From Chloroflexota bacterium (GTDB taxonomy: Bacteria; Chloroflexota; UBA11872; VXOZ01), in assembly GCA_965221905.1 (NCBI GenBank), contig OZ244922.1, positions 256,001 through 320,000 of the forward strand: a DNA stretch of 64,000 bases, written 5' to 3'. The position numbers and the translations under genes were made by a program. Of the stretch, positions 1 through 64,000 are shown in pieces; the stretch's first letter is position 1; each line of letters begins with the position of its first letter. Under the pieces are notes generated by a model. The model searched no databases and was not told where the DNA came from. It saw nothing but the letters and a program-made list of their open reading frames with translations.

Positions 1-214
1 GGAGAGGGGATGATTCTGCTACCCAAAGTGTATACTATGGCTTCCCAGACCCGGAATCCAAAGTCTTTGGCCGCATGAGGATTTCGCAGAGCCGGGGACG
101 AGGCACCGGGAAACGCACGGCGTATGCGCTTGCGGAGTGCGCGCTAATAATGGTGATGAGATCCGACAGACGGATGCGCCCGATGCCATCATTCCTAACC
201 GTGTGCACAAGCCC

Positions 215-442
215 GTCACTTCCGCGAAAGCGGAAATCCATCTTCTATGCGCCGCGTGATTTGCGTCCGGGTCCGGAGCGGGGGAGAAGCCCCCGCGCTA
301 CAGATGCGGAGTAGGCATTTTGGGGTGGCGTGAATGCCAAGAATCACGTGTATCCAATGCCGTCATTCCCGCACAAGCGGGAATCCATCTTCGTGCGCAG
401 CGTCGGTCGCGCCCAGAGCGGGGGACAAGCCCCCGCGCTACA
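215..442. repeat. Cluster of REP-like palindromes: two CGTCATTCCCGCNNAAGCGGGAATCCA-type and two GAGCGGGGGACAAGCCCCCGCGCTAC-type copies
   Basis: Copies at about 215-241, 276-301, 361-388 and 416-441 alternate A-C-A-C; both motifs recur across the window. Confidence 0.85.
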
Positions 443-510
443 GTGAGAAGAGAACGACTACCCGCGCCGCCAATTATAGCGGTTTCAAGTCTACCGAATT
501 GTTGTGCTTG

Positions 511-1482
511 TTACGCGCACACCGGATGATCGGCGGACCAGCGGTTGAAGTTCTCGGTAGAGGAGGCGGCCAGTTTAGGGCGGGCATCATCCCACATTTG
601 GGTCCACGTTGTGGAATCGCGGAGTTCCGACTCAGGATTGGCGCGGCTGCGGGCCGCGAACCCGGGGAAGACTGGGCGACCGGTGGGTTGACCGATCGGC
701 TGGTAGCGCAGGTCGAAGCTCCAGCGCACCTCGTCCTGGGTCTTATTGTCGTAAGAGCAGTGCATGGTCTTGCTGTGCATGAGCAGAATGCTTCCCGCCT
801 GCATGGGCAGCGGCACGGCGTTCGCAATGTCCACAAGCTTTTCCGGTATCCAGACGCCGCCGACGCCCGGGCAGTGTACTGCGAGTTCATCCTCCCGGTG
901 CGAGTAGGGCACGACGTACATGCAGCTATTCTCGATGGTGGCATCGTTCAAGGGCAGCCACACCGTCAGCATCTCGGTCTCGTCCGCCTCTTCCACCACC
1001 ACGCCGTTGTCTTGGTGCCAGGGCACGGCTACGGCGAGGTTAGAAGGATTCTTCACGTGGACGACGTGACGCGGCAGCTTCATGCGGACGTGCTGTACGG
1101 GGTTGGAGAGAATCTCAGGCCCGATAATGCTCTCCGCACAGTCTAGCAGACGAGAGTTCACGAGCAGATTGAAGACGGCCTCGCCCGTGTGCATTGGCGC
1201 ATCGGCTCCCTCGGCTTTCTGCGGCAGTGAGATGTCGAATGCCTGGGTGAAGATTTGGCCGCTCTCATCACATACTTGAATCAGGCGCTGCGCAAACGAC
1301 AGGTCGGCATACGTCGAGGAAAGGACACCCTCCGCGAAGAGATCGTGGGCGATGCCATCCAACACGTCGCCGTACTCCGCCATCACCGGCGCCAGGTCTT
1401 CCTCCGGGTCGAGAACGTCGTCTACGACCACGTACCCTTGGTCATCAAGATGATCGAGTTGCGCTTGCGTCAAGCCGGCCAT
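511..1482 (-). CDS. Phytanoyl-CoA dioxygenase (PhyH) family Fe(II)/2OG oxygenase
   Basis: GYVVV N-terminus, PWHQD (HxD), MHCS distal His, RWSFDLRY. Confidence 0.9.
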   Translation of the reverse strand: MAGLTQAQLDHLDDQGYVVVDDVLDPEEDLAPVMAEYGDVLDGIAHDLFAEGVLSSTYADLSFAQRLIQVCDESGQIFTQAFDISLPQKAEGADAPMHTGEAVFNLLVNSRLLDCAESIIGPEILSNPVQHVRMKLPRHVVHVKNPSNLAVAVPWHQDNGVVVEEADETEMLTVWLPLNDATIENSCMYVVPYSHREDELAVHCPGVGGVWIPEKLVDIANAVPLPMQAGSILLMHSKTMHCSYDNKTQDEVRWSFDLRYQPIGQPTGRPVFPGFAARSRANPESELRDSTTWTQMWDDARPKLAASSTENFNRWSADHPVCA

Positions 1483-1719
1483 TTCTTGCTGCTCCTAGTC
1501 TTGCACAGTGAACCGTATGAACTTGCGGTAGGTGCCAAATCCGTTGCTCTTCGCACTCTTCTATCTGTCTTGTACCAAAATAATACATCCAGAGCACTTT
1601 AGGCAAGCCCCCAAGTAACTGTTGGGAGCGGGGAACAAGCCCCCCGCGCCACGGGAAGTGAAGAAGCCTAGGCTCCAGCCACTCGGGGCGGCTTCGAGTC
1701 TCCCAAATCGTCAGGTCCG

Positions 1720-2688
1720 TTACGCGCAGACCGGATGGTCGGCAGACCAACGGTTGAAGTTCTTTCTTGAGGAATCGGCCAGTCTAGGGCGCACATCTTC
1801 CCAAAGCTGAGCCCACGTGTCGGCATCGCGCAGTTCCGAATCAGCATTGGCGCGGCTGCGGGCCACAAAATCAGGAAACAGCGGGCGACCGGTGGGTTGA
1901 CCGATAGGCTGGTAGCGTAGATCGAAACTCCAGCGCACCTCGTCCTGGGTTGTATTGTCGTAGGAGCAGTGCATGGTCCTGCGGTGCATGAAAAGCACGC
2001 TGCCGGCCTGCATGGGCAGCGGCACGGCATGCGCCAGGTCCACAAGCTTTTCCGGAATACTGAGGCCACCAACGCCCGGGCAATGTACGGCCATGTCGTC
2101 CCGGTGCGAGTAGGGCACCACGTTCATGCAGCTATTCTCGACGGTGGCGTCGTTCAAAGCCAGCCACACCGTGAGCATCTCGGTCTCGTCCGCCTCTTCC
2201 ACCACCACGCCGTTGTCCTGGTGCCAGGGCGTTGGTTGGGCGAGGCCGTTCCTCCCCTCCGTGTGCACCGCGCGGCGCGGTAACTTCATCCGCACGTGCT
2301 GTATCGGGTTGGAAAGGATTTCCGGGCCCATTATGCTCTCGACGCAATTGAGCAGGCGTGCGTTGATGAGCAGATTGAAGACGGCCGGGCCCGTGTGCAT
2401 GGGCGCGTCGGCGCGCTCGGCACTCTGCGGCAGCGAGATGTCGAAAGGCTGGGTGAAGAGCTGGCGGCTTTCGTCGCAGACTTGGATGAGCCGCTTGTCG
2501 AACGGCAGGTCGGCGTACGTCGAGGCGAGCACCCCTTCGGCGTAGAGATCGCGGGCGATGCCATCTAACACCTCGCCGTATTCCGCCATTACCGGCGCCA
2601 GGTCTTGTTGCGGATCGAGGACGTCTTTCACGACCACGTATCCTTGTTCATCAAGTTGATCGAGTTGCGCTTGCGTCAGGCTGGCCAT
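1720..2688 (-). CDS. PhyH family dioxygenase, tandem paralog of 511-1482
   Basis: Same motifs; co-linear and highly similar to 511-1482. Confidence 0.9.
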   Translation of the reverse strand: MASLTQAQLDQLDEQGYVVVKDVLDPQQDLAPVMAEYGEVLDGIARDLYAEGVLASTYADLPFDKRLIQVCDESRQLFTQPFDISLPQSAERADAPMHTGPAVFNLLINARLLNCVESIMGPEILSNPIQHVRMKLPRRAVHTEGRNGLAQPTPWHQDNGVVVEEADETEMLTVWLALNDATVENSCMNVVPYSHRDDMAVHCPGVGGLSIPEKLVDLAHAVPLPMQAGSVLFMHRRTMHCSYDNTTQDEVRWSFDLRYQPIGQPTGRPLFPDFVARSRANADSELRDADTWAQLWEDVRPRLADSSRKNFNRWSADHPVCA

Positions 2689-3331
2689 TGCCTAATTCCC
2701 CCTGCCTTCAAGATCGAACCGCTTGTATAAATGACTTCAATTGCTACCAAGACCGTGAGCCTTGGCACCTTCTGCCTATTTGCTCCCAAAGTAATACAAC
2801 CGGAGTACTTTAGGCAAGCCCCCAGTTGTCCGCGAAGACTGGGGTGCGCTCTCAGAACGCCCAAGACGCGGAGCCCCACACCCAACACGTTCTCTCTGCG
2901 TCCATTGGCTGCTCATTCCTATTCAGTGTGCTAGGACTTGTGATGCTATGCTCAAACTCTCTGCCGACCAGTGTCATGTCAAGTCATACGGAGTTTTGTC
3001 CTGTGCTTTGGCAAGGGGCTAAGCGCTGCCAATATATCCTGCCGGCTTTGCTGTGTAAGGAAGCCGCTGGCGCCGGTAATCCGGCGCAAGATACGAGAAC
3101 TGTAGAGCTCGGAACTGTATCGCTTGGCTGAGGAAGCAAGCATTGGCTGACTGTCCCTGGCCCGGGTGGACGCAGGTTCCAAACCTGCGCTACCAGGATG
3201 CGGTTGCCGCTAGACGCTCCCTCTGGTCCTAGCCCTAATGGCAAAGCGGCCGCCAGCGAAAGTACGAGACCCCCCCCCAGCCCAATGCCGTATTACAATA
3301 TTAGAAGAAGGGGAGGCACCGGAGAGTTGCC

Positions 3332-3775
3332 ATGCATTACTTGATCCAGCACCATACTCGCGCACTTTGCGGTCTGTTGATTATCTGGCTTCTCGTTGCG
3401 TGCGGCGGTGTTGGGGATACCCCGGCGGCCGAAGTGGAGCGTCAAGCTGGTATGGGTGCCGCAGCCGGCAAACCGGTCGACACCGAAGAGGCAGCGGTCG
3501 CCGCGGTGCATGCGCATCTGTTCCAGATCACTTCTTGTCGGACAGCGAGTGATCGCTTGGAGGCAGACTTTGCTGGAGGCAGCTTCGATGCGCGCTTGAC
3601 CTCGGCGTATTCGATCCGGTCGCAGAATCCGGTATGGGAGGTGGGTTTTGCGGGAGACCTCCACATTCCGTACGTCATCTGGTTTGTGGAACAGAGCGAC
3701 GGCACGGTGCTGGCAAGTATCAGCGCGGCGACCTACTACGAATCACCGCTCATTCACATGTGCCATCAAATCTGA
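3332..3775 (+). CDS. Hypothetical lipoprotein
   Basis: Hydrophobic signal ending LVAC (lipobox); GGAG upstream. Confidence 0.6.
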   Translation: MHYLIQHHTRALCGLLIIWLLVACGGVGDTPAAEVERQAGMGAAAGKPVDTEEAAVAAVHAHLFQITSCRTASDRLEADFAGGSFDARLTSAYSIRSQNPVWEVGFAGDLHIPYVIWFVEQSDGTVLASISAATYYESPLIHMCHQI

Positions 3776-4054
3776 GCGCCAATTGGCATGCTAGCCTCGT
3801 ACTCCTGGGTCCACGGGGAGAATCCCCCAATCGGGACAAAGCGCCCTTCGCCTGTACATGGGTTGGTGCGCTGCAACTGCGCAACTAACTTGGCAATCAT
3901 GAAAGAGTACACTTCTGCGATTGCCAGGACATCTTGGGCATAGGGAGCAATGCTTGGCAGCGCGATCAATCTATGTGCTGAGGGCAGACGAATACCGGGT
4001 AGGGTATGGTGAAAACACTCCGACCCAAGAGTAAGCACACGAGGTACCTATTTC

Positions 4055-4662
4055 ATGGAGAAACCGGCCAATACAGACCATCCAATTCATGATCTGATCC
4101 GGCGGCGCTGGAGTCCGCGGGCCTTTGCGGCGCGTCCGGTGGAGGCAGAGAAGCTCGCGAGCCTCTTCGAGGCTGCGCGCTGGGCGCCGTCATCCTTCAA
4201 TGGACAGCCCTGGCACTACATCGTTGCCACCAAAGACGATGAGGCGGCGTTCGCGCGGCTCCTGAATTGCTTGCGCCCCCAGAATATCCGGTGGGCGCAG
4301 CACGCGCCGGTGCTGATCATTGCGGTAGCGCAGCTATCCATGTCGCCGGAGCGCGGGCCCAACCGCCACGCTTTTCACGACGTGGGTCTGGCCAATGAGA
4401 ATCTCGTTCTCCAAGCGGTGGCGTTAGGGCTGGTTGCACACCAAATGGCCGGATTCTTTCCGGAGAAAGCACGCGAGACTTTCGGTATTCCGGCGGGCTA
4501 CGAAGCGCTCACCGCAATTGCGGTGGGTTATCCGGGTGATCCGGAGGAATTGAAGGAAGAGACGAAGGCACGGAACGCCAACCCCGCGAACGCAAGCCGC
4601 TTAGTGCCTTCGTGTTTTCCGATAGCTGGGGCCTGGGGTGGACGCCAGCGGGAGGCGAATAG
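4055..4662 (+). CDS. Nitroreductase family protein with an apparent 1-nt frameshift near 4572
   Basis: RRWSPRAF, ARWAPSSFNGQPW, AIAVGYPG; the family-like C-terminus RERKPLSAFVF continues in another frame to TAG at 4660-4662. Confidence 0.85.
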
Positions 4663-4946
4663 AATCCACACTTCAACCATCGAGGTGAAGAATGCGGTCC
4701 ACATCATATGCTGCAATCTCCGGTAGCGCAGGTTTGTAACCTGCGTAAATCGGATGAGTTCAGGGATAATTGCTTAGCCGCTGAGGCTAGATTCAACGTT
4801 TCAGCCTGAGCCTTGCTGGCACCAAGCACAATGGCTGTCCGCCCGTTCGTGTTGAGCACTTCGGCAGGCGCAGCGCAGGCTCTGTCGAACCACGTACGGC
4901 ATCGGCCGGACAGCACCGCATGTTTAAAAACCCTTGCGTTGACCAA

Positions 4947-6128
4947 TCAATGGTGGAACAGCCGCAGGTTGGCAAACGCCATGACCATACCGTAGTCGTT
5001 CGCTGCGTCGATCACCTCATCATCGCGATTGGAGCCGCCGGTCTGCACCACGTAGCGCACGCCGCTGCGCGAGGCGCGGTCGATGTTGTCGCGGAACGGG
5101 AAGAATGCATCCGAGCTCAGCGCAACGTCCTGCAACGTATCCAGCCACCGGCGCTTCTCCTTTGCCGCAAGACGGTCGGGCGGTGTAGTGAACGCCTGGA
5201 GCCAAGCCTGCGTTTCGGCTGGAGTGAGTTCCTCCAAGAGAAAGCGGTCGATAGCGTTGTTCCTCTCGGCGCGCGACAGTTTCGGTTGGAGGGCAAGCCC
5301 CAGCACGGTCGGATGCTGGCGGAGATACCAGAGGTCTGCCTTGGCAGCGGCGAGCCGCGTGCAGTGAATGCGCGACTGCTGTCCCGCGCCCAAGCCGATG
5401 ACCTGTCCGTCGCGAGCGAGGCAGACGGAGTTCGATTGGGTGTACTTCACTGCGAGTGTGGCCAACAGCAGGTCGCGTACCGCCGCAGCCGGCAACGCCG
5501 TCTCAGCGGTTACGATCTCTTGAAACAGTTCCGGGCCCGGTATGCGGTCATTGCGGCGCTGCTCGAACGTGATGCCGAAGACCTCGCGCCGTTCGAGCAT
5601 GGGCGGCGCGTAGTCCGGATCGATTTGGAGCACCAGGTAGCCGCCGCCCTTCTTGCGTCGGAGTATTTTGAGGGCCTCCGGTTCGTAGCCGGGAGCGATC
5701 ACGCCGTCGGATACCTCACGGCGGAGCAACTGCGCGGTCGGCACGTCCACCACGTCGCTGAGCGCGGCCATGTCGCCAAACGAAGAGATGCTATCGACGC
5801 CGCGCGCGCGCGCATAGGCCGTTGCAAGCGGCGTAAGCGCAATCTTGCCCACTGCATAGGCTTGGCGCAGGGGCTCACTGAGCGGTACACCCACGGCGGC
5901 GCCGGCCGGGCTGACGTGCTTGAACGAGGCAGCCGCCGGCAACTCCAGAGTGTCGCGGAGTTCTTTGACCAGTTGCCAAGCGTTGAGCGCATCCAGCAGG
6001 TTGATGTACCCGGGCGCGCCATTGAGCACGGTGAAGGGCAGGGGGTTGCTGCCTTCACCGCGCAATGCACGCGCCGGGGTCTGATGCGGGTTCACGCCGT
6101 ACCGTAGGGGTAGATCGTTGCTGCTCAT
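4947..6128 (-). CDS. purH: AICAR transformylase (PurH C-terminal domain only, no IMP cyclohydrolase)
   Basis: LRYGVNPHQ, SFKHVSPAGAA, KYTQSNSV, GAGQQSRIHC, SSDAFFPFRD, C-terminal RLFHH. Confidence 0.9.
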   Translation of the reverse strand: MSSNDLPLRYGVNPHQTPARALRGEGSNPLPFTVLNGAPGYINLLDALNAWQLVKELRDTLELPAAASFKHVSPAGAAVGVPLSEPLRQAYAVGKIALTPLATAYARARGVDSISSFGDMAALSDVVDVPTAQLLRREVSDGVIAPGYEPEALKILRRKKGGGYLVLQIDPDYAPPMLERREVFGITFEQRRNDRIPGPELFQEIVTAETALPAAAVRDLLLATLAVKYTQSNSVCLARDGQVIGLGAGQQSRIHCTRLAAAKADLWYLRQHPTVLGLALQPKLSRAERNNAIDRFLLEELTPAETQAWLQAFTTPPDRLAAKEKRRWLDTLQDVALSSDAFFPFRDNIDRASRSGVRYVVQTGGSNRDDEVIDAANDYGMVMAFANLRLFHH

Positions 6129-6289
6129 TGCGCTTTCGGTCCTTCCTCGGGAGCACTAGTCTTGGTTAATGCGCGCCTCAGGCTGGCGCGTTTTCCATCG
6201 TCCTCGCATGGCTATGCCAAGCTACTTTTTTCGTACACCGTTGCAGTTGATTGCCGCGTTTTCCTTCTTCGCGTCCCGGCTTGATTGAA

Positions 6290-9136
6290 TTATTGTAGGG
6301 TCAGGTTCAGTTGTTGTGTTGTAGTTTGGTTGCCCGCCTTGTCGAAAGCAACGACGAAAAGGGTGTGGTTGCCTGCGGCCCCACGTGGGTCCCACGAAAC
6401 CTCGAACGGTGGGCTGCGGCGCTGAGCAATCGGTTCGCCGTCGATGAAGAAGGCTACGGCGTCAAGCGCCCGGTCGTCGGTTGCGTTGGCTCTGATGAGT
6501 ATAGGACCGAGCGGGAACGTGCCGTCTTCCCGCGGCGAGATTAATTCTACGTGTGGGTCCACGTTATCGATCGTGACCGGCACGGTCACTGTCTGCTCCT
6601 GGCCGCTGGTATCTCTGGCAATCACGCGGATCGTGTAAATGCCATTGAAAGGCAGGGTGTCCCATGCCATCAGCACTTCGTTGACTACCGGGCTTGTCTG
6701 TGGCTCATTGATCTTCACCCAGCGCGTCGGTTCGAGACCTTCACCATACTCCACGCGGTACCAGGTGAGATTCGGAATGTTGACATTGCCTCTAATCTCC
6801 AAGAGGCGCCTCACGGGGCGATCCGGTTGCGGCCAGGAAATTGCCAGCGGCGCCACGGGTGCAGGTATATGCACCTCGGTCGGCGGTTGCGGTATTCCTT
6901 CCTGCTGGGCCCAGTCCTGTACATCCAGCGGCACCTCAAAGAATACTCTCTCTTCCACTTGGTCGCTTGGCGTTTGCGGTGAGGCGAGTTGTCCTGTTTC
7001 TCTATGAATCAACTTCGGTACGAAGAATGTGTCTTCTTCAGTCGGTTCTGTGCCGGAGATGAAGTACTCCAAGTACGTGCCGCCACAGTATGGAATAGCT
7101 TGGTAGCCGGATACCAGGGAGCAGAGGGTCGCCAGCGCTTCCTGATCGCGTGTTTCGTCGCAGTAGGGTGTTGCCACCATGCCGGTGGCGCGGCATATTT
7201 CTACCTGGACCAAGCCGGCCGGTCGCTCAAACTCCTCTTCCGGTAAGGACTTTAGGGCTTCCTTCATGAAGGCGTTCCATATCGGAGCCGCGCCGGAAAG
7301 ACCGGTCGTCTCCTTCATAGGGCGACCGTCTGAGTTCCCAACCCACACCCCGGTGACAAGGTTTGGCGTGTAGCCGAATGTCCAATTGTCTTTCGAATTG
7401 TCCGTGGTGCCGGTCTTGGCGGCTGCCGTTCTCTCGAGCCGTAGGTAACTTTCTTCGCCGAACAACGGAATGCGGGCTTCGTTATCCGAGAGGATGCTGG
7501 TGATCAGGAAAGATATTTGCGGGCTCAGTCGTTGGATGCCGTCTGGGATGTTATATTCGTACAGCATGTTGCCTGCGGAATCGGTCACTTTCAGGATGGC
7601 TTCAGGCGGGCGGTAGAGTCCGTTGGTGGCAAAAACACTATATGCGCTAGCTAATTCCAGAAGTTGCACTTCGGCGCCGCCGAGCACGACCGCCGGGCCG
7701 TAATAGGTCTCATCGGCAAATGATGTAATACCAAACCGCCGCGCCATGGCAATGCCGTTGTTCACTCCCACGTCCAGTACCACTTTCACCGCCGGAATAT
7801 TGTAGGAGTTTGCCAACGCCGCGCGCACCGGCGCCGGACCGTGAAACTTTTTGTCGTAGTTCTTGGGCGCGTAGACTGGGGATCCTGGAATTTCGAGAGT
7901 GAACGGCACGTCCCAGATCAAGGTTGCAGGCGTCCAGCCTTTTTCGAATGCCGCCGCGTAGAAGAGCGGTTTAATTGCCGATCCGGGCTGCCGCAGCGAC
8001 GTTGTGACGTTCACCTCGCCGTCGATGGACTGGTCGCCGTAGTCCACGCTGCCAAGCATGGCCAAGATTACGCCGGTCTTGGGGTCAAGGGCGATGAGGG
8101 CGGCATTGCTGGCATCGTGCGCGACGAGCCTTGTGATCTGCTCCCGCGCGACGCGTTCAGCCAAGCCCTGCAAGTCGAGATCGAGTGTCGTAGTGACGTG
8201 CAGGCCGCCACTGTAGAGTCGTTCGGCGCCGTACCGTTCCTCCAGCAGCTTGCGCACGTAGTGGACGAAGTGGGGCGCGAGCAGAGGTTGGCTGCGCTGA
8301 CTATATGCGGGCTCGTTAGCGTAGGTCTCCGCGGCTTGTGCCTCCGTAATGAAGCCGTTCTCGACCATTTGGTTCAGCACGTAGAGCTGTCGTTCGCGGG
8401 CGCCTTCCTTGTTTACGAACGGGTTTAGGGCGCTGGGAGCCTGCACGATGCCGGCGAGCATTGCGGCCTCCGCCAACGTTAGTTCTTGCGCCGGTTTATC
8501 GAAGTAGACGTTGGCTGCGGCCTCGATACCGTATGCCAGGTTGCCAAAGGCGATTAGGTTTAAATAGAGAGCGAGGGTCTCATCTTTACTGTATCGCTGC
8601 GAGATCCTGTAAGCCAGGATGATCTCCTTCAGCTTGCGCTCCACGTTGAAATCAGGTGTAAGAAAAACGGCACGTGCAAGTTGCTGCGTGATCGTGCTGC
8701 CGCCACCCGCGTAGCGGCCCGTCACCACGCCGAGCACGGCGCGGGCGATACCGCGCAGATCGAACCCCGGATTGGAGTAAAAGCCACGGTCTTCGGCGGC
8801 GATGATGGCCAGCTTCATTACGCTCGGAATCTCGTCGAAGGAGAGTATGGTGCGCTGCCCCTCCGTCGGATTGTTTATGGTGTAGAGCAGGACACCATTC
8901 CGATCGTAGATTTTGCTGCTCTCAGAAACAGGAAAGTCAAAGAGATCTTCTATATCGGGCAAGTCACTCGTGAGATACGTGTAGACGCCCCCGGTTACGG
9001 CGCCAACGGAAAGGGTGACGAAGAGTATAAGGCCAAGTAAGACCCCCGCTACAATGAGCAGGAATCTCGACGCGGAGGGCGCTTGTGTGCGCCGCCGGAG
9101 GCGCCTGCGCCGTCGTGCCGAATTCAGTGATGCCAA
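6290..9136 (-). CDS. Class A bifunctional penicillin-binding protein (PBP1A family) with C-terminal Ig-like domains
   Basis: N-terminal TM; GT motifs EDRGFY, GGSTITQQL, RKLKE; TP motifs SAIK, SYN, KTG. Confidence 0.92.
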   Translation of the reverse strand: MASLNSARRRRRLRRRTQAPSASRFLLIVAGVLLGLILFVTLSVGAVTGGVYTYLTSDLPDIEDLFDFPVSESSKIYDRNGVLLYTINNPTEGQRTILSFDEIPSVMKLAIIAAEDRGFYSNPGFDLRGIARAVLGVVTGRYAGGGSTITQQLARAVFLTPDFNVERKLKEIILAYRISQRYSKDETLALYLNLIAFGNLAYGIEAAANVYFDKPAQELTLAEAAMLAGIVQAPSALNPFVNKEGARERQLYVLNQMVENGFITEAQAAETYANEPAYSQRSQPLLAPHFVHYVRKLLEERYGAERLYSGGLHVTTTLDLDLQGLAERVAREQITRLVAHDASNAALIALDPKTGVILAMLGSVDYGDQSIDGEVNVTTSLRQPGSAIKPLFYAAAFEKGWTPATLIWDVPFTLEIPGSPVYAPKNYDKKFHGPAPVRAALANSYNIPAVKVVLDVGVNNGIAMARRFGITSFADETYYGPAVVLGGAEVQLLELASAYSVFATNGLYRPPEAILKVTDSAGNMLYEYNIPDGIQRLSPQISFLITSILSDNEARIPLFGEESYLRLERTAAAKTGTTDNSKDNWTFGYTPNLVTGVWVGNSDGRPMKETTGLSGAAPIWNAFMKEALKSLPEEEFERPAGLVQVEICRATGMVATPYCDETRDQEALATLCSLVSGYQAIPYCGGTYLEYFISGTEPTEEDTFFVPKLIHRETGQLASPQTPSDQVEERVFFEVPLDVQDWAQQEGIPQPPTEVHIPAPVAPLAISWPQPDRPVRRLLEIRGNVNIPNLTWYRVEYGEGLEPTRWVKINEPQTSPVVNEVLMAWDTLPFNGIYTIRVIARDTSGQEQTVTVPVTIDNVDPHVELISPREDGTFPLGPILIRANATDDRALDAVAFFIDGEPIAQRRSPPFEVSWDPRGAAGNHTLFVVAFDKAGNQTTTQQLNLTLQ

Positions 9137-9368
9137 GGCAACGAATCCTTAACGTGCGACTGCTCTACCAGTCTTTTGACTTTACCACCGAGCCCGCGCG
9201 CGCGTGATCGGAAAGGGGCGCAAAAATACGCGGAGCCTGTTAGCATCCGCGCATCTATGCACTTAGTTAGCGGCTTGAGGAGATTGGGTCTACGGGTGCG
9301 AGCACACCCACCGCACTACTGCCGTTCTGTCAGCCTTTGTGGTGGGTTCTATGCGACTTCAGCGTCAA

Positions 9369-10595
9369 CTAGCGCAACCAATAGTTCGGGTCTTTCGGGA
9401 CTTTATCCAACCGAATCTCGAAGTGGAGGTGAGGGCCGCTAGTGAAGCCGGTCATGCCGATGAAGCCGATGGTTTGACCTTTATACACGGAATCGCCCAC
9501 CTTCACCGGCAACGCTCGCGAATCGTCGAGGTGCGCGTAGACCGACGCTTCGCGCCAGCTATGTTGGACGATGACCATCATACCGTAGGAACTCCAGGGG
9601 TTGCCCGTAATGGCGTATTCAGCCTTGATGACCTGACCTGCCTGACTGGCGAGGACGGGCGACAGGCGACTGACCGCGTAATCTATGCCCGTGTGGAAGC
9701 TCTGCAACCACGTGCGCACGCCATAGGCGGCGCTGATGTACCCGCCTGCCGGGCGGAGCCAATCGTCCGGCGCCTCTTCCGGAAGCACTAATAACCCTGA
9801 TTGCAGACGTTTCTCCGTCGCTTCGATTTCGGCCTGAATGGCTAAATTCTCTGCTTCTCTGCGATTAATCTCTTCTTGCAGCGACGCGTTTTGCCAAGAT
9901 GCGTTCGCCGCGCGCTGCTCGGCGCTCGCGAGCAGATTCTCTCGCTCGGACTTGAGATTCACGAGCTGCAATTGTTGGTTTTCGCGCTGCACCCGCAACA
10001 GATCTATTTCCGCATGCTTTTGCACGAGTGCGGCGCGCTTGGTGTCCAACTCCGCTTTACGCTCCTGCGTGGCGCGAATGTGGCGGACGTCGTCACCCAA
10101 GATGCGCTGGAAGATGGTGATACGATTGAGCGCGTCCGAAAAGCTGGACGCAGTGAAAATGTACTCGAGAGGGGAGACACGGCTTAGCTTGTAGAGCGCC
10201 TGCAACCGGCCGCGGGCAATCTCCTGCTCATCCGTGAGAATGGCCTCTTGCAGGGTAATATCCTGTGTTAGGCTGTGGATTTCAACTTGGAGCCGGTCGA
10301 TCTGGAATTGTGTCGCATTGACTTCCTCTACCTTGGCATACAGCCTGTTTTCAACTTGCTGTAGATCGGCGGCGGCGGCGGAGTGCACCCGCTGAGTGCG
10401 CACCACTTCCTGCTGGGACTGCTCCTGCCTGCTCTTTAGCTGCTGCAGATTCTGTTCATTCTGCTGCAGCTCTTCTTCCAGATGTTCCAGGAAATCGCTG
10501 CCAAGGGAATTACCCGAATCCTCCGCGGCGAATATAGCTTTAGGGGCCGCTGCCAGCAAAGCAAGCAATGACCCAAGTACAGTCCGCCGTCGCAT
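9369..10595 (-). CDS. Coiled-coil + M23 metallopeptidase (EnvC/PcsB-like architecture)
   Basis: Signal MRRRTVLG, long coiled coil with ASSFSDAL, M23 motifs HTGID and HLH; downstream of ftsEX. Confidence 0.88.
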   Translation of the reverse strand: MRRRTVLGSLLALLAAAPKAIFAAEDSGNSLGSDFLEHLEEELQQNEQNLQQLKSRQEQSQQEVVRTQRVHSAAAADLQQVENRLYAKVEEVNATQFQIDRLQVEIHSLTQDITLQEAILTDEQEIARGRLQALYKLSRVSPLEYIFTASSFSDALNRITIFQRILGDDVRHIRATQERKAELDTKRAALVQKHAEIDLLRVQRENQQLQLVNLKSERENLLASAEQRAANASWQNASLQEEINRREAENLAIQAEIEATEKRLQSGLLVLPEEAPDDWLRPAGGYISAAYGVRTWLQSFHTGIDYAVSRLSPVLASQAGQVIKAEYAITGNPWSSYGMMVIVQHSWREASVYAHLDDSRALPVKVGDSVYKGQTIGFIGMTGFTSGPHLHFEIRLDKVPKDPNYWLR

Positions 10596-10599
10596 TAAT

Positions 10600-11283
10600 T
10601 CAGTTCTCCTGGAACTTGCCGATCTGCACGTCACGCACGATGCGACCGTTATCCAAAGCTACCACACGACGTGAGAATCCATCAACTACGTCGCGATCGT
10701 GCGTTGCCACGATTGTCGTGATGCCGAGCTGGTTGATTTCCATCAGGAGGGAGGTGATTTCCCATGCCACATCGGGTGAAAGGCTGGCCGTTGGCTCATC
10801 GGCGATGAAGATATCGGGACGATGCACAATGGCGCGCGCTATCGCGGCTTTGCGCTGCTCTCCGCCGGAAATCTGACCGGGGAGGAAGGAAGCTCTGTGC
10901 TGGAGTCCCACCAATTCAAGCGCATCTGCCGCGCTGGTTCGGGCGCGCTTTCCCGCGCAACCCTGAATTTGCAGAGCCAGCGCCACGTTTTCCGCCACGG
11001 TTTTACCTGGAAAAAGCTTGAGGTCTTGAAAGACAATGCCAAATCGCCGCCGCAATAAGGGTATCTCAGATTCCTTCATCAGCGCAAGGTCTTGGCCGCC
11101 GACGAGCACCACGCCCGATGAGGCCTGATCGGCACGCACCAACAAGCTAAGCAAAGTGGTCTTCCCGGCACCGTTATGGCCGACGAGAAAGACGAAGTCA
11201 CCTTTCGGAACGCTCAGTGTAACATCGTCGAGCGCGGTGACGCGAAAGTCGTAGACTTTGGAGACGTTGCGCAAAACAATCAT
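10600..11283 (-). CDS. ftsE: Second FtsE-like ABC ATPase (atypical D-loop)
   Basis: GHNGAGKT, IVFQDLKL, ISGGEQ, DEPTASLSP, ATHD. Confidence 0.8.
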   Translation of the reverse strand: MIVLRNVSKVYDFRVTALDDVTLSVPKGDFVFLVGHNGAGKTTLLSLLVRADQASSGVVLVGGQDLALMKESEIPLLRRRFGIVFQDLKLFPGKTVAENVALALQIQGCAGKRARTSAADALELVGLQHRASFLPGQISGGEQRKAAIARAIVHRPDIFIADEPTASLSPDVAWEITSLLMEINQLGITTIVATHDRDVVDGFSRRVVALDNGRIVRDVQIGKFQEN

Positions 11284-11353
11284 GAGAATCCGGTTAGTGT
11301 TGGTGAACGAGGCGTGGGTTTATTAGGTTACAGGGACGCGGCAGGCTGCGCAC

Positions 11354-12247
11354 TTAGATGGTGAGGAACCGGCGAACAGCGAGGTAACTCCCAAAGCCAC
11401 CAATAAGGATACCAAAGAGAGTCAAGGTTAAGAATAGACGAAGAAGGTACGTAGTGTCAAGTGACACCGGAAAGAAGCTAATCAACTGCTGGAGCAGCTC
11501 GTGTACCCATAGGTACGCCACTCCGACCACTAAAGAAGAGAACAGAGCGCCAACCAGCCCGAAAAACACGCCCTCCAACAAGAACGGCCAGCGAATGAAG
11601 TGGTCGGAAGCGCCCATGAGCCGTAGCACTTCGATCTCCCCTCGCCGCGCATAGACCGTCAGCCGGATAGTGCTCCCAATTACAAACAAGGCAACCAAGG
11701 CCAAGCCGGCTCCGAGCGTATAGCCGAGGAAGCGTATAACTTGCACAATCCGAATGACATTATCGAGCACGTCTTTAGGAATTGTCACTTCTTTCACAAT
11801 TGGATTGACCGCAAGCAAACTGGCAAGAGACAGGAGGTGGTTAGGATCGTCTGAGCGCACTTCGAGGCTGGCGGGTAAGGGATTGCGATTGCTTATCAGC
11901 GGTAGCAAGAGGTCCGGTTCGTCCTTAAAGTGCGCCCGCAGGCGTTCCAATGCCTCTTCCGGGGTAATGTACCCCACGTCTATGACACGAGGATCGTCGA
12001 GCAATTGCTGCCGCAATGCGAGTACGTCCGACGGTGGAGCGTCGTCCACGAGGTCAATGATGAGGTTCACCCGCTCCTCCATACTGGCAATCATGACCGA
12101 TAGCGCGTTCTCCACGATGAGGAACATGCCAAGTGTCGTGATCATGAGCGAGACGATCAGCACCGTGATCACCGTCATGGTGCGATGGCGCCAGGCGTTC
12201 ACGATCGCACTGCCGGACATTGTGGTAAGGTAGCTAGGTCCGGCCAT
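11354..12247 (-). CDS. ftsX: Cell division permease FtsX
   Basis: 4 TM, NPLPASLEV, TIRLTVYARRGEIEVLRLMGASDHFIRWPFLLEG. Confidence 0.93.
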   Translation of the reverse strand: MAGPSYLTTMSGSAIVNAWRHRTMTVITVLIVSLMITTLGMFLIVENALSVMIASMEERVNLIIDLVDDAPPSDVLALRQQLLDDPRVIDVGYITPEEALERLRAHFKDEPDLLLPLISNRNPLPASLEVRSDDPNHLLSLASLLAVNPIVKEVTIPKDVLDNVIRIVQVIRFLGYTLGAGLALVALFVIGSTIRLTVYARRGEIEVLRLMGASDHFIRWPFLLEGVFFGLVGALFSSLVVGVAYLWVHELLQQLISFFPVSLDTTYLLRLFLTLTLFGILIGGFGSYLAVRRFLTI

Positions 12248-12923
12248 ATTGATAGGTGCCCCTTAATTCGTCTCGCGCTATCTCCCCCCGGACCAGCTCG
12301 ACTACCCGGCGGCGCGCGCGATTGACCATCTCTTTGTCGTGGGTGGCCATGACTACGGTAGTCCCCAGCCCGTTAATGCGCACCAGTAGATCCACGATTT
12401 CGGCTGAGGTCACGGGGTCCAGGTTGCCGGTAGGTTCATCGGCAATGAGCAAATCGGGTTTGCGAATTACCGCGCGGGCAATGGCAACCCGCTGCTGCTC
12501 GCCACCCGACAGAGTAAGAGGGAATGTCTCGGCAAACTGCGTTAAGCCGACCAAGGCCAGAGTCTCCGGCACGAGTCTCTCAATGTCTCCGCGCGAACGA
12601 TTGGCCACGCGGAGCGCCATCGCCACGTTCTCGGCCACAGTCTTATTCGGTAGCAAGCGGAAGTCTTGGAAGATCATGCTCACCTTACGGCGAAAAAGGG
12701 GAAGGTGACGCTTGGACAATTGGAGCACGTTGTGTCCGGCGACAATAATCTGTCCCGAAGTGGGAAGCTCTTCACGGATGAGCAATCGCACGAGCGTAGA
12801 CTTGCCAGCGCCACTTACGCCAACGAGGAAGACAAACTCTTGCTGCGCAATCTCTAGATCGATGTTCTTAAGCGCGTGGATACCGTTTGCATAGATCTTG
12901 GAAACATCGTGCAGGAGAATCAT
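12234..12923 (-). CDS. ftsE: Cell division ATP-binding protein FtsE
   Basis: GVSGAGKST, FQDFRLL, LSGGEQQRV, DEPTGNLDP, ATHD; overlaps ftsX start. Confidence 0.93.
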   Translation of the reverse strand: MILLHDVSKIYANGIHALKNIDLEIAQQEFVFLVGVSGAGKSTLVRLLIREELPTSGQIIVAGHNVLQLSKRHLPLFRRKVSMIFQDFRLLPNKTVAENVAMALRVANRSRGDIERLVPETLALVGLTQFAETFPLTLSGGEQQRVAIARAVIRKPDLLIADEPTGNLDPVTSAEIVDLLVRINGLGTTVVMATHDKEMVNRARRRVVELVRGEIARDELRGTYQYGRT

Positions 12924-13119
12924 GGTGGGTCTTGTGCGCTAACAGTGAGCAAGAACGCTAGCGCCTGTGTGGTGTGCGATGGACGCTTTCGTGGTTGCAG
13001 GAGTTAGTTCTCATTATACGAGGATGAGGGCACGTCGTCACTAGGCACGGCGGCCGTAAGCGCGAATCTGAGTGGCGATTCAATCACCCGGCATGGGGTT
13101 TCGGGACTTGCTGCGCGGC

Positions 13120-14337
13120 CTACGCAGTCGGCGATGAACGGACCGCCATGCGCGCGCGGTACTTGCCGCCCTGCCGCATGAGCCTGAGGTAGAGGATGGA
13201 CAGGGCAACTGGCAGCACCGGTGACAGCATGAGTACGGTGAACGCGGCGGGCAGCCCGAAGCTATCCGCGAAGAGCCCGACAAACGGTGTGCCCATGCCG
13301 CTGATTCCCCAAGCGAAACCTACCATCATGCCCGATGCCATCGCTCGCTGCTTCGGCAGGAGCTCATGGCTCATGACCACGGTGACGGCGAATGTGGAAA
13401 CGGTAAAACCGCCAATGAAAACCAGCATGAGGGGCAGCCAAAATCCGCTGGTGTGCAAGAATATGTAAACGAACAGCGGTACCGGCGCGAGCGACCAGAG
13501 GAGCAGGCCCTCTTTGCTCGTGCGGTCGGCCACGTAACCCCCCACGAGCGTGCCGATTGCGCCGCTGAAGAGTAGAAAGGGCAGTAGTCCCGCTGCCGCT
13601 TCCGGTACGGTCATTCCCAGTTCTGCTACGGCATAGAGCGGAATGAAGGTACTGAGACTTACCCAGAAGAAGGAGCGGAGAATGACGATGACCAGCAGGA
13701 GGACAAAGGGTGTCAGTACCGGCCGTATATCGAGAAGGGCTGCTTTGAGGTCCGGCGGCGCTACCTCTGCGCCAGTCTCGATTCGCGGCAGGAGCCGCCA
13801 AAGCACGAGCGCCATTATGACGCCCGGTACCACCAACAGTATGAGTCCGCGTTGCGCCTGCCAGGCGTAGAGCACGGCGACCACCACGGGTCCCGCGGCG
13901 ACGCCTAAGTTGCCGCCGACCGAGAAGATAGAGGTCCCGGTGCTTTGCCGGTCCCCGCTGTAGTAGCCGGCTGCTTTATACCCTTCGGGGTGGTAGGCAG
14001 CGATGCCCAAGCCGCCGATGGCGACCGCGATAAGCACAAGCCCGTAAAGCGGCGCCTGCGTGGCGATAGTGACGCCCAAGGCGGCAACAAGCGGTGAGAG
14101 GGGCAGCACCAGCTTTCCATTGAAGCGGTCACTCACATAGCCCAAGATCGGCTGGATTGCGCTAGCGGAAAAGCTGTGCGACGCCGATACGAGCGCCACG
14201 GCGAAATAGGAGAGGCCGAACGTGCTAACAAAGATAGGGAGCATGGCGGGCAGCATACCGCCATAGATATCGGCCATCACGTGCCCCAGGCTCAGCGTGA
14301 GAAGCATGGGCGTGTTCATGCGACGCTTGGTCTTCAA
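13120..14337 (-). CDS. MFS transporter (Fsr-like)
   Basis: About 12 TM; QPILGYVSDR, AAYHPEG, FSVGGNLG, GGYVADR. Confidence 0.88.
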   Translation of the reverse strand: MKTKRRMNTPMLLTLSLGHVMADIYGGMLPAMLPIFVSTFGLSYFAVALVSASHSFSASAIQPILGYVSDRFNGKLVLPLSPLVAALGVTIATQAPLYGLVLIAVAIGGLGIAAYHPEGYKAAGYYSGDRQSTGTSIFSVGGNLGVAAGPVVVAVLYAWQAQRGLILLVVPGVIMALVLWRLLPRIETGAEVAPPDLKAALLDIRPVLTPFVLLLVIVILRSFFWVSLSTFIPLYAVAELGMTVPEAAAGLLPFLLFSGAIGTLVGGYVADRTSKEGLLLWSLAPVPLFVYIFLHTSGFWLPLMLVFIGGFTVSTFAVTVVMSHELLPKQRAMASGMMVGFAWGISGMGTPFVGLFADSFGLPAAFTVLMLSPVLPVALSILYLRLMRQGGKYRARMAVRSSPTA

Positions 14338-14418
14338 CGTGGCACACGCTTCTTTAGGCCATATGCTTTGATTGCCGACTCTTTCTCCTCTTGTTGAAGT
14401 AACCCGATAGCTGCGGTA

Positions 14419-14802
14419 ATTGCTATGAAAATAGATGGTCTAGGCGGTTTCGCTCCGGTAGCGCAGGTTTGCAACCTGCGTCTACGCCCCGTCATTACCA
14501 TGAAAATAGCCCGCGCCTGCTTCCGTCATTCCCGCGAAAGCGGGAATCCATCTGCGTCGCGCACACCCTGGATTCCGGCGCAAGCCGGAATGACGATCAG
14601 GAAGCCGGCCGCCATTTTCGTCCCTCTTATGTGGCCTGCGCCAAGCCATGGTAATACCGGAATCCACTAGCTTTAGGTAGGTAAGTTTCAGCAAGAGGCA
14701 TACAGCGCTCACTCTAATTGGATGCTTGCTATCAAACGAAAAGCCACACCGTCCTGCTGGTGTGGCTCGGGACGCGCCCGCAGGTTGCAAACCTGCGCTA
14801 CC
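14419..14802. repeat. Composite REP/MITE-like cluster
   Basis: Inverted GTAGCGCAGGTTTGCAACCTGCG copies (14458, 14779-14801) bracket an inverted CGTCATTCCCGCGAAAGCGGGAATCCA pair (14524-14595) and ATTACCATGAAAAT inverted termini. Confidence 0.8.
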
Positions 14803-14830
14803 GACGCTTTGGCAAGGCCAAAGGACGCGC

Positions 14831-15100
14831 CTACTCGCGGTAGTCCGTTTCCGTCAGTTCATCCACCAAGACGATCTTGTCCACCTTGGCATTCACCGCG
14901 TCGCGCGCCTCGAGCACAGCCTCTTCGCTCTCCGCTTCGTACAGGCAGTAGCATTTGCTCATGTCGTCAGAAAGGTAGGTGCTGATCCACTCGCAGTTGG
15001 GCAACTGTGCATATATGTCCAACGACTTCTTCTTGTTATTGTCATACTTGTCGCGGGTTAGCTCCGGCGGAAGGTTCCACTCGACGAGAAACTTGGGCAT
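14831..15100 (-). CDS. DUF4242 (SCO4226-like) family protein
   Basis: MPKFLVE, WISTYLS, KCYCLYEAESEEAV; GGAGAGG RBS. Confidence 0.8.
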   Translation of the reverse strand: MPKFLVEWNLPPELTRDKYDNNKKKSLDIYAQLPNCEWISTYLSDDMSKCYCLYEAESEEAVLEARDAVNAKVDKIVLVDELTETDYRE

Positions 15101-15215
15101 CCTCACCTCTCCGTGTTTATTGTTGACTTTCCAACTAGACTCTTTTTTAGCAGGGGAGAAGTGTGTTTGTCAAACGAAATCTCTCCTGCGGCGCGGCAAA
15201 AGGCGCTGCTTGCCT

Positions 15216-15926
15216 TTAGGCGGCGGCCAGCAATTGCTGCATCTGAGCGGGATCGAGCTTGATGGAAGGTCCCATCGTTGCGCACAGATGCAGGGAGCGG
15301 ACATACGTGCCTTTGGTGCTCTCCGGTTTGGCTTGCATGACTCCTGAGTAGAGCGCGGTCAGGTTTGCAAGCAGATTCTCCACGGTGAAGGAAGCCTTGC
15401 CGATGGGGACGTGCAAATTGGCCGTGCGGTCGACGCGAAACTCAACGCGACCGGCTTTGGCCTCACCCACAGCGCGGCCGATGTCGAATGTCACGGTGCC
15501 GGCACGATTGTTGGGCATCAGGCCGCGGGGGCCCAGGATACGTCCCAGCCGGCCCACTGCGCTCATCATGTCCGGCGCGGAGATTGCCACGTCGAAATCC
15601 AGCCAGCCGCCTTCGATCTTCTTGGCAAGCTCCGCGCCGCCGACGAAGTCGGCGCCGGCCTCTTCCGCTTCGCCCACCTTTTCCCCTTGCGCAAAGACGA
15701 GCACGCGTTGCGCCTTGCCGAGCCCGGCCGGTAGCACCACAGTGCCGCGCACCGCTTGTTCCGCTTGGCGTGGGTCGACACCCAGGAGGGCGTGCATCTC
15801 AATCGTGGCGTCGAAGTTGGTGGTTGCGGTCTCTTTGGCTATTTCGAATGCAGTTTGGGGATCGTAGAGTCGTCCCTCTTCAATGCGTTCCAGTGCCTGC
15901 CGATATTTCTTGCTGCGCTGTGCCAT
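15216..15926 (-). CDS. rplA: 50S ribosomal protein L1
   Basis: LGPRGLMPN, GRVEFRVD, TMGPSIK. Confidence 0.98.
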   Translation of the reverse strand: MAQRSKKYRQALERIEEGRLYDPQTAFEIAKETATTNFDATIEMHALLGVDPRQAEQAVRGTVVLPAGLGKAQRVLVFAQGEKVGEAEEAGADFVGGAELAKKIEGGWLDFDVAISAPDMMSAVGRLGRILGPRGLMPNNRAGTVTFDIGRAVGEAKAGRVEFRVDRTANLHVPIGKASFTVENLLANLTALYSGVMQAKPESTKGTYVRSLHLCATMGPSIKLDPAQMQQLLAAA

Positions 15927-15927
15927 T

Positions 15928-16353
15928 TTAGGTGACTACCTCCAAACCCATGCTACGGGCGGTGCCCGCAACAATCTTCATTGCCGCCTCGACGTCGTTG
16001 GCGTTGAGGTCCGGCATTTTCATCTCTGCAATCTCGCGCACTTGCCCCTGGGTAACCCGCCCGACTTTCTCGGTGTTGGGCGTACCGGAGCCCTTATCCA
16101 CCTTGGCCGCGCGGCGCAGCAGGTCGGCTGCCGGCGGTGTCTTGGTGATGAATGTGAACGACCGATCTTCAAAGATCGTCATGTCTACCGGCACGATGTA
16201 GCCGGCTTGGCTGCCCGTGCGCTCGTTGAATTCCTTGACGAAGGCCATGATGTTCACACCGTGCTGACCCAATGCGGGGCCAACCGGCGGGGCCGGTGTC
16301 GCCTTCCCTCCCGGCACCTGAAGTTTGATTACTGCCCGTACTTTCTTTGCCAC
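15928..16353 (-). CDS. rplK: 50S ribosomal protein L11
   Basis: [26 protein letters not shown]. Confidence 0.98.
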
Positions 16354-16404
16354 GCTAGTTTCTCATTCCTTGCACAAAATGAACTACAAAACGGTCACAG
16401 AATG

Positions 16405-16977
16405 CTAGATTCGTTCCACCTGCAGGAAATCCAGTTCCACCGGTGTTTCGCGTCCGAAGAACGAGACCATCACGCGCACGCGGCCGCGCTCTTGGTTGGC
16501 GTCGTCCACGGTACCGTAGAACTCGGCAAACGGCCCATCGACAATCTTGACGCGGTCGCCCTTACGCAGCACCACGTGCGTTTGCGGCGTCTCTTCCTCA
16601 CCGCGCTTGAGTACCTTATCTACTTCCTCATCGGCAAGCGGCACCGGTTGGTGGTCGTCCCGGCCGGAGCTTACGAAGCCGGTTACTCCCGGCGTGTTGC
16701 GTACGATAAACCAGGATTGATCGGTCTGCTGCATGCGCACCAGCACATAGCCGGGAAAGAGCTTGCGTTCCACGTCGCGGCGCTGGCCCTGCTTGATCTC
16801 TACCTCTTTCTGCGTAGGCACCACCACGTCGAAGATCATGTCCTTGGCGTCCATGGATTCGATGCGCTTGAGCAGGTTTTCGCGCACTTTGTTCTCGTAT
16901 CCGGAGTAGGTGTGTACCACGTACCAGCGGGGGGGTTGCTCTGCCTGCTGTTGGGTGTCTTCTATTTCCAATGCCAT
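16405..16977 (-). CDS. nusG: Transcription termination/antitermination factor NusG
   Basis: WYVVHTYSGYE, FPGYVLV, KOW motif, FGRETPVEL. Confidence 0.98.
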   Translation of the reverse strand: MALEIEDTQQQAEQPPRWYVVHTYSGYENKVRENLLKRIESMDAKDMIFDVVVPTQKEVEIKQGQRRDVERKLFPGYVLVRMQQTDQSWFIVRNTPGVTGFVSSGRDDHQPVPLADEEVDKVLKRGEEETPQTHVVLRKGDRVKIVDGPFAEFYGTVDDANQERGRVRVMVSFFGRETPVELDFLQVERI

Positions 16978-16991
16978 GGTGTTGAAGTCCT

Positions 16992-17282
16992 TTAGGTCCC
17001 CTGTTGGACGAGTAGTGCGAATAGTTTGGCAAAGATATAGTCTACACCGCTCAGGAAGACGCCGGTAACCAAGCTCACCGCAATGACGACGAGTGTAAGG
17101 TTGAGTGCGGTCTCGCGGGTGGGCCAGTGCGCCTTCTTCAATTCGCCGTACGCTTCATGCAGAAACGTTACCGAAGGCCGAAGGAAGCGCGGCAACCGGC
17201 TGCTCGGCGGCACTACCTTGCGGCTGCGAGAATGCTGCCGCGAAGCCTGCCCTCGGCTTGGTGTGGACCAGGGTACTCTCAT
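16992..17282 (-). CDS. secE: Preprotein translocase subunit SecE (start uncertain)
   Basis: [10 protein letters not shown] followed by one TM; between rpmG and nusG. Confidence 0.9.
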
Positions 17283-17449
17283 CGTGTTTCTCGATGTGCG
17301 AGATGCTTCTGGCAGTAGCGGCAGTACTTGCGCAACTCCAAGCGGTCAGTGACTGTCCGCCGGTTCTTGCTCGTGGCGTAGTTGCGCCGCCGGCATTCCA
17401 CACATGCCAGTGCTATCACACTACGGTCTTCTCGTCCTTTGCGTGCCAT
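17279..17449 (-). CDS. rpmG: 50S ribosomal protein L33, zinc-ribbon (C+) type; not in the ORF track
   Basis: Hand translation [56 protein letters not shown]; AGGAG RBS. Confidence 0.95.
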
Positions 17450-17483
17450 GAACGTGCACTTCTCCTAATCGCGTAGCGAAAGC

Positions 17484-18686
17484 CTACTCCAGGATTTTAG
17501 TCACGACACCGGCGCCGACAGTACGGCCGCCCTCGCGGATAGCGAAGCGGACGCCTTCTTCGAGGGCGACGGGGTTGATGAGGTGGATAGTCATGGTGAT
17601 ATTATCGCCGGGCATGGTCATTTCTACGCCGTCGGGGAGGGCGATAGAGCCGGTGACGTCGGTAGTACGGACGTAGAATTGGGGACGATAGCCAGGGAAG
17701 AAGGGAGTATGCCTGCCGCCCTCATCGCGGCTGAGGACATAGACCTCGGCCTCGAAGAGGGTGTGCGGGGTGATGGACTTCGGAGCGGCGAGTACCTGGC
17801 CGCGTTGGACATTATCTCTTTCGACGCCGCGCAGGAGGCAGCCGACGTTATCGCCCGCCTGGCCGGAGTCCAAGATTTTACGGAACATTTCGACGCCGGT
17901 AACGACGGAGGATTGGATATCGCGCTGGATGCCGATGATTTCGACGACCTCGCCGGTATTGACCTGGCCGCGTTCGATACGGCCGGTGACGACGGTACCG
18001 CGGCCCTTGATGTTGAAGACATCTTCGATAGGCATCAGGAAGGGCTGGTCGATAGCGCGGGCAGGAGTAGGGATATAGTCGTCTACAGCTTCCATGAGTT
18101 CGAGGATGGAGGCGTAGGCGTCATCGGAGGCGTCGTCGCTGCCGCTTTCGAGCGCTTGGAGAGCGCTGCCGCGGATGACGGGGACATCGTCGCCAGGGAA
18201 GTCGTACTTAGAGAGGAGTTCACGGACCTCGAGTTCGACGAGTTCGAGGAGTTCCTCATCGTCGAGCATATCGCATTTATTGAGATAGACGACCATGGCG
18301 GGGACTTCGACCTGGCGAGCGAGAAGGACGTGTTCGCGAGTTTGCGGCATGGGGCCGTCGGGAGCGGACACGACGAGGACAGCGCCGTCCATTTGCGCAG
18401 CGCCGGTGATCATATTCTTGATGTAATCGGCGTGGCCGGGGCAGTCGACGTGAGCGTAATGGCGGTTAACGGTCTCGTACTCGACGTGAGCGATAGCGAT
18501 AGTGATACCGCGCTCGCGTTCTTCGGGAGCGTTATCGATGCTGTCAAAGGGGGCAAAGTCGGCGCCGCCCTGCAGCGCAAGCACCTTAGTGATCGCTGCG
18601 GTGAGCGTGGTCTTGCCGTGATCGATATGCCCAATCGTGCCGATATTTACGTGCGGCTTGGTTCGTTCAAATCGCTCCTTCGCCAT
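17484..18686 (-). CDS. tuf: Elongation factor Tu
   Basis: [29 protein letters not shown]. Confidence 0.99.
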
Positions 18687-18849
18687 CGTTTCCTTCCTCT
18701 AACCTTATGAAACTTCACTCAATGTTCTACAGTGCGCGCAAGACATCGGGGGCTGCGCCCGTCGCTGCCTCTAATGAATGCATGAACGGTAGGTGCTGCT
18801 CGAGAAACCTCCGAGTTCCCTCATTTGCGCGCTGCACTCTAACCGCCGG

Positions 18850-18922
18850 AGCCCACAACCGGAATTGAACCGGTGACCTCGATCTTACCAAGATCGCGCT
18901 CTACCGACTGAGCTATGTGGGC
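18850..18922 (-). tRNA. tRNA-Thr (GGT); CCA not encoded
   Basis: GCCCACA/TGTGGGC acceptor stem, TAGCTCAGTCGGTAGAGC D-arm, CGATC-TTGGTAA-GATCG anticodon arm, GGTTCAATTCC T-arm. Confidence 0.96.
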
Positions 18923-19289
18923 AACCCTCTACATGCCAACCGTGAATTGCTATTCGCTCTTGTCATCGGTCGAGACTCACCGGTATGCCTTTGGACAGGC
19001 CACTGGGTCTTCCGTGAGCTTCTCCATTCGTTCGGTATCGCGAATACAGGTTTGGAGATAGAGAAGGCACGGTAACAGTCATCCGTGCCGTTTACCGCAA
19101 ACCCCAGCCTGCTTGCCGGCCCACCGTGTCCTTGGTTCGTTCCCGCTTGCTTGCTTCTACCATCCCGAATGTGCCGGCCGATAGGTGTTCGGCAAGCGAT
19201 GCAGCGGGAAGCAACCTGCCGCACGAATGGGACTTTACCGTGAATCCCACACCTCACTAGGCCTATGCCATGAGGCACAGGCAGACTCA

Positions 19290-19318
19290 ATCATAGCAGA
19301 ACTACCTAGGCCTGTCAC
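19290..19318 (-). promoter_or_regulatory. Putative sigma70 promoter for the tRNA-Thr/tuf operon
   Basis: GTGACA-17 nt-TATGAT with extended TG. Confidence 0.5.
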
Positions 19319-19397
19319 GCATTTGATTGTTAAGAACCGTCGCCAAGATTGCGGAAATAGCGATAAGGCATAGAGGAACAAGAGGTGCGTCACGCGC

Positions 19398-19425
19398 CGT
19401 CATTCCCGCGCAAGCGGGAATCCAT
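19398..19425. repeat. REP-like palindrome family A (ATTCCC-N8-GGGAAT)
   Basis: cgtcattcccgcgcaagcgggaatccat. Confidence 0.85.
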
Positions 19426-19557
19426 CCTCTCGCCCTACGGAGAAATTCGCCCTTGCGGGAGTGCAGATTGGTATTTGATCTTTGACTTCCTCAATTGCCG
19501 GACTTAATGACCAAAGTAGAGCCGACTACGTCGCTCAAAGAATGGCTCGTTAGGTGC

Positions 19558-19601
19558 GGAGCTCTCCTCGCGCCATGGTAGCGCAGCACGAGGAGAGCTC
19601 C
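19558..19601 (-). terminator. Stem-loop after the solute-binding protein gene
   Basis: 13-bp perfect stem GGAGCTCTCCTCG/CGAGGAGAGCTCC. Confidence 0.55.
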
Positions 19602-19635
19602 AACTCAATCCAAGAAAACTTCGTGGACCGAGGCA

Positions 19636-28767: not shown

Positions 28768-29727
28768 CTACGGGTTTGAACCGGTATTTATCTCTGTGTC
28801 CTCGCGGTTGCCCCACTCCGCCCACGCGCCGTCGTAATTTTGGACGTTGTTGTAGCCCAGGAGCCGCGCCACGAAGTAAGCCACCGCTGAACGAACCGCG
28901 GTCTGGCAGTGGGCATAAACCACAGAGTCCTCTGTAATCCCGGCAGAATTGAAGAGCTCCGTGAGCTCCGCAGCGGACTTTAGGGTGCGCGCGTCTGTGC
29001 CGTTGAGGTAGATGACCCAATCCTGGTTGATGGCACCCGGAATGTGACCGCCGCGGTCGGCGCGCACGTCGCGCCCAGAATACTCGCCAGCAGAGCGGTT
29101 GTCCAAGATTACGGCATTGCTGTCTCCACTCTCGATTGCCGCGCGCACTTCTTCGATTGTGCCCACCAGGAACGGATCGAAGTCAGGCGTAAACGTGACG
29201 CTCGGGAACGAGGTCACGTCCGTCGTCAGCTCTCGTTCTTCCTGATTCCACTTGGCAAAGCCGCCGTTGAGCACCTTGGCATTCTTATTGCCGTAGAGCT
29301 CCAGCGCCCAGAAGATGCGGGTAGCCCCAAGGATATTGCCCCTGCCGTAGACCACAACTTCGGTATCATTGCCGATGCCAAAGCCGCCTACCAATTCCGC
29401 AAATTTGTCTGCCGGCAGGACCATGCCGCTTACTTCATGTTCGGCATCTCGGAAGCTGGAGGACGGAATGTTGATGGCATTGGGAACGTGACCTGCGGCG
29501 TAGTCGTCGGCAGAACGAATGTCAATGATGCGCAAGCCCTCTTTGCCCAGGTTGGCTTCCAACCAGTCGGACTCAACTAAGAGTTGTGGGTTGGCGTAGG
29601 CCAACGGCCCTTCTTGCGAGTCTTCCTGCTGTACCGTAACTTGACTGCAGGCGCTTGCCAGCAGCGCGCCCCCGGCAGTGAGGCCGGTAAGTTGTAGGAA
29701 CGTCCGGCGTGATAGTCCTTTTCGCAT
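28768..29727 (-). CDS. Tat-exported tandem-rhodanese sulfurtransferase lipoprotein
   Basis: SRRTFL, ASAC lipobox, GHVPNA, GHIPGA, active-site HCQTAVRS, YDGAWAEW. Confidence 0.9.
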   Translation of the reverse strand: MRKGLSRRTFLQLTGLTAGGALLASACSQVTVQQEDSQEGPLAYANPQLLVESDWLEANLGKEGLRIIDIRSADDYAAGHVPNAINIPSSSFRDAEHEVSGMVLPADKFAELVGGFGIGNDTEVVVYGRGNILGATRIFWALELYGNKNAKVLNGGFAKWNQEERELTTDVTSFPSVTFTPDFDPFLVGTIEEVRAAIESGDSNAVILDNRSAGEYSGRDVRADRGGHIPGAINQDWVIYLNGTDARTLKSAAELTELFNSAGITEDSVVYAHCQTAVRSAVAYFVARLLGYNNVQNYDGAWAEWGNREDTEINTGSNP

Positions 29728-29983
29728 TGGTGCATACCTCCTATGATGGCTTTGTCCATGGATAATAGCATAGACGATGTACAATAATGGCAATAGTAAC
29801 GTCACTCGTCGATTAAGTCAACTAAATTGATAGAGTTTAATGACTAAAATCACTCTAACACGGAAACTATAAGCCTGATTGCTTGGTAAAGACCGGACTC
29901 TGCGACTATGACGATTGCCAAGGCGACTCTCAGGTGGATAGGCGGCGAACCGATTATCCACCTGACCAGTGAAAGGAAGCACG

Positions 29984-30694
29984 TCAGCGCGGTTTGTCGG
30001 CGCGGATGGTGCCGGCGTTCTTGAGAGCTTCGCGCTTGGAGAGGGCGCTAAGGCGGTCGGCGTTGCGGGCCACGTAGTCTTCAACGGTTTGCAGATCGGT
30101 CCAGGCTAGGTCGCGCAGGGCCCAGCCGATGGCTTTGCGGATGAAGAAGTCGGGATCGGCCAGGTTGGGTTCGATGCAGTCGCAGAGCAGCGCCAGGTCG
30201 GTCGCCTCCTTGCGCTTCACCTGGCAGATGATGGACGAGCGGCGCTTCCACAGAACGGCGTCGCGGCTCCATGCCCGCATGTGGGCGGCCATCTCCTCCG
30301 GATAGCGGTCCACGAGCTCGCGGAGTTTGCGCGTGGCGACGTCGTCAACAAAGTCCCACCACGCGCCGCTGACGACCATCTCTTCATAGAGCGGCAGGGT
30401 GTCTAGTGTGCGAAAGGCGTGGAACTGCGTCTCTCCGGTAATATCCTGGGCGGCGTAACGTTCCTCGCGATAGGCGGCGTTACGCCAGAGCTCCAGGATG
30501 GCGGCGAGCCAATCGTCCCTGGAGGCAAGGGGGCGCGCACGCAGAGCGGCGCGGACGAGCTTGCGGCGGATAGGAGTCTGCACGCCGCGATAGGGCATCG
30601 CCGACTTCATGTACGCCCGCATGCCCGCGGCCTTTTCGGGGTTGGCATTGTCAGCCAGTGCTTGACGGATTGCAGTTATGAGTTCAATGCTCAT
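29984..30694 (-). CDS. DNA alkylation repair protein (AlkD-like)
   Basis: WWDFVD, WKRR, FFIRKAIGWALR, LSKREALK. Confidence 0.9.
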   Translation of the reverse strand: MSIELITAIRQALADNANPEKAAGMRAYMKSAMPYRGVQTPIRRKLVRAALRARPLASRDDWLAAILELWRNAAYREERYAAQDITGETQFHAFRTLDTLPLYEEMVVSGAWWDFVDDVATRKLRELVDRYPEEMAAHMRAWSRDAVLWKRRSSIICQVKRKEATDLALLCDCIEPNLADPDFFIRKAIGWALRDLAWTDLQTVEDYVARNADRLSALSKREALKNAGTIRADKPR

Positions 30695-31284
30695 GGCAAA
30701 GTTTTGGTTCGGTAAACGGCAGATTCGGACCCGAATTGGCGGCCGTCCGGCTTGAAGGAAATCTATCCAGGTTCCTTCAGCCTGCGAAAAAACTATACCA
30801 GACTAGGTCGCGAATAGGTGACTTCGATGGTCAATTTGCGCCTCAGCTTGATCCTCTGGCAGAGACCTTAGCTAAAGCACACGTTTTACGCGAGCTGCTC
30901 ATGTGACCCCGCCGGGCGGAGTATGCAGAATGCTGTCCCGCAAACCCAATGGCAGTGCGAATTCAAGCGGTGCTTCAATTAGATGGTAACCCTGCAATCG
31001 CTGCCGCCCCATGGTGAGGGGATGCATTTCAAGACTGTCGGTCGGCTTTGCTACGGAAAACCGAATGCATGCTAGAGTCGGCCATGCCGCAGGGCACGGG
31101 CGTATGGTTGAAACAGCAGAGTCTCTGGTACGTGTCTCATGATCCCGGGTTGCATCTGCAAAACCAAAATGTGGTGAGGTCCGGCAATACTTGGCTACTT
31201 GTCTATTTCTCTACATGAATACATTTTCTGGTATTATGCAATCGTAATGGAACAATGATGTTCAAAGAATAGGGTGGTGAATCC

Positions 31285-31761
31285 GTGCAATACGATTGCA
31301 AGGAGCAACTGACTGGTAGATTTATTGCGGCAGTTGACTACCTAAACCGTCAGATGCACACGTGCGGCCTTGACGACTGGGAAGGTCTGGACATGACCAT
31401 TCCCCAGATCAAGACGTTAGTCTTACTGGAGCGATCGGGTCCCTTGCGCATGGGCAACATCGCTGCTTTTCTGGACCGGGCGCTCTCCGCCACGACGACG
31501 GTCATAGACCGCTTGGTAGAAAAAGAGCTGGTTGATCGGGCCTGGGACCCAGGCGATCGAAGAGTCGTGATCTGCAGACTCACCGACAAAGGACAGCACG
31601 CGATGGAACGCTTCTGGAAGATTCGTCGGGAGCGACTGCAGTTGATGGCGGACATTTTGGAAGTGGAAGAGTTGGAAGTCGTGGTGCATGGCTTGGAAAT
31701 GATGCGCTCGGCGGATAAGAAGATTCAGAATTCATCCGCTTCAATTCAATCTGCAGGGTAA
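31285..31761 (+). CDS. MarR family transcriptional regulator
   Basis: TIPQIKTL, TTVIDRLVEKELVDR, DRR..LTDKG. Confidence 0.9.
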   Translation: MQYDCKEQLTGRFIAAVDYLNRQMHTCGLDDWEGLDMTIPQIKTLVLLERSGPLRMGNIAAFLDRALSATTTVIDRLVEKELVDRAWDPGDRRVVICRLTDKGQHAMERFWKIRRERLQLMADILEVEELEVVVHGLEMMRSADKKIQNSSASIQSAG

Positions 31762-32286
31762 GATTCACGTATCCGTCTCCTTCCGTCGTGCATAATAGGT
31801 GTCAACCCGTCTAATTGAGCCGCCAATGAAGCTTAGCCCTTAGCCACATGTGTCCGCGCGGAACGCGGGGCTTGACTACTGTGACGGACCTCTTGGCCGC
31901 AGCGCGCGTAGAGGTGGGCACACTTGAGCCCTGTCGCCGTTCTAAACGGGCAGACGAAGTGCCCCTGCCAGATCGCCGTGTCTCCTAAAGTGATCCACCT
32001 CGTTCTCACTCTGTATGCGGCGCAAGAAGGGCACAGAGAATAGCAAGCGCGCTGAACCGGGCAGGAGTTCTGCCACGCAGCCAACAGCCGCCTCCCCAGG
32101 CCTAGGTGTACATGTAGTCGCCGAGAGTATAGACTCGTTCCAATCATGGAAAGACTCTGAACGGTAGCCACTATAATGGTCGAATCGCCGCTGCGGTAGT
32201 GTATAATGCAATGAAAGCTGCGGTAAGCGTCTTCACTTATGAGCAGTGGGGCGCTGTTGCAGAGGGGGAGAAGGGGATAGGCACGC

Positions 32287-33459
32287 ATGGCAGCCACGGC
32301 AGACGCGCTAACGCCGCGCGAATACCGGCGTATACATCGGCTTCTGTTGCGCAGCCGGCGCACTGCCGGCAGAGAGCACGAGCCGATTCCAAAGCACTAC
32401 CTGCAGTTGCCCGCTGAGGAATTGGACCAACGCATCGATGCCGTGCGGCGAAAACTCGGCGAGCGCGTGCTCATCCTCGGGCACCACTACCAGCGTGACG
32501 AGGTCATCAAGTACGCCGACCTGCGCGGCGACTCTTTCAAGCTAGCCACTTTTGCTGCTAACCAGCGTGATTCCGAATACATCATCTTCTGCGGCGTGCA
32601 TTTCATGGCGGAAAGCGCCGATATTCTCACCGCCCCGCACCAGTCGGTGATATTGCCCAACCCTACGGCCGGTTGTTCCATGGCCGATATGGCCGATATC
32701 GACGATATCGTGGAGTGCTGGGAGCAACTTACCGAGGCGGTGGGTGAATCGATCGTGCCGGTTACGTATATGAACTCCACCGCGGTGCTCAAAGCTTTTT
32801 GCGGCGCGCACGGCGGCATTGTTTGCACCTCTTCCAACGCTGCCGCTGTTTACGAGTGGGCGATGGAGCGGGGCGAGAAGATACTCTTCTTCCCAGACCA
32901 GCATCTGGGTCGCAACACTGGTCTGAAGTTCGGTATTCCCCAGGATGAGATGGTGGTCTGGGACCCGGTGCAGCCTGTGCTGGGCGGCAACACAGAAGCG
33001 GACGTGCGCAAAGCCCAGGTGATCCTGTGGAAGGGCTGGTGCTCGGTGCACACGCGATTCACGGTTAAGCAGGTGGAGTTTGCCCGCAGGCAGCACCCGG
33101 ACGTAAACGTCATCGTCCATCCGGAGTGCCCCATGGAAGTGGTGCAGGCTGCCGACTACAACGGCTCCACGGAGTTTATTCTCAAGACCATTACTGAAGC
33201 GCCTGCAGGTTCGGTCTGGTCGGTCGGTACCGAAATCAACATGGTCAATCGCATGGCCGACGAAAATCCCGCTAAGAAGATCTTCAGCCTCGACCCCATT
33301 GTCTGCCCTTGCTCCACGATGTACCGCATTCACCCTGCCTATATCGCCTGGGTGATGGAAGACCTCCTGGAGGGCAAGGTCACGAACCAGGTGAGCGTTG
33401 ACTCCGATGTGGCGCACTGGGCGGTGGTTTCCCTCAATCGCATGCTCACCGTGCACTAG
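32287..33459 (+). CDS. nadA: Quinolinate synthase
   Basis: ILGHHYQ, FCGVHFMAE, GCSMAD, WCSVH, HPEC, CPCSTM. Confidence 0.96.
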   Translation: MAATADALTPREYRRIHRLLLRSRRTAGREHEPIPKHYLQLPAEELDQRIDAVRRKLGERVLILGHHYQRDEVIKYADLRGDSFKLATFAANQRDSEYIIFCGVHFMAESADILTAPHQSVILPNPTAGCSMADMADIDDIVECWEQLTEAVGESIVPVTYMNSTAVLKAFCGAHGGIVCTSSNAAAVYEWAMERGEKILFFPDQHLGRNTGLKFGIPQDEMVVWDPVQPVLGGNTEADVRKAQVILWKGWCSVHTRFTVKQVEFARRQHPDVNVIVHPECPMEVVQAADYNGSTEFILKTITEAPAGSVWSVGTEINMVNRMADENPAKKIFSLDPIVCPCSTMYRIHPAYIAWVMEDLLEGKVTNQVSVDSDVAHWAVVSLNRMLTVH

Positions 33460-33591
33460 AAGCTCTTCGAGAATCCTCGTACTCTTACATTAGATAAGCT
33501 TTGGCAGTCCCGCGTTTGTGCAGTATACTGACACGAGCGCGGGATGTTTTCGTGTTGCCTGCGCATACTTCTACCCTGGAGGATGATGCCC

Positions 33592-34374
33592 ATGCAACCG
33601 AATACGATTCGCGAGAAACTGAACGCCGGTGAGCCCACATTGGCGACGCACGTGCATACCACGTGGCCCGGGATGATCGAGGTCATCGGCTTGACCGGAA
33701 TCTATGACTACGTCGAATTCGTCGCCGAGTATGCGCCGTTCAACCTGCACGACCTGGAGAACTTCTGCCGGGCGGCGGAGTTGCATAACCTCTCGACCAT
33801 GATCAAGGTCGACCAAGCGCCCCGCAGCTTCCTGGCCCAGCGGGCAATCGGCGCCGGTTTTCAAAGCGTGCTCTTTGCCGACAGCCGCACCGTGGCGGAC
33901 GCCGAGGAGTGTGTACGCGCGGTGCGGGCGGATACGCCGGAGGCCCGCGGGATTCACGGGGTGGCCATGCGACGCGCCTGGTATATGTCGTACGGCGCCG
34001 GGCCGGATTACCCCCAAGCGCTGGATGACATCGTGGTGGCGCTCATGATCGAAAGGCAGTCCGCCGTGGACCATCTGGACGAGTTTCTGGCGGTCAAGGG
34101 CGTCGACATGGTGCAGTGGGGTCCCGCTGACTACGCCATGAACATCGGCCGGGCCGGTGAATTCCAGCACCCGGACGTGAAAGCCGCCGAGAAGAAGGTA
34201 TTCGAGACGTGCTTGGCGAAAGGTATTCCGCCCCGCGCCGAGATCAACTCTGTAGAGCAGGCCCAGCGATTTCTCGACATGGGCGTGCGCCACTTCTGTA
34301 TGGGCACCGACATCAACATCATCCATGACTGGCTGAAGGAACAAGGCGACACACTGCGCAATTTGCTGAGCTAG
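33592..34374 (+). CDS. HpcH/HpaI aldolase family protein
   Basis: YVEFVAEY, LMIE, GVDMVQWGPADY. Confidence 0.85.
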   Translation: MQPNTIREKLNAGEPTLATHVHTTWPGMIEVIGLTGIYDYVEFVAEYAPFNLHDLENFCRAAELHNLSTMIKVDQAPRSFLAQRAIGAGFQSVLFADSRTVADAEECVRAVRADTPEARGIHGVAMRRAWYMSYGAGPDYPQALDDIVVALMIERQSAVDHLDEFLAVKGVDMVQWGPADYAMNIGRAGEFQHPDVKAAEKKVFETCLAKGIPPRAEINSVEQAQRFLDMGVRHFCMGTDINIIHDWLKEQGDTLRNLLS

Positions 34375-34472
34375 GCCTGAGCACTCCATTGGCCCGTCGG
34401 CAGTCGCTGGCGCAGGGCCGGGTTGCATGCCGGGGACACAGCCTGGCTAACAGGTGAACTATTGTGGGACAG

Positions 34473-34499
34473 GTAGGACACGACATGCCGTGCCCCTAC
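34473..34499. repeat. GTAG-type REP (degenerate)
   Basis: gtaggacacgacatgccgtgcccctac. Confidence 0.65.
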
Positions 34500-34757
34500 G
34501 TCTGTTAAGTAAGGTAGCAGCACACAAGTTGACTGGCTCTCGATAAGTGTGTCGATACTGAGAATAATGACATCTCACGCTATTGCCAATACACTCTATT
34601 TAGGATAGGATTATTGGCAAGACCAGTATTTCATAGGAAAGGGGGGTGTTCACAAGCTCAGGTAGCAACGTAGTGTTGCCTATACTGAATGTGGTATACG
34701 TGCAGTCTCTAATTGAGGTGGTGTGGCGAAATACCGCACCGCAAGGGAGTGAGAAGC

Positions 34758-36143
34758 ATGAGTTTCCAGACGAGCAGACGTGCGTTTCTAGCCGGAACGG
34801 CCACGACTATCGGGGGAGTTGTCCTAGCAGCGTGCGGTCAGGTAGCGACGACGACCGAGATGATGGAAGAAAAACCGGCTGAGCCCAAGGAAGAGGCAAA
34901 GGCCGTCGAGGAGCCCGTAGCCGAGCAAGTGACCATCCAGTTCCTGTGGCCGCCCTATTCGCCGGCCAAGGAGCGCTGGCACGACCGCTTGGTCGACGCA
35001 TACATGGAGAAGAACCCCAATATAACTATCTCCACGATTCTCGATACGGCGCTCGACGATCGCATTGGCACGAATGCCGCTGCCGGAGGCGGCTTGCTAG
35101 ACGTGGCCTGGCACGGCTGGGGCTGGGCGCGCTGGGGAGAAACAGGTGTCTTCCTGCCGCTCGAGCCGTACGTCAAGGCGTCGAGTCTAGACCTGAACGA
35201 ATACTATAAGTCCGCCATCGACGGTGTCACCTGGAACGGCACGTTGCATGCGCTGCCCCTGGGCATTCTAACGCCGGTAATGGCGCTTAACCTCGATTCG
35301 CTCGCGGCGGCGGGCATTGAGGTGCCGTCCGACGACTGGACCTTCGATGACATGATTGATATTGGCGCCAAGCTCACCGATGCCGCCAACGGCAAATGGG
35401 GCGTGTCGACGCGCTTCTGGTATTGGTCAACCTGGTACGTCTCCTATGGTCGCGATCAGGGTTCCGTGAACAATGAGTGGCAGACAATGAGCTGGGACGC
35501 GCCGGTGCGCACCGAACTGATTAGGACGCGGGCAGACCTGTTCCACAAGCACCAAGTCGAAGCCTACGGCGACGATGCCAAAGAAGAAACGATCTTCGAT
35601 CACTTCAAGAACCAGAATGTTACCATCTACTCGGGCTACAACTGGCTGGTGCCCAGCTTCCGTACAGACGTGCAGTTCAATTGGACGTTGCATCCCATCC
35701 CGTTCATCGATTTCGAAGGTGAGCCGACGCGCAACGGCGCGCTCTACACCGAGGAGATCGCCTTGGTGGAAGGCAGCAAGGTGCTGGACGACGGGTGGGA
35801 CTTCGCCTCGTGGATCTGCGGTCCGGAGCAATTGGATACGGCCGCCCGTAACGGCGACACGACGCCGACGATCAAGTCAATTGCTGAGAGCGAAGCTTTC
35901 ATCAATCTGGACTTGCCGCCCGGTGAGAGAATCGTCGAGTACCTGCGGGCCATGGAAACCGCCATTCCGTTCTTGCTCCATCCCATCGGACGCGATCTCG
36001 CCACTCCCCTGTGGAAGAACGCCCAACAGGCGACGCAAGCCAATCCGACCTTGACGCCGGAGGAAGTTACGCGCACGGCCCAAGGAGAAGCCCAAGCTAT
36101 CTTGGACGAGTACAACGCGAGCAGGAAGGAAGCTGGGCGGTAG
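34758..36143 (+). CDS. Extracellular sugar-binding lipoprotein (ABC SBP family 1), Tat-exported, orphan
   Basis: SRRAFL, LAAC lipobox, WTFDD, GWDFASW. Confidence 0.88.
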   Translation: MSFQTSRRAFLAGTATTIGGVVLAACGQVATTTEMMEEKPAEPKEEAKAVEEPVAEQVTIQFLWPPYSPAKERWHDRLVDAYMEKNPNITISTILDTALDDRIGTNAAAGGGLLDVAWHGWGWARWGETGVFLPLEPYVKASSLDLNEYYKSAIDGVTWNGTLHALPLGILTPVMALNLDSLAAAGIEVPSDDWTFDDMIDIGAKLTDAANGKWGVSTRFWYWSTWYVSYGRDQGSVNNEWQTMSWDAPVRTELIRTRADLFHKHQVEAYGDDAKEETIFDHFKNQNVTIYSGYNWLVPSFRTDVQFNWTLHPIPFIDFEGEPTRNGALYTEEIALVEGSKVLDDGWDFASWICGPEQLDTAARNGDTTPTIKSIAESEAFINLDLPPGERIVEYLRAMETAIPFLLHPIGRDLATPLWKNAQQATQANPTLTPEEVTRTAQGEAQAILDEYNASRKEAGR

Positions 36144-36212
36144 GAGGTAGGTAAGCGGGGGTACGGCAGGACCGTGCCCTTGCTTGTATTGCTTTGGAAG
36201 TAGGTGCGAAGT

Positions 36213-37274
36213 ATGAGCACGTCCGGTGTAGCGCCTGACGATGCGGAAGCCATTCGCCAGGAACAGGTAGCGGAAATTGACCGCTACTACTCCGCCTTGG
36301 TTTACGCGGCGGCAGAAACGCGCGAACGCGCTTGGCAGCGCGACACGAGATCGCCTGCTGCCTATCGGCAATCGGTGACGCCTAACCGCCAACGGTTTCT
36401 TCAACTGTTGGGAGGCGTGCCGCGCGATGCGGTTCCTCTGGAGCCGCGATGGGAGGACCTGCCTGAGCATACGGGGATTACGTCGCGGCGCGTCTGGATT
36501 CCGGTGGATGAAGGCGTCCACGTTTACGGCGTGCTGCTCGTGCCGGCAGAACCAGAAGGCCCGAAACCGGCAGTGATCGCCCAGCATGGCTTCTCCGGTT
36601 CGCCGGAGGCGACGTGCGGCTACTACGAATTGGAAGATACCGCCTACCTGCGCTCTTTTGGTTTGCGCTTGGCTGAGAAAGGCTACGTGGTCTTTGCCCC
36701 GCTGGTCATGAACAATACGCCGGACCGGTCGCGAACCAACCGCAAGGCCGCGCTTATCGCGCAGCAGCTCTTGGGGCTGGAAGTGGGCAAGATGATGCGC
36801 GTGGTGGACTACCTACAGACCTTCCCGGATGTAGACAACAACCGCATCGGCTACATGGGCATTTCGCAGGGCGGCATGATGGCGCTCTGGGCAGCCGCCG
36901 CCGACGAGCGCATCGCGGCCTGCGTCTGCTCCGGCTACTTTACCAACCGCGCGCCGAAGATGATCGAGCCGTCCCCACACTATAGGTCTTTCATCGAGAC
37001 CGGCGATGACGATAAGTTCTTCTGGGGCCAGTTGAACGAGTTCTCCGATAGCGACATAGCTTCGCTCATTTGCCCGCGACCCTTCTTCGTGGAGGCGGGA
37101 ACGGAAGACCGCGTATTCTGGCTGGAACACGTGAAGGAGGAGTTTTCACAACTCCAATCAATCTATGCAGAGCTTGGAATTGAGGAACGAGTCGAGCTTG
37201 GGATCTTTGAAGGGCCGCACTTGATTCACGGTATTGAGTCTTTTGCCTTCTTGGATCGCTGGCTGCAAGGGTGA
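36213..37274 (+). CDS. Alpha/beta hydrolase (dienelactone hydrolase-like)
   Basis: AVIAQHG, nucleophile GISQGG, PRPFFVEAGTED, C-terminal GPH. Confidence 0.85.
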   Translation: MSTSGVAPDDAEAIRQEQVAEIDRYYSALVYAAAETRERAWQRDTRSPAAYRQSVTPNRQRFLQLLGGVPRDAVPLEPRWEDLPEHTGITSRRVWIPVDEGVHVYGVLLVPAEPEGPKPAVIAQHGFSGSPEATCGYYELEDTAYLRSFGLRLAEKGYVVFAPLVMNNTPDRSRTNRKAALIAQQLLGLEVGKMMRVVDYLQTFPDVDNNRIGYMGISQGGMMALWAAAADERIAACVCSGYFTNRAPKMIEPSPHYRSFIETGDDDKFFWGQLNEFSDSDIASLICPRPFFVEAGTEDRVFWLEHVKEEFSQLQSIYAELGIEERVELGIFEGPHLIHGIESFAFLDRWLQG

Positions 37275-37350
37275 CGGTAGCCTATCTCACGCGTAGTGCT
37301 TTAGGGAGCGTGGTTGCAACGATGCCTGCGAGCGATACTAACCGTGCGAC

Positions 37351-37547
37351 TTGAGCCCGTCGAAGGGCGAAGCCGAGGTTGGCAAGTCTCGGTGCGTGCA
37401 CAATCCCGTTCGTGCTGAGCCTGTCGAAGTACGAACGGAAGGGGAATGCTATGTGCAAAAATCCCAAACGTTCGCTCTTTCCCTGCCAAGACCCATTCTA
37501 AACATACCGAAGTTCGATACGGTGGTTCGGCAAGTTCACCACGAACG
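37351..37547. repeat. Family E repeats
   Basis: ttgagcccgtcgaaggg; cccgttcgtgctgagcctgtcgaagtacgaacgg; inverted variant at about 37513-37547. Confidence 0.75.
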
Positions 37548-37664
37548 GTTCAGACGGACTCTACAAATGTCCTCTTTGGAAGAGAATCGAAATGAGGATA
37601 TCGGAAACTCTTGGCCGGCAGCATTCCGCGACATTTCAGTGCAACTGACTTGAAGGACTAAGCC

Positions 37665-38495
37665 ATGACGGCCTCTGCCGAGACGCAGCACAAGGTACTC
37701 AGCGAAGAACAGGTCGCCTTCTATCAGCGGCATGGCTATCTGATTCTTGAAAACGTGCTGTCGGCGGCAGAGCTACAGGAATTACGGGCAGTGACGGAGG
37801 GATTGCGCGAGGAGCGCGCCCGCATCGCCGGCGACGACCGGATCGCCGCTATCATGGACTTTGCGCTGCTCGATGACGCCTTTATGCAAGCCGCGCACCA
37901 GCCGACAATGCTGGCCGCAGTCACGCAACTCATTGGCGAGAACTTGCGCTTGCAACACTGCAAGCTGAACTGGAAGCCCCCAACCAAGGGCACCGGGGAA
38001 GTGGACTGGCACCAGGACTTTCCCTTCTTGCCCCACACCAACTACGATCTGCTGGCGTGCATGATCCTCTTGGACGATTCCGTGCCGGAGAACGGCTGTA
38101 TGCGCGTGATTCCCGGCAGCCACCTGCGCGGCCCGGTCGACCATTTCGATGCAAATGGGATCTTTGCGAGAGTATGCACCGATCCTGCAGATTACGAAGA
38201 TGATCTAGCACGCGGCAACGTAGTCGACCTCATCGCGCCTGCCGGATCGATAACGATCCACCACTGCTGCATCGTCCACGCTTCGTATCCGAACAACAGT
38301 GATACTCCCCGGCGGGGCCTGATCTACCAAATCGCCGCCGGTGATAGCATCCAACTCGGCGGCCACCTGTATAAAGTCTGGCCGATTTGGCTCCAAGGCC
38401 AGGACCCATTGCGCGCCCGCATGGGCGACGGCACGGTGTTTCGTCTCAGCAGACCGCTGACCAACGCCGGCGGTCTCGAACCGAGCGAAGACTAG
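37665..38495 (+). CDS. PhyH family dioxygenase
   Basis: FYQRHGYL, WHQD, NGCMRVIPGSH, VHAS..N.S..PRR. Confidence 0.92.
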   Translation: MTASAETQHKVLSEEQVAFYQRHGYLILENVLSAAELQELRAVTEGLREERARIAGDDRIAAIMDFALLDDAFMQAAHQPTMLAAVTQLIGENLRLQHCKLNWKPPTKGTGEVDWHQDFPFLPHTNYDLLACMILLDDSVPENGCMRVIPGSHLRGPVDHFDANGIFARVCTDPADYEDDLARGNVVDLIAPAGSITIHHCCIVHASYPNNSDTPRRGLIYQIAAGDSIQLGGHLYKVWPIWLQGQDPLRARMGDGTVFRLSRPLTNAGGLEPSED

Positions 38496-38838
38496 GCCGA
38501 GTTATGGGTTTGCGGCATTCCGAGCGGAGCGAGGACTCTAGAACGTCTATCCTGCTTGTTCGCCAAATTGCGCAACGCAGAACGACAGCGAGAGCGTAGC
38601 GCGGGAGCTTGTGCCCCACTCGGGACCGTGTGCACGCGGTTTGGGACGGCTGAATTCCTGCCCCGAACCAAGAAAGAGATGCGCTCTGCGCGCAAGTGAC
38701 AGGCTAGGGTTCGGCCGATTTCCACTTTTTACACGAAAGAGCCAGAAGTCTACGTGATACAGTATCAACACAACCTAGCCAAGTAAGTGTATACGCGCCG
38801 AATGTACCTGCTATTAGGAATAGAGGAGCAGAAGACCC

Positions 38839-39690
38839 ATGGCGACGTCTCTCGCAACCCAGGAAAAAGTCCTTAGCGACGACCAGGTCGCCTTTTACCA
38901 GCGACATGGCTACCTCATCCTGAAGAACGTGCTGTCGGCGAGCGAGCTGCAGGAGTTGCAAGCTGCTTCGGGGCGGCTACGCGACGAACGCGCCCGCCTG
39001 GCCGGAGACGATCGCCTGGCCGTCATTCAAAACGTGGCGCTCTTCGATGACGCCTTCATGATGGCCGCGAAGCATCCGGTGATGCTGGGTGCGGTCACGC
39101 AGCTTATTGGCGAGAACCTGCGCCTGCAACACTGCAAGCTGAACTGGAAACCGCCGGCCAAGGGCAAAGGCGAGGTGGGCTGGCATCAGGACTTCCCTTT
39201 CTTCCCGCACACCAACTACGATCTGCTGGCGTGCATGTTCCTGCTGGATGATGCCGTGCCCGAGAACGGCTGTATGCGCATGATTCCCGGCAGCCACCTG
39301 CGCGGGCCTGCCGACCACTACGACGCTGACGGTAAGTTCACCGGTCGCTGCACCGATCCGCGCGAATACGAGAACGACGTGGCCCGAGAAAACATAGTGG
39401 ACTTGGTCGTTCCGGCCGGCTCCATGACCATCCACCACTGCTGCATGCTGCACGCCTCCTATCCAAACCATAGCGACACGCCGCGGCGGGGTCTGGTCTA
39501 CCAAATTGCCGCCGGTGACAGCATCCAACTCGGCGGCAACCTGCACAAAGTGTGGCCGATCTGGCTTCAGGGCGAAAACCCATTGCAGGCCCGCATCGGC
39601 AACCACACGGTGTACCGGCTCAGCCAGCAGATCACAAACGTCGGCGGCCTGGAACCCAGCGCGGACTGGCAGAAGGTAACGCAGGACTAG
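38839..39690 (+). CDS. PhyH family dioxygenase, tandem paralog of 37665-38495
   Basis: Same motifs; co-linear and highly similar. Confidence 0.92.
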   Translation: MATSLATQEKVLSDDQVAFYQRHGYLILKNVLSASELQELQAASGRLRDERARLAGDDRLAVIQNVALFDDAFMMAAKHPVMLGAVTQLIGENLRLQHCKLNWKPPAKGKGEVGWHQDFPFFPHTNYDLLACMFLLDDAVPENGCMRMIPGSHLRGPADHYDADGKFTGRCTDPREYENDVARENIVDLVVPAGSMTIHHCCMLHASYPNHSDTPRRGLVYQIAAGDSIQLGGNLHKVWPIWLQGENPLQARIGNHTVYRLSQQITNVGGLEPSADWQKVTQD

Positions 39691-39803
39691 ACTCGTGTTC
39701 CCAGTAGTGCTCCGTGCGTGCTTGCTGGGAACTGGAAAATTCTACTAAGGCTGGTACAGCACTTGGAAAGCCGCAAACGACGACCTCGCCGAGATGGGCC
39801 GCC

Positions 39804-41432
39804 TTAATGCTGAGTGTAAATGCTCCGCATCTGCCAGGCGTCGAGGGAGCGGAGTTGGGCGGGGCTGCCCTGGGTGCGCAGGGAGACGCCGGTGCTGTCA
39901 CCCCGTCCGGGGTAGACACGGACTGCGACGCATTGCTTGCCGTTCGCGAAGACCTCTACCACGCTGCGGTCGACGAATACCCGGAGCCTGAGCGGCTCGT
40001 CCGGGTCGAGCCGGATAGGGGCCGTCTCGGGAGCGCGGGAGAGTGCGCCTGGCAGGGCTGACGAGTAGGAAGAGTCGAGGGTCAGGAGGCTTTCGAAGCG
40101 GTCGACGGTCCTCGGGCTCTTGTAGCCGCGGATGGCGACTTGGCCGGTGTGGTGGACCGCGCCGGGCTGGACGGAGAGGTTCTGTACCTTGAAGCCGCGG
40201 TCCTTGTAGAAGGCGATGCGTGTGTACTCCTCTCTGCCCGGGGACCGGAGGACGTTCAGCTCGACCATAGGCGCCGCGCCGGGGTCGAGCTCGATCGCCA
40301 GCTCCATCGCGCTGCCCTCGATGCCTTCCAGCACCACTTCCTCGTTGGCGGGGAGCTCCGTCGGCCCGACGTGCCTGTGGTCATGCCTGAGGGACTCGAT
40401 GTCGCCGGCGGGCTCGACACGCACGTCGTCGTCTCCCGCTAGGGTGAGACGCCGGGGGAGGGTCATGATCTGGTTCCAGCCCTCGGTGGGGAACCCGGGG
40501 TTCATGTTGAACAGGACGATGATGCCTCCCTGTCCGTCGGGCGTAGCGGATGGGGCATGGACGCCTGACGGGACAGCCGGACCGAAGTTGAAGAGGCCAT
40601 GGGAGGTGACGACCAGCTTGTCGCGGTCCTCGTCGTAGTCGCCGAGCAGGTACTGGCCGCCGCTCATGTGGCTGAAGAAGAGGAGCATATAGCGGTCGCC
40701 GATGGGCCAGAAGTAGGGGCATGCGCCGTCGTCGCCCACCAGCGTGTACATGTCATCCTCGGTGAGGGGGTGCAGGTACTCCCAGGTCTCCAGGTCCTTC
40801 GAGCGGAATACGAAGTCGGCGGCAATTCGCTGGCCGCCGGGGCCGTCGGTCAGCGTGCCTCCGGAGAGGGAGTGGTAGACGCCGTCGCGCTTCCAGATAC
40901 AGGGGTCGAAGACCGTGTACTTCCTGGGCGAGCCGTCGTGTTCCGGAATGGGGATGATCGGCTGGCCCGTGACCTTCTCCCAGTTGAGGAGGAGCTGGTC
41001 GCTGGAGACGGCGACCATGTTGCCAACCTGTGTCCCGTGGTAGATGGCTATGACCCGGTCGTCCTCGACGAGGGCCCCGCCGGAGAAGCAGCTCTCCTCC
41101 GGGTCGGGGTAGATGGCATACGGCAGGTCGCGCCAGCGGATGAGGTCGTCGCTGACGGCGTGCCCCCAGTGGGGCCGGGGGTCTTCCGGTGGGTAGCCCT
41201 GGTAGAAGAGGTGCCAGCGTCCCTGCCAGAAGCAGAGACCGTTGGGGTCGTTCAGTCTGTTCTCGGGACTGACGAAGTGGTACAGCGGGCGGTGGGGGTC
41301 GCCCTCCATCGCCTTTCGGGATGCGGCCATCCGCCGCACCATCGGGTTGTCGCGAAGCTGGGCTTCCTGCTCGTCGAGGGTGTCTGCGAAGGTGTACCTG
41401 GGAGCGCGGGATGCACGGTCGGAAGTGGTCAT
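39804..41432 (-). CDS. Glycoside hydrolase family 32
   Basis: LNDPNG, WHLFYQ, HWGHAVS, FSGGA, FDP, ACP, DRSVVEVF. Confidence 0.92.
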   Translation of the reverse strand: MTTSDRASRAPRYTFADTLDEQEAQLRDNPMVRRMAASRKAMEGDPHRPLYHFVSPENRLNDPNGLCFWQGRWHLFYQGYPPEDPRPHWGHAVSDDLIRWRDLPYAIYPDPEESCFSGGALVEDDRVIAIYHGTQVGNMVAVSSDQLLLNWEKVTGQPIIPIPEHDGSPRKYTVFDPCIWKRDGVYHSLSGGTLTDGPGGQRIAADFVFRSKDLETWEYLHPLTEDDMYTLVGDDGACPYFWPIGDRYMLLFFSHMSGGQYLLGDYDEDRDKLVVTSHGLFNFGPAVPSGVHAPSATPDGQGGIIVLFNMNPGFPTEGWNQIMTLPRRLTLAGDDDVRVEPAGDIESLRHDHRHVGPTELPANEEVVLEGIEGSAMELAIELDPGAAPMVELNVLRSPGREEYTRIAFYKDRGFKVQNLSVQPGAVHHTGQVAIRGYKSPRTVDRFESLLTLDSSYSSALPGALSRAPETAPIRLDPDEPLRLRVFVDRSVVEVFANGKQCVAVRVYPGRGDSTGVSLRTQGSPAQLRSLDAWQMRSIYTQH

Positions 41433-41519
41433 TGTGTCTCCTTGTGCTCAATTGGTGGCTGGGGCGGCTCCAAGAACCCAGAGTCAGCCGGATCAGAATC
41501 AGCAGCCCGGCGGAGCACT

Positions 41520-41741
41520 GTGCTTCGACCCTTCGACAAGCCTGTGCTGAGCTTGTCGAAGTGCTCAGGGCAGGCGGGCTCGGAACCGGCTTGCCCTTTG
41601 ACAGATGTTGCAGTCTGTTCCCCCAACAGAGAGATGCAGGGTTTCTGCAAAAGTCATTCCGGCGAAAGCTCGCCCCCAGCACGGGGGCGCGGAATCCATC
41701 TTCTTCGCGTGCCCTGGACTCCGGCTTCCGCCGGAGTGACG
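41520..41741. repeat. Nested family E repeat plus inverted family A pair
   Basis: Doubly nested element at 41520-41589; gtcattccggcgaaa...ggaatcca and ctggactccggcttccgccggagtgacg. Confidence 0.8.
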
Positions 41742-41908
41742 GATCGAAAGGCCGGTAAATCGCTCGTACATAGCCAATGCCATCTGGCGCCATTACACAC
41801 TCAGAAGAATCCAAGCTAGCCTCCACTGCTCACTAAAGTGCCGGATCGGCTAGCGGCTTCCTCAACTCACCCGGGAATGACACTCTTCCACTTCTCCGGC
41901 GTGGTCAC

Positions 41909-43003
41909 TTAGACGAGCACTCTCCTGCCGTGCTTCGCTGATTCGTACGCCGCTTCCACCAATTCTAAGGCGCGTACGCCGTCTTCCCAGTCGGGCTTTA
42001 CCGGCGCGCCGGTGACTATGGCCTCCAAGTAAGCGCGCAGTTGGATTTCAAATGGGTCGCCGCCTGCGAGGGCTATAGACTCCCACCCGGTCATGGGGTC
42101 TGCCTGGAGTTGGGTGGGGTCGTAGCGGAAGCCGGGGGTGCCGGACTGTAGCTGCCGGTGCATCGCGTTGAAGCTGAAGATCAGGCTGCCGTCCTCACCG
42201 TCGATCTCGAAATACGGCACCTCTTCATGCTTGCGCCGCGCCCAGGACACGAACACGTCGCCCAGCGCGCCATTCTGAAAACGCAACTGCACCGTTGCCG
42301 CGTCTTCCAACTCCGCGCGAAAGCGCTCGCCGTCAGGCGTTTCGCGTTCCGGAAACACGGTTGTCATGTCACACGATACACGCGCGATGGGGCCGATCAT
42401 CCACCCCAGCAGGTCGAAGAAGTGCGCCATCATGTCGTGCACGATGCCGCCGCCCGCCTCGGCTTTCTGGTAGAACCAGGCCGGACGGTTCTCCACTCGC
42501 TGTGGCACAAAGTAGCCGAAGACCCCCCGCACGTGGAGGATGCGGCCAAGCGCGCCCGATGCGATGATCTCTTTGGCTTTCGCCGGACCCGCTTGGAAGC
42601 GCATATTCTGCACAATGCCGTGGTGCACGCCGGCCTGCCGCGCCGCGCGTAGGAGATACCGGCCTTCTGAGGCCGTATTTGTCAAGGGCTTATCGGTGTA
42701 CACGTGCTTGCCATTTTGAATCGCTTGCAGCAGCGGCGTAAAGTGCAGGCGGTTGACAAGGCAGTTATCAATCACGGCAAGCTCAGGGTCGTCGATGAAG
42801 CTCTCCAGATCGTTACTCGTCTTTGCCGCGCCGCATGCCGCCGCCAGCGGTGCGACTTTCGCTGGATCTCGCCCATAGAGAGCGATAGAAACATCGTGGT
42901 TTTCGCCGTTTACGACCAGTCCTTGCTCTTGGATTGCGCGCAGCGCCGTGCTGTGCAGTTGCGCCATGCGTCCGGTGCCCAATACGCCGACGGTGAGGTC
43001 CAT
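41909..43003 (-). CDS. Gfo/Idh/MocA oxidoreductase
   Basis: VGVLGTGRMA, GKHVYTDKP, GGGIVHDMMAH. Confidence 0.9.
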   Translation of the reverse strand: MDLTVGVLGTGRMAQLHSTALRAIQEQGLVVNGENHDVSIALYGRDPAKVAPLAAACGAAKTSNDLESFIDDPELAVIDNCLVNRLHFTPLLQAIQNGKHVYTDKPLTNTASEGRYLLRAARQAGVHHGIVQNMRFQAGPAKAKEIIASGALGRILHVRGVFGYFVPQRVENRPAWFYQKAEAGGGIVHDMMAHFFDLLGWMIGPIARVSCDMTTVFPERETPDGERFRAELEDAATVQLRFQNGALGDVFVSWARRKHEEVPYFEIDGEDGSLIFSFNAMHRQLQSGTPGFRYDPTQLQADPMTGWESIALAGGDPFEIQLRAYLEAIVTGAPVKPDWEDGVRALELVEAAYESAKHGRRVLV

Positions 43004-43260
43004 AGGTGCGATTTCCTCCGGTTTCGGGTAGTGCTTGCCGTAGTGTGCTGCACGCCTTGGCCGCCATGGCGTGCTTTTAGTATAGCGAAGAAGGCCGACG
43101 ACCTGCGATGCTTGCCGCGCGGCTGTTTCCGCAGTGTGCAAGCAGGTTTGCTATAGTTGCAGGAGTGAGTCGGGCAATCGCTTTCTGCCGCAGCCGAGAG
43201 CGGCGGGCGTTGCTCAAGGCGAGAGTACAGACGATTGAAGCAGATAACGTAGGAGCGGCT

Positions 43261-43677
43261 ATGGGGCTGTGGTTTTGGATTGGCGTTGCCTTTGTTTCGT
43301 GGGGCCTGGCATCATTCTTCGGCAAGATGGTCGCGCCCTACTTTGCACCCACGTACCTCCTTTGGATACGCAGCATTGTAACGATTGTGCTTCTCTTGCC
43401 AATTGTCTGGGCCCAGCGTGCCAACTCGATCTCGATTACGCCTACGTGGCAGACGTGGGTACTTGTGTTGCTGGTGACGTCATTTACGGCCAGCGCCGTG
43501 ATTGGCTTCTACAATGCCTTGCGCCTGGGCGACGCCTCTCTGGTCACGCCCGCAAGCGGCACCTACCCCGTGCTGACGGCGATACTGGCAGTGCTCTTTC
43601 TCGGCGAACAAATGTCGGTCACGCGGGGGCTGGGCATCTTCTTTGCGGTGGTGGGTATTGTGTTCCTGACGCGTTGA
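43261..43677 (+). CDS. EamA/DMT family small transporter
   Basis: 5 TM; ALRLGDASLVTP, LFLGE. Confidence 0.85.
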   Translation: MGLWFWIGVAFVSWGLASFFGKMVAPYFAPTYLLWIRSIVTIVLLLPIVWAQRANSISITPTWQTWVLVLLVTSFTASAVIGFYNALRLGDASLVTPASGTYPVLTAILAVLFLGEQMSVTRGLGIFFAVVGIVFLTR

Positions 43678-43822
43678 GCGCGTTAAAGCGCTGGCTGCTT
43701 GCTGCCGGATTGCATGATTTGGAGGGCGGGTACGCCAGCGGGTGTATCAACGAGTGGGAAACTTGGCGAAGATTGTCGTCGTGGTCACGAATCTGAAGAA
43801 TGGGTAAGGGGAACCGTGGGCT

Positions 43823-44584
43823 ATGAAGCTGGAAGATAAAGTAGCGGTCATTACCGGCGCCGGGTCCGGCATCGGGTACGAGATGGCGACGCTCTTCGCG
43901 CGGGAAGGCGCGCGCATCATGGGCGCGGACGTGGATGCGGACGGTCTCGCCAATACGGCGGCGGCTGTGGAAGCAATTGGTCGTCCGATGCGGACGTTCG
44001 TGGCCGACGTTACCGATCCGACCGCCGTGGAACATCTGATGGCCGAGACGGTAGAAGCCTTCGGCAGTATCGACATCCTCTGCAACAATGCCGGCATCGG
44101 GCACGTGGGCAGCGTGCTGGACGTCACCCCCGAAGAGTGGGACCGGGTGATGGCTGTGAACGTGCGCGGCGTCTACCTGGGCTGCAAATACGCGGTCCCG
44201 TACATGCTGGCGCAGGGCGGGGGCATTATCGTCAATACGGCGTCGGTAGCCGGGCAGGTCGGCCTGCCCAAGCGCGCGGTCTACAGCGCGTCGAAAGGCG
44301 CGGTCATCGCGCTCACGAAGCAAGTCGCTATCGAATACGTTGATAAGAACATCCGCGTGAACTGCGTCTGTCCCGGCACGGTGGAAACGCCCTGGGTGCA
44401 GCGGCTCCTCGCCGTCGAGGACGATCCGGTAGCAGCGCTCGAAAACCTCCGCCTGCGCCAGCCCATGGGCCGCCTCGGCCAACCCGACGAGGTGGCCAAA
44501 GCCGCCCTCTACCTCGCCTCCGACGCCGCCGATTTCATCACCGGCATAGAACTGGTCTTAGACGGCGGCCTAACTGCACGGTGA
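43823..44584 (+). CDS. Short-chain dehydrogenase/reductase
   Basis: TGAGSGIG, NNAG, YSASK, VNCVCPG. Confidence 0.95.
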   Translation: MKLEDKVAVITGAGSGIGYEMATLFAREGARIMGADVDADGLANTAAAVEAIGRPMRTFVADVTDPTAVEHLMAETVEAFGSIDILCNNAGIGHVGSVLDVTPEEWDRVMAVNVRGVYLGCKYAVPYMLAQGGGIIVNTASVAGQVGLPKRAVYSASKGAVIALTKQVAIEYVDKNIRVNCVCPGTVETPWVQRLLAVEDDPVAALENLRLRQPMGRLGQPDEVAKAALYLASDAADFITGIELVLDGGLTAR

Positions 44585-44857
44585 CAAGCGCAGTCTATCA
44601 CTCCAGTGAGCATAGTACCCCGCTTCTCCTACTGAGCGGTTGGTCCCACCTAACGTTGCAGAATCAGCGAAGAGTCTGGGGTGCTAGCTTTAGACAGGGC
44701 CGCCTAAAAGGGGGAACTTAGCGATACGTGGAACATTATGATCCTGAATATACCGCCGGAGTGACCAAATCGGAAAACTCCCGCATTGCGATCTTAGATA
44801 GCGTGTCGGTCATGTTTTGAACGGAATCTGAAGGAAACGCCGGTCTGGGAACAAATA

Positions 44858-45634
44858 TTGATTGAGCTGGCTAGCTTTGGAGAATTGACTTTGGGAGCAT
44901 GGCGCGCGTTTGGGAACGCAGCTGCACTGTCATCACGCGTGAGACACGCCATCCCGATACTGTTCTTCGGCGATCTCCCCTCCTACTCTTCATCAAGAAC
45001 GCGGATTCTGACCGTCGGGCTAAACCCATCTTTGCATGAGTTCCCCGTGGAATGTGCGTTCCGTCGATTCCCACTTGCTGAAGGAGTCTCAGGAAGGGAG
45101 CCGGACCGCTATCTCGAAGCGCTCTCGGCTTACTTCCACACCTGTCCATATTCTGAATGGTTTAGCGCTTTCGAGCCGCTGCTTGGAGGCCTGGAGGCTA
45201 GCTACTATGAGGGGCAACCATCGACAGCGCTCCATACTGACATCTGCTCACCCATCGCCACCGACCCGACATGGAACTGCCTTGACCGGGATGTGCAGAA
45301 GACCCTGGAGATGGATGGCGGTCCTCTCTGGCATGACCTGTTGAAGGTGCTCCGGCCGCAAATCGTGGTGCTGTCTGTCGCATGCCGACATCTATCGTGC
45401 ATCAAGTTTAGATCCATAACTGAGTGGAAGCTCGTTCATGTGTTTGAGCGAACCAAGGACGGCTGCATGCGTAAGCAGCCTGTAAAGGTTTACGCGCGTT
45501 GGAGCGAGATAAGTGACGAGCCGGCACTTCTCTTCTTCGTCCCTGCAGCGCAGAAGCCGCTTGGTCTGCTAGGCACCGTTCAGAAGCGAAAAGCAGGCGT
45601 GATCGCGTTGGAGGAACTAAAAGGCAGCTTATAA
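44858..45634 (+). CDS. Hypothetical protein, uracil-DNA glycosylase-like motif (start uncertain)
   Basis: PILFFGD...ILTVGLNPS resembles UDG-superfamily motif A; LRPQIVV. Confidence 0.55.
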   Translation: MIELASFGELTLGAWRAFGNAAALSSRVRHAIPILFFGDLPSYSSSRTRILTVGLNPSLHEFPVECAFRRFPLAEGVSGREPDRYLEALSAYFHTCPYSEWFSAFEPLLGGLEASYYEGQPSTALHTDICSPIATDPTWNCLDRDVQKTLEMDGGPLWHDLLKVLRPQIVVLSVACRHLSCIKFRSITEWKLVHVFERTKDGCMRKQPVKVYARWSEISDEPALLFFVPAAQKPLGLLGTVQKRKAGVIALEELKGSL

Positions 45635-45895
45635 CCGGCGATTGGTCCAATTCTCTTATCGGGGCCGCTAGTATAAGGTTTACGCCTCTAGAGGTAGTGG
45701 TTGGAACTCACTCAATGTGGTCGATGGCTTGGGACAATTCCTCTACCCAGTTGCATCCTCGCCGGTAGCACTCTCGCAAGTGAGACTCCCGAATTCACTT
45801 AAATGCTTATGGCTAAAGTGCTACACTGAGCTCTTGGCTCGCCCCCCTCAAGATTTCACCCTGACAGCTTAGGCAAGGACGATTTGGCAGTTGGT

Positions 45896-46987
45896 ATGGC
45901 TGACGAATTACCCGAGGAAATATTAGAGGCACCCAGGAATGGGGACGCTTCTGCCTCTGACATCGTAACGGATCTTGCAGCCGATGCAGCCTTCTCAGGC
46001 ATCCCAATTCCTTATAGGCGAAACTTCTTCAAGGCAATGGGCCAATTGTGTTCGGCGGCAATAGATATTCCCGTGGCATACCTTACCGGGAAAGCAGATG
46101 AACTACGGGCAGAGACAGCGGCGCGAATTAAGCTGACTAACGTATCAACCGAGCAGATTGCTCAACAAATGCAGACCGATCCTGAGTATGCACGGGTAGC
46201 GGCTCAGAAGTTTGGTCAGCGTGTGATTCGTGAGCAAGTTAACTTAGATTTGATCAGTCAAAGAGCCGCCAATGAATTAACGAACAATGGTGATTCAGTC
46301 GATGAATTAGAGTCGGAGGAGTCTGGCGATACGATTAACGACGATTGGTTAAATGCATTTGAGACGGAGGCTAGGCTAAAGAATTCCGAAGAAATGCAGG
46401 CCTACTTTGGTAAGGTCTTGGCTGGAGAAATCAGAAAGCCAGGCACCTATTCGACAAGGACGGTCAGAATCCTGGGCAGTCTCGATCAGAATGTAGCTAC
46501 CCTATTCTTGAGATTGTGCTCAATCTGCATCTCGCAATTCCAAGACATGCGAGTGCCCTCTTTAGGTGGAAGTGCTGGCAACAATGCGCTTGAAGAATAT
46601 GGACTGAATTTCAGTGCTTTGAACCTACTGAATGAACATGGGCTTGTGATCTCTGACTACAATTCTTGGCGAGAATATAAAACTACCTTGCCTGTTCAAG
46701 CAACGGGAAAGCATACGGTGTTCTTACCATTTGGCTTTCAAGGAAAGCACTGGATACTGATGCCTGCGTCCAGTGGCAAGACTGGCAAGAATCTCAGAAT
46801 TCATGGTGTTGCACTCACACGCTCTGGCATGGAGCTATCGAGAATAGTTGAAATCGAACCGTTGGAAGAGTTTTCCAAGGCACTTTCACGATATTTGGAG
46901 AAAGAGGGATTTCGGAAGGTCAAAGTCGGCCATGGAGGACCACAAGTCGTAGATTTAAACGCTGACACGGGGTTAGACTCTAAATGA
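45896..46987 (+). CDS. DUF2806 domain-containing protein
   Basis: REQVNLD, DDWLNAF, SEEMQAYFGKVLAGEIRKPGTYSTRT; lower GC. Confidence 0.8.
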   Translation: MADELPEEILEAPRNGDASASDIVTDLAADAAFSGIPIPYRRNFFKAMGQLCSAAIDIPVAYLTGKADELRAETAARIKLTNVSTEQIAQQMQTDPEYARVAAQKFGQRVIREQVNLDLISQRAANELTNNGDSVDELESEESGDTINDDWLNAFETEARLKNSEEMQAYFGKVLAGEIRKPGTYSTRTVRILGSLDQNVATLFLRLCSICISQFQDMRVPSLGGSAGNNALEEYGLNFSALNLLNEHGLVISDYNSWREYKTTLPVQATGKHTVFLPFGFQGKHWILMPASSGKTGKNLRIHGVALTRSGMELSRIVEIEPLEEFSKALSRYLEKEGFRKVKVGHGGPQVVDLNADTGLDSK

Positions 46988-47105
46988 GCATGCACGGTGT
47001 TGTGTAGCGTGCGGCTATACGTATAGTTGTGAAGATTCGCTCCTCCTCGTAGATCTGCTTTGCATGTGGTCGCTTTGCGGGTGCCACGCTGAGAGCCTCA
47101 ACTGG

Positions 47106-47343
47106 TCAAAGCAATTCCCTTTGGAACGACTCCACCCAACGGCGTTGGTGGTGGGGGAGGCCGTTGATGCGGACGTTGAGGTCGATGGAGACGTGGATGG
47201 CGTCCTGGGTGCTGCGGACGTTGGCGGACGTATCCACGTTGATCACGCTGTCCGTGCGGGTGGATGGTGCGGAAGTGTTGGCCGATGGCCGTAGTGTCTG
47301 CGGGATTGCGGTTGTTGGCCCACACCTCCAGCCGGGACTCCAT
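47106..47343 (-). pseudogene. Diverged duplicate of the 3' end of the CocE/NonD gene, with a 1-nt insertion
   Basis: MESRLEVWANNRNPA...WVESFQRELL* matches the end of 49570-51618. Confidence 0.85.
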
Positions 47344-47647
47344 TCTGTCTGAGAGGTTACCCCTTCCATCCATTTCCAGCAAAGCAAAAAACCCAACCTC
47401 TTTGCCTTAGAGGCAAGTCATAGGTGAAGAGTAATGGGTGAGCGCCACTGCACTCGCTAAGTTTTCCAGACGTTGCAGACAGACTCACGGTCTGATAGCC
47501 ACTCGACGTTGTGGAACAGACATTCTGCGCTAGTTCTTGCGGCTTGCACCAGAGTCGAGGTCAAGTCCTGAGCGCATGCTACGCTTGCTAGCGACACTAA
47601 AGCTTAGAAAGTCACGCTCGACTCGCTTGCTTCGGACAAATACACCG

Positions 47648-48460
47648 CTAGTCTTCTCTCCACGGAAGACGCCAGAGCCCCAAAGATATGCTTACTATCG
47701 CGAATCCTGCCAGTACAGCTAGTTCGACTAAGACATCGGACCGACCAGACAACGATTTCGTGATCCCATCAGCGGCATAACGTAGAGGCGAAATGTAGCC
47801 CAGTGCCTTCAGCAGTAGGGGCGCTTGATCCATCGTGAAGTAAACTGGCGACACGGTTGCAAGAACGATTGCCAACAGAGAGGTGCTGATGTTACCAACC
47901 TGAGGCGTGGGGGCGAAGCTGACGACGAACATGGTTAAGCCAGCCATCGTAAGAACCGTTAGGACAAGAGATGGTACCAGACCCCAAGAGATGTTTAAAT
48001 CCACTCCGGCCGCGAACCCGAAGCCGAGCAGCATCACAACCGTTATGACGCCGGATATGGACGAATAGGCCAGTGTGCCGAGGATGTAAGCGCCTTTAGA
48101 TACCGGCATAGTAATGAGTAGCTTGAGGGTACCCATAAACCGTTGCCCGTTGATGTTTTGTCCGACGAGCATGCCGATGGACATGGACACACCAAATACC
48201 AAGGTGCCCGCGAGTAGGCGGCGGACCACAGCCGGATCGTCAGGCGCAATAGCTTTGGTTACGTAGAACCACGGGATTGGGAAGGCAGCGGCCAACAGCA
48301 CCATCAAATACCACTGCCTCATGGCAGGTATGAAATTAAGCTCGAAGACCGAGACGACATCGGACATGAACTTCGTGACGCCTCCAGTCCGATATACGCC
48401 CCTAGAGGCGTTCAGATTCTGGTTTAGCTGGTCTCCGGTTTGCCGCGGAGAATCATCCAT
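47648..48460 (-). CDS. ABC-2 type exporter permease
   Basis: About 6 TM; LLITMPVS, SPVYF, ISPLRYA. Confidence 0.88.
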   Translation of the reverse strand: MDDSPRQTGDQLNQNLNASRGVYRTGGVTKFMSDVVSVFELNFIPAMRQWYLMVLLAAAFPIPWFYVTKAIAPDDPAVVRRLLAGTLVFGVSMSIGMLVGQNINGQRFMGTLKLLITMPVSKGAYILGTLAYSSISGVITVVMLLGFGFAAGVDLNISWGLVPSLVLTVLTMAGLTMFVVSFAPTPQVGNISTSLLAIVLATVSPVYFTMDQAPLLLKALGYISPLRYAADGITKSLSGRSDVLVELAVLAGFAIVSISLGLWRLPWRED

Positions 48461-49338
48461 TAGCTTGCACCATCTTCGTCTAGTGGACGTTTATTACGTG
48501 TGAGACCGAGATAGACGTCTTCTAACGTTGTCCTTGAGACGGAGTACTGACGAATGCCCTTGGTTTGCACCTGTTTGACGAGCTCTTTGTCGGTGGAGCC
48601 GTAAATCGTTTCGGTTTTTTCGCCCACCTCAAACGCAATCTTGTATTCGAACCCATGCGCGGCCTTTAGATTGTCCACGGTATCGAGAGCCAACAGCCTA
48701 CCGTCTTGGATTATGCCAACCCTGTCACACAAGACTTCGGCCTCCTCCATGTTGTGGCTCGTGAGCAGGACGGTCGAGCCTTTGCGCCGGTGACCAAGCA
48801 GAAGGTCCCACAGCTCGTGGCGAGACTCGGGGTCGAGGCCTGCACTGGGCTCATCCAGGACTATTAGCGGTGGGTCGACCAGCGCGGCTATGCCGACAAA
48901 TAGGCGACGCTTAAGGCCTCCAGACAACTCGTGGGCGGGCTTATCCCTGTGCTCCTCCAGTCGAAGGTCGGCTATCAATTCCTCGGCCCGGCGTGATGCC
49001 ATACTGGCAGATAGGCCGCGCAATTTACCGAAGATACGCAGGTGGTGGCGTACAGATAGCCCGAAGAAGAGTTGGGCCTCTTGTGGCATGACGCCCATAT
49101 GGCCCTTAACCTCGTTGTAATGGGACACCGCATCGATCCCGAATACACGGACTTCTCCTGAGGTCGGTAGCAGCTCAGTGGTGATCTGCCGTACTAGGGT
49201 GGTCTTGCCCGCGCCGTTCGGCCCTAGAATGCCCAGCATCTCTCCAGGTTCAACGGTTAGCGAAATTTCTCGATTCGCCCAGGTGCCGTTCTTGTACTGC
49301 TTGCTGAGCTTCTTGACTTCAACGGGTGGTGCTTTCAC
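48460..49338 (-). CDS. ABC exporter ATP-binding protein (DrrA-like)
   Basis: GPNGAGKTT, LSGG, LDEPSAGLDP, SHNMEEAE, TLEDVYL. Confidence 0.93.
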   Translation of the reverse strand: MKAPPVEVKKLSKQYKNGTWANREISLTVEPGEMLGILGPNGAGKTTLVRQITTELLPTSGEVRVFGIDAVSHYNEVKGHMGVMPQEAQLFFGLSVRHHLRIFGKLRGLSASMASRRAEELIADLRLEEHRDKPAHELSGGLKRRLFVGIAALVDPPLIVLDEPSAGLDPESRHELWDLLLGHRRKGSTVLLTSHNMEEAEVLCDRVGIIQDGRLLALDTVDNLKAAHGFEYKIAFEVGEKTETIYGSTDKELVKQVQTKGIRQYSVSRTTLEDVYLGLTRNKRPLDEDGAS

Positions 49339-49569
49339 AAAGAGTAATGTCCCAATGCCACTTCAGTGATTGGTTCTACAGTAGTCCCATAGACTGCAGA
49401 TGTCAGTCTTAGGCCGTCAAATGATCGAGCCATCCTAAGTAAGTCTTCTCCCACGCGGTCTCTGCGGGTCAACAATCTCAACAAGTGAGGGGGGGGGTAG
49501 ACGATCTATAATTCCGTCAATATGCAAATGACCCCCTCGCGAACAACGCATTGAGGGAGCTGCCGCCGA

Positions 49570-51618
49570 TCAAAGCAGCTCTCTATTGAACGACTCGACC
49601 CAATGGCGCTGGTGGTGGGGGAGGCCGTTGATGCGGACGTCCAGGTCTATGGAGACGTGGATGGCGTCGTGGGTGCTGCGGACGTTGGCGGACGTATCGA
49701 TGTTGATTACGCTGTCGGTGCGGGTGATGGTCCTGAAGTGTTGGCCTATGGCCGTAGTCTCTGCGGGATTGCGGTTGTTGGCCCACACCTCCAGCCGAGA
49801 CTCCATTTTGACGGTCATATCGGCGCTGGCCCGGCTCTCGCCAACGAGATGTAACCGTAGGCCGGTGCGGTCTCGCATCATGTCCTGGGTAATCTCCCAG
49901 GGGATTTCGCGGGGCGATGCCTCCGGGTATGTGCGCGGCGCGGCGGAAGGCTCGTACGCCATCTCGTCGGGCGGCAGCTCTCCGGCGGGGGCGTCCCGCG
50001 TGGGCACAACCGGCAGCTCCAGGTACGACTCACGTCCACTGTCCCGGTAGATGCGGTTCGTGCCGTTATAGGGAGTCGGCCACAGGTTTGGAAAGTCCGC
50101 GCTGCTTATAGAGAGCCGGATCCTGTGCCCTCGCTCAAACCTCCATGCCGTAGCGTCCAGGTCCACGTGCAGCTCGTAGATCTCGCCCGGTTCCATAGGC
50201 TCCGGGTCTGTGAGCGAGTCGCGCCGCGTCCCGTTCAGCACGCCAATTGTGACCTGCGCGCTGGTACCGTCCGGCGCGACGTCTGAGAGCCGGGCCACGA
50301 ACGCCATAACGGGTGCCGTGGAACTGACGTGGAGCACGGCCTTGCCCATGCCGATGATTTCCAGCGGTTCGTCCAATGGCGCGGAGGTGTAGTTCGCCGC
50401 GTAGACTTCGTCCACGCGCTGGTCGCTCGGTAGTCCAAAGGGGACGCCCGCGCTCCACAGGCCGCTCGCTATCCCCACGGACGGCCGGTATGCGTACTCC
50501 TCGTAGCCGCGGTGGGTCATGTCCGGGTTTTCCGGCGTAAGCTCGCTGCCGAGATTGAGCCGCTGTGAACGCCCACCGGGAATGGGGAAATTCGGCTCGC
50601 AGCGCCAGTAGCCGGAAGTGTGGGTGCGGTAGGGTTCCGGCACGTCGAACGTCTGCACGTAGACGTTGACGGCCGGCTCGTCCATGATGCCGTTGTCTAT
50701 CCCCTTGAGCCAGTAGTCGCACCACCGCACGGTGAGATGCTCGCGCGCCAGCGACGGTCCGGGTGTTTCGCAGTCCGGGCTGGAGTGATTCCAGGGGCCG
50801 ATGAGCACTTTGCTCGGCGCGGTCATGTGCTGCGCCGTCCTGAGCGGGGCGTTACAGTAGCCGTCACGCCAGCCGCCGATAAGCAGCGCCGAGGCCTTGA
50901 TCTCGTGGTAGCGGCCCCGAATGCTGCCGTGCCGCCAGTATTCCCCGTCTGTCTGATTCGCGAGCCACGTGAGCAGATATGGATTGTTCTGCTCCAGGCG
51001 CTGCTCCCAAAGCTCGGCCCAACGGTCGCCGCTGTATTCGGGGTAGGGCGGCATTGCGTTCATGCCGACCATGGAGCTGCCGTATGCGCCTATGTCGTAG
51101 TAACAGCGTAGAGCCCCGCCACGGTAGTGACAGTCGTCTGTGTACCGGTCGTCGGTGTAGTTCCAGGGGATGATCGTTTCCAGATGAGGCGGCGCCAAGG
51201 CAGCGACCTGCACGCTGGTAAACCCGCCGTAGGAGCCGCCGGTCATTGCCACTTTGCCGTCGCACCAGTCCTGCGCGGCGATCCATTCGACCACGTCGTA
51301 ACCGTCGCGGATTTCCACGGGGCGGTACTCGTCGTCGTTTGAGCCTTCGCTGGAGCCGGTGCCCCGGCAGTCGACGCGGGCGCCGACGTAGCCGTGCTGC
51401 GCCCAGTGGTGTTGCATCCCAACTAGGGGCTCCTGGTCGTCCTTGCGGTACGGAATGTAGGTGAGGATCACGGGCCACGGGCCTTCCCCGGCCGGCACGT
51501 GAATGTCCAGCGCGAGCTTGGTACCGTCGCGGGTGGGCGCCATGATGTTCTTCACGAAGCTGATGCCTTCCCCACTGACTGCCATAGGCCTTACGCCTGA
51601 GTAGGTCTCATCTGCCAT
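49570..51618 (-). CDS. CocE/NonD family hydrolase (peptidase S15)
   Basis: PYRKD, DCRGTGSSEG, GGSYGG, GGWRDGY, IGPWNH, PepX_C-type C-terminus. Confidence 0.92.
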   Translation of the reverse strand: MADETYSGVRPMAVSGEGISFVKNIMAPTRDGTKLALDIHVPAGEGPWPVILTYIPYRKDDQEPLVGMQHHWAQHGYVGARVDCRGTGSSEGSNDDEYRPVEIRDGYDVVEWIAAQDWCDGKVAMTGGSYGGFTSVQVAALAPPHLETIIPWNYTDDRYTDDCHYRGGALRCYYDIGAYGSSMVGMNAMPPYPEYSGDRWAELWEQRLEQNNPYLLTWLANQTDGEYWRHGSIRGRYHEIKASALLIGGWRDGYCNAPLRTAQHMTAPSKVLIGPWNHSSPDCETPGPSLAREHLTVRWCDYWLKGIDNGIMDEPAVNVYVQTFDVPEPYRTHTSGYWRCEPNFPIPGGRSQRLNLGSELTPENPDMTHRGYEEYAYRPSVGIASGLWSAGVPFGLPSDQRVDEVYAANYTSAPLDEPLEIIGMGKAVLHVSSTAPVMAFVARLSDVAPDGTSAQVTIGVLNGTRRDSLTDPEPMEPGEIYELHVDLDATAWRFERGHRIRLSISSADFPNLWPTPYNGTNRIYRDSGRESYLELPVVPTRDAPAGELPPDEMAYEPSAAPRTYPEASPREIPWEITQDMMRDRTGLRLHLVGESRASADMTVKMESRLEVWANNRNPAETTAIGQHFRTITRTDSVINIDTSANVRSTHDAIHVSIDLDVRINGLPHHQRHWVESFNRELL

Positions 51619-51731
51619 TTACATGTCTCCCATCCAACTGAGTCCGTCTAGCGGAATACCGGCTTGAGGCCCGGGTGATAGATTTCGAGTATTCATACCG
51701 CCAGCGTCACCCCGCTGTCTGCGAACTCGTC

Positions 51732-52304
51732 TTACTCTTCGCTTTCCTGACCCTCGTGCGCTTGGCAGAGCGGGCAGTGGCCGGGGGTGCTGACGTGGAC
51801 GCCGCACAGAGTGCAGCGGTCCGACTCTTGCGCTTCTTCGCCAGCCAGGCGAGCGAGGGCTTGCTGGCGAACGGCCGGATTCTCGATGAGATCGATGGCT
51901 TGGCGCAGCCGCCTTTCGCGGTCGGCATCGTCGACTGTGGCGGTCGCCTGGGGCGAAGCCTTCTGTGAGGGTGGGAGTTGTGTTCCCGTTGGTGTGCGGG
52001 TTGGCGGCCGCTGACCGCGAACGCGGAGATCGAGTTTGGTGACGAGCGGACGCCCTAATTTCGTATTTAGTTCGCGCGTAAGTTGCGGCACGCGCATGTG
52101 CAGCTCGTGTACGGCGGCGGAAGAGGGGGTCTGGATCGTCAATGTGCCCTGCTGGAAGCGGAGCGGACGAGCGTCACGGGCATGGGCCGGGAGGCTGGCA
52201 GCGATGGTACGCCACGCGGCAAACACCGCCGACCGCATGAGCGGTTCGGAGATGCCAAGCTCGTCGATCATGCCCGGCAGCACGTCTTTAAGCGCCTTGA
52301 ACAT
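51732..52304 (-). CDS. dciA: DUF721/DciA family protein with a C-terminal Zn-ribbon
   Basis: W...ARPLRFQQGTLTI..PSSAAVHEL..LNTKLG..V; CTLC...CPLC. Confidence 0.75.
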   Translation of the reverse strand: MFKALKDVLPGMIDELGISEPLMRSAVFAAWRTIAASLPAHARDARPLRFQQGTLTIQTPSSAAVHELHMRVPQLTRELNTKLGRPLVTKLDLRVRGQRPPTRTPTGTQLPPSQKASPQATATVDDADRERRLRQAIDLIENPAVRQQALARLAGEEAQESDRCTLCGVHVSTPGHCPLCQAHEGQESEE

Positions 52305-52769
52305 GCCGTATCCCTCCCTCCTCACAGCCTAGCACAGCCCAGCAAGAGTGCGCTCTATTGTGTTAATCTAATCAGGTTGAAAGTGATGCGCGGCATAGGG
52401 GATAGTGCACAAAACCACAATGGCGGCGAGAGAGACTAATGAGAGTGGCGATACGCAGGCATTGCCGTTGCTCGCGGCTGTAGGTCAAGAGTTCCGCCGA
52501 AGCTTCTCATGCCCTTGTAATTCGGAGCTGAAAGGATTGGACTTAGATTGGGCAAGAGTGAGCTAACGGTCTTGCCCATGCCTAGGCGGTCACTCAAACT
52601 GTCACACTGAGGAACCATTCGGCAGGCTCAGGATAGTCTCCGCGACGAAGAATCTAGAGTGGTAAGTTTTCTTGAATCCTCGCTTGGCTCGGAATTGTAG
52701 GTGTTGACTAATTCGTTGACAGATTTTTCAATCCAGTTAACGCCCTGGAAAGTTGAAGACGGTCAGTTC

Positions 52770-52860
52770 CGTCATTCCGGCGAAAGCCGGAATCCATCTT
52801 CAATGCACCCCTTAGACTCCGGCCCCGATTCTACCAGGGGGCAGGCTTTGCGCCGGAGTA
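52770..52860. repeat. Inverted family A pair; the second copy carries a 23-nt insert
   Basis: cgtcattccggcgaaagccggaatccat ... agactccggc[23 nt]tttgcgccggagt. Confidence 0.8.
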
Positions 52861-53311
52861 GCGGATTTCGTGACGCTTACCATGTTCGTTCTTGTTGCAT
52901 GCGCTGTCACTGCTCGTGACAGAACCACCTACTGGGTAAGGCAGCCGATTGGTAGTCATTGCTTCCTGCCGTTTCATGCTCCCATTCTGCCAACGAATTA
53001 CCTGGCAATTACAGGAATGACAAGAAGCGCAACTTTATGAACGATCAAGTCTAAATCTACTGATCCCGTTGTGATTTCGATTTGCACACCTGGTGAGCAA
53101 TTGCTTATAATGGTTCAGACCAAGGGTAACTATACCCATGGTCATCCTTTTCAGTTCTCTTGTCACGTTAGGTTCCCGTCCTAAATTCCAGATTTCCGTT
53201 TTACGAGCCGATTAATTCTACTACCTAAGGCGGGCTGTTTAGGCCGGTCTTGGAAATCAACTCTCTCTTCATCTCATCGTTCTACTATGCGCTCTACAAC
53301 GGAGACCCTTT

Positions 53312-54613
53312 GTGCGGCTCCTCCTCGCGTCTCTCTTTCTGCTGCTTCTTGTTGCTTTCTCTGCCACATCGGTACACGCCACAGACTGTCAGTTCGTGCT
53401 CGGCTTCGAGACTCTGCGCGAACTGATCGGTCACGACGTAGTTGGCGAGTGCCTGGAGAACGAGCACTACGAAGCCAACGGTGATGGACTGCAACAGACC
53501 GCGGGCGGCCTTCTTGTCTGGCGCAAAGCAGATAACTGGACCGCTTTCACCGACGGCTACCGCACGTGGATAAACGGTCCCAACGGTCTTGAACAGCGTC
53601 TCAACACCGAGCGCTTCGAGTGGGAGTATGACTACGCGCCGGGCGGCGGTATCGCCACGCCAACGCCTACTCCCATGGAACTCAATCCCGAGCACATCCT
53701 CGTTCCCGTGCTAGAAGTGATGCGATCGACGCCAAGTGGAGAGGGCGCCTACCAGGACTTACTCCGATTGGGAGTGGGTATAACCTTTGGCGGCAATCCG
53801 CCCTGGGGAAAGTACATATTTGATGTGCCAAGCAATCGGATAGTGCTTTACGGAAACTATGTACACGAGGCACCGGACACAATTGCTCATCTTGTCGCTG
53901 AGGCGGCTGAGCTTGCAAAGTGGTTCCATGTACACGGCGAGCCGACGACTCCCGAGGAATGCATCGAACGTAAGTACCTAGCCTTGACGTCACGGGAAAT
54001 ATGGTTGACAGAGTTTAACGGTTACTCTCCGGTGTCGGATGTGGAGAGGCGTTTGCGAGCGGAACAATACGTGCATCACCGCATTCATCGCGATTCGGAA
54101 TTCTGCCCTGCCGTGCCAAGAGCGTCTGCGCGAGATGCGCATATTGCGCAAACGCTTGAGACCATGCGCCAGACGGCGACCGGTAGGCGCGTACATGATT
54201 GGTTCGTAGAATCCGGTGTGAGTGCGTACTTTGATCAGATAGAATACCGTGGCGGTGTCTACTCTCCAAGGAATAACTACATTGCAATCCACGAAGCCCA
54301 CCGCAATAGCCCGGTGAACGCCGCCGCCTGGTTCGTGCACGAGACCATTCATGCGATGACACACGACGAACCAGAGTCTCAGGAAGAGTGCTATAGGCAA
54401 GAAGAGCGTGCGTTTAGCTGGCAAGCCCAATGGTGGATGGAGTACTTTGGCAATGGCGGGAGCGGGTTGCAGGATGAAGACTCTAAGTCACAGGACTCTA
54501 TCTTGAGGGACTACCTCGGTGGAATACTGCTCAACGCTATCCGGGGAACACGGGCCTACCAGGACTATTGTGGCGCTTACCACGCCGGCGACATACCCTT
54601 GCAAATGCATTGA
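53312..54613 (+). CDS. Secreted protein: N-terminal 'CQFVLGF' domain plus two zincin-like repeats
   Basis: Signal peptide (VHA-T), TPTPTP linker, HETIH motif in the second repeat. Confidence 0.75.
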   Translation: MRLLLASLFLLLLVAFSATSVHATDCQFVLGFETLRELIGHDVVGECLENEHYEANGDGLQQTAGGLLVWRKADNWTAFTDGYRTWINGPNGLEQRLNTERFEWEYDYAPGGGIATPTPTPMELNPEHILVPVLEVMRSTPSGEGAYQDLLRLGVGITFGGNPPWGKYIFDVPSNRIVLYGNYVHEAPDTIAHLVAEAAELAKWFHVHGEPTTPEECIERKYLALTSREIWLTEFNGYSPVSDVERRLRAEQYVHHRIHRDSEFCPAVPRASARDAHIAQTLETMRQTATGRRVHDWFVESGVSAYFDQIEYRGGVYSPRNNYIAIHEAHRNSPVNAAAWFVHETIHAMTHDEPESQEECYRQEERAFSWQAQWWMEYFGNGGSGLQDEDSKSQDSILRDYLGGILLNAIRGTRAYQDYCGAYHAGDIPLQMH

Positions 54614-54808
54614 CTGCAGCGGAAGACACATTCTTAGTGGCTGTACTGGGCACTATTTCGCTGCAAGCTAGTTGTTTCGTGTAGCTTCTTACGGCGCACT
54701 TTTCCTGGGAGGGGGCCGCGGGAAAAGATGGTTGTATGAACTTGCTTCCGAGGGAGCCAGTTGACACGTTCAACAAGCTTTGGGAGGATGAAGCAGAGGG
54801 AGTATTGT

Positions 54809-55026
54809 ATGGATGGCCTATCGGACTGGGTTCAAGTGATTGTCGCTATCGTGGCGCTCTTGGGTCTACTTTGGCGATTGAAACCTGCATCTCAGGATTA
54901 GAATCACGCTTAGGTGAGCGCATTGCCCATCTTGAAGCAAGTTCCGCTGGCTTGTTGAGTCGGCTTTCGCGGATTGAAAACGTGCTGGACCAGTTCTTGA
55001 TGCGGACTGGCAGGGGGGAGCAATGA
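54809..55026 (+). pseudogene. Small TM + coiled-coil protein with a 1-nt frameshift near 54880
   Basis: MDGLSDWVQVIVAIVALLGLLWRL | ETCISGLESRLGERIAHLE...RLSRIENVLD; GAGGGAG RBS. Confidence 0.55.
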
Positions 55027-55358
55027 AAGTGCCCAGTGGGGATAGCATGCTGGAAGAGGTCACCGGAAATATCATAGAGCTTTGCCAGCATAATGATGTT
55101 CCTCATACAACTGGTATCATTCACAGCGATGGCAAGAACATTGACTTCGAGATATATGGGGTGCCTGAGAATCCTAAGCACCAGAATGCTCGTGATGCAT
55201 ACGCTGCGAAGCGTGCCGTTACCTTAGCAGGTTTATTGCTGAGTTATTTGAAAGAGCATGAATTTGTGCGCACATACGTAACAGCCGGGAGAAATCTGGC
55301 TGAAGTTTCCGGGGAGCCGACGACTTACCTGGATGTCTCAGAAGTGCGTGTACTGTAG
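55023..55358 (+). CDS. Hypothetical protein
   Basis: 111-aa globular-looking ORF, ATGA-coupled, GGGGAG RBS. Confidence 0.55.
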   Translation: MKVPSGDSMLEEVTGNIIELCQHNDVPHTTGIIHSDGKNIDFEIYGVPENPKHQNARDAYAAKRAVTLAGLLLSYLKEHEFVRTYVTAGRNLAEVSGEPTTYLDVSEVRVL

Positions 55359-55888
55359 TCCCTGCACAGACTCCTAGTCTGGAGTAGCATAGTGGGCGCA
55401 GAAAATCTGGATTTGGTTGTCCTTGCGGCAACGCCGTCTTGGTGGTCGACATTGCCGAGTTGTTGCTAGGCCGGTAACATTGTGGATCTCTGGCAGGAAC
55501 AGGTTGTTTCTGTCGCAAGTCTTTGGCAGCGCCATATTCTTCCTTTCCCTCTCAGATTCAGGCTGTCTTTTCTTGCCTACTCTTAGGCGCATTGTTCCGC
55601 AGATAAGCTAACCGCTTTATTTGGTGGCTCTAGCCAGACCTACTCAGTCTTGAACTACTGATTGCGCGGAAGTTCTACGAAACTATGTGCTCATTGCGAG
55701 ACAAAGCGGTCGCAGTGCGCCCCGCTAAGAAGAAGAACTTTGGATGATGTTCCACCCGAAGCGCCAGGAAATGTGTCGAATTTCATCATATCTTCGAGGT
55801 CCAGAACGCGTATTAGCGGGTCGCCTAGGCGTAGAATGCTTGGGCGGGTTCTCTTGAGAGCGGGGGTAGTCCCAGGTAGAGTTGCTCA

Positions 55889-57073
55889 TTAAGGGAGAGT
55901 CACCGTATCGTCCGCGACACGCAGGATTTGTGCCGAATCCAGGACGGTCTGCGAGAATTGCCGGAGGTCGGAGGTGGTGGCGAACACTTGGACGTTGGGA
56001 GCAAGGGACGCGAGGACGTGTTGGCGGCGCTGGGCATCTAGTTCGGAGAGAAAATCATCTAGAAGAATGACCGGCCACTCGCCGGACTCCGCGTGGAGCA
56101 GGGAAACCTCGGTGAGCTTGAGGGTGAGGGCTGCGAGCCGTTGTTCGCCGCGGGAACCGAAGGTAGCCAGAGGGTGTTCGCTGCGCAGGAAGGTAAGATC
56201 GTCACGATGCGGGCCCACGACCGTGACCGCTTGTGCGCGCTCGCGGGGCGCCTGCTCCTCGAGGGCGGCGGCAAACGCTGCCTGAATCTCTGCCAGCCAG
56301 GCTTGCGGTAAAGCGCTGCTGCGAAGCTCGGCGGGGAGGTGCGGTGTTTCTGGGAGCGGCACGGTCGATTCGTAGCGTAGGCGCAGGTCGGTAGCAGTTC
56401 CTATGAGCGTGTCGTAGCGGGTGGAGAGTGGTTCTGCTACGTGTTCAACGAAGACCACGCGGAGGGCAGTAATCAATGCTCCCAAAGTCGTAAGCTCACG
56501 GTTCCATGCTGCAAGCTGCCGCTGGTCGCGGGTCGATCCGTCGCGCAGGGCGCGCAACAGTGCGTTCCGCTCCGCCATCACGTGCTCGTAGTTTTGCAGC
56601 ATGCGTAAGTATTGCGAATCAATGCGGCTGAGCAGGTAATCGAGATAGCGCCGCCGGCTACTGGGTGGACCGTCCACCAACGCGATATCATGGGGCGTAA
56701 ACAGGACCACGTGCAGGTGTTGCAGGAGGCTCGAAGCGCGACGGGGCACGCCGCCAATGCGGATGCGCTTGCTAAACGCGGAGTCTGGTTGTTCGGCGGC
56801 CCAGATCACCTCTAGCGAGGTTTCATGATCCCCGGCCCCTACTTCTCCGGCCACCCGTGTGTAGGGGCGATCTGGATCCGGCGCGAAGCTGCGCATTTCC
56901 ACATCGGAACGGGCCCGGAAGGAACGGCCTGTGGCTAGGCAGTGCATGGCTTCAAGGATATTCGACTTCCCAGCGCCGTTCGGACCCGTAAAGATCGTCA
57001 ACCCCTGCGCGAGCGAGAGCACGGCGGAGCGATAGTTACGGAAGTTGGTGAGAGAAAGCGCGCTGAGATACAC
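55889..57073 (-). CDS. recF: DNA replication and repair protein RecF
   Basis: NFRNY, GPNGAGKSNILEA, GPHRDDL, GSRGEQR, LLDDFLSELD. Confidence 0.97.
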   Translation of the reverse strand: MYLSALSLTNFRNYRSAVLSLAQGLTIFTGPNGAGKSNILEAMHCLATGRSFRARSDVEMRSFAPDPDRPYTRVAGEVGAGDHETSLEVIWAAEQPDSAFSKRIRIGGVPRRASSLLQHLHVVLFTPHDIALVDGPPSSRRRYLDYLLSRIDSQYLRMLQNYEHVMAERNALLRALRDGSTRDQRQLAAWNRELTTLGALITALRVVFVEHVAEPLSTRYDTLIGTATDLRLRYESTVPLPETPHLPAELRSSALPQAWLAEIQAAFAAALEEQAPRERAQAVTVVGPHRDDLTFLRSEHPLATFGSRGEQRLAALTLKLTEVSLLHAESGEWPVILLDDFLSELDAQRRQHVLASLAPNVQVFATTSDLRQFSQTVLDSAQILRVADDTVTLP

Positions 57074-57111
57074 GGTGCGTCCTTCTGACTGCTGCAGAGT
57101 GAACTGGGGAA

Positions 57112-57127
57112 TGTTTCACGTGAAACA
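57112..57127. promoter_or_regulatory. parS centromere-like site (ParB binding)
   Basis: Perfect consensus palindrome TGTTTCACGTGAAACA. Confidence 0.92.
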
Positions 57128-57165
57128 AACCGGGTTGCCGGTGCGGCAAAGCCGGCGCAGACCGG

Positions 57166-58095
57166 CTAACCCTCGCGCCAGGGCGGCACGTCCCAGGTAT
57201 TCACCCACTCCCATTCCCACTCTATGCGCTTCTCCGGCAGCTTGAGCGCATATTCGATGCCGGCCGTAAAGGGGAGCACCTGGGTCCGCGGGCCGACTTT
57301 CTCGCGATAGTACTCTATGAACGCACCGACGTCACTTGCGTTTGGCGGCCAGTGTCCCTCCGGCACCGGATCCGACTTGCGGTCGGTGCGGTAGTGCACG
57401 GGGATCACAGCGTAGGGCCGTATGTAGTCCACAAAGTCCTCGAGTTCGGTCGATTGGTGTTCCGCACTCGTCGGCGAGAGACCGAGCTTCATGTGAATGG
57501 CAAAGTCCACCCGCCCGCGCAACGCCTGCATCGCCGGATAGGCAGCCCACGCGTCGCCAATGTGCAGAAAAGAGAGATTCAAGGCTTTGTGGGTCACCAA
57601 GAAGCCTAGGTTTGGCAGATCGGGGCGCTGGTTCTCGCCGCTCTCGATGGTTTCCACGTGAAGCGCGCCAAGATCAACGTCGGTCGGACCGGGAAACTCC
57701 CGCGGTTGCGCCGGCCCCGCCCAGGGTCTGCCCCGCTGCTGCTCGTTTTGATGCTGCGGATACATCACCTGTATCTTCTCCGCCGGCACGTGCTTCGTAA
57801 TAGGCAGGTCGCGGGAAAACGCCGCGTCGCCATACTTCTCATCAATCGGCTCGTCCGGCCAAAGGCAGCCCGGCGGCACGAACAACCGCTTGAACCGCTC
57901 GCCCTGACAGAGCTTGCGGAGAGTCTTGGGATGGCAGTGGTCGAAGTGCTCGTGACTGATGAAGATGTAATCGTAGATGGGCTGCGCGTTGTCGAGGTTT
58001 TCGCCAAAGAGATACGGATCGAAGGCAATATTCACATCGCCAAAGCGCACGTCAAAAGCCCCACACCCCCACCACCGCAGCCAAATGCGTTCCAT
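57166..58095 (-). CDS. MBL-fold metallo-hydrolase (UlaG-like)
   Basis: DPY, SHEHFDH, HIGD, VIPVHY. Confidence 0.85.
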   Translation of the reverse strand: MERIWLRWWGCGAFDVRFGDVNIAFDPYLFGENLDNAQPIYDYIFISHEHFDHCHPKTLRKLCQGERFKRLFVPPGCLWPDEPIDEKYGDAAFSRDLPITKHVPAEKIQVMYPQHQNEQQRGRPWAGPAQPREFPGPTDVDLGALHVETIESGENQRPDLPNLGFLVTHKALNLSFLHIGDAWAAYPAMQALRGRVDFAIHMKLGLSPTSAEHQSTELEDFVDYIRPYAVIPVHYRTDRKSDPVPEGHWPPNASDVGAFIEYYREKVGPRTQVLPFTAGIEYALKLPEKRIEWEWEWVNTWDVPPWREG

Positions 58096-58356
58096 GGGCT
58101 TTCATCTACCTTCGTATGTTTACAACTCGACGGATTCAAACCGATTCGAACCCAACGAATGAGGGCAACCCGATAGGCTCCAACCTCAGGATGCGGCTAT
58201 CGCTTTGGTGCGCCTGTACCTTCAGATCGAGATCAGTTTGCGTTCACAGCATAGCACATTGATTGGGACGCTTTGGCCCAGCAGCGCGGAGGGCTGATGT
58301 AACCGGCCAGACGCGCGGCAGCACGCACGATGTGAATGGAACTGACTCACCGAGAA

Positions 58357-58764
58357 TCAGAACAATCCACTGAGGGCCTCCTGGGGAGCCACTGCACGAA
58401 TTGGAGAACGTGCGTAGTCCCTGCCGTTCCGCGTGACAATGTGCCTAGCCCCGCAGGCACGAGCGGCAGCCACCTGCATGGCGTCTTCGAAGTCAGGCAT
58501 TGGTAGCTCGGCGGCATAGCGGATGCTTTCGGTGTCGGTCGTAGCTACCGCCACGAAGCGCGTAAGCTCGACAATGAAGTCGCGCGCGCTCACGCCTCCA
58601 AGCGCTGGAGACACGATGTAATAGAAGTTGGATATGGAGTGCCACGCGATGAAAGCCGCCTCCGCGCCGTGCTCAATCCGGTCCAGCAGTTCCGACGCTG
58701 GTGCGGAATGCGGATGCCTGTCGAGTGCAACGTCTATGAGTACGTCGGTGTCGAGAAGTATCAT
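58357..58764 (-). CDS. PIN-domain (VapC-like) toxin
   Basis: LLDTDVLID, DFEDAMQ, IVTRNGRDY. Confidence 0.92.
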   Translation of the reverse strand: MILLDTDVLIDVALDRHPHSAPASELLDRIEHGAEAAFIAWHSISNFYYIVSPALGGVSARDFIVELTRFVAVATTDTESIRYAAELPMPDFEDAMQVAAARACGARHIVTRNGRDYARSPIRAVAPQEALSGLF

Positions 58765-58988
58765 CGGAGGTACTTATCGGCCAGTGCATCATAGCGCGGA
58801 TCATCATCGCGCTCCGCCGCCCGAAACTTGCCTCGCCACCGCTCGGAAAAGGACGGCTCGTATTCCCCCGCCATTTCCCTGAGAGACTGCTCAACCAGTG
58901 ACGAAAGGGACACGCCCCGAGAACGGGCGTAGCGTTTGGCCACCGGCAGTAGGTCGGCGTCCACCGTAATCGTGAGCTTCTGTTTCAT
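58761..58988 (-). CDS. RHH antitoxin (DUF6364-like)
   Basis: MKQKLTITVD..AKRYAR..SLSSLVE; ATGA overlap with the PIN gene. Confidence 0.88.
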   Translation of the reverse strand: MKQKLTITVDADLLPVAKRYARSRGVSLSSLVEQSLREMAGEYEPSFSERWRGKFRAAERDDDPRYDALADKYLR

Positions 58989-59012
58989 CGTAGCTTGGCA
59001 CCTCCGAAATTA

Positions 59013-59039
59013 GTATACTTATGCTCTATACAAGTATAC
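59013..59039. promoter_or_regulatory. Probable autoregulatory operator of the TA operon
   Basis: Inverted repeat GTATACTT-N11-AAGTATAC just upstream of the antitoxin RBS. Confidence 0.6.
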
Positions 59040-59409
59040 GTGCTTCGGTAGTGATATACAAGAGGGCCAATGCCAGTGACCATCTGTTTCGGGGGTGCTG
59101 ATGGTGTTTTTAGGTCGCCAAGTACTATTTCTGGCAAGAGGAGGCAAGGAAATTGACTGGTTTAGAGCTAGGCGAATTGCTAGTTTCTCTGGTTGATGCT
59201 GCGGCTTTGCCATTGTTCGCGCTTGTTGTCATTCTCATGCTTCGGTCACCTCTGACAGAAGGGACCTCTTTCACGGATAGATTCACATGCAAGTACTGGC
59301 AGGTGGATGTCAGAGGGATCTCTAGGGAACCCACCAAGAAAGAGAGGTCACCGGAGGCGTTTGACGAGGAGTCTTCTTGGGACCCCACCTTCCCACGACG
59401 GCTGGATGA

Positions 59410-60144
59410 TCAAGAAGGAGCAGGCACCGTCAGGCGCAGGAGGATGGTGTTGTCTATTTCCAGGTTGCTGCCCCAGATGAGTCGGGCGGATTCGTCCCAT
59501 TCAATCCGGTTGTAGCCGTCCTTGGGCCGCACAGCGGCCTCCGACCACTCGGTGGCGGTCTCCCACTGGCTGGCGTCAAAGTCGGCACCGGCCCAGCCTG
59601 GAGGGGCCTCCGTGCTCTCGAACCGGCAGGCGGTGTTCGGATCCGCGGCCTTCTCGCACTCGGGATTCAGCGGCGCGCGATGGATCACCATCACCATCCA
59701 GTCCCCGTTCGTCACCGCTACAATCTTCCCGGTGCCGACATCTGTGATTTGCGCGATGATGCCGCCGTCGCCCATCTGTTGGTTGCGCTCTCCGATGTAC
59801 TCGAGTCCCGAATCAGTTTCCTTGAAGTCTTTGGCTTCAATGCCGATGGTCAGGGGATAGGCGGCGGTGAACGTGATGGTCTCGGCGTTGAAAGAGCGCT
59901 CTGTCGTGATGGGTGTCGAATCCTTGCCGACCAACTGTCCATTAACGTAGAGGGCGAACCAATTGTCGGCCCACACCTCAGCCACGAATTGGGACGTTGC
60001 GCTTTGGACGGAAGGTGGTTCCGTTGCATCGGGTACCGGGGAGGCGACCCCGGCTGTGGCGTCACCGTTGCCGGAACCACAGCCAACGGCCAACCACGTT
60101 ATTACCAGCAGCGCTAGAATGCTATTTGCAAGGGATTTGGACAT
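59410..60144 (-). CDS. Lipoprotein with a beta-sandwich (lectin-like) domain
   Basis: LAVGC lipobox; WADNWFALYVNG, GDGGIIAQ, ARLIW. Confidence 0.7.
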   Translation of the reverse strand: MSKSLANSILALLVITWLAVGCGSGNGDATAGVASPVPDATEPPSVQSATSQFVAEVWADNWFALYVNGQLVGKDSTPITTERSFNAETITFTAAYPLTIGIEAKDFKETDSGLEYIGERNQQMGDGGIIAQITDVGTGKIVAVTNGDWMVMVIHRAPLNPECEKAADPNTACRFESTEAPPGWAGADFDASQWETATEWSEAAVRPKDGYNRIEWDESARLIWGSNLEIDNTILLRLTVPAPS

Positions 60145-60740
60145 GCATCTTTCTCCTCTTCCACTCCGTTTTGGTTGGGTCATGGTCATCCGGCTCCACT
60201 TGCTATGGCGCCAAACCATGGCTCTATAGTCCGATTGGAACGAGCAACATCGCCGCATGGATTCTGCGGACGTAAGGAAGCCCGAGACACACTTCCCGCA
60301 CTACGTACACTGCTAGTGTAAACGGCATGGTTCAAGAAAGTATGAATATCACTCCCCCCTTAGTTTTGAGCTGCAAACTCGCTGGGGCTTTAGGATATGG
60401 ACTAGAGTACAATGGAATTCGTGTGACTGGGGACGAAATTCGGTTATGGGCCCCGATTGTTCGTGCTATGTTGAGCGAGCTGGGGGTCTTTGCATCGTGC
60501 GCAAGACTCCGCTGGCGCGTGTCCTGAATTCCCGGCCACCCATTGACGAGGATTGCACGAGTTTGTTGCTCGGAGGCTTTTCTTACTTGATTGGAATAGG
60601 GGCCCGGCGTTCACAGTAGAGGGGCTTCTCGCTGGTGAAGTGACCTTCGTAACGCTAAACGGCCAACCTTCCATTCATCATTCGTCACAACCGACACACG
60701 TTACTGTCCTAAGAAGACACTTTAAAGAGGTAGTACATCT

Positions 60741-62006
60741 ATGTTCGAGAAGACCGCACTGGCAAACGGAATGCGCGTGGTCACCTCCACACTGCCGCAT
60801 ACGCGCTCGGTATCGGTAATTGTATTGGTCCGTGCCGGTTCACGCTACGAAAACGAGCCCGAGGCCGGCATTGCCCATGTCTTTGAGCACATGCTCTTCA
60901 AAGGCAGTAAGAATTGGCCGACGGCGCAGATCGTGAGTGAGTCCATCGAGGGTGTTGGCGGATCGATGAACGCCAGCACCGACAAGGAAGTGGTGGACTA
61001 CTGGTGCCGGGTGGCCCAGCCGCACTATACGCTGGCGATGGAATTGCTCGCCGATATTTTCCTCCATCCGCTGCTCGAAGATGAAGAGCTAAAGCGCGAG
61101 CAGGGCGTGATCTTGGAAGAGTTGCGGATGTATCATGACGATCCTCGTAGCTGGGTGAGTATTTTGAGCGACGAAATCTGCTGGCCGGGACATCCGCTGG
61201 GCCGAGACATCGGCGGCAGCCCCGAGACTGTGCTGGGCATTACATCGGACATGATCCATGATTACCGCGGTCGCATGTACAGTCCGCAAAACACCGTGTT
61301 GTCGGTAGCAGGCAACGTCACACACGAGCAAGTTGTGGCTGATGCCGAGCGTCTCTACGGCGCTTGGACGAACGGAGCGCCGGGGGATTTCTTACCCTGG
61401 GAGGGTAACGGACAGGAGCCGGCCGCAATCGGCGAAGGGCGAGAATCGGTGGAACAGATGACTATGCTGCTTTCGTTCCCGGGCCTTTCGTTGTTCGATG
61501 AAGACCGCTATGCTCTGGGCCTCCTGAATACCGTGCTTGGCGAGGGCATGAGTTCTCGGCTCTTCCTGGAAGTCCGCGAGAAACGCGGTTTGGCATACAG
61601 TGTTGGCTCGTATCCGCGTCACCAGCTCGACACCGGTATCTTCACGGTGTATGGCGGCGTTGATCCGGACAACGCGCCGGATGCCCTGCGCTGCATCATG
61701 GACGAAATCAGAGGCCTGCAAAATCCGGTGCCGGAGACGGAACTGCGCAAGGCGAAGGAGTTTACCAAGGGGCATCTCCTGCTTGGCTTGGAGAGTACGC
61801 AAAGCGTGGGCGGATGGGGCGGCGTGCGCGAGCTCATTCACGGGGAACTCATCACGGCTGATGAGGCAGTGGCCCGCGTCGAAGCGGTGACCGTGGACGA
61901 GATTCAGCAAGTTGCCGAACGGCTCTTTACTTCCAATGCCGTCAAGCTCGCCGTTATGGGCCCGCGCGATCTCAGCCAGGAACTGCTACCGATTGTGACA
62001 CAGTGA
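60741..62006 (+). CDS. M16 family (pitrilysin-like) zinc peptidase
   Basis: GSRYE, HVFEH (HxxEH), SSRLFLEVREKRGLAYS. Confidence 0.95.
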   Translation: MFEKTALANGMRVVTSTLPHTRSVSVIVLVRAGSRYENEPEAGIAHVFEHMLFKGSKNWPTAQIVSESIEGVGGSMNASTDKEVVDYWCRVAQPHYTLAMELLADIFLHPLLEDEELKREQGVILEELRMYHDDPRSWVSILSDEICWPGHPLGRDIGGSPETVLGITSDMIHDYRGRMYSPQNTVLSVAGNVTHEQVVADAERLYGAWTNGAPGDFLPWEGNGQEPAAIGEGRESVEQMTMLLSFPGLSLFDEDRYALGLLNTVLGEGMSSRLFLEVREKRGLAYSVGSYPRHQLDTGIFTVYGGVDPDNAPDALRCIMDEIRGLQNPVPETELRKAKEFTKGHLLLGLESTQSVGGWGGVRELIHGELITADEAVARVEAVTVDEIQQVAERLFTSNAVKLAVMGPRDLSQELLPIVTQ

Positions 62007-62039
62007 TCTGCTGACACCAGATGCGGCGCCAAAAGAATC

Positions 62040-62552
62040 ATGTATTTCGACGGAAAGGCACGTCCATTTCGCCAAGGGCACTGCTTCAAGGTCTCGGCTG
62101 CCTTGCTGGGTATCTTCGCGCTCGCGTGCTTCCTCTTGGCGGGATGTACGCTCGGTGGCGATGAGGGCCTACGCTTGGAATTCGGGAGCAGCGTGCGTCT
62201 TAACGGCGGCGGCAATACGGCGATTACAGTTGTGGTGCGGAACGTCAGTGATAGGCTCTACACCGATGAGGAGGACATTGACGGGCGCGGCGAAGTGTTC
62301 AATGGCTCAGAACAGTTGCTGGCGCGGTTTGCGCAAGTACCGGTCGAGCGACTCGCGGCGGGCGAGGAGACGACACTCGCCACCTGGCAGGGCGTCCTCG
62401 AAGAGGGCACCTATCTCATGCGCTGGACCACACCCCGCCACGGCGGCGTGGAACTGGAATTCACTTTGCTGAAGCGCTTTGGGGTGCTGGAAGTCGGCGC
62501 CTATCGTGAACGGCAGATCGCCCCTGATGTTGCTGCTTCGTCTGCGCCGTGA
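62040..62552 (+). CDS. Hypothetical lipoprotein (Ig-like)
   Basis: LLAGC lipobox; beta-rich, GTYLMRW. Confidence 0.65.
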   Translation: MYFDGKARPFRQGHCFKVSAALLGIFALACFLLAGCTLGGDEGLRLEFGSSVRLNGGGNTAITVVVRNVSDRLYTDEEDIDGRGEVFNGSEQLLARFAQVPVERLAAGEETTLATWQGVLEEGTYLMRWTTPRHGGVELEFTLLKRFGVLEVGAYRERQIAPDVAASSAP

Positions 62553-62670
62553 TTCTAGGCGAGGTCGCACTCTTCTACACTGCTCGCTTTGGAGGAAAGT
62601 CACAGAGAGCGCGTCACCTTAGTAGGAACAGCCAGGATTTCGCTGAGTCATCAGTCTATGCAATGGGCGG

Positions 62671-63528
62671 TCAATCCTGAACAATCTTGGCGGCGCATCC
62701 TTGCTTACGGGCTTTGAGGACGATACCCACCGAGGAGGTTTCGCCGGTACGCGCCTTTGGCGGATCATCAAACGCAAAGAGCAGACTTCGTGCCCACCGA
62801 AGCAGGCGAGAGTCGCCTTGCTCTTGATCAAACCGGTTGCACGAGGGCAAGAATCCTCGTTCGATGATGTTCTTGCCGATCCCATAGAGCAAGAAGTGGG
62901 CGAACGGCAGGCAGCGCGGGGTCGTGAACCACAGGTTTTTGAGCGCAAATCCGGCAGCGCGCACACGGCCGGTTAGCTCTGCGGACGTATAGAGGCGCAC
63001 GTGATCCGCCCAGATGCCGGCAAGCCACCAGATGTGTGCCGGCACGTGCGTGCCGAAAACACGCTCTAACACCCAATTGAGCGGGTCCCACATGAATGGA
63101 TACTGCCGGTTGGGGACCGAGATGAGTAGCAACCCTCCATCGCGGAGCACGCGGTTCAGTTCCATGAGCACAGCACCGTCTTCGACGATGTGCTCCAGGA
63201 CTTCGGAGCATACAATCGCGTCGAACTCGCCTGACGCAAAGGGGAGAGATTGAGCGTCTGCACGCGCGATCTGTACGGCCATGCCGCGTGTGTGCTCTGC
63301 GGCTGCGGTGAGGTAGTCACGGCTATAGTCCACCACGACCACGGCTGCCTGGGGATAGAGTGCGGCAATTGCTCTGGCGTAGAACCCGCGACCGCAGCCC
63401 ACGTCGAGAATGCGGCCGGCGCCGGCAGGCTGAACGTGGCGCAGGATCAGGGCGGCTCTTGCGGCAAACGCCGGATCGAGTTCATGCGCCAAGAGAGCGG
63501 CTATGTTGCTGTCAAATGTAGTATTCAA
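62671..63528 (-). CDS. Class I SAM-dependent methyltransferase
   Basis: ILDVGCGRG, ADAQSLPF, CSEVLEH, RVLRDGG. Confidence 0.92.
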   Translation of the reverse strand: MNTTFDSNIAALLAHELDPAFAARAALILRHVQPAGAGRILDVGCGRGFYARAIAALYPQAAVVVVDYSRDYLTAAAEHTRGMAVQIARADAQSLPFASGEFDAIVCSEVLEHIVEDGAVLMELNRVLRDGGLLLISVPNRQYPFMWDPLNWVLERVFGTHVPAHIWWLAGIWADHVRLYTSAELTGRVRAAGFALKNLWFTTPRCLPFAHFLLYGIGKNIIERGFLPSCNRFDQEQGDSRLLRWARSLLFAFDDPPKARTGETSSVGIVLKARKQGCAAKIVQD

Positions 63529-63880
63529 GCTCTGCTAGCTTCAGACGGTGGCTTGCCAGTGACTGTTTTGGCATGAGCTATGCATCGAGTGAGCGATTGT
63601 CTGCAGCGAATGCGCTGAGTTCAAGCATAGAGTAGGTATCCGTCTTGCGGCATCCTTAGCTCCGGCTGGTTTACAGCGTAGCGTCGCGCCTACAATAGTA
63701 GTAGCAAACGTGCAGCCTGCCGGTAACAGTCTACCTTACGTCGTTCTTGATCTCTCCCTATGTTGCCGAACGCCAAACGAGCACGCGCACCCTGGCGTCG
63801 ATTGACAACAATTCATGCCGTGAGTCGGTGCCGTTCCCTCTAGAACACGTTCTGGAAGATACGCACGTAGATAGAACACC

Positions 63881-64000
63881 ATGCGAATACTCTATCTCAC
63901 AACCTACTATCTGCCGCACAGCAGCGGGATTACCGCTTACATGCACCGCGTTGCGCGGGGGCTGGTTCAGCGCGGCCATGCGGTCACGGTGCTGACGTCC
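63881..64000 (+). CDS. Glycosyltransferase family 4 N-terminus (truncated by the window end)
   Basis: MRILYLTTYYLPHSSGITAYMHRVARGLVQRGHAVTVLTS. Confidence 0.8.
   Translation, partial: MRILYLTTYYLPHSSGITAYMHRVARGLVQRGHAVTVLTS

What the first reader, a model, noticed from the sequence alone, without database searches (positions are those of the whole stretch)
52770..52860. A different repeat family carries a 23-nt insert with the same GCCTG 5' leader
Seen: a family-A repeat (TGGATTCCGGC|TTTCGCCGGAATGAC) is split at its loop edge by 52824-52846, whose reverse complement is GCCTGCCCCCTGGTAGAATCGGG. It has the same length and GCCTG start as the family-E inserts. A similar, more decayed insert (gctcgcccccagcacgggg) sits in the family-A copy near 41668. 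Inference: one mechanism places ~23-nt GCCTG-headed segments into hairpin loops of several repeat families, loosely like spacer acquisition without cas genes. This is the best candidate here for an undescribed system.
Basis: partly seen in the sequence, partly recalled or inferred. Interest (0 to 1): 0.75.

Follow-up and report, generated by a model that had tools for sequence, protein, structure and literature searches.

The report
Tiny 24-base mobile hairpin nested in repeats
The "insert" is a worn copy of one 24-base hairpin-forming mobile element that has landed inside another small repeat; it is not a variable spacer, and the same element occurs almost unchanged in bacteria of many phyla.

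Summary
At window 52824-52847 (- strand), 24 extra bases sit between the loop and the 3' arm of a palindromic repeat.

The spacer-like reading is not supported. All such inserts are copies of one sequence, AGCCTG + CCCCGTA-CTYGA-TACGGG.
- The genome holds 65 copies at 5 or fewer mismatches. Reversed and complemented controls give 0.
- The module adds exactly 24 nt to three unrelated repeat families.
- It is precisely present or absent at 8 orthologous sites among three species of the same genus.
- Its state changes at least 4 times on a tree of one MITE family.
- It occurs with exact sequence in Dehalococcoidia, Pseudoxanthomonas, Syntrophaceae, Methylococcales, Entotheonella, Brocadiaceae and others.
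- In other genomes it sits in frame inside transposase, primase-like and helicase genes.

The host repeat is a CGTC-tagged REP. Here it lies inside a 318-bp MITE with terminal inverted repeats (TIRs), which itself inserted into another REP. The window copy is decayed (6 mismatches) and was inherited with that MITE.

Insertion leaves no target duplication and prefers A-R^G sites. The enzyme is unknown. No RAYT is linked to the module, and module-rich genomes without a Y1 transposase exist.

Verdict: a very small REP-like or SDR-like mobile element, a new variant of a known kind.

The parts
52824..52847 (-). Decayed copy of the 24-nt module. It reads AGCCTGCCCCCTGGTAGAATCGGG. The consensus is AGCCTG CCCCGTA CTYGA TACGGG, and the inner hairpin is lost here.
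   Evidence: 6 mismatches; same column as the module in 11 other MITE copies; shared with the G005 ortholog; fold: outer stem kept, inner stem lost.
52812..52864 (-). Long-form CGTC-type REP. The tag is degenerate (CGCT). Arms are ACTCCGGC/GCCGGAGT, the loop is GCAA, and the module lies between the loop and the 3' arm.
52769..52797 (+). Short-form CGTC-tagged REP, CCGTC-ATTCCGGC-GAAA-GCCGGAAT-CCAT. It is the inverted partner of the long-form REP, forming a head-to-head, REPIN-like dimer.
   Evidence: Features match Di Nocera 2013.
52696..53013 (+). 318-bp non-autonomous MITE with about 27-bp terminal inverted repeats. It carries the REP dimer. Left TIR 52696-52722, right TIR 52987-53013.
   Evidence: 19 copies aligned; about 24 TIR pairs, none more than 320 bp apart; G005 filled, G004 empty site.
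52691..52695 (.). Left copy of the 5-bp target duplication GGAAT. The target is the arm of a CGTC-like REP, ..GCTCGGAATGAC.
53014..53018 (.). Right copy of the 5-bp target duplication GGAAT.
41653..41697 (+). CGTC-tagged REP carrying the type-2 nested hairpin. The insert is 41670-41689, TCGCCCCCAGCACGGGGGCG.
41716..41742 (-). Short-form partner REP (GTCACTCCGGCGGAAGCCGGAGTCC) of the 41653 copy.

Best explanation
The insert is a copy of a very small non-autonomous mobile DNA element of 24 nt. It consists of a 6-nt leader, AGCCTG, followed by a 7-bp-stem, 5-nt-loop hairpin, CCCCGTA-CTYGA-TACGGG(G).

Shown:
- It behaves as a discrete unit with exact ends.
- It enters and leaves sites without target duplication or footprint.
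- Its sites are mostly 5'-A-R^G-3' (usually AG^G).
- Such sites are common in G-rich palindromic repeats, so it is found nested in CGTC-tagged REPs, in two other repeat families, in a GTAG REP, in unique DNA, and in frame in genes.
- Once nested, it also multiplies passively with its host. Here that host is a REP dimer inside a 318-bp TIR MITE that itself inserted into a REP arm.
- The window copy is an old, mutated passenger of that MITE.

Inferred:
- Movement occurs on single-stranded DNA by an enzyme acting in trans, in the manner of HUH/Y1 transposases (IS200/IS605 TnpA, RAYT).
- The leader may serve as the guide that pairs with the target. AGG is complementary to the CCT of GCCTG.
- Gene conversion between long and short copies of the same host repeat probably adds to the turnover.
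For: One sequence family:
- 65 copies at 5 or fewer mismatches, against 0 for the reversed and complemented controls.

Exact +24 nt in three unrelated families:
- ACTCCGGC..GCCGGAGT: gap 4 (48 hits) versus gap 28 (14 hits). Both strands are counted.
- GAGAGGGY..GTGAGG: gap 4 (60) versus gap 28 (5) and gap 27 (1).
- ARGCTCAG..GCGAAC: gap 1 (99) versus gap 25 (3) and gap 26 (1).

Precise presence or absence at orthologous sites:
- I examined 60 module loci of G005 and G004. Of these, 56 had collinear flanks in G000, and 7 showed an exact 24-nt absence in G000.
- One of 5 G000 sites is exactly empty in G005.

Polarity:
- At the family-E site, G005 and G004 are filled and G000 is empty, although G000 is closer to G005 (93% versus 87%). 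This points to loss, or to parallel gain.
- At a family-A site, G004 is filled while G000 and the more distant G003 are empty. This points to gain.

MITE family:
- A tree of 18 MITE copies, with module columns excluded, needs at least 4 changes of module state. Three are forced by starred branches.
- MITE size classes are 318 and 294 bp.

Distribution:
- Of 145 contexts, 49 are CGTC REP (in both orientations), 24 E-like, 6 F-like and 66 other.
- Left-flank logo over 125 unique contexts: A 78%, G 73%, then the module's A 94%.

Inside genes:
- 7 of 10 long frames carrying the module have Pfam domains: DDE_3 twice, IS66, DDE_5, DnaG Zn-ribbon plus Toprim, ResIII, and MarR.
- There is an exact 24-nt indel between two 83%-identical helicase gene homologs.

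Independent of its host:
- Genus g5 has 200-468 CGTC REPs per genome, but the module matched in only 1 of 6 genomes: one hit with one mismatch.

Guide idea:
- In REP and IS200/IS605 systems, the tetranucleotide 5' of the hairpin selects the cleavage site by complementarity (passages of PMC8266576).
Against: - No enzyme is identified. The three RAYT-like genes of this genome are each flanked by, or carry, their own GTAG REPs, not the module or CGTC REPs.
- PF01797 was not found in G039 (78 module hits), G033 (20), G023 (13) or G009 (18). In G039, however, the copies examined ride in composite repeats.
- Only 1 of 120 module-bearing 8-kb loci holds a RAYT-like ORF.
- There is no strand bias relative to replication: 38 lagging versus 27 leading.
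- Leader variants (GCTTG) show no co-variation with the flank.
- In this genome the family-A flank is AA^G, not AG^G.
- Almost no compensatory changes occur in the stem (2 cells of 455), so the copies simply decay.
- Within one host family, gene conversion could give the same precise polymorphisms.
- The element has one hairpin, not the two subterminal hairpins of IS200/IS605.
Confidence: 0.75

Rival explanations
1. There is no current transposition. A few ancient insertions created long alleles of each host repeat. All later presence or absence arises by gene conversion or template switching between dispersed long and short copies, plus hitch-hiking in MITEs.
For: - Most copies in this genome lie in three host families.
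- All family-A long forms share the atypical GAAA-A or GCAA-A junction.
- The module-rich genome G039 lacks PF01797, and its copies examined sit in composite repeats that are absent from syntenic regions of G023 and G033.
- An orthologous loop inversion shows that template switching acts on these hairpins.
Against: - This model cannot create the first insertion in each context.
- Exact-sequence copies occur in at least 66 contexts outside the three families, including unique DNA and genes of distant phyla.
- A precise 24-nt indel lies inside a helicase gene that has no repeat homology on either side.
- The same junction rule (A-R^G) holds across unrelated contexts.
Confidence: 0.15
2. It is only a long-loop structural variant of the REP, of the kind known for some GTAG REP families. 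It is not a separate element.
For: Di Nocera 2013 describes REP families with coexisting short loops and long self-complementary loops, and notes loops of different length in Bradyrhizobium CGTC-1.
Against: - The same 24 nt occur in unrelated families and outside any REP.
- Genus g5 has hundreds of CGTC REPs, but the module matched in only 1 of 6 genomes, with a single one-mismatch hit.
Confidence: 0.04
3. It is a spacer-acquisition-like system that captures about 23 nt of foreign or variable DNA into hairpin loops.
For: Fixed length and a common GCCTG head.
Against: - All inserts are one sequence. There is no diversity and there are no arrays.
- No Cas1 was found in this genome.
- The other GCCTG-plus-hairpin hits in the genome are unrelated single occurrences.
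Confidence: 0.01
4. The module is a functional motif, either a protein-binding site or an RNA structure, kept by selection rather than a selfish element.
For: - The primary sequence, including the loop, is nearly identical across phyla.
- The canonical long form folds better than shuffles as single-stranded DNA (z = -3.1).
Against: - There is no Rfam match. The best is E = 0.13, at 17 bits against a gathering score of 42.
- Copies decay without compensatory change.
- Copies lie in either orientation, inside genes and inside transposase genes.
- Copy number ranges from 4 to 61 (hits with at most 1 mismatch) within one genus.
Confidence: 0.05

Closest known systems
CGTC-tagged REPs (Di Nocera, De Gregorio & Rocco 2013, PMC3733652; abstract and sections 6, 7 and passages read)
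   Same: The host repeat (family A) fits the definition:
- a CGTC tag;
- an 8-bp stem starting with A-T, A-T;
- a 4-nt loop;
- a CCA tail;
- inverted dimers;
- no linked RAYT.
   Different: - That paper lists five phyla, and Chloroflexi is not among them.
- The nested 24-nt module is not described in the text I read. Figure 2 and the additional files were not visible to me.
- 'Loops of different length' in Bradyrhizobium CGTC-1 might be the same thing.
REP/REPIN-RAYT systems (Bertels & Rainey 2011; Ton-Hoang/Corneloup 2021, PMC8266576, passages read)
   Same: - A short tag or leader plus a hairpin.
- High copy number.
- Precise gain and loss without target duplication.
- A possible guide role for the nucleotides 5' of the hairpin.
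   Different: - No GTAG tag.
- No flanking RAYT.
- Present in genomes where no Y1 transposase was found.
- A single 24-nt unit rather than a REP doublet.
- Spread across phyla, whereas REPIN-RAYT systems are described as vertically inherited (abstract of bioRxiv 2022.05.22.493013, seen in a search listing).
Small dispersed repeats (SDR) of Nostocaceae (Elhai et al. 2008, Genome Res 18:1484). The paper is not held. Its properties are recalled, plus one passage in PMC5861425.
   Same: Very small (recalled: 21-27 nt), dispersed, hairpin-forming, apparently mobile elements without a known enzyme. SDR5 is reported to use another repeat (HIP1) as its insertion site.
   Different: - A different sequence.
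- SDRs are said to be confined to Nostocaceae (PMC5861425 passage), whereas this module spans many phyla.
IS and MITE insertion into REPs (IS1397 and others; Tobes & Pareja 2006, cited in PMC3733652; recalled)
   Same: The 318-bp MITE here inserts specifically into REP arms with a 5-bp duplication. REPs therefore act as landing pads for other mobile DNA.
   Different: This explains the MITE layer, not the 24-nt module. The module has no terminal inverted repeats beyond its own stem and makes no duplication.
Rickettsia palindromic elements and REP-tagged proteins (cited in PMC3733652, passages read)
   Same: Palindromic repeats inserted in frame in protein-coding genes.
   Different: RPEs are about 100-150 bp (recalled). 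This unit is 24 nt, or 8 codons.

Membership tests
CGTC-tagged REP (host repeat, family A) | Terminal CGTC (or TGTC/CCTC) tag next to the stem | tested here: met
   CCGTC-ATTCCGGC.. at 52769. About 173 short-form hairpins with the GTCATTCC head genome-wide. The long-form copy at 52812-52864 has a degenerate tag (CGCT).
CGTC-tagged REP (host repeat, family A) | 8-9 bp stem with A-T pairs at the first two positions, a 4-5 nt loop, and a 3-nt CCA tail | tested here: met
   ATTCCGGC-GAAA-GCCGGAAT-CCA.
CGTC-tagged REP (host repeat, family A) | No dedicated flanking tyrosine transposase | tested here: met
   The three Y1-like ORFs are flanked by GTAG REPs only. Genus g5 has 200-468 copies per genome and no PF01797 match.
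REPtron / RAYT-mobilised REP (for the 24-nt module) | Conserved GTAG tetranucleotide 5' of the hairpin | tested here: not met
   The leader is AGCCTG.
REPtron / RAYT-mobilised REP (for the 24-nt module) | RAYT gene flanked by the repeats or present in the genome | tested here: not met
   No RAYT is flanked by modules. Only 1 of 120 loci has a RAYT-like ORF, 4.3 kb away. PF01797 was not found in G039, G033, G023 or G009, which carry 13-78 copies.
IS200/IS605-type ssDNA element | No target duplication, precise excision, and a fixed short target 5' of the element | tested here: met
   Exact 24-nt indels restore the host sequence. The left flank is NAG in about 75% of 125 contexts.
IS200/IS605-type ssDNA element | Two different subterminal hairpins and an encoded TnpA | tested here: not met
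   One hairpin and no coding capacity (24 nt).
IS200/IS605-type ssDNA element | Orientation bias with respect to replication (lagging-strand template) | tested here: inconclusive
   38 versus 27 copies. The count is confounded by copies that ride in MITEs.
CRISPR-like spacer acquisition | Diverse captured sequences between repeats, arrays, and Cas1 | tested here: not met
   A single sequence family, no arrays, and no PF01867 match in a genome 99.6% complete.
MITE (TIR plus target duplication): the 318-bp element around the finding | Terminal inverted repeats, target-site duplication, multiple copies, and empty sites in relatives | tested here: met
   A 27-bp TIR, the GGAAT duplication, about 24 copies, and an empty site in G004.
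Small dispersed repeats (Elhai 2008) | 21-27 nt dispersed, mobile, hairpin-forming repeats, nested in other repeats | not testable with these tools
   The paper is not held. The features are recalled. Size, dispersal and nesting match, but sequence and taxa differ.

The most novel reading that the evidence does not exclude
The 24-nt module is the smallest self-defined transposable unit yet seen. It is a single-hairpin ssDNA element whose own leader (GCCTG) guides it to AG^G sites. It is moved in trans by an enzyme that is not a canonical RAYT/Y1 transposase. It passes between phyla as a passenger of IS elements and MITEs. The same machinery may also move the so-far orphan CGTC REPs.
Probability: 0.2. 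Interest if true: 0.8.

Novelty: new variant of a known kind. Interest (0 to 1): 0.5.

Why it matters
- How REPs without a RAYT move is an open question. [quoted passage not shown]
- A 24-nt element with exact ends offers a simple, countable substrate for that question. It shows a recognisable target rule and recent gains and losses between sister species. It also has carriers that can be cultivated: named Pseudoxanthomonas isolates appear.
- It explains recurrent spurious or inserted 8-residue peptide stretches in predicted proteins of many metagenome genomes, such as PVSSTGQA, SLPRT.YG and PRI.YGAG.
- It shows three layers of nesting of mobile DNA in one 330-bp stretch: module in REP, REP in MITE, MITE in REP.
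- It does not reveal a new adaptive or memory-like system.

Tried and rejected
- A fuzzy regex with 4 errors timed out. I replaced it with a Hamming scan.
- Rfam on the whole window, the locus and a canonical copy gave nothing significant.
- The module strings, searched in the full-text library, matched only one unrelated primer.
- A search of plasmid records with a 58-nt long-form REP gave no match.
- A recurring ORF next to module clusters in L038, L081 and L122 has no Pfam family and no homolog in G000, so I dropped it as a candidate enzyme.
- RAYT linkage, tested by flanks, neighbourhood and phyletic pattern, was not found.
- The replication-strand bias is not significant.
- Stem covariation showed almost none.
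- Syntenic comparison of G039 with G023 and G033 was uninformative for module-only events. All five pattern-matched modules of that 20 kb lie in larger repeat blocks or unaligned intergenic stretches, and the relatives' syntenic regions hold no module.
- Sequencing runs: contigs of four runs break at the repeats, and no 24-nt skip was listed at the five module sites. Contigs drop rare variants, so this says nothing either way.
- My first three-way alignments used the wrong strand for L194 and L240. L240 was redone. For L194 the conclusion rests on L220.
- The type-2 insert could not be reduced to one exact indel in all copies.

Full report
**1. What is at the site**

Window 52769-52864 holds two palindromic repeats in inverted orientation.
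- The left one is CCGTC-ATTCCGGC-GAAA-GCCGGAAT-CCAT. It meets the published definition of a CGTC-tagged REP: a CGTC tag, an 8-bp stem beginning with two A-T pairs, a 4-nt loop and a CCA tail, mostly arranged as inverted dimers (PMC3733652, section 6).
- The right one, read on the - strand, is ACTCCGGC-GCAA-[AGCCTGCCCCCTGGTAGAATCGGG]-GCCGGAGT.
The unit is 24 nt (52824-52847), lying between the loop and the 3' arm.

**2. The inserts are one sequence, not many**

I laid the whole genome in the Python box: 3.52 Mb, one contig, with the window at 256001-320000.
- A regex for the family-A hairpin gave 211 hits. Of these, 173 are 24-27 nt long and 38 are longer.
- Of the 38 longer hits, 20 carry GCCTGCCCCGTAnnnGATACGGGG-like inserts and 6 carry a second type. 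The other 12 are adjacent partial repeats or chance matches.
- A Hamming scan with GCCTGCCCCGTACTTGATACGGGG gave 9, 11, 14, 11, 8 and 12 hits at 0 to 5 mismatches, 65 in all. The reversed and complemented controls gave none at 5 or fewer and 2 each at 6.
- The window copy has 6 mismatches and has lost the inner stem.

**3. Exact +24 nt in three unrelated families**

With exact anchors on either side, the gap lengths are bimodal with nothing in between:
- ACTCCGGC..GCCGGAGT: 4 (48 hits) versus 28 (14 hits), both strands counted.
- GAGAGGGY..GTGAGG: 4 (60) versus 28 (5) and 27 (1).
- ARGCTCAG..GCGAAC: 1 (99) versus 25 (3) and 26 (1). A further 7 at 43 or 44 carry a second-level 18-nt insert.

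The only register that restores all three hosts is AGCCTG...ACGGG, placed at GAAA^GCC, CTAG^GGT and TCAG^GGC.

The module is not always in a loop. In family E it lies 4 nt 3' of the hairpin, and in family F it lies within an arm.

By regex plus eye, the 65 copies fall roughly as 32 in CGTC REPs, 15 in E, 15 in F and 3 elsewhere. The regex alone gives 22, 9, 13 and 21.

**4. The finding's copy is a passenger of a MITE**

A search of the genus with window 52350-53250 showed that positions about 341-675 of the query are a repeat with many copies.
- An alignment of 19 copies defines an element with about 27-bp terminal inverted repeats (TGTAAGTGTTGACTAATTCGTTGACAG).
- It is flanked by GTCATTCC|..|ATTCCCGC or CGGAAT|..|GGAATGAC. 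That is, it inserted into CGTC-type REP arms with a 5-bp duplication.
- In the window it spans 52696-53013.
- G005 has the filled site at 91% identity. G004 has the empty site, with one GGAAT.
- The decayed module is shared with G005, so it came with the MITE.
- About 24 TIR pairs exist and none is more than 320 bp apart. I found no autonomous copy. The size classes are 318 and 294 bp.
- 12 of the 19 aligned copies carry the module.
- On a tree of 18 copies built without the module columns, the module state needs at least 4 changes. Three are forced by branches with support of at least 95/80.

**5. Recent, precise gain and loss between species**

The module (1 mismatch or fewer) occurs in 16 of 16 other genomes of the genus, with 4 to 61 hits. 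It also occurs in 5 of 7 genomes of family f6 and 1 of 6 of f5. It was found in none of the 11 genomes of f2, f3 and f4 that were searched.

I took 30 module loci from G005 and 30 of the 38 from G004 and mapped their flanks to G000.
- 56 had collinear orthologs.
- 8 differed by -23 to -26 nt.
- Alignments show 7 exact 24-nt absences in G000. Four are in family A (L160, L190, L200, L217) and two are in family E (L168, L179). The seventh (L188) is in family A with a flipped loop.
- The eighth (L161) is an unrelated indel.
- At least 13 loci have the module in both genomes.

In the other direction, I compared 5 G000 sites with G005 and G004:
- one is exactly empty in G005;
- two are shared by all three;
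- one is ambiguous;
- one is unalignable.

Polarity:
- At the family-E site, G005 and G004 are filled and G000 is empty, yet G000 is nearer to G005 (93% versus 87%). This suggests loss, or two gains.
- At a family-A site, G004 is filled while G000 and the more distant G003 (86%) are empty. This suggests gain.

**6. Far beyond this genus and beyond repeats**

These come from Dehalococcoidia and other Chloroflexota, Pseudoxanthomonas, Methylococcales, Nitrosomonadales, Syntrophaceae, Desulfatiglans, Saprospiraceae, Entotheonella, Brocadiaceae and others.
- Of 145 contexts, 42 are CGTC REPs with the leader next to the tag arm and 7 are CGTC REPs in the other orientation. A further 24 are E-like, 6 are F-like and 66 are other.
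- The 'other' group includes the loop or arm of E hairpins at different places, a GTAG REP, and unique DNA.
- Over 125 unique contexts, the three bases before GCCTG are A (78%), G (73%) and A (94%). Nothing is conserved after the hairpin.
- 49 of 148 copies lie in stop-free frames of at least 250 codons.
- 7 of 10 frames tested have Pfam domains: DDE_3 twice, IS66, DDE_5, DnaG zinc ribbon plus Toprim, ResIII, and MarR.
- Two helicase-gene homologs from different MAGs differ by an exact 24-nt indel, CAC^[module]^GGCG.

**7. Which enzyme?**

This genome has three Y1-like ORFs.
- Two are flanked on both sides by their own GTAG REPs.
- The third has GTAG-type REPs inside its frame.
- None is associated with CGTC REPs or the module.

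Other evidence on enzyme linkage:
- PF01797 was found in 15 of the 16 other genomes of the genus, but in only 1 of 7 genomes of f6.
- It was not found in G039, G033 or G023, which have 78, 20 and 13 module hits.
- In a 20-kb stretch of G039, the five pattern-matched modules lie in larger repeat blocks or unaligned intergenic stretches. The syntenic regions of G023 and G033 hold no module. High counts there can therefore come from hitch-hiking.
- CGTC REPs themselves are abundant in genus g5 (200-468 per genome). There PF01797 was not found, and the module matched in only 1 of 6 genomes, with one hit carrying one mismatch.
- No Cas1 was found in this genome.
- Strand bias is absent.
- Stem covariation is nearly absent.

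**8. How it most likely works**

Shown:
- exact ends;
- no duplication and no footprint;
- an A-R^G target;
- nesting and hitch-hiking;
- turnover between sister species.

Inferred:
- Cut-and-join on single-stranded DNA by an HUH-type enzyme acting in trans, as in IS200/IS605 and REP systems. There the four bases 5' of the hairpin select the cleavage site by complementarity (PMC8266576 passages).
- The module's leader contains CCT, the complement of the preferred AGG. A 3-nt match of this kind would arise by chance in about 6% of cases. Leader variants do not co-vary with flanks. This is a lead, not a result.
- Gene conversion between long and short host copies is a sufficient alternative for events inside one host family. 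It does not explain insertions in unique DNA.

**9. Comparison with what is known, and novelty**

- The host is a CGTC REP, not previously listed for Chloroflexi in the text I read.
- The MITE layer matches the known use of REPs as insertion targets.
- The module behaves like a REP. It also resembles the 21-27-nt small dispersed repeats of Nostocaceae (Elhai 2008; paper not held, properties recalled; one passage in PMC5861425).
- It fails the defining tests of a RAYT-REP system: it has no GTAG and no linked RAYT. It also fails those of IS200/IS605: it has one hairpin and no gene.
- I found no printed instance of its sequence. Two literature searches on nested REPs gave no description of it. 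Figures and supplements were not visible.
- I rate it a new variant of a known kind.

**10. The second insert (41670-41689)**

It belongs to a 6-copy family, CGCCCCC-N(3-5)-GGGGGCG. All copies are at the same place in CGTC REPs. It folds well. Its boundaries are not equally clean in all copies, and I did not follow it outside this genome.

Noticed in passing
window 52696-53013 (and G000 143119-143410, 3183010-3183327, and others): A 318/294-bp TIR MITE that inserts specifically into arms of CGTC-type REPs with a 5-bp GGAAT duplication. There are about 24 copies, and no autonomous partner with these TIRs in the genome. A G000-specific insertion lies next to G000 3454408.
   Followed up: partly
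G000 3327812-3328309(-), 1292889-1293680(-), 1522304-1522864(+) (loci L001-L003): Three RAYT-like (Y1_Tnp) ORFs. Two are classic REPtrons flanked by their own GTAG REP families. The 263-aa ORF has GTAGGGGCAACCC-type REPs inside its reading frame. By eye, the best-scoring ORF lacks the Tyr in the WQxxxY motif that the other two have.
   Followed up: partly
G000 102256, 414662, 813645, 1110398, 2483496, 2671174, 3000712: An 18-nt second-level insert (AGCGTATCGACACGATAC, itself a small hairpin) sits inside the 24-nt module in seven F-family copies. This is a further level of nesting.
   Followed up: no
window 41670-41689; G000 553110, 595401, 3492308, 3495297, 3495563: A second nested hairpin family (CGCCCCC-N3-5-GGGGGCG), found only in CGTC REPs and at the same loop edge.
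   Followed up: partly
G000 about 400090-400370 (L239); G004 L238; G003 L240; G005 L241: Another composite repeat of about 275 bp (GGCRACACCCCTTCCCCC...) ending in a CGTC REP. It is absent as a whole at the orthologous site of G005.
   Followed up: partly
L092, L125, L153, L046, L074/L088, L089, L137/L036 (other MAGs): The module lies in frame (8 codons) inside DnaG-like primase, IS630-type (DDE_3), IS66 and DDE_5 transposase genes and a ResIII helicase gene. Homologous primase-like genes carry it at different positions and in different orientations.
   Followed up: partly
G000 3454408 versus the G004 ortholog; also G000 322394, 3067732, 3288789, 3213639: Copies whose 5-nt loop is inverted relative to the leader (TCAAG instead of CTTGA). 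In one case this occurs at an orthologous site, which suggests hairpin-loop inversion by template switching.
   Followed up: no
genus g5 genomes G020, G026, G032, G034, G038, G040: Hundreds of CGTC REPs per genome (200-468 hits), but no PF01797 match. The module matched in only 1 of these 6 genomes, with one hit carrying one mismatch.
   Followed up: no
G000 411160-411464: Four tandem 70-bp units, each combining a GCCTG-headed hairpin with a GTAG REP.
   Followed up: no
window 18850-18922 (-): A tRNA gene. It is the only Rfam match in the window above the gathering score.
   Followed up: no
L038, L081, L122: A recurring ORF (N-terminus ..PPTLADIVREKTDDGRRIIDFFLDV..) whose 3' part runs through clusters of long-form REPs. 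It has no Pfam family and no homolog in G000.
   Followed up: partly
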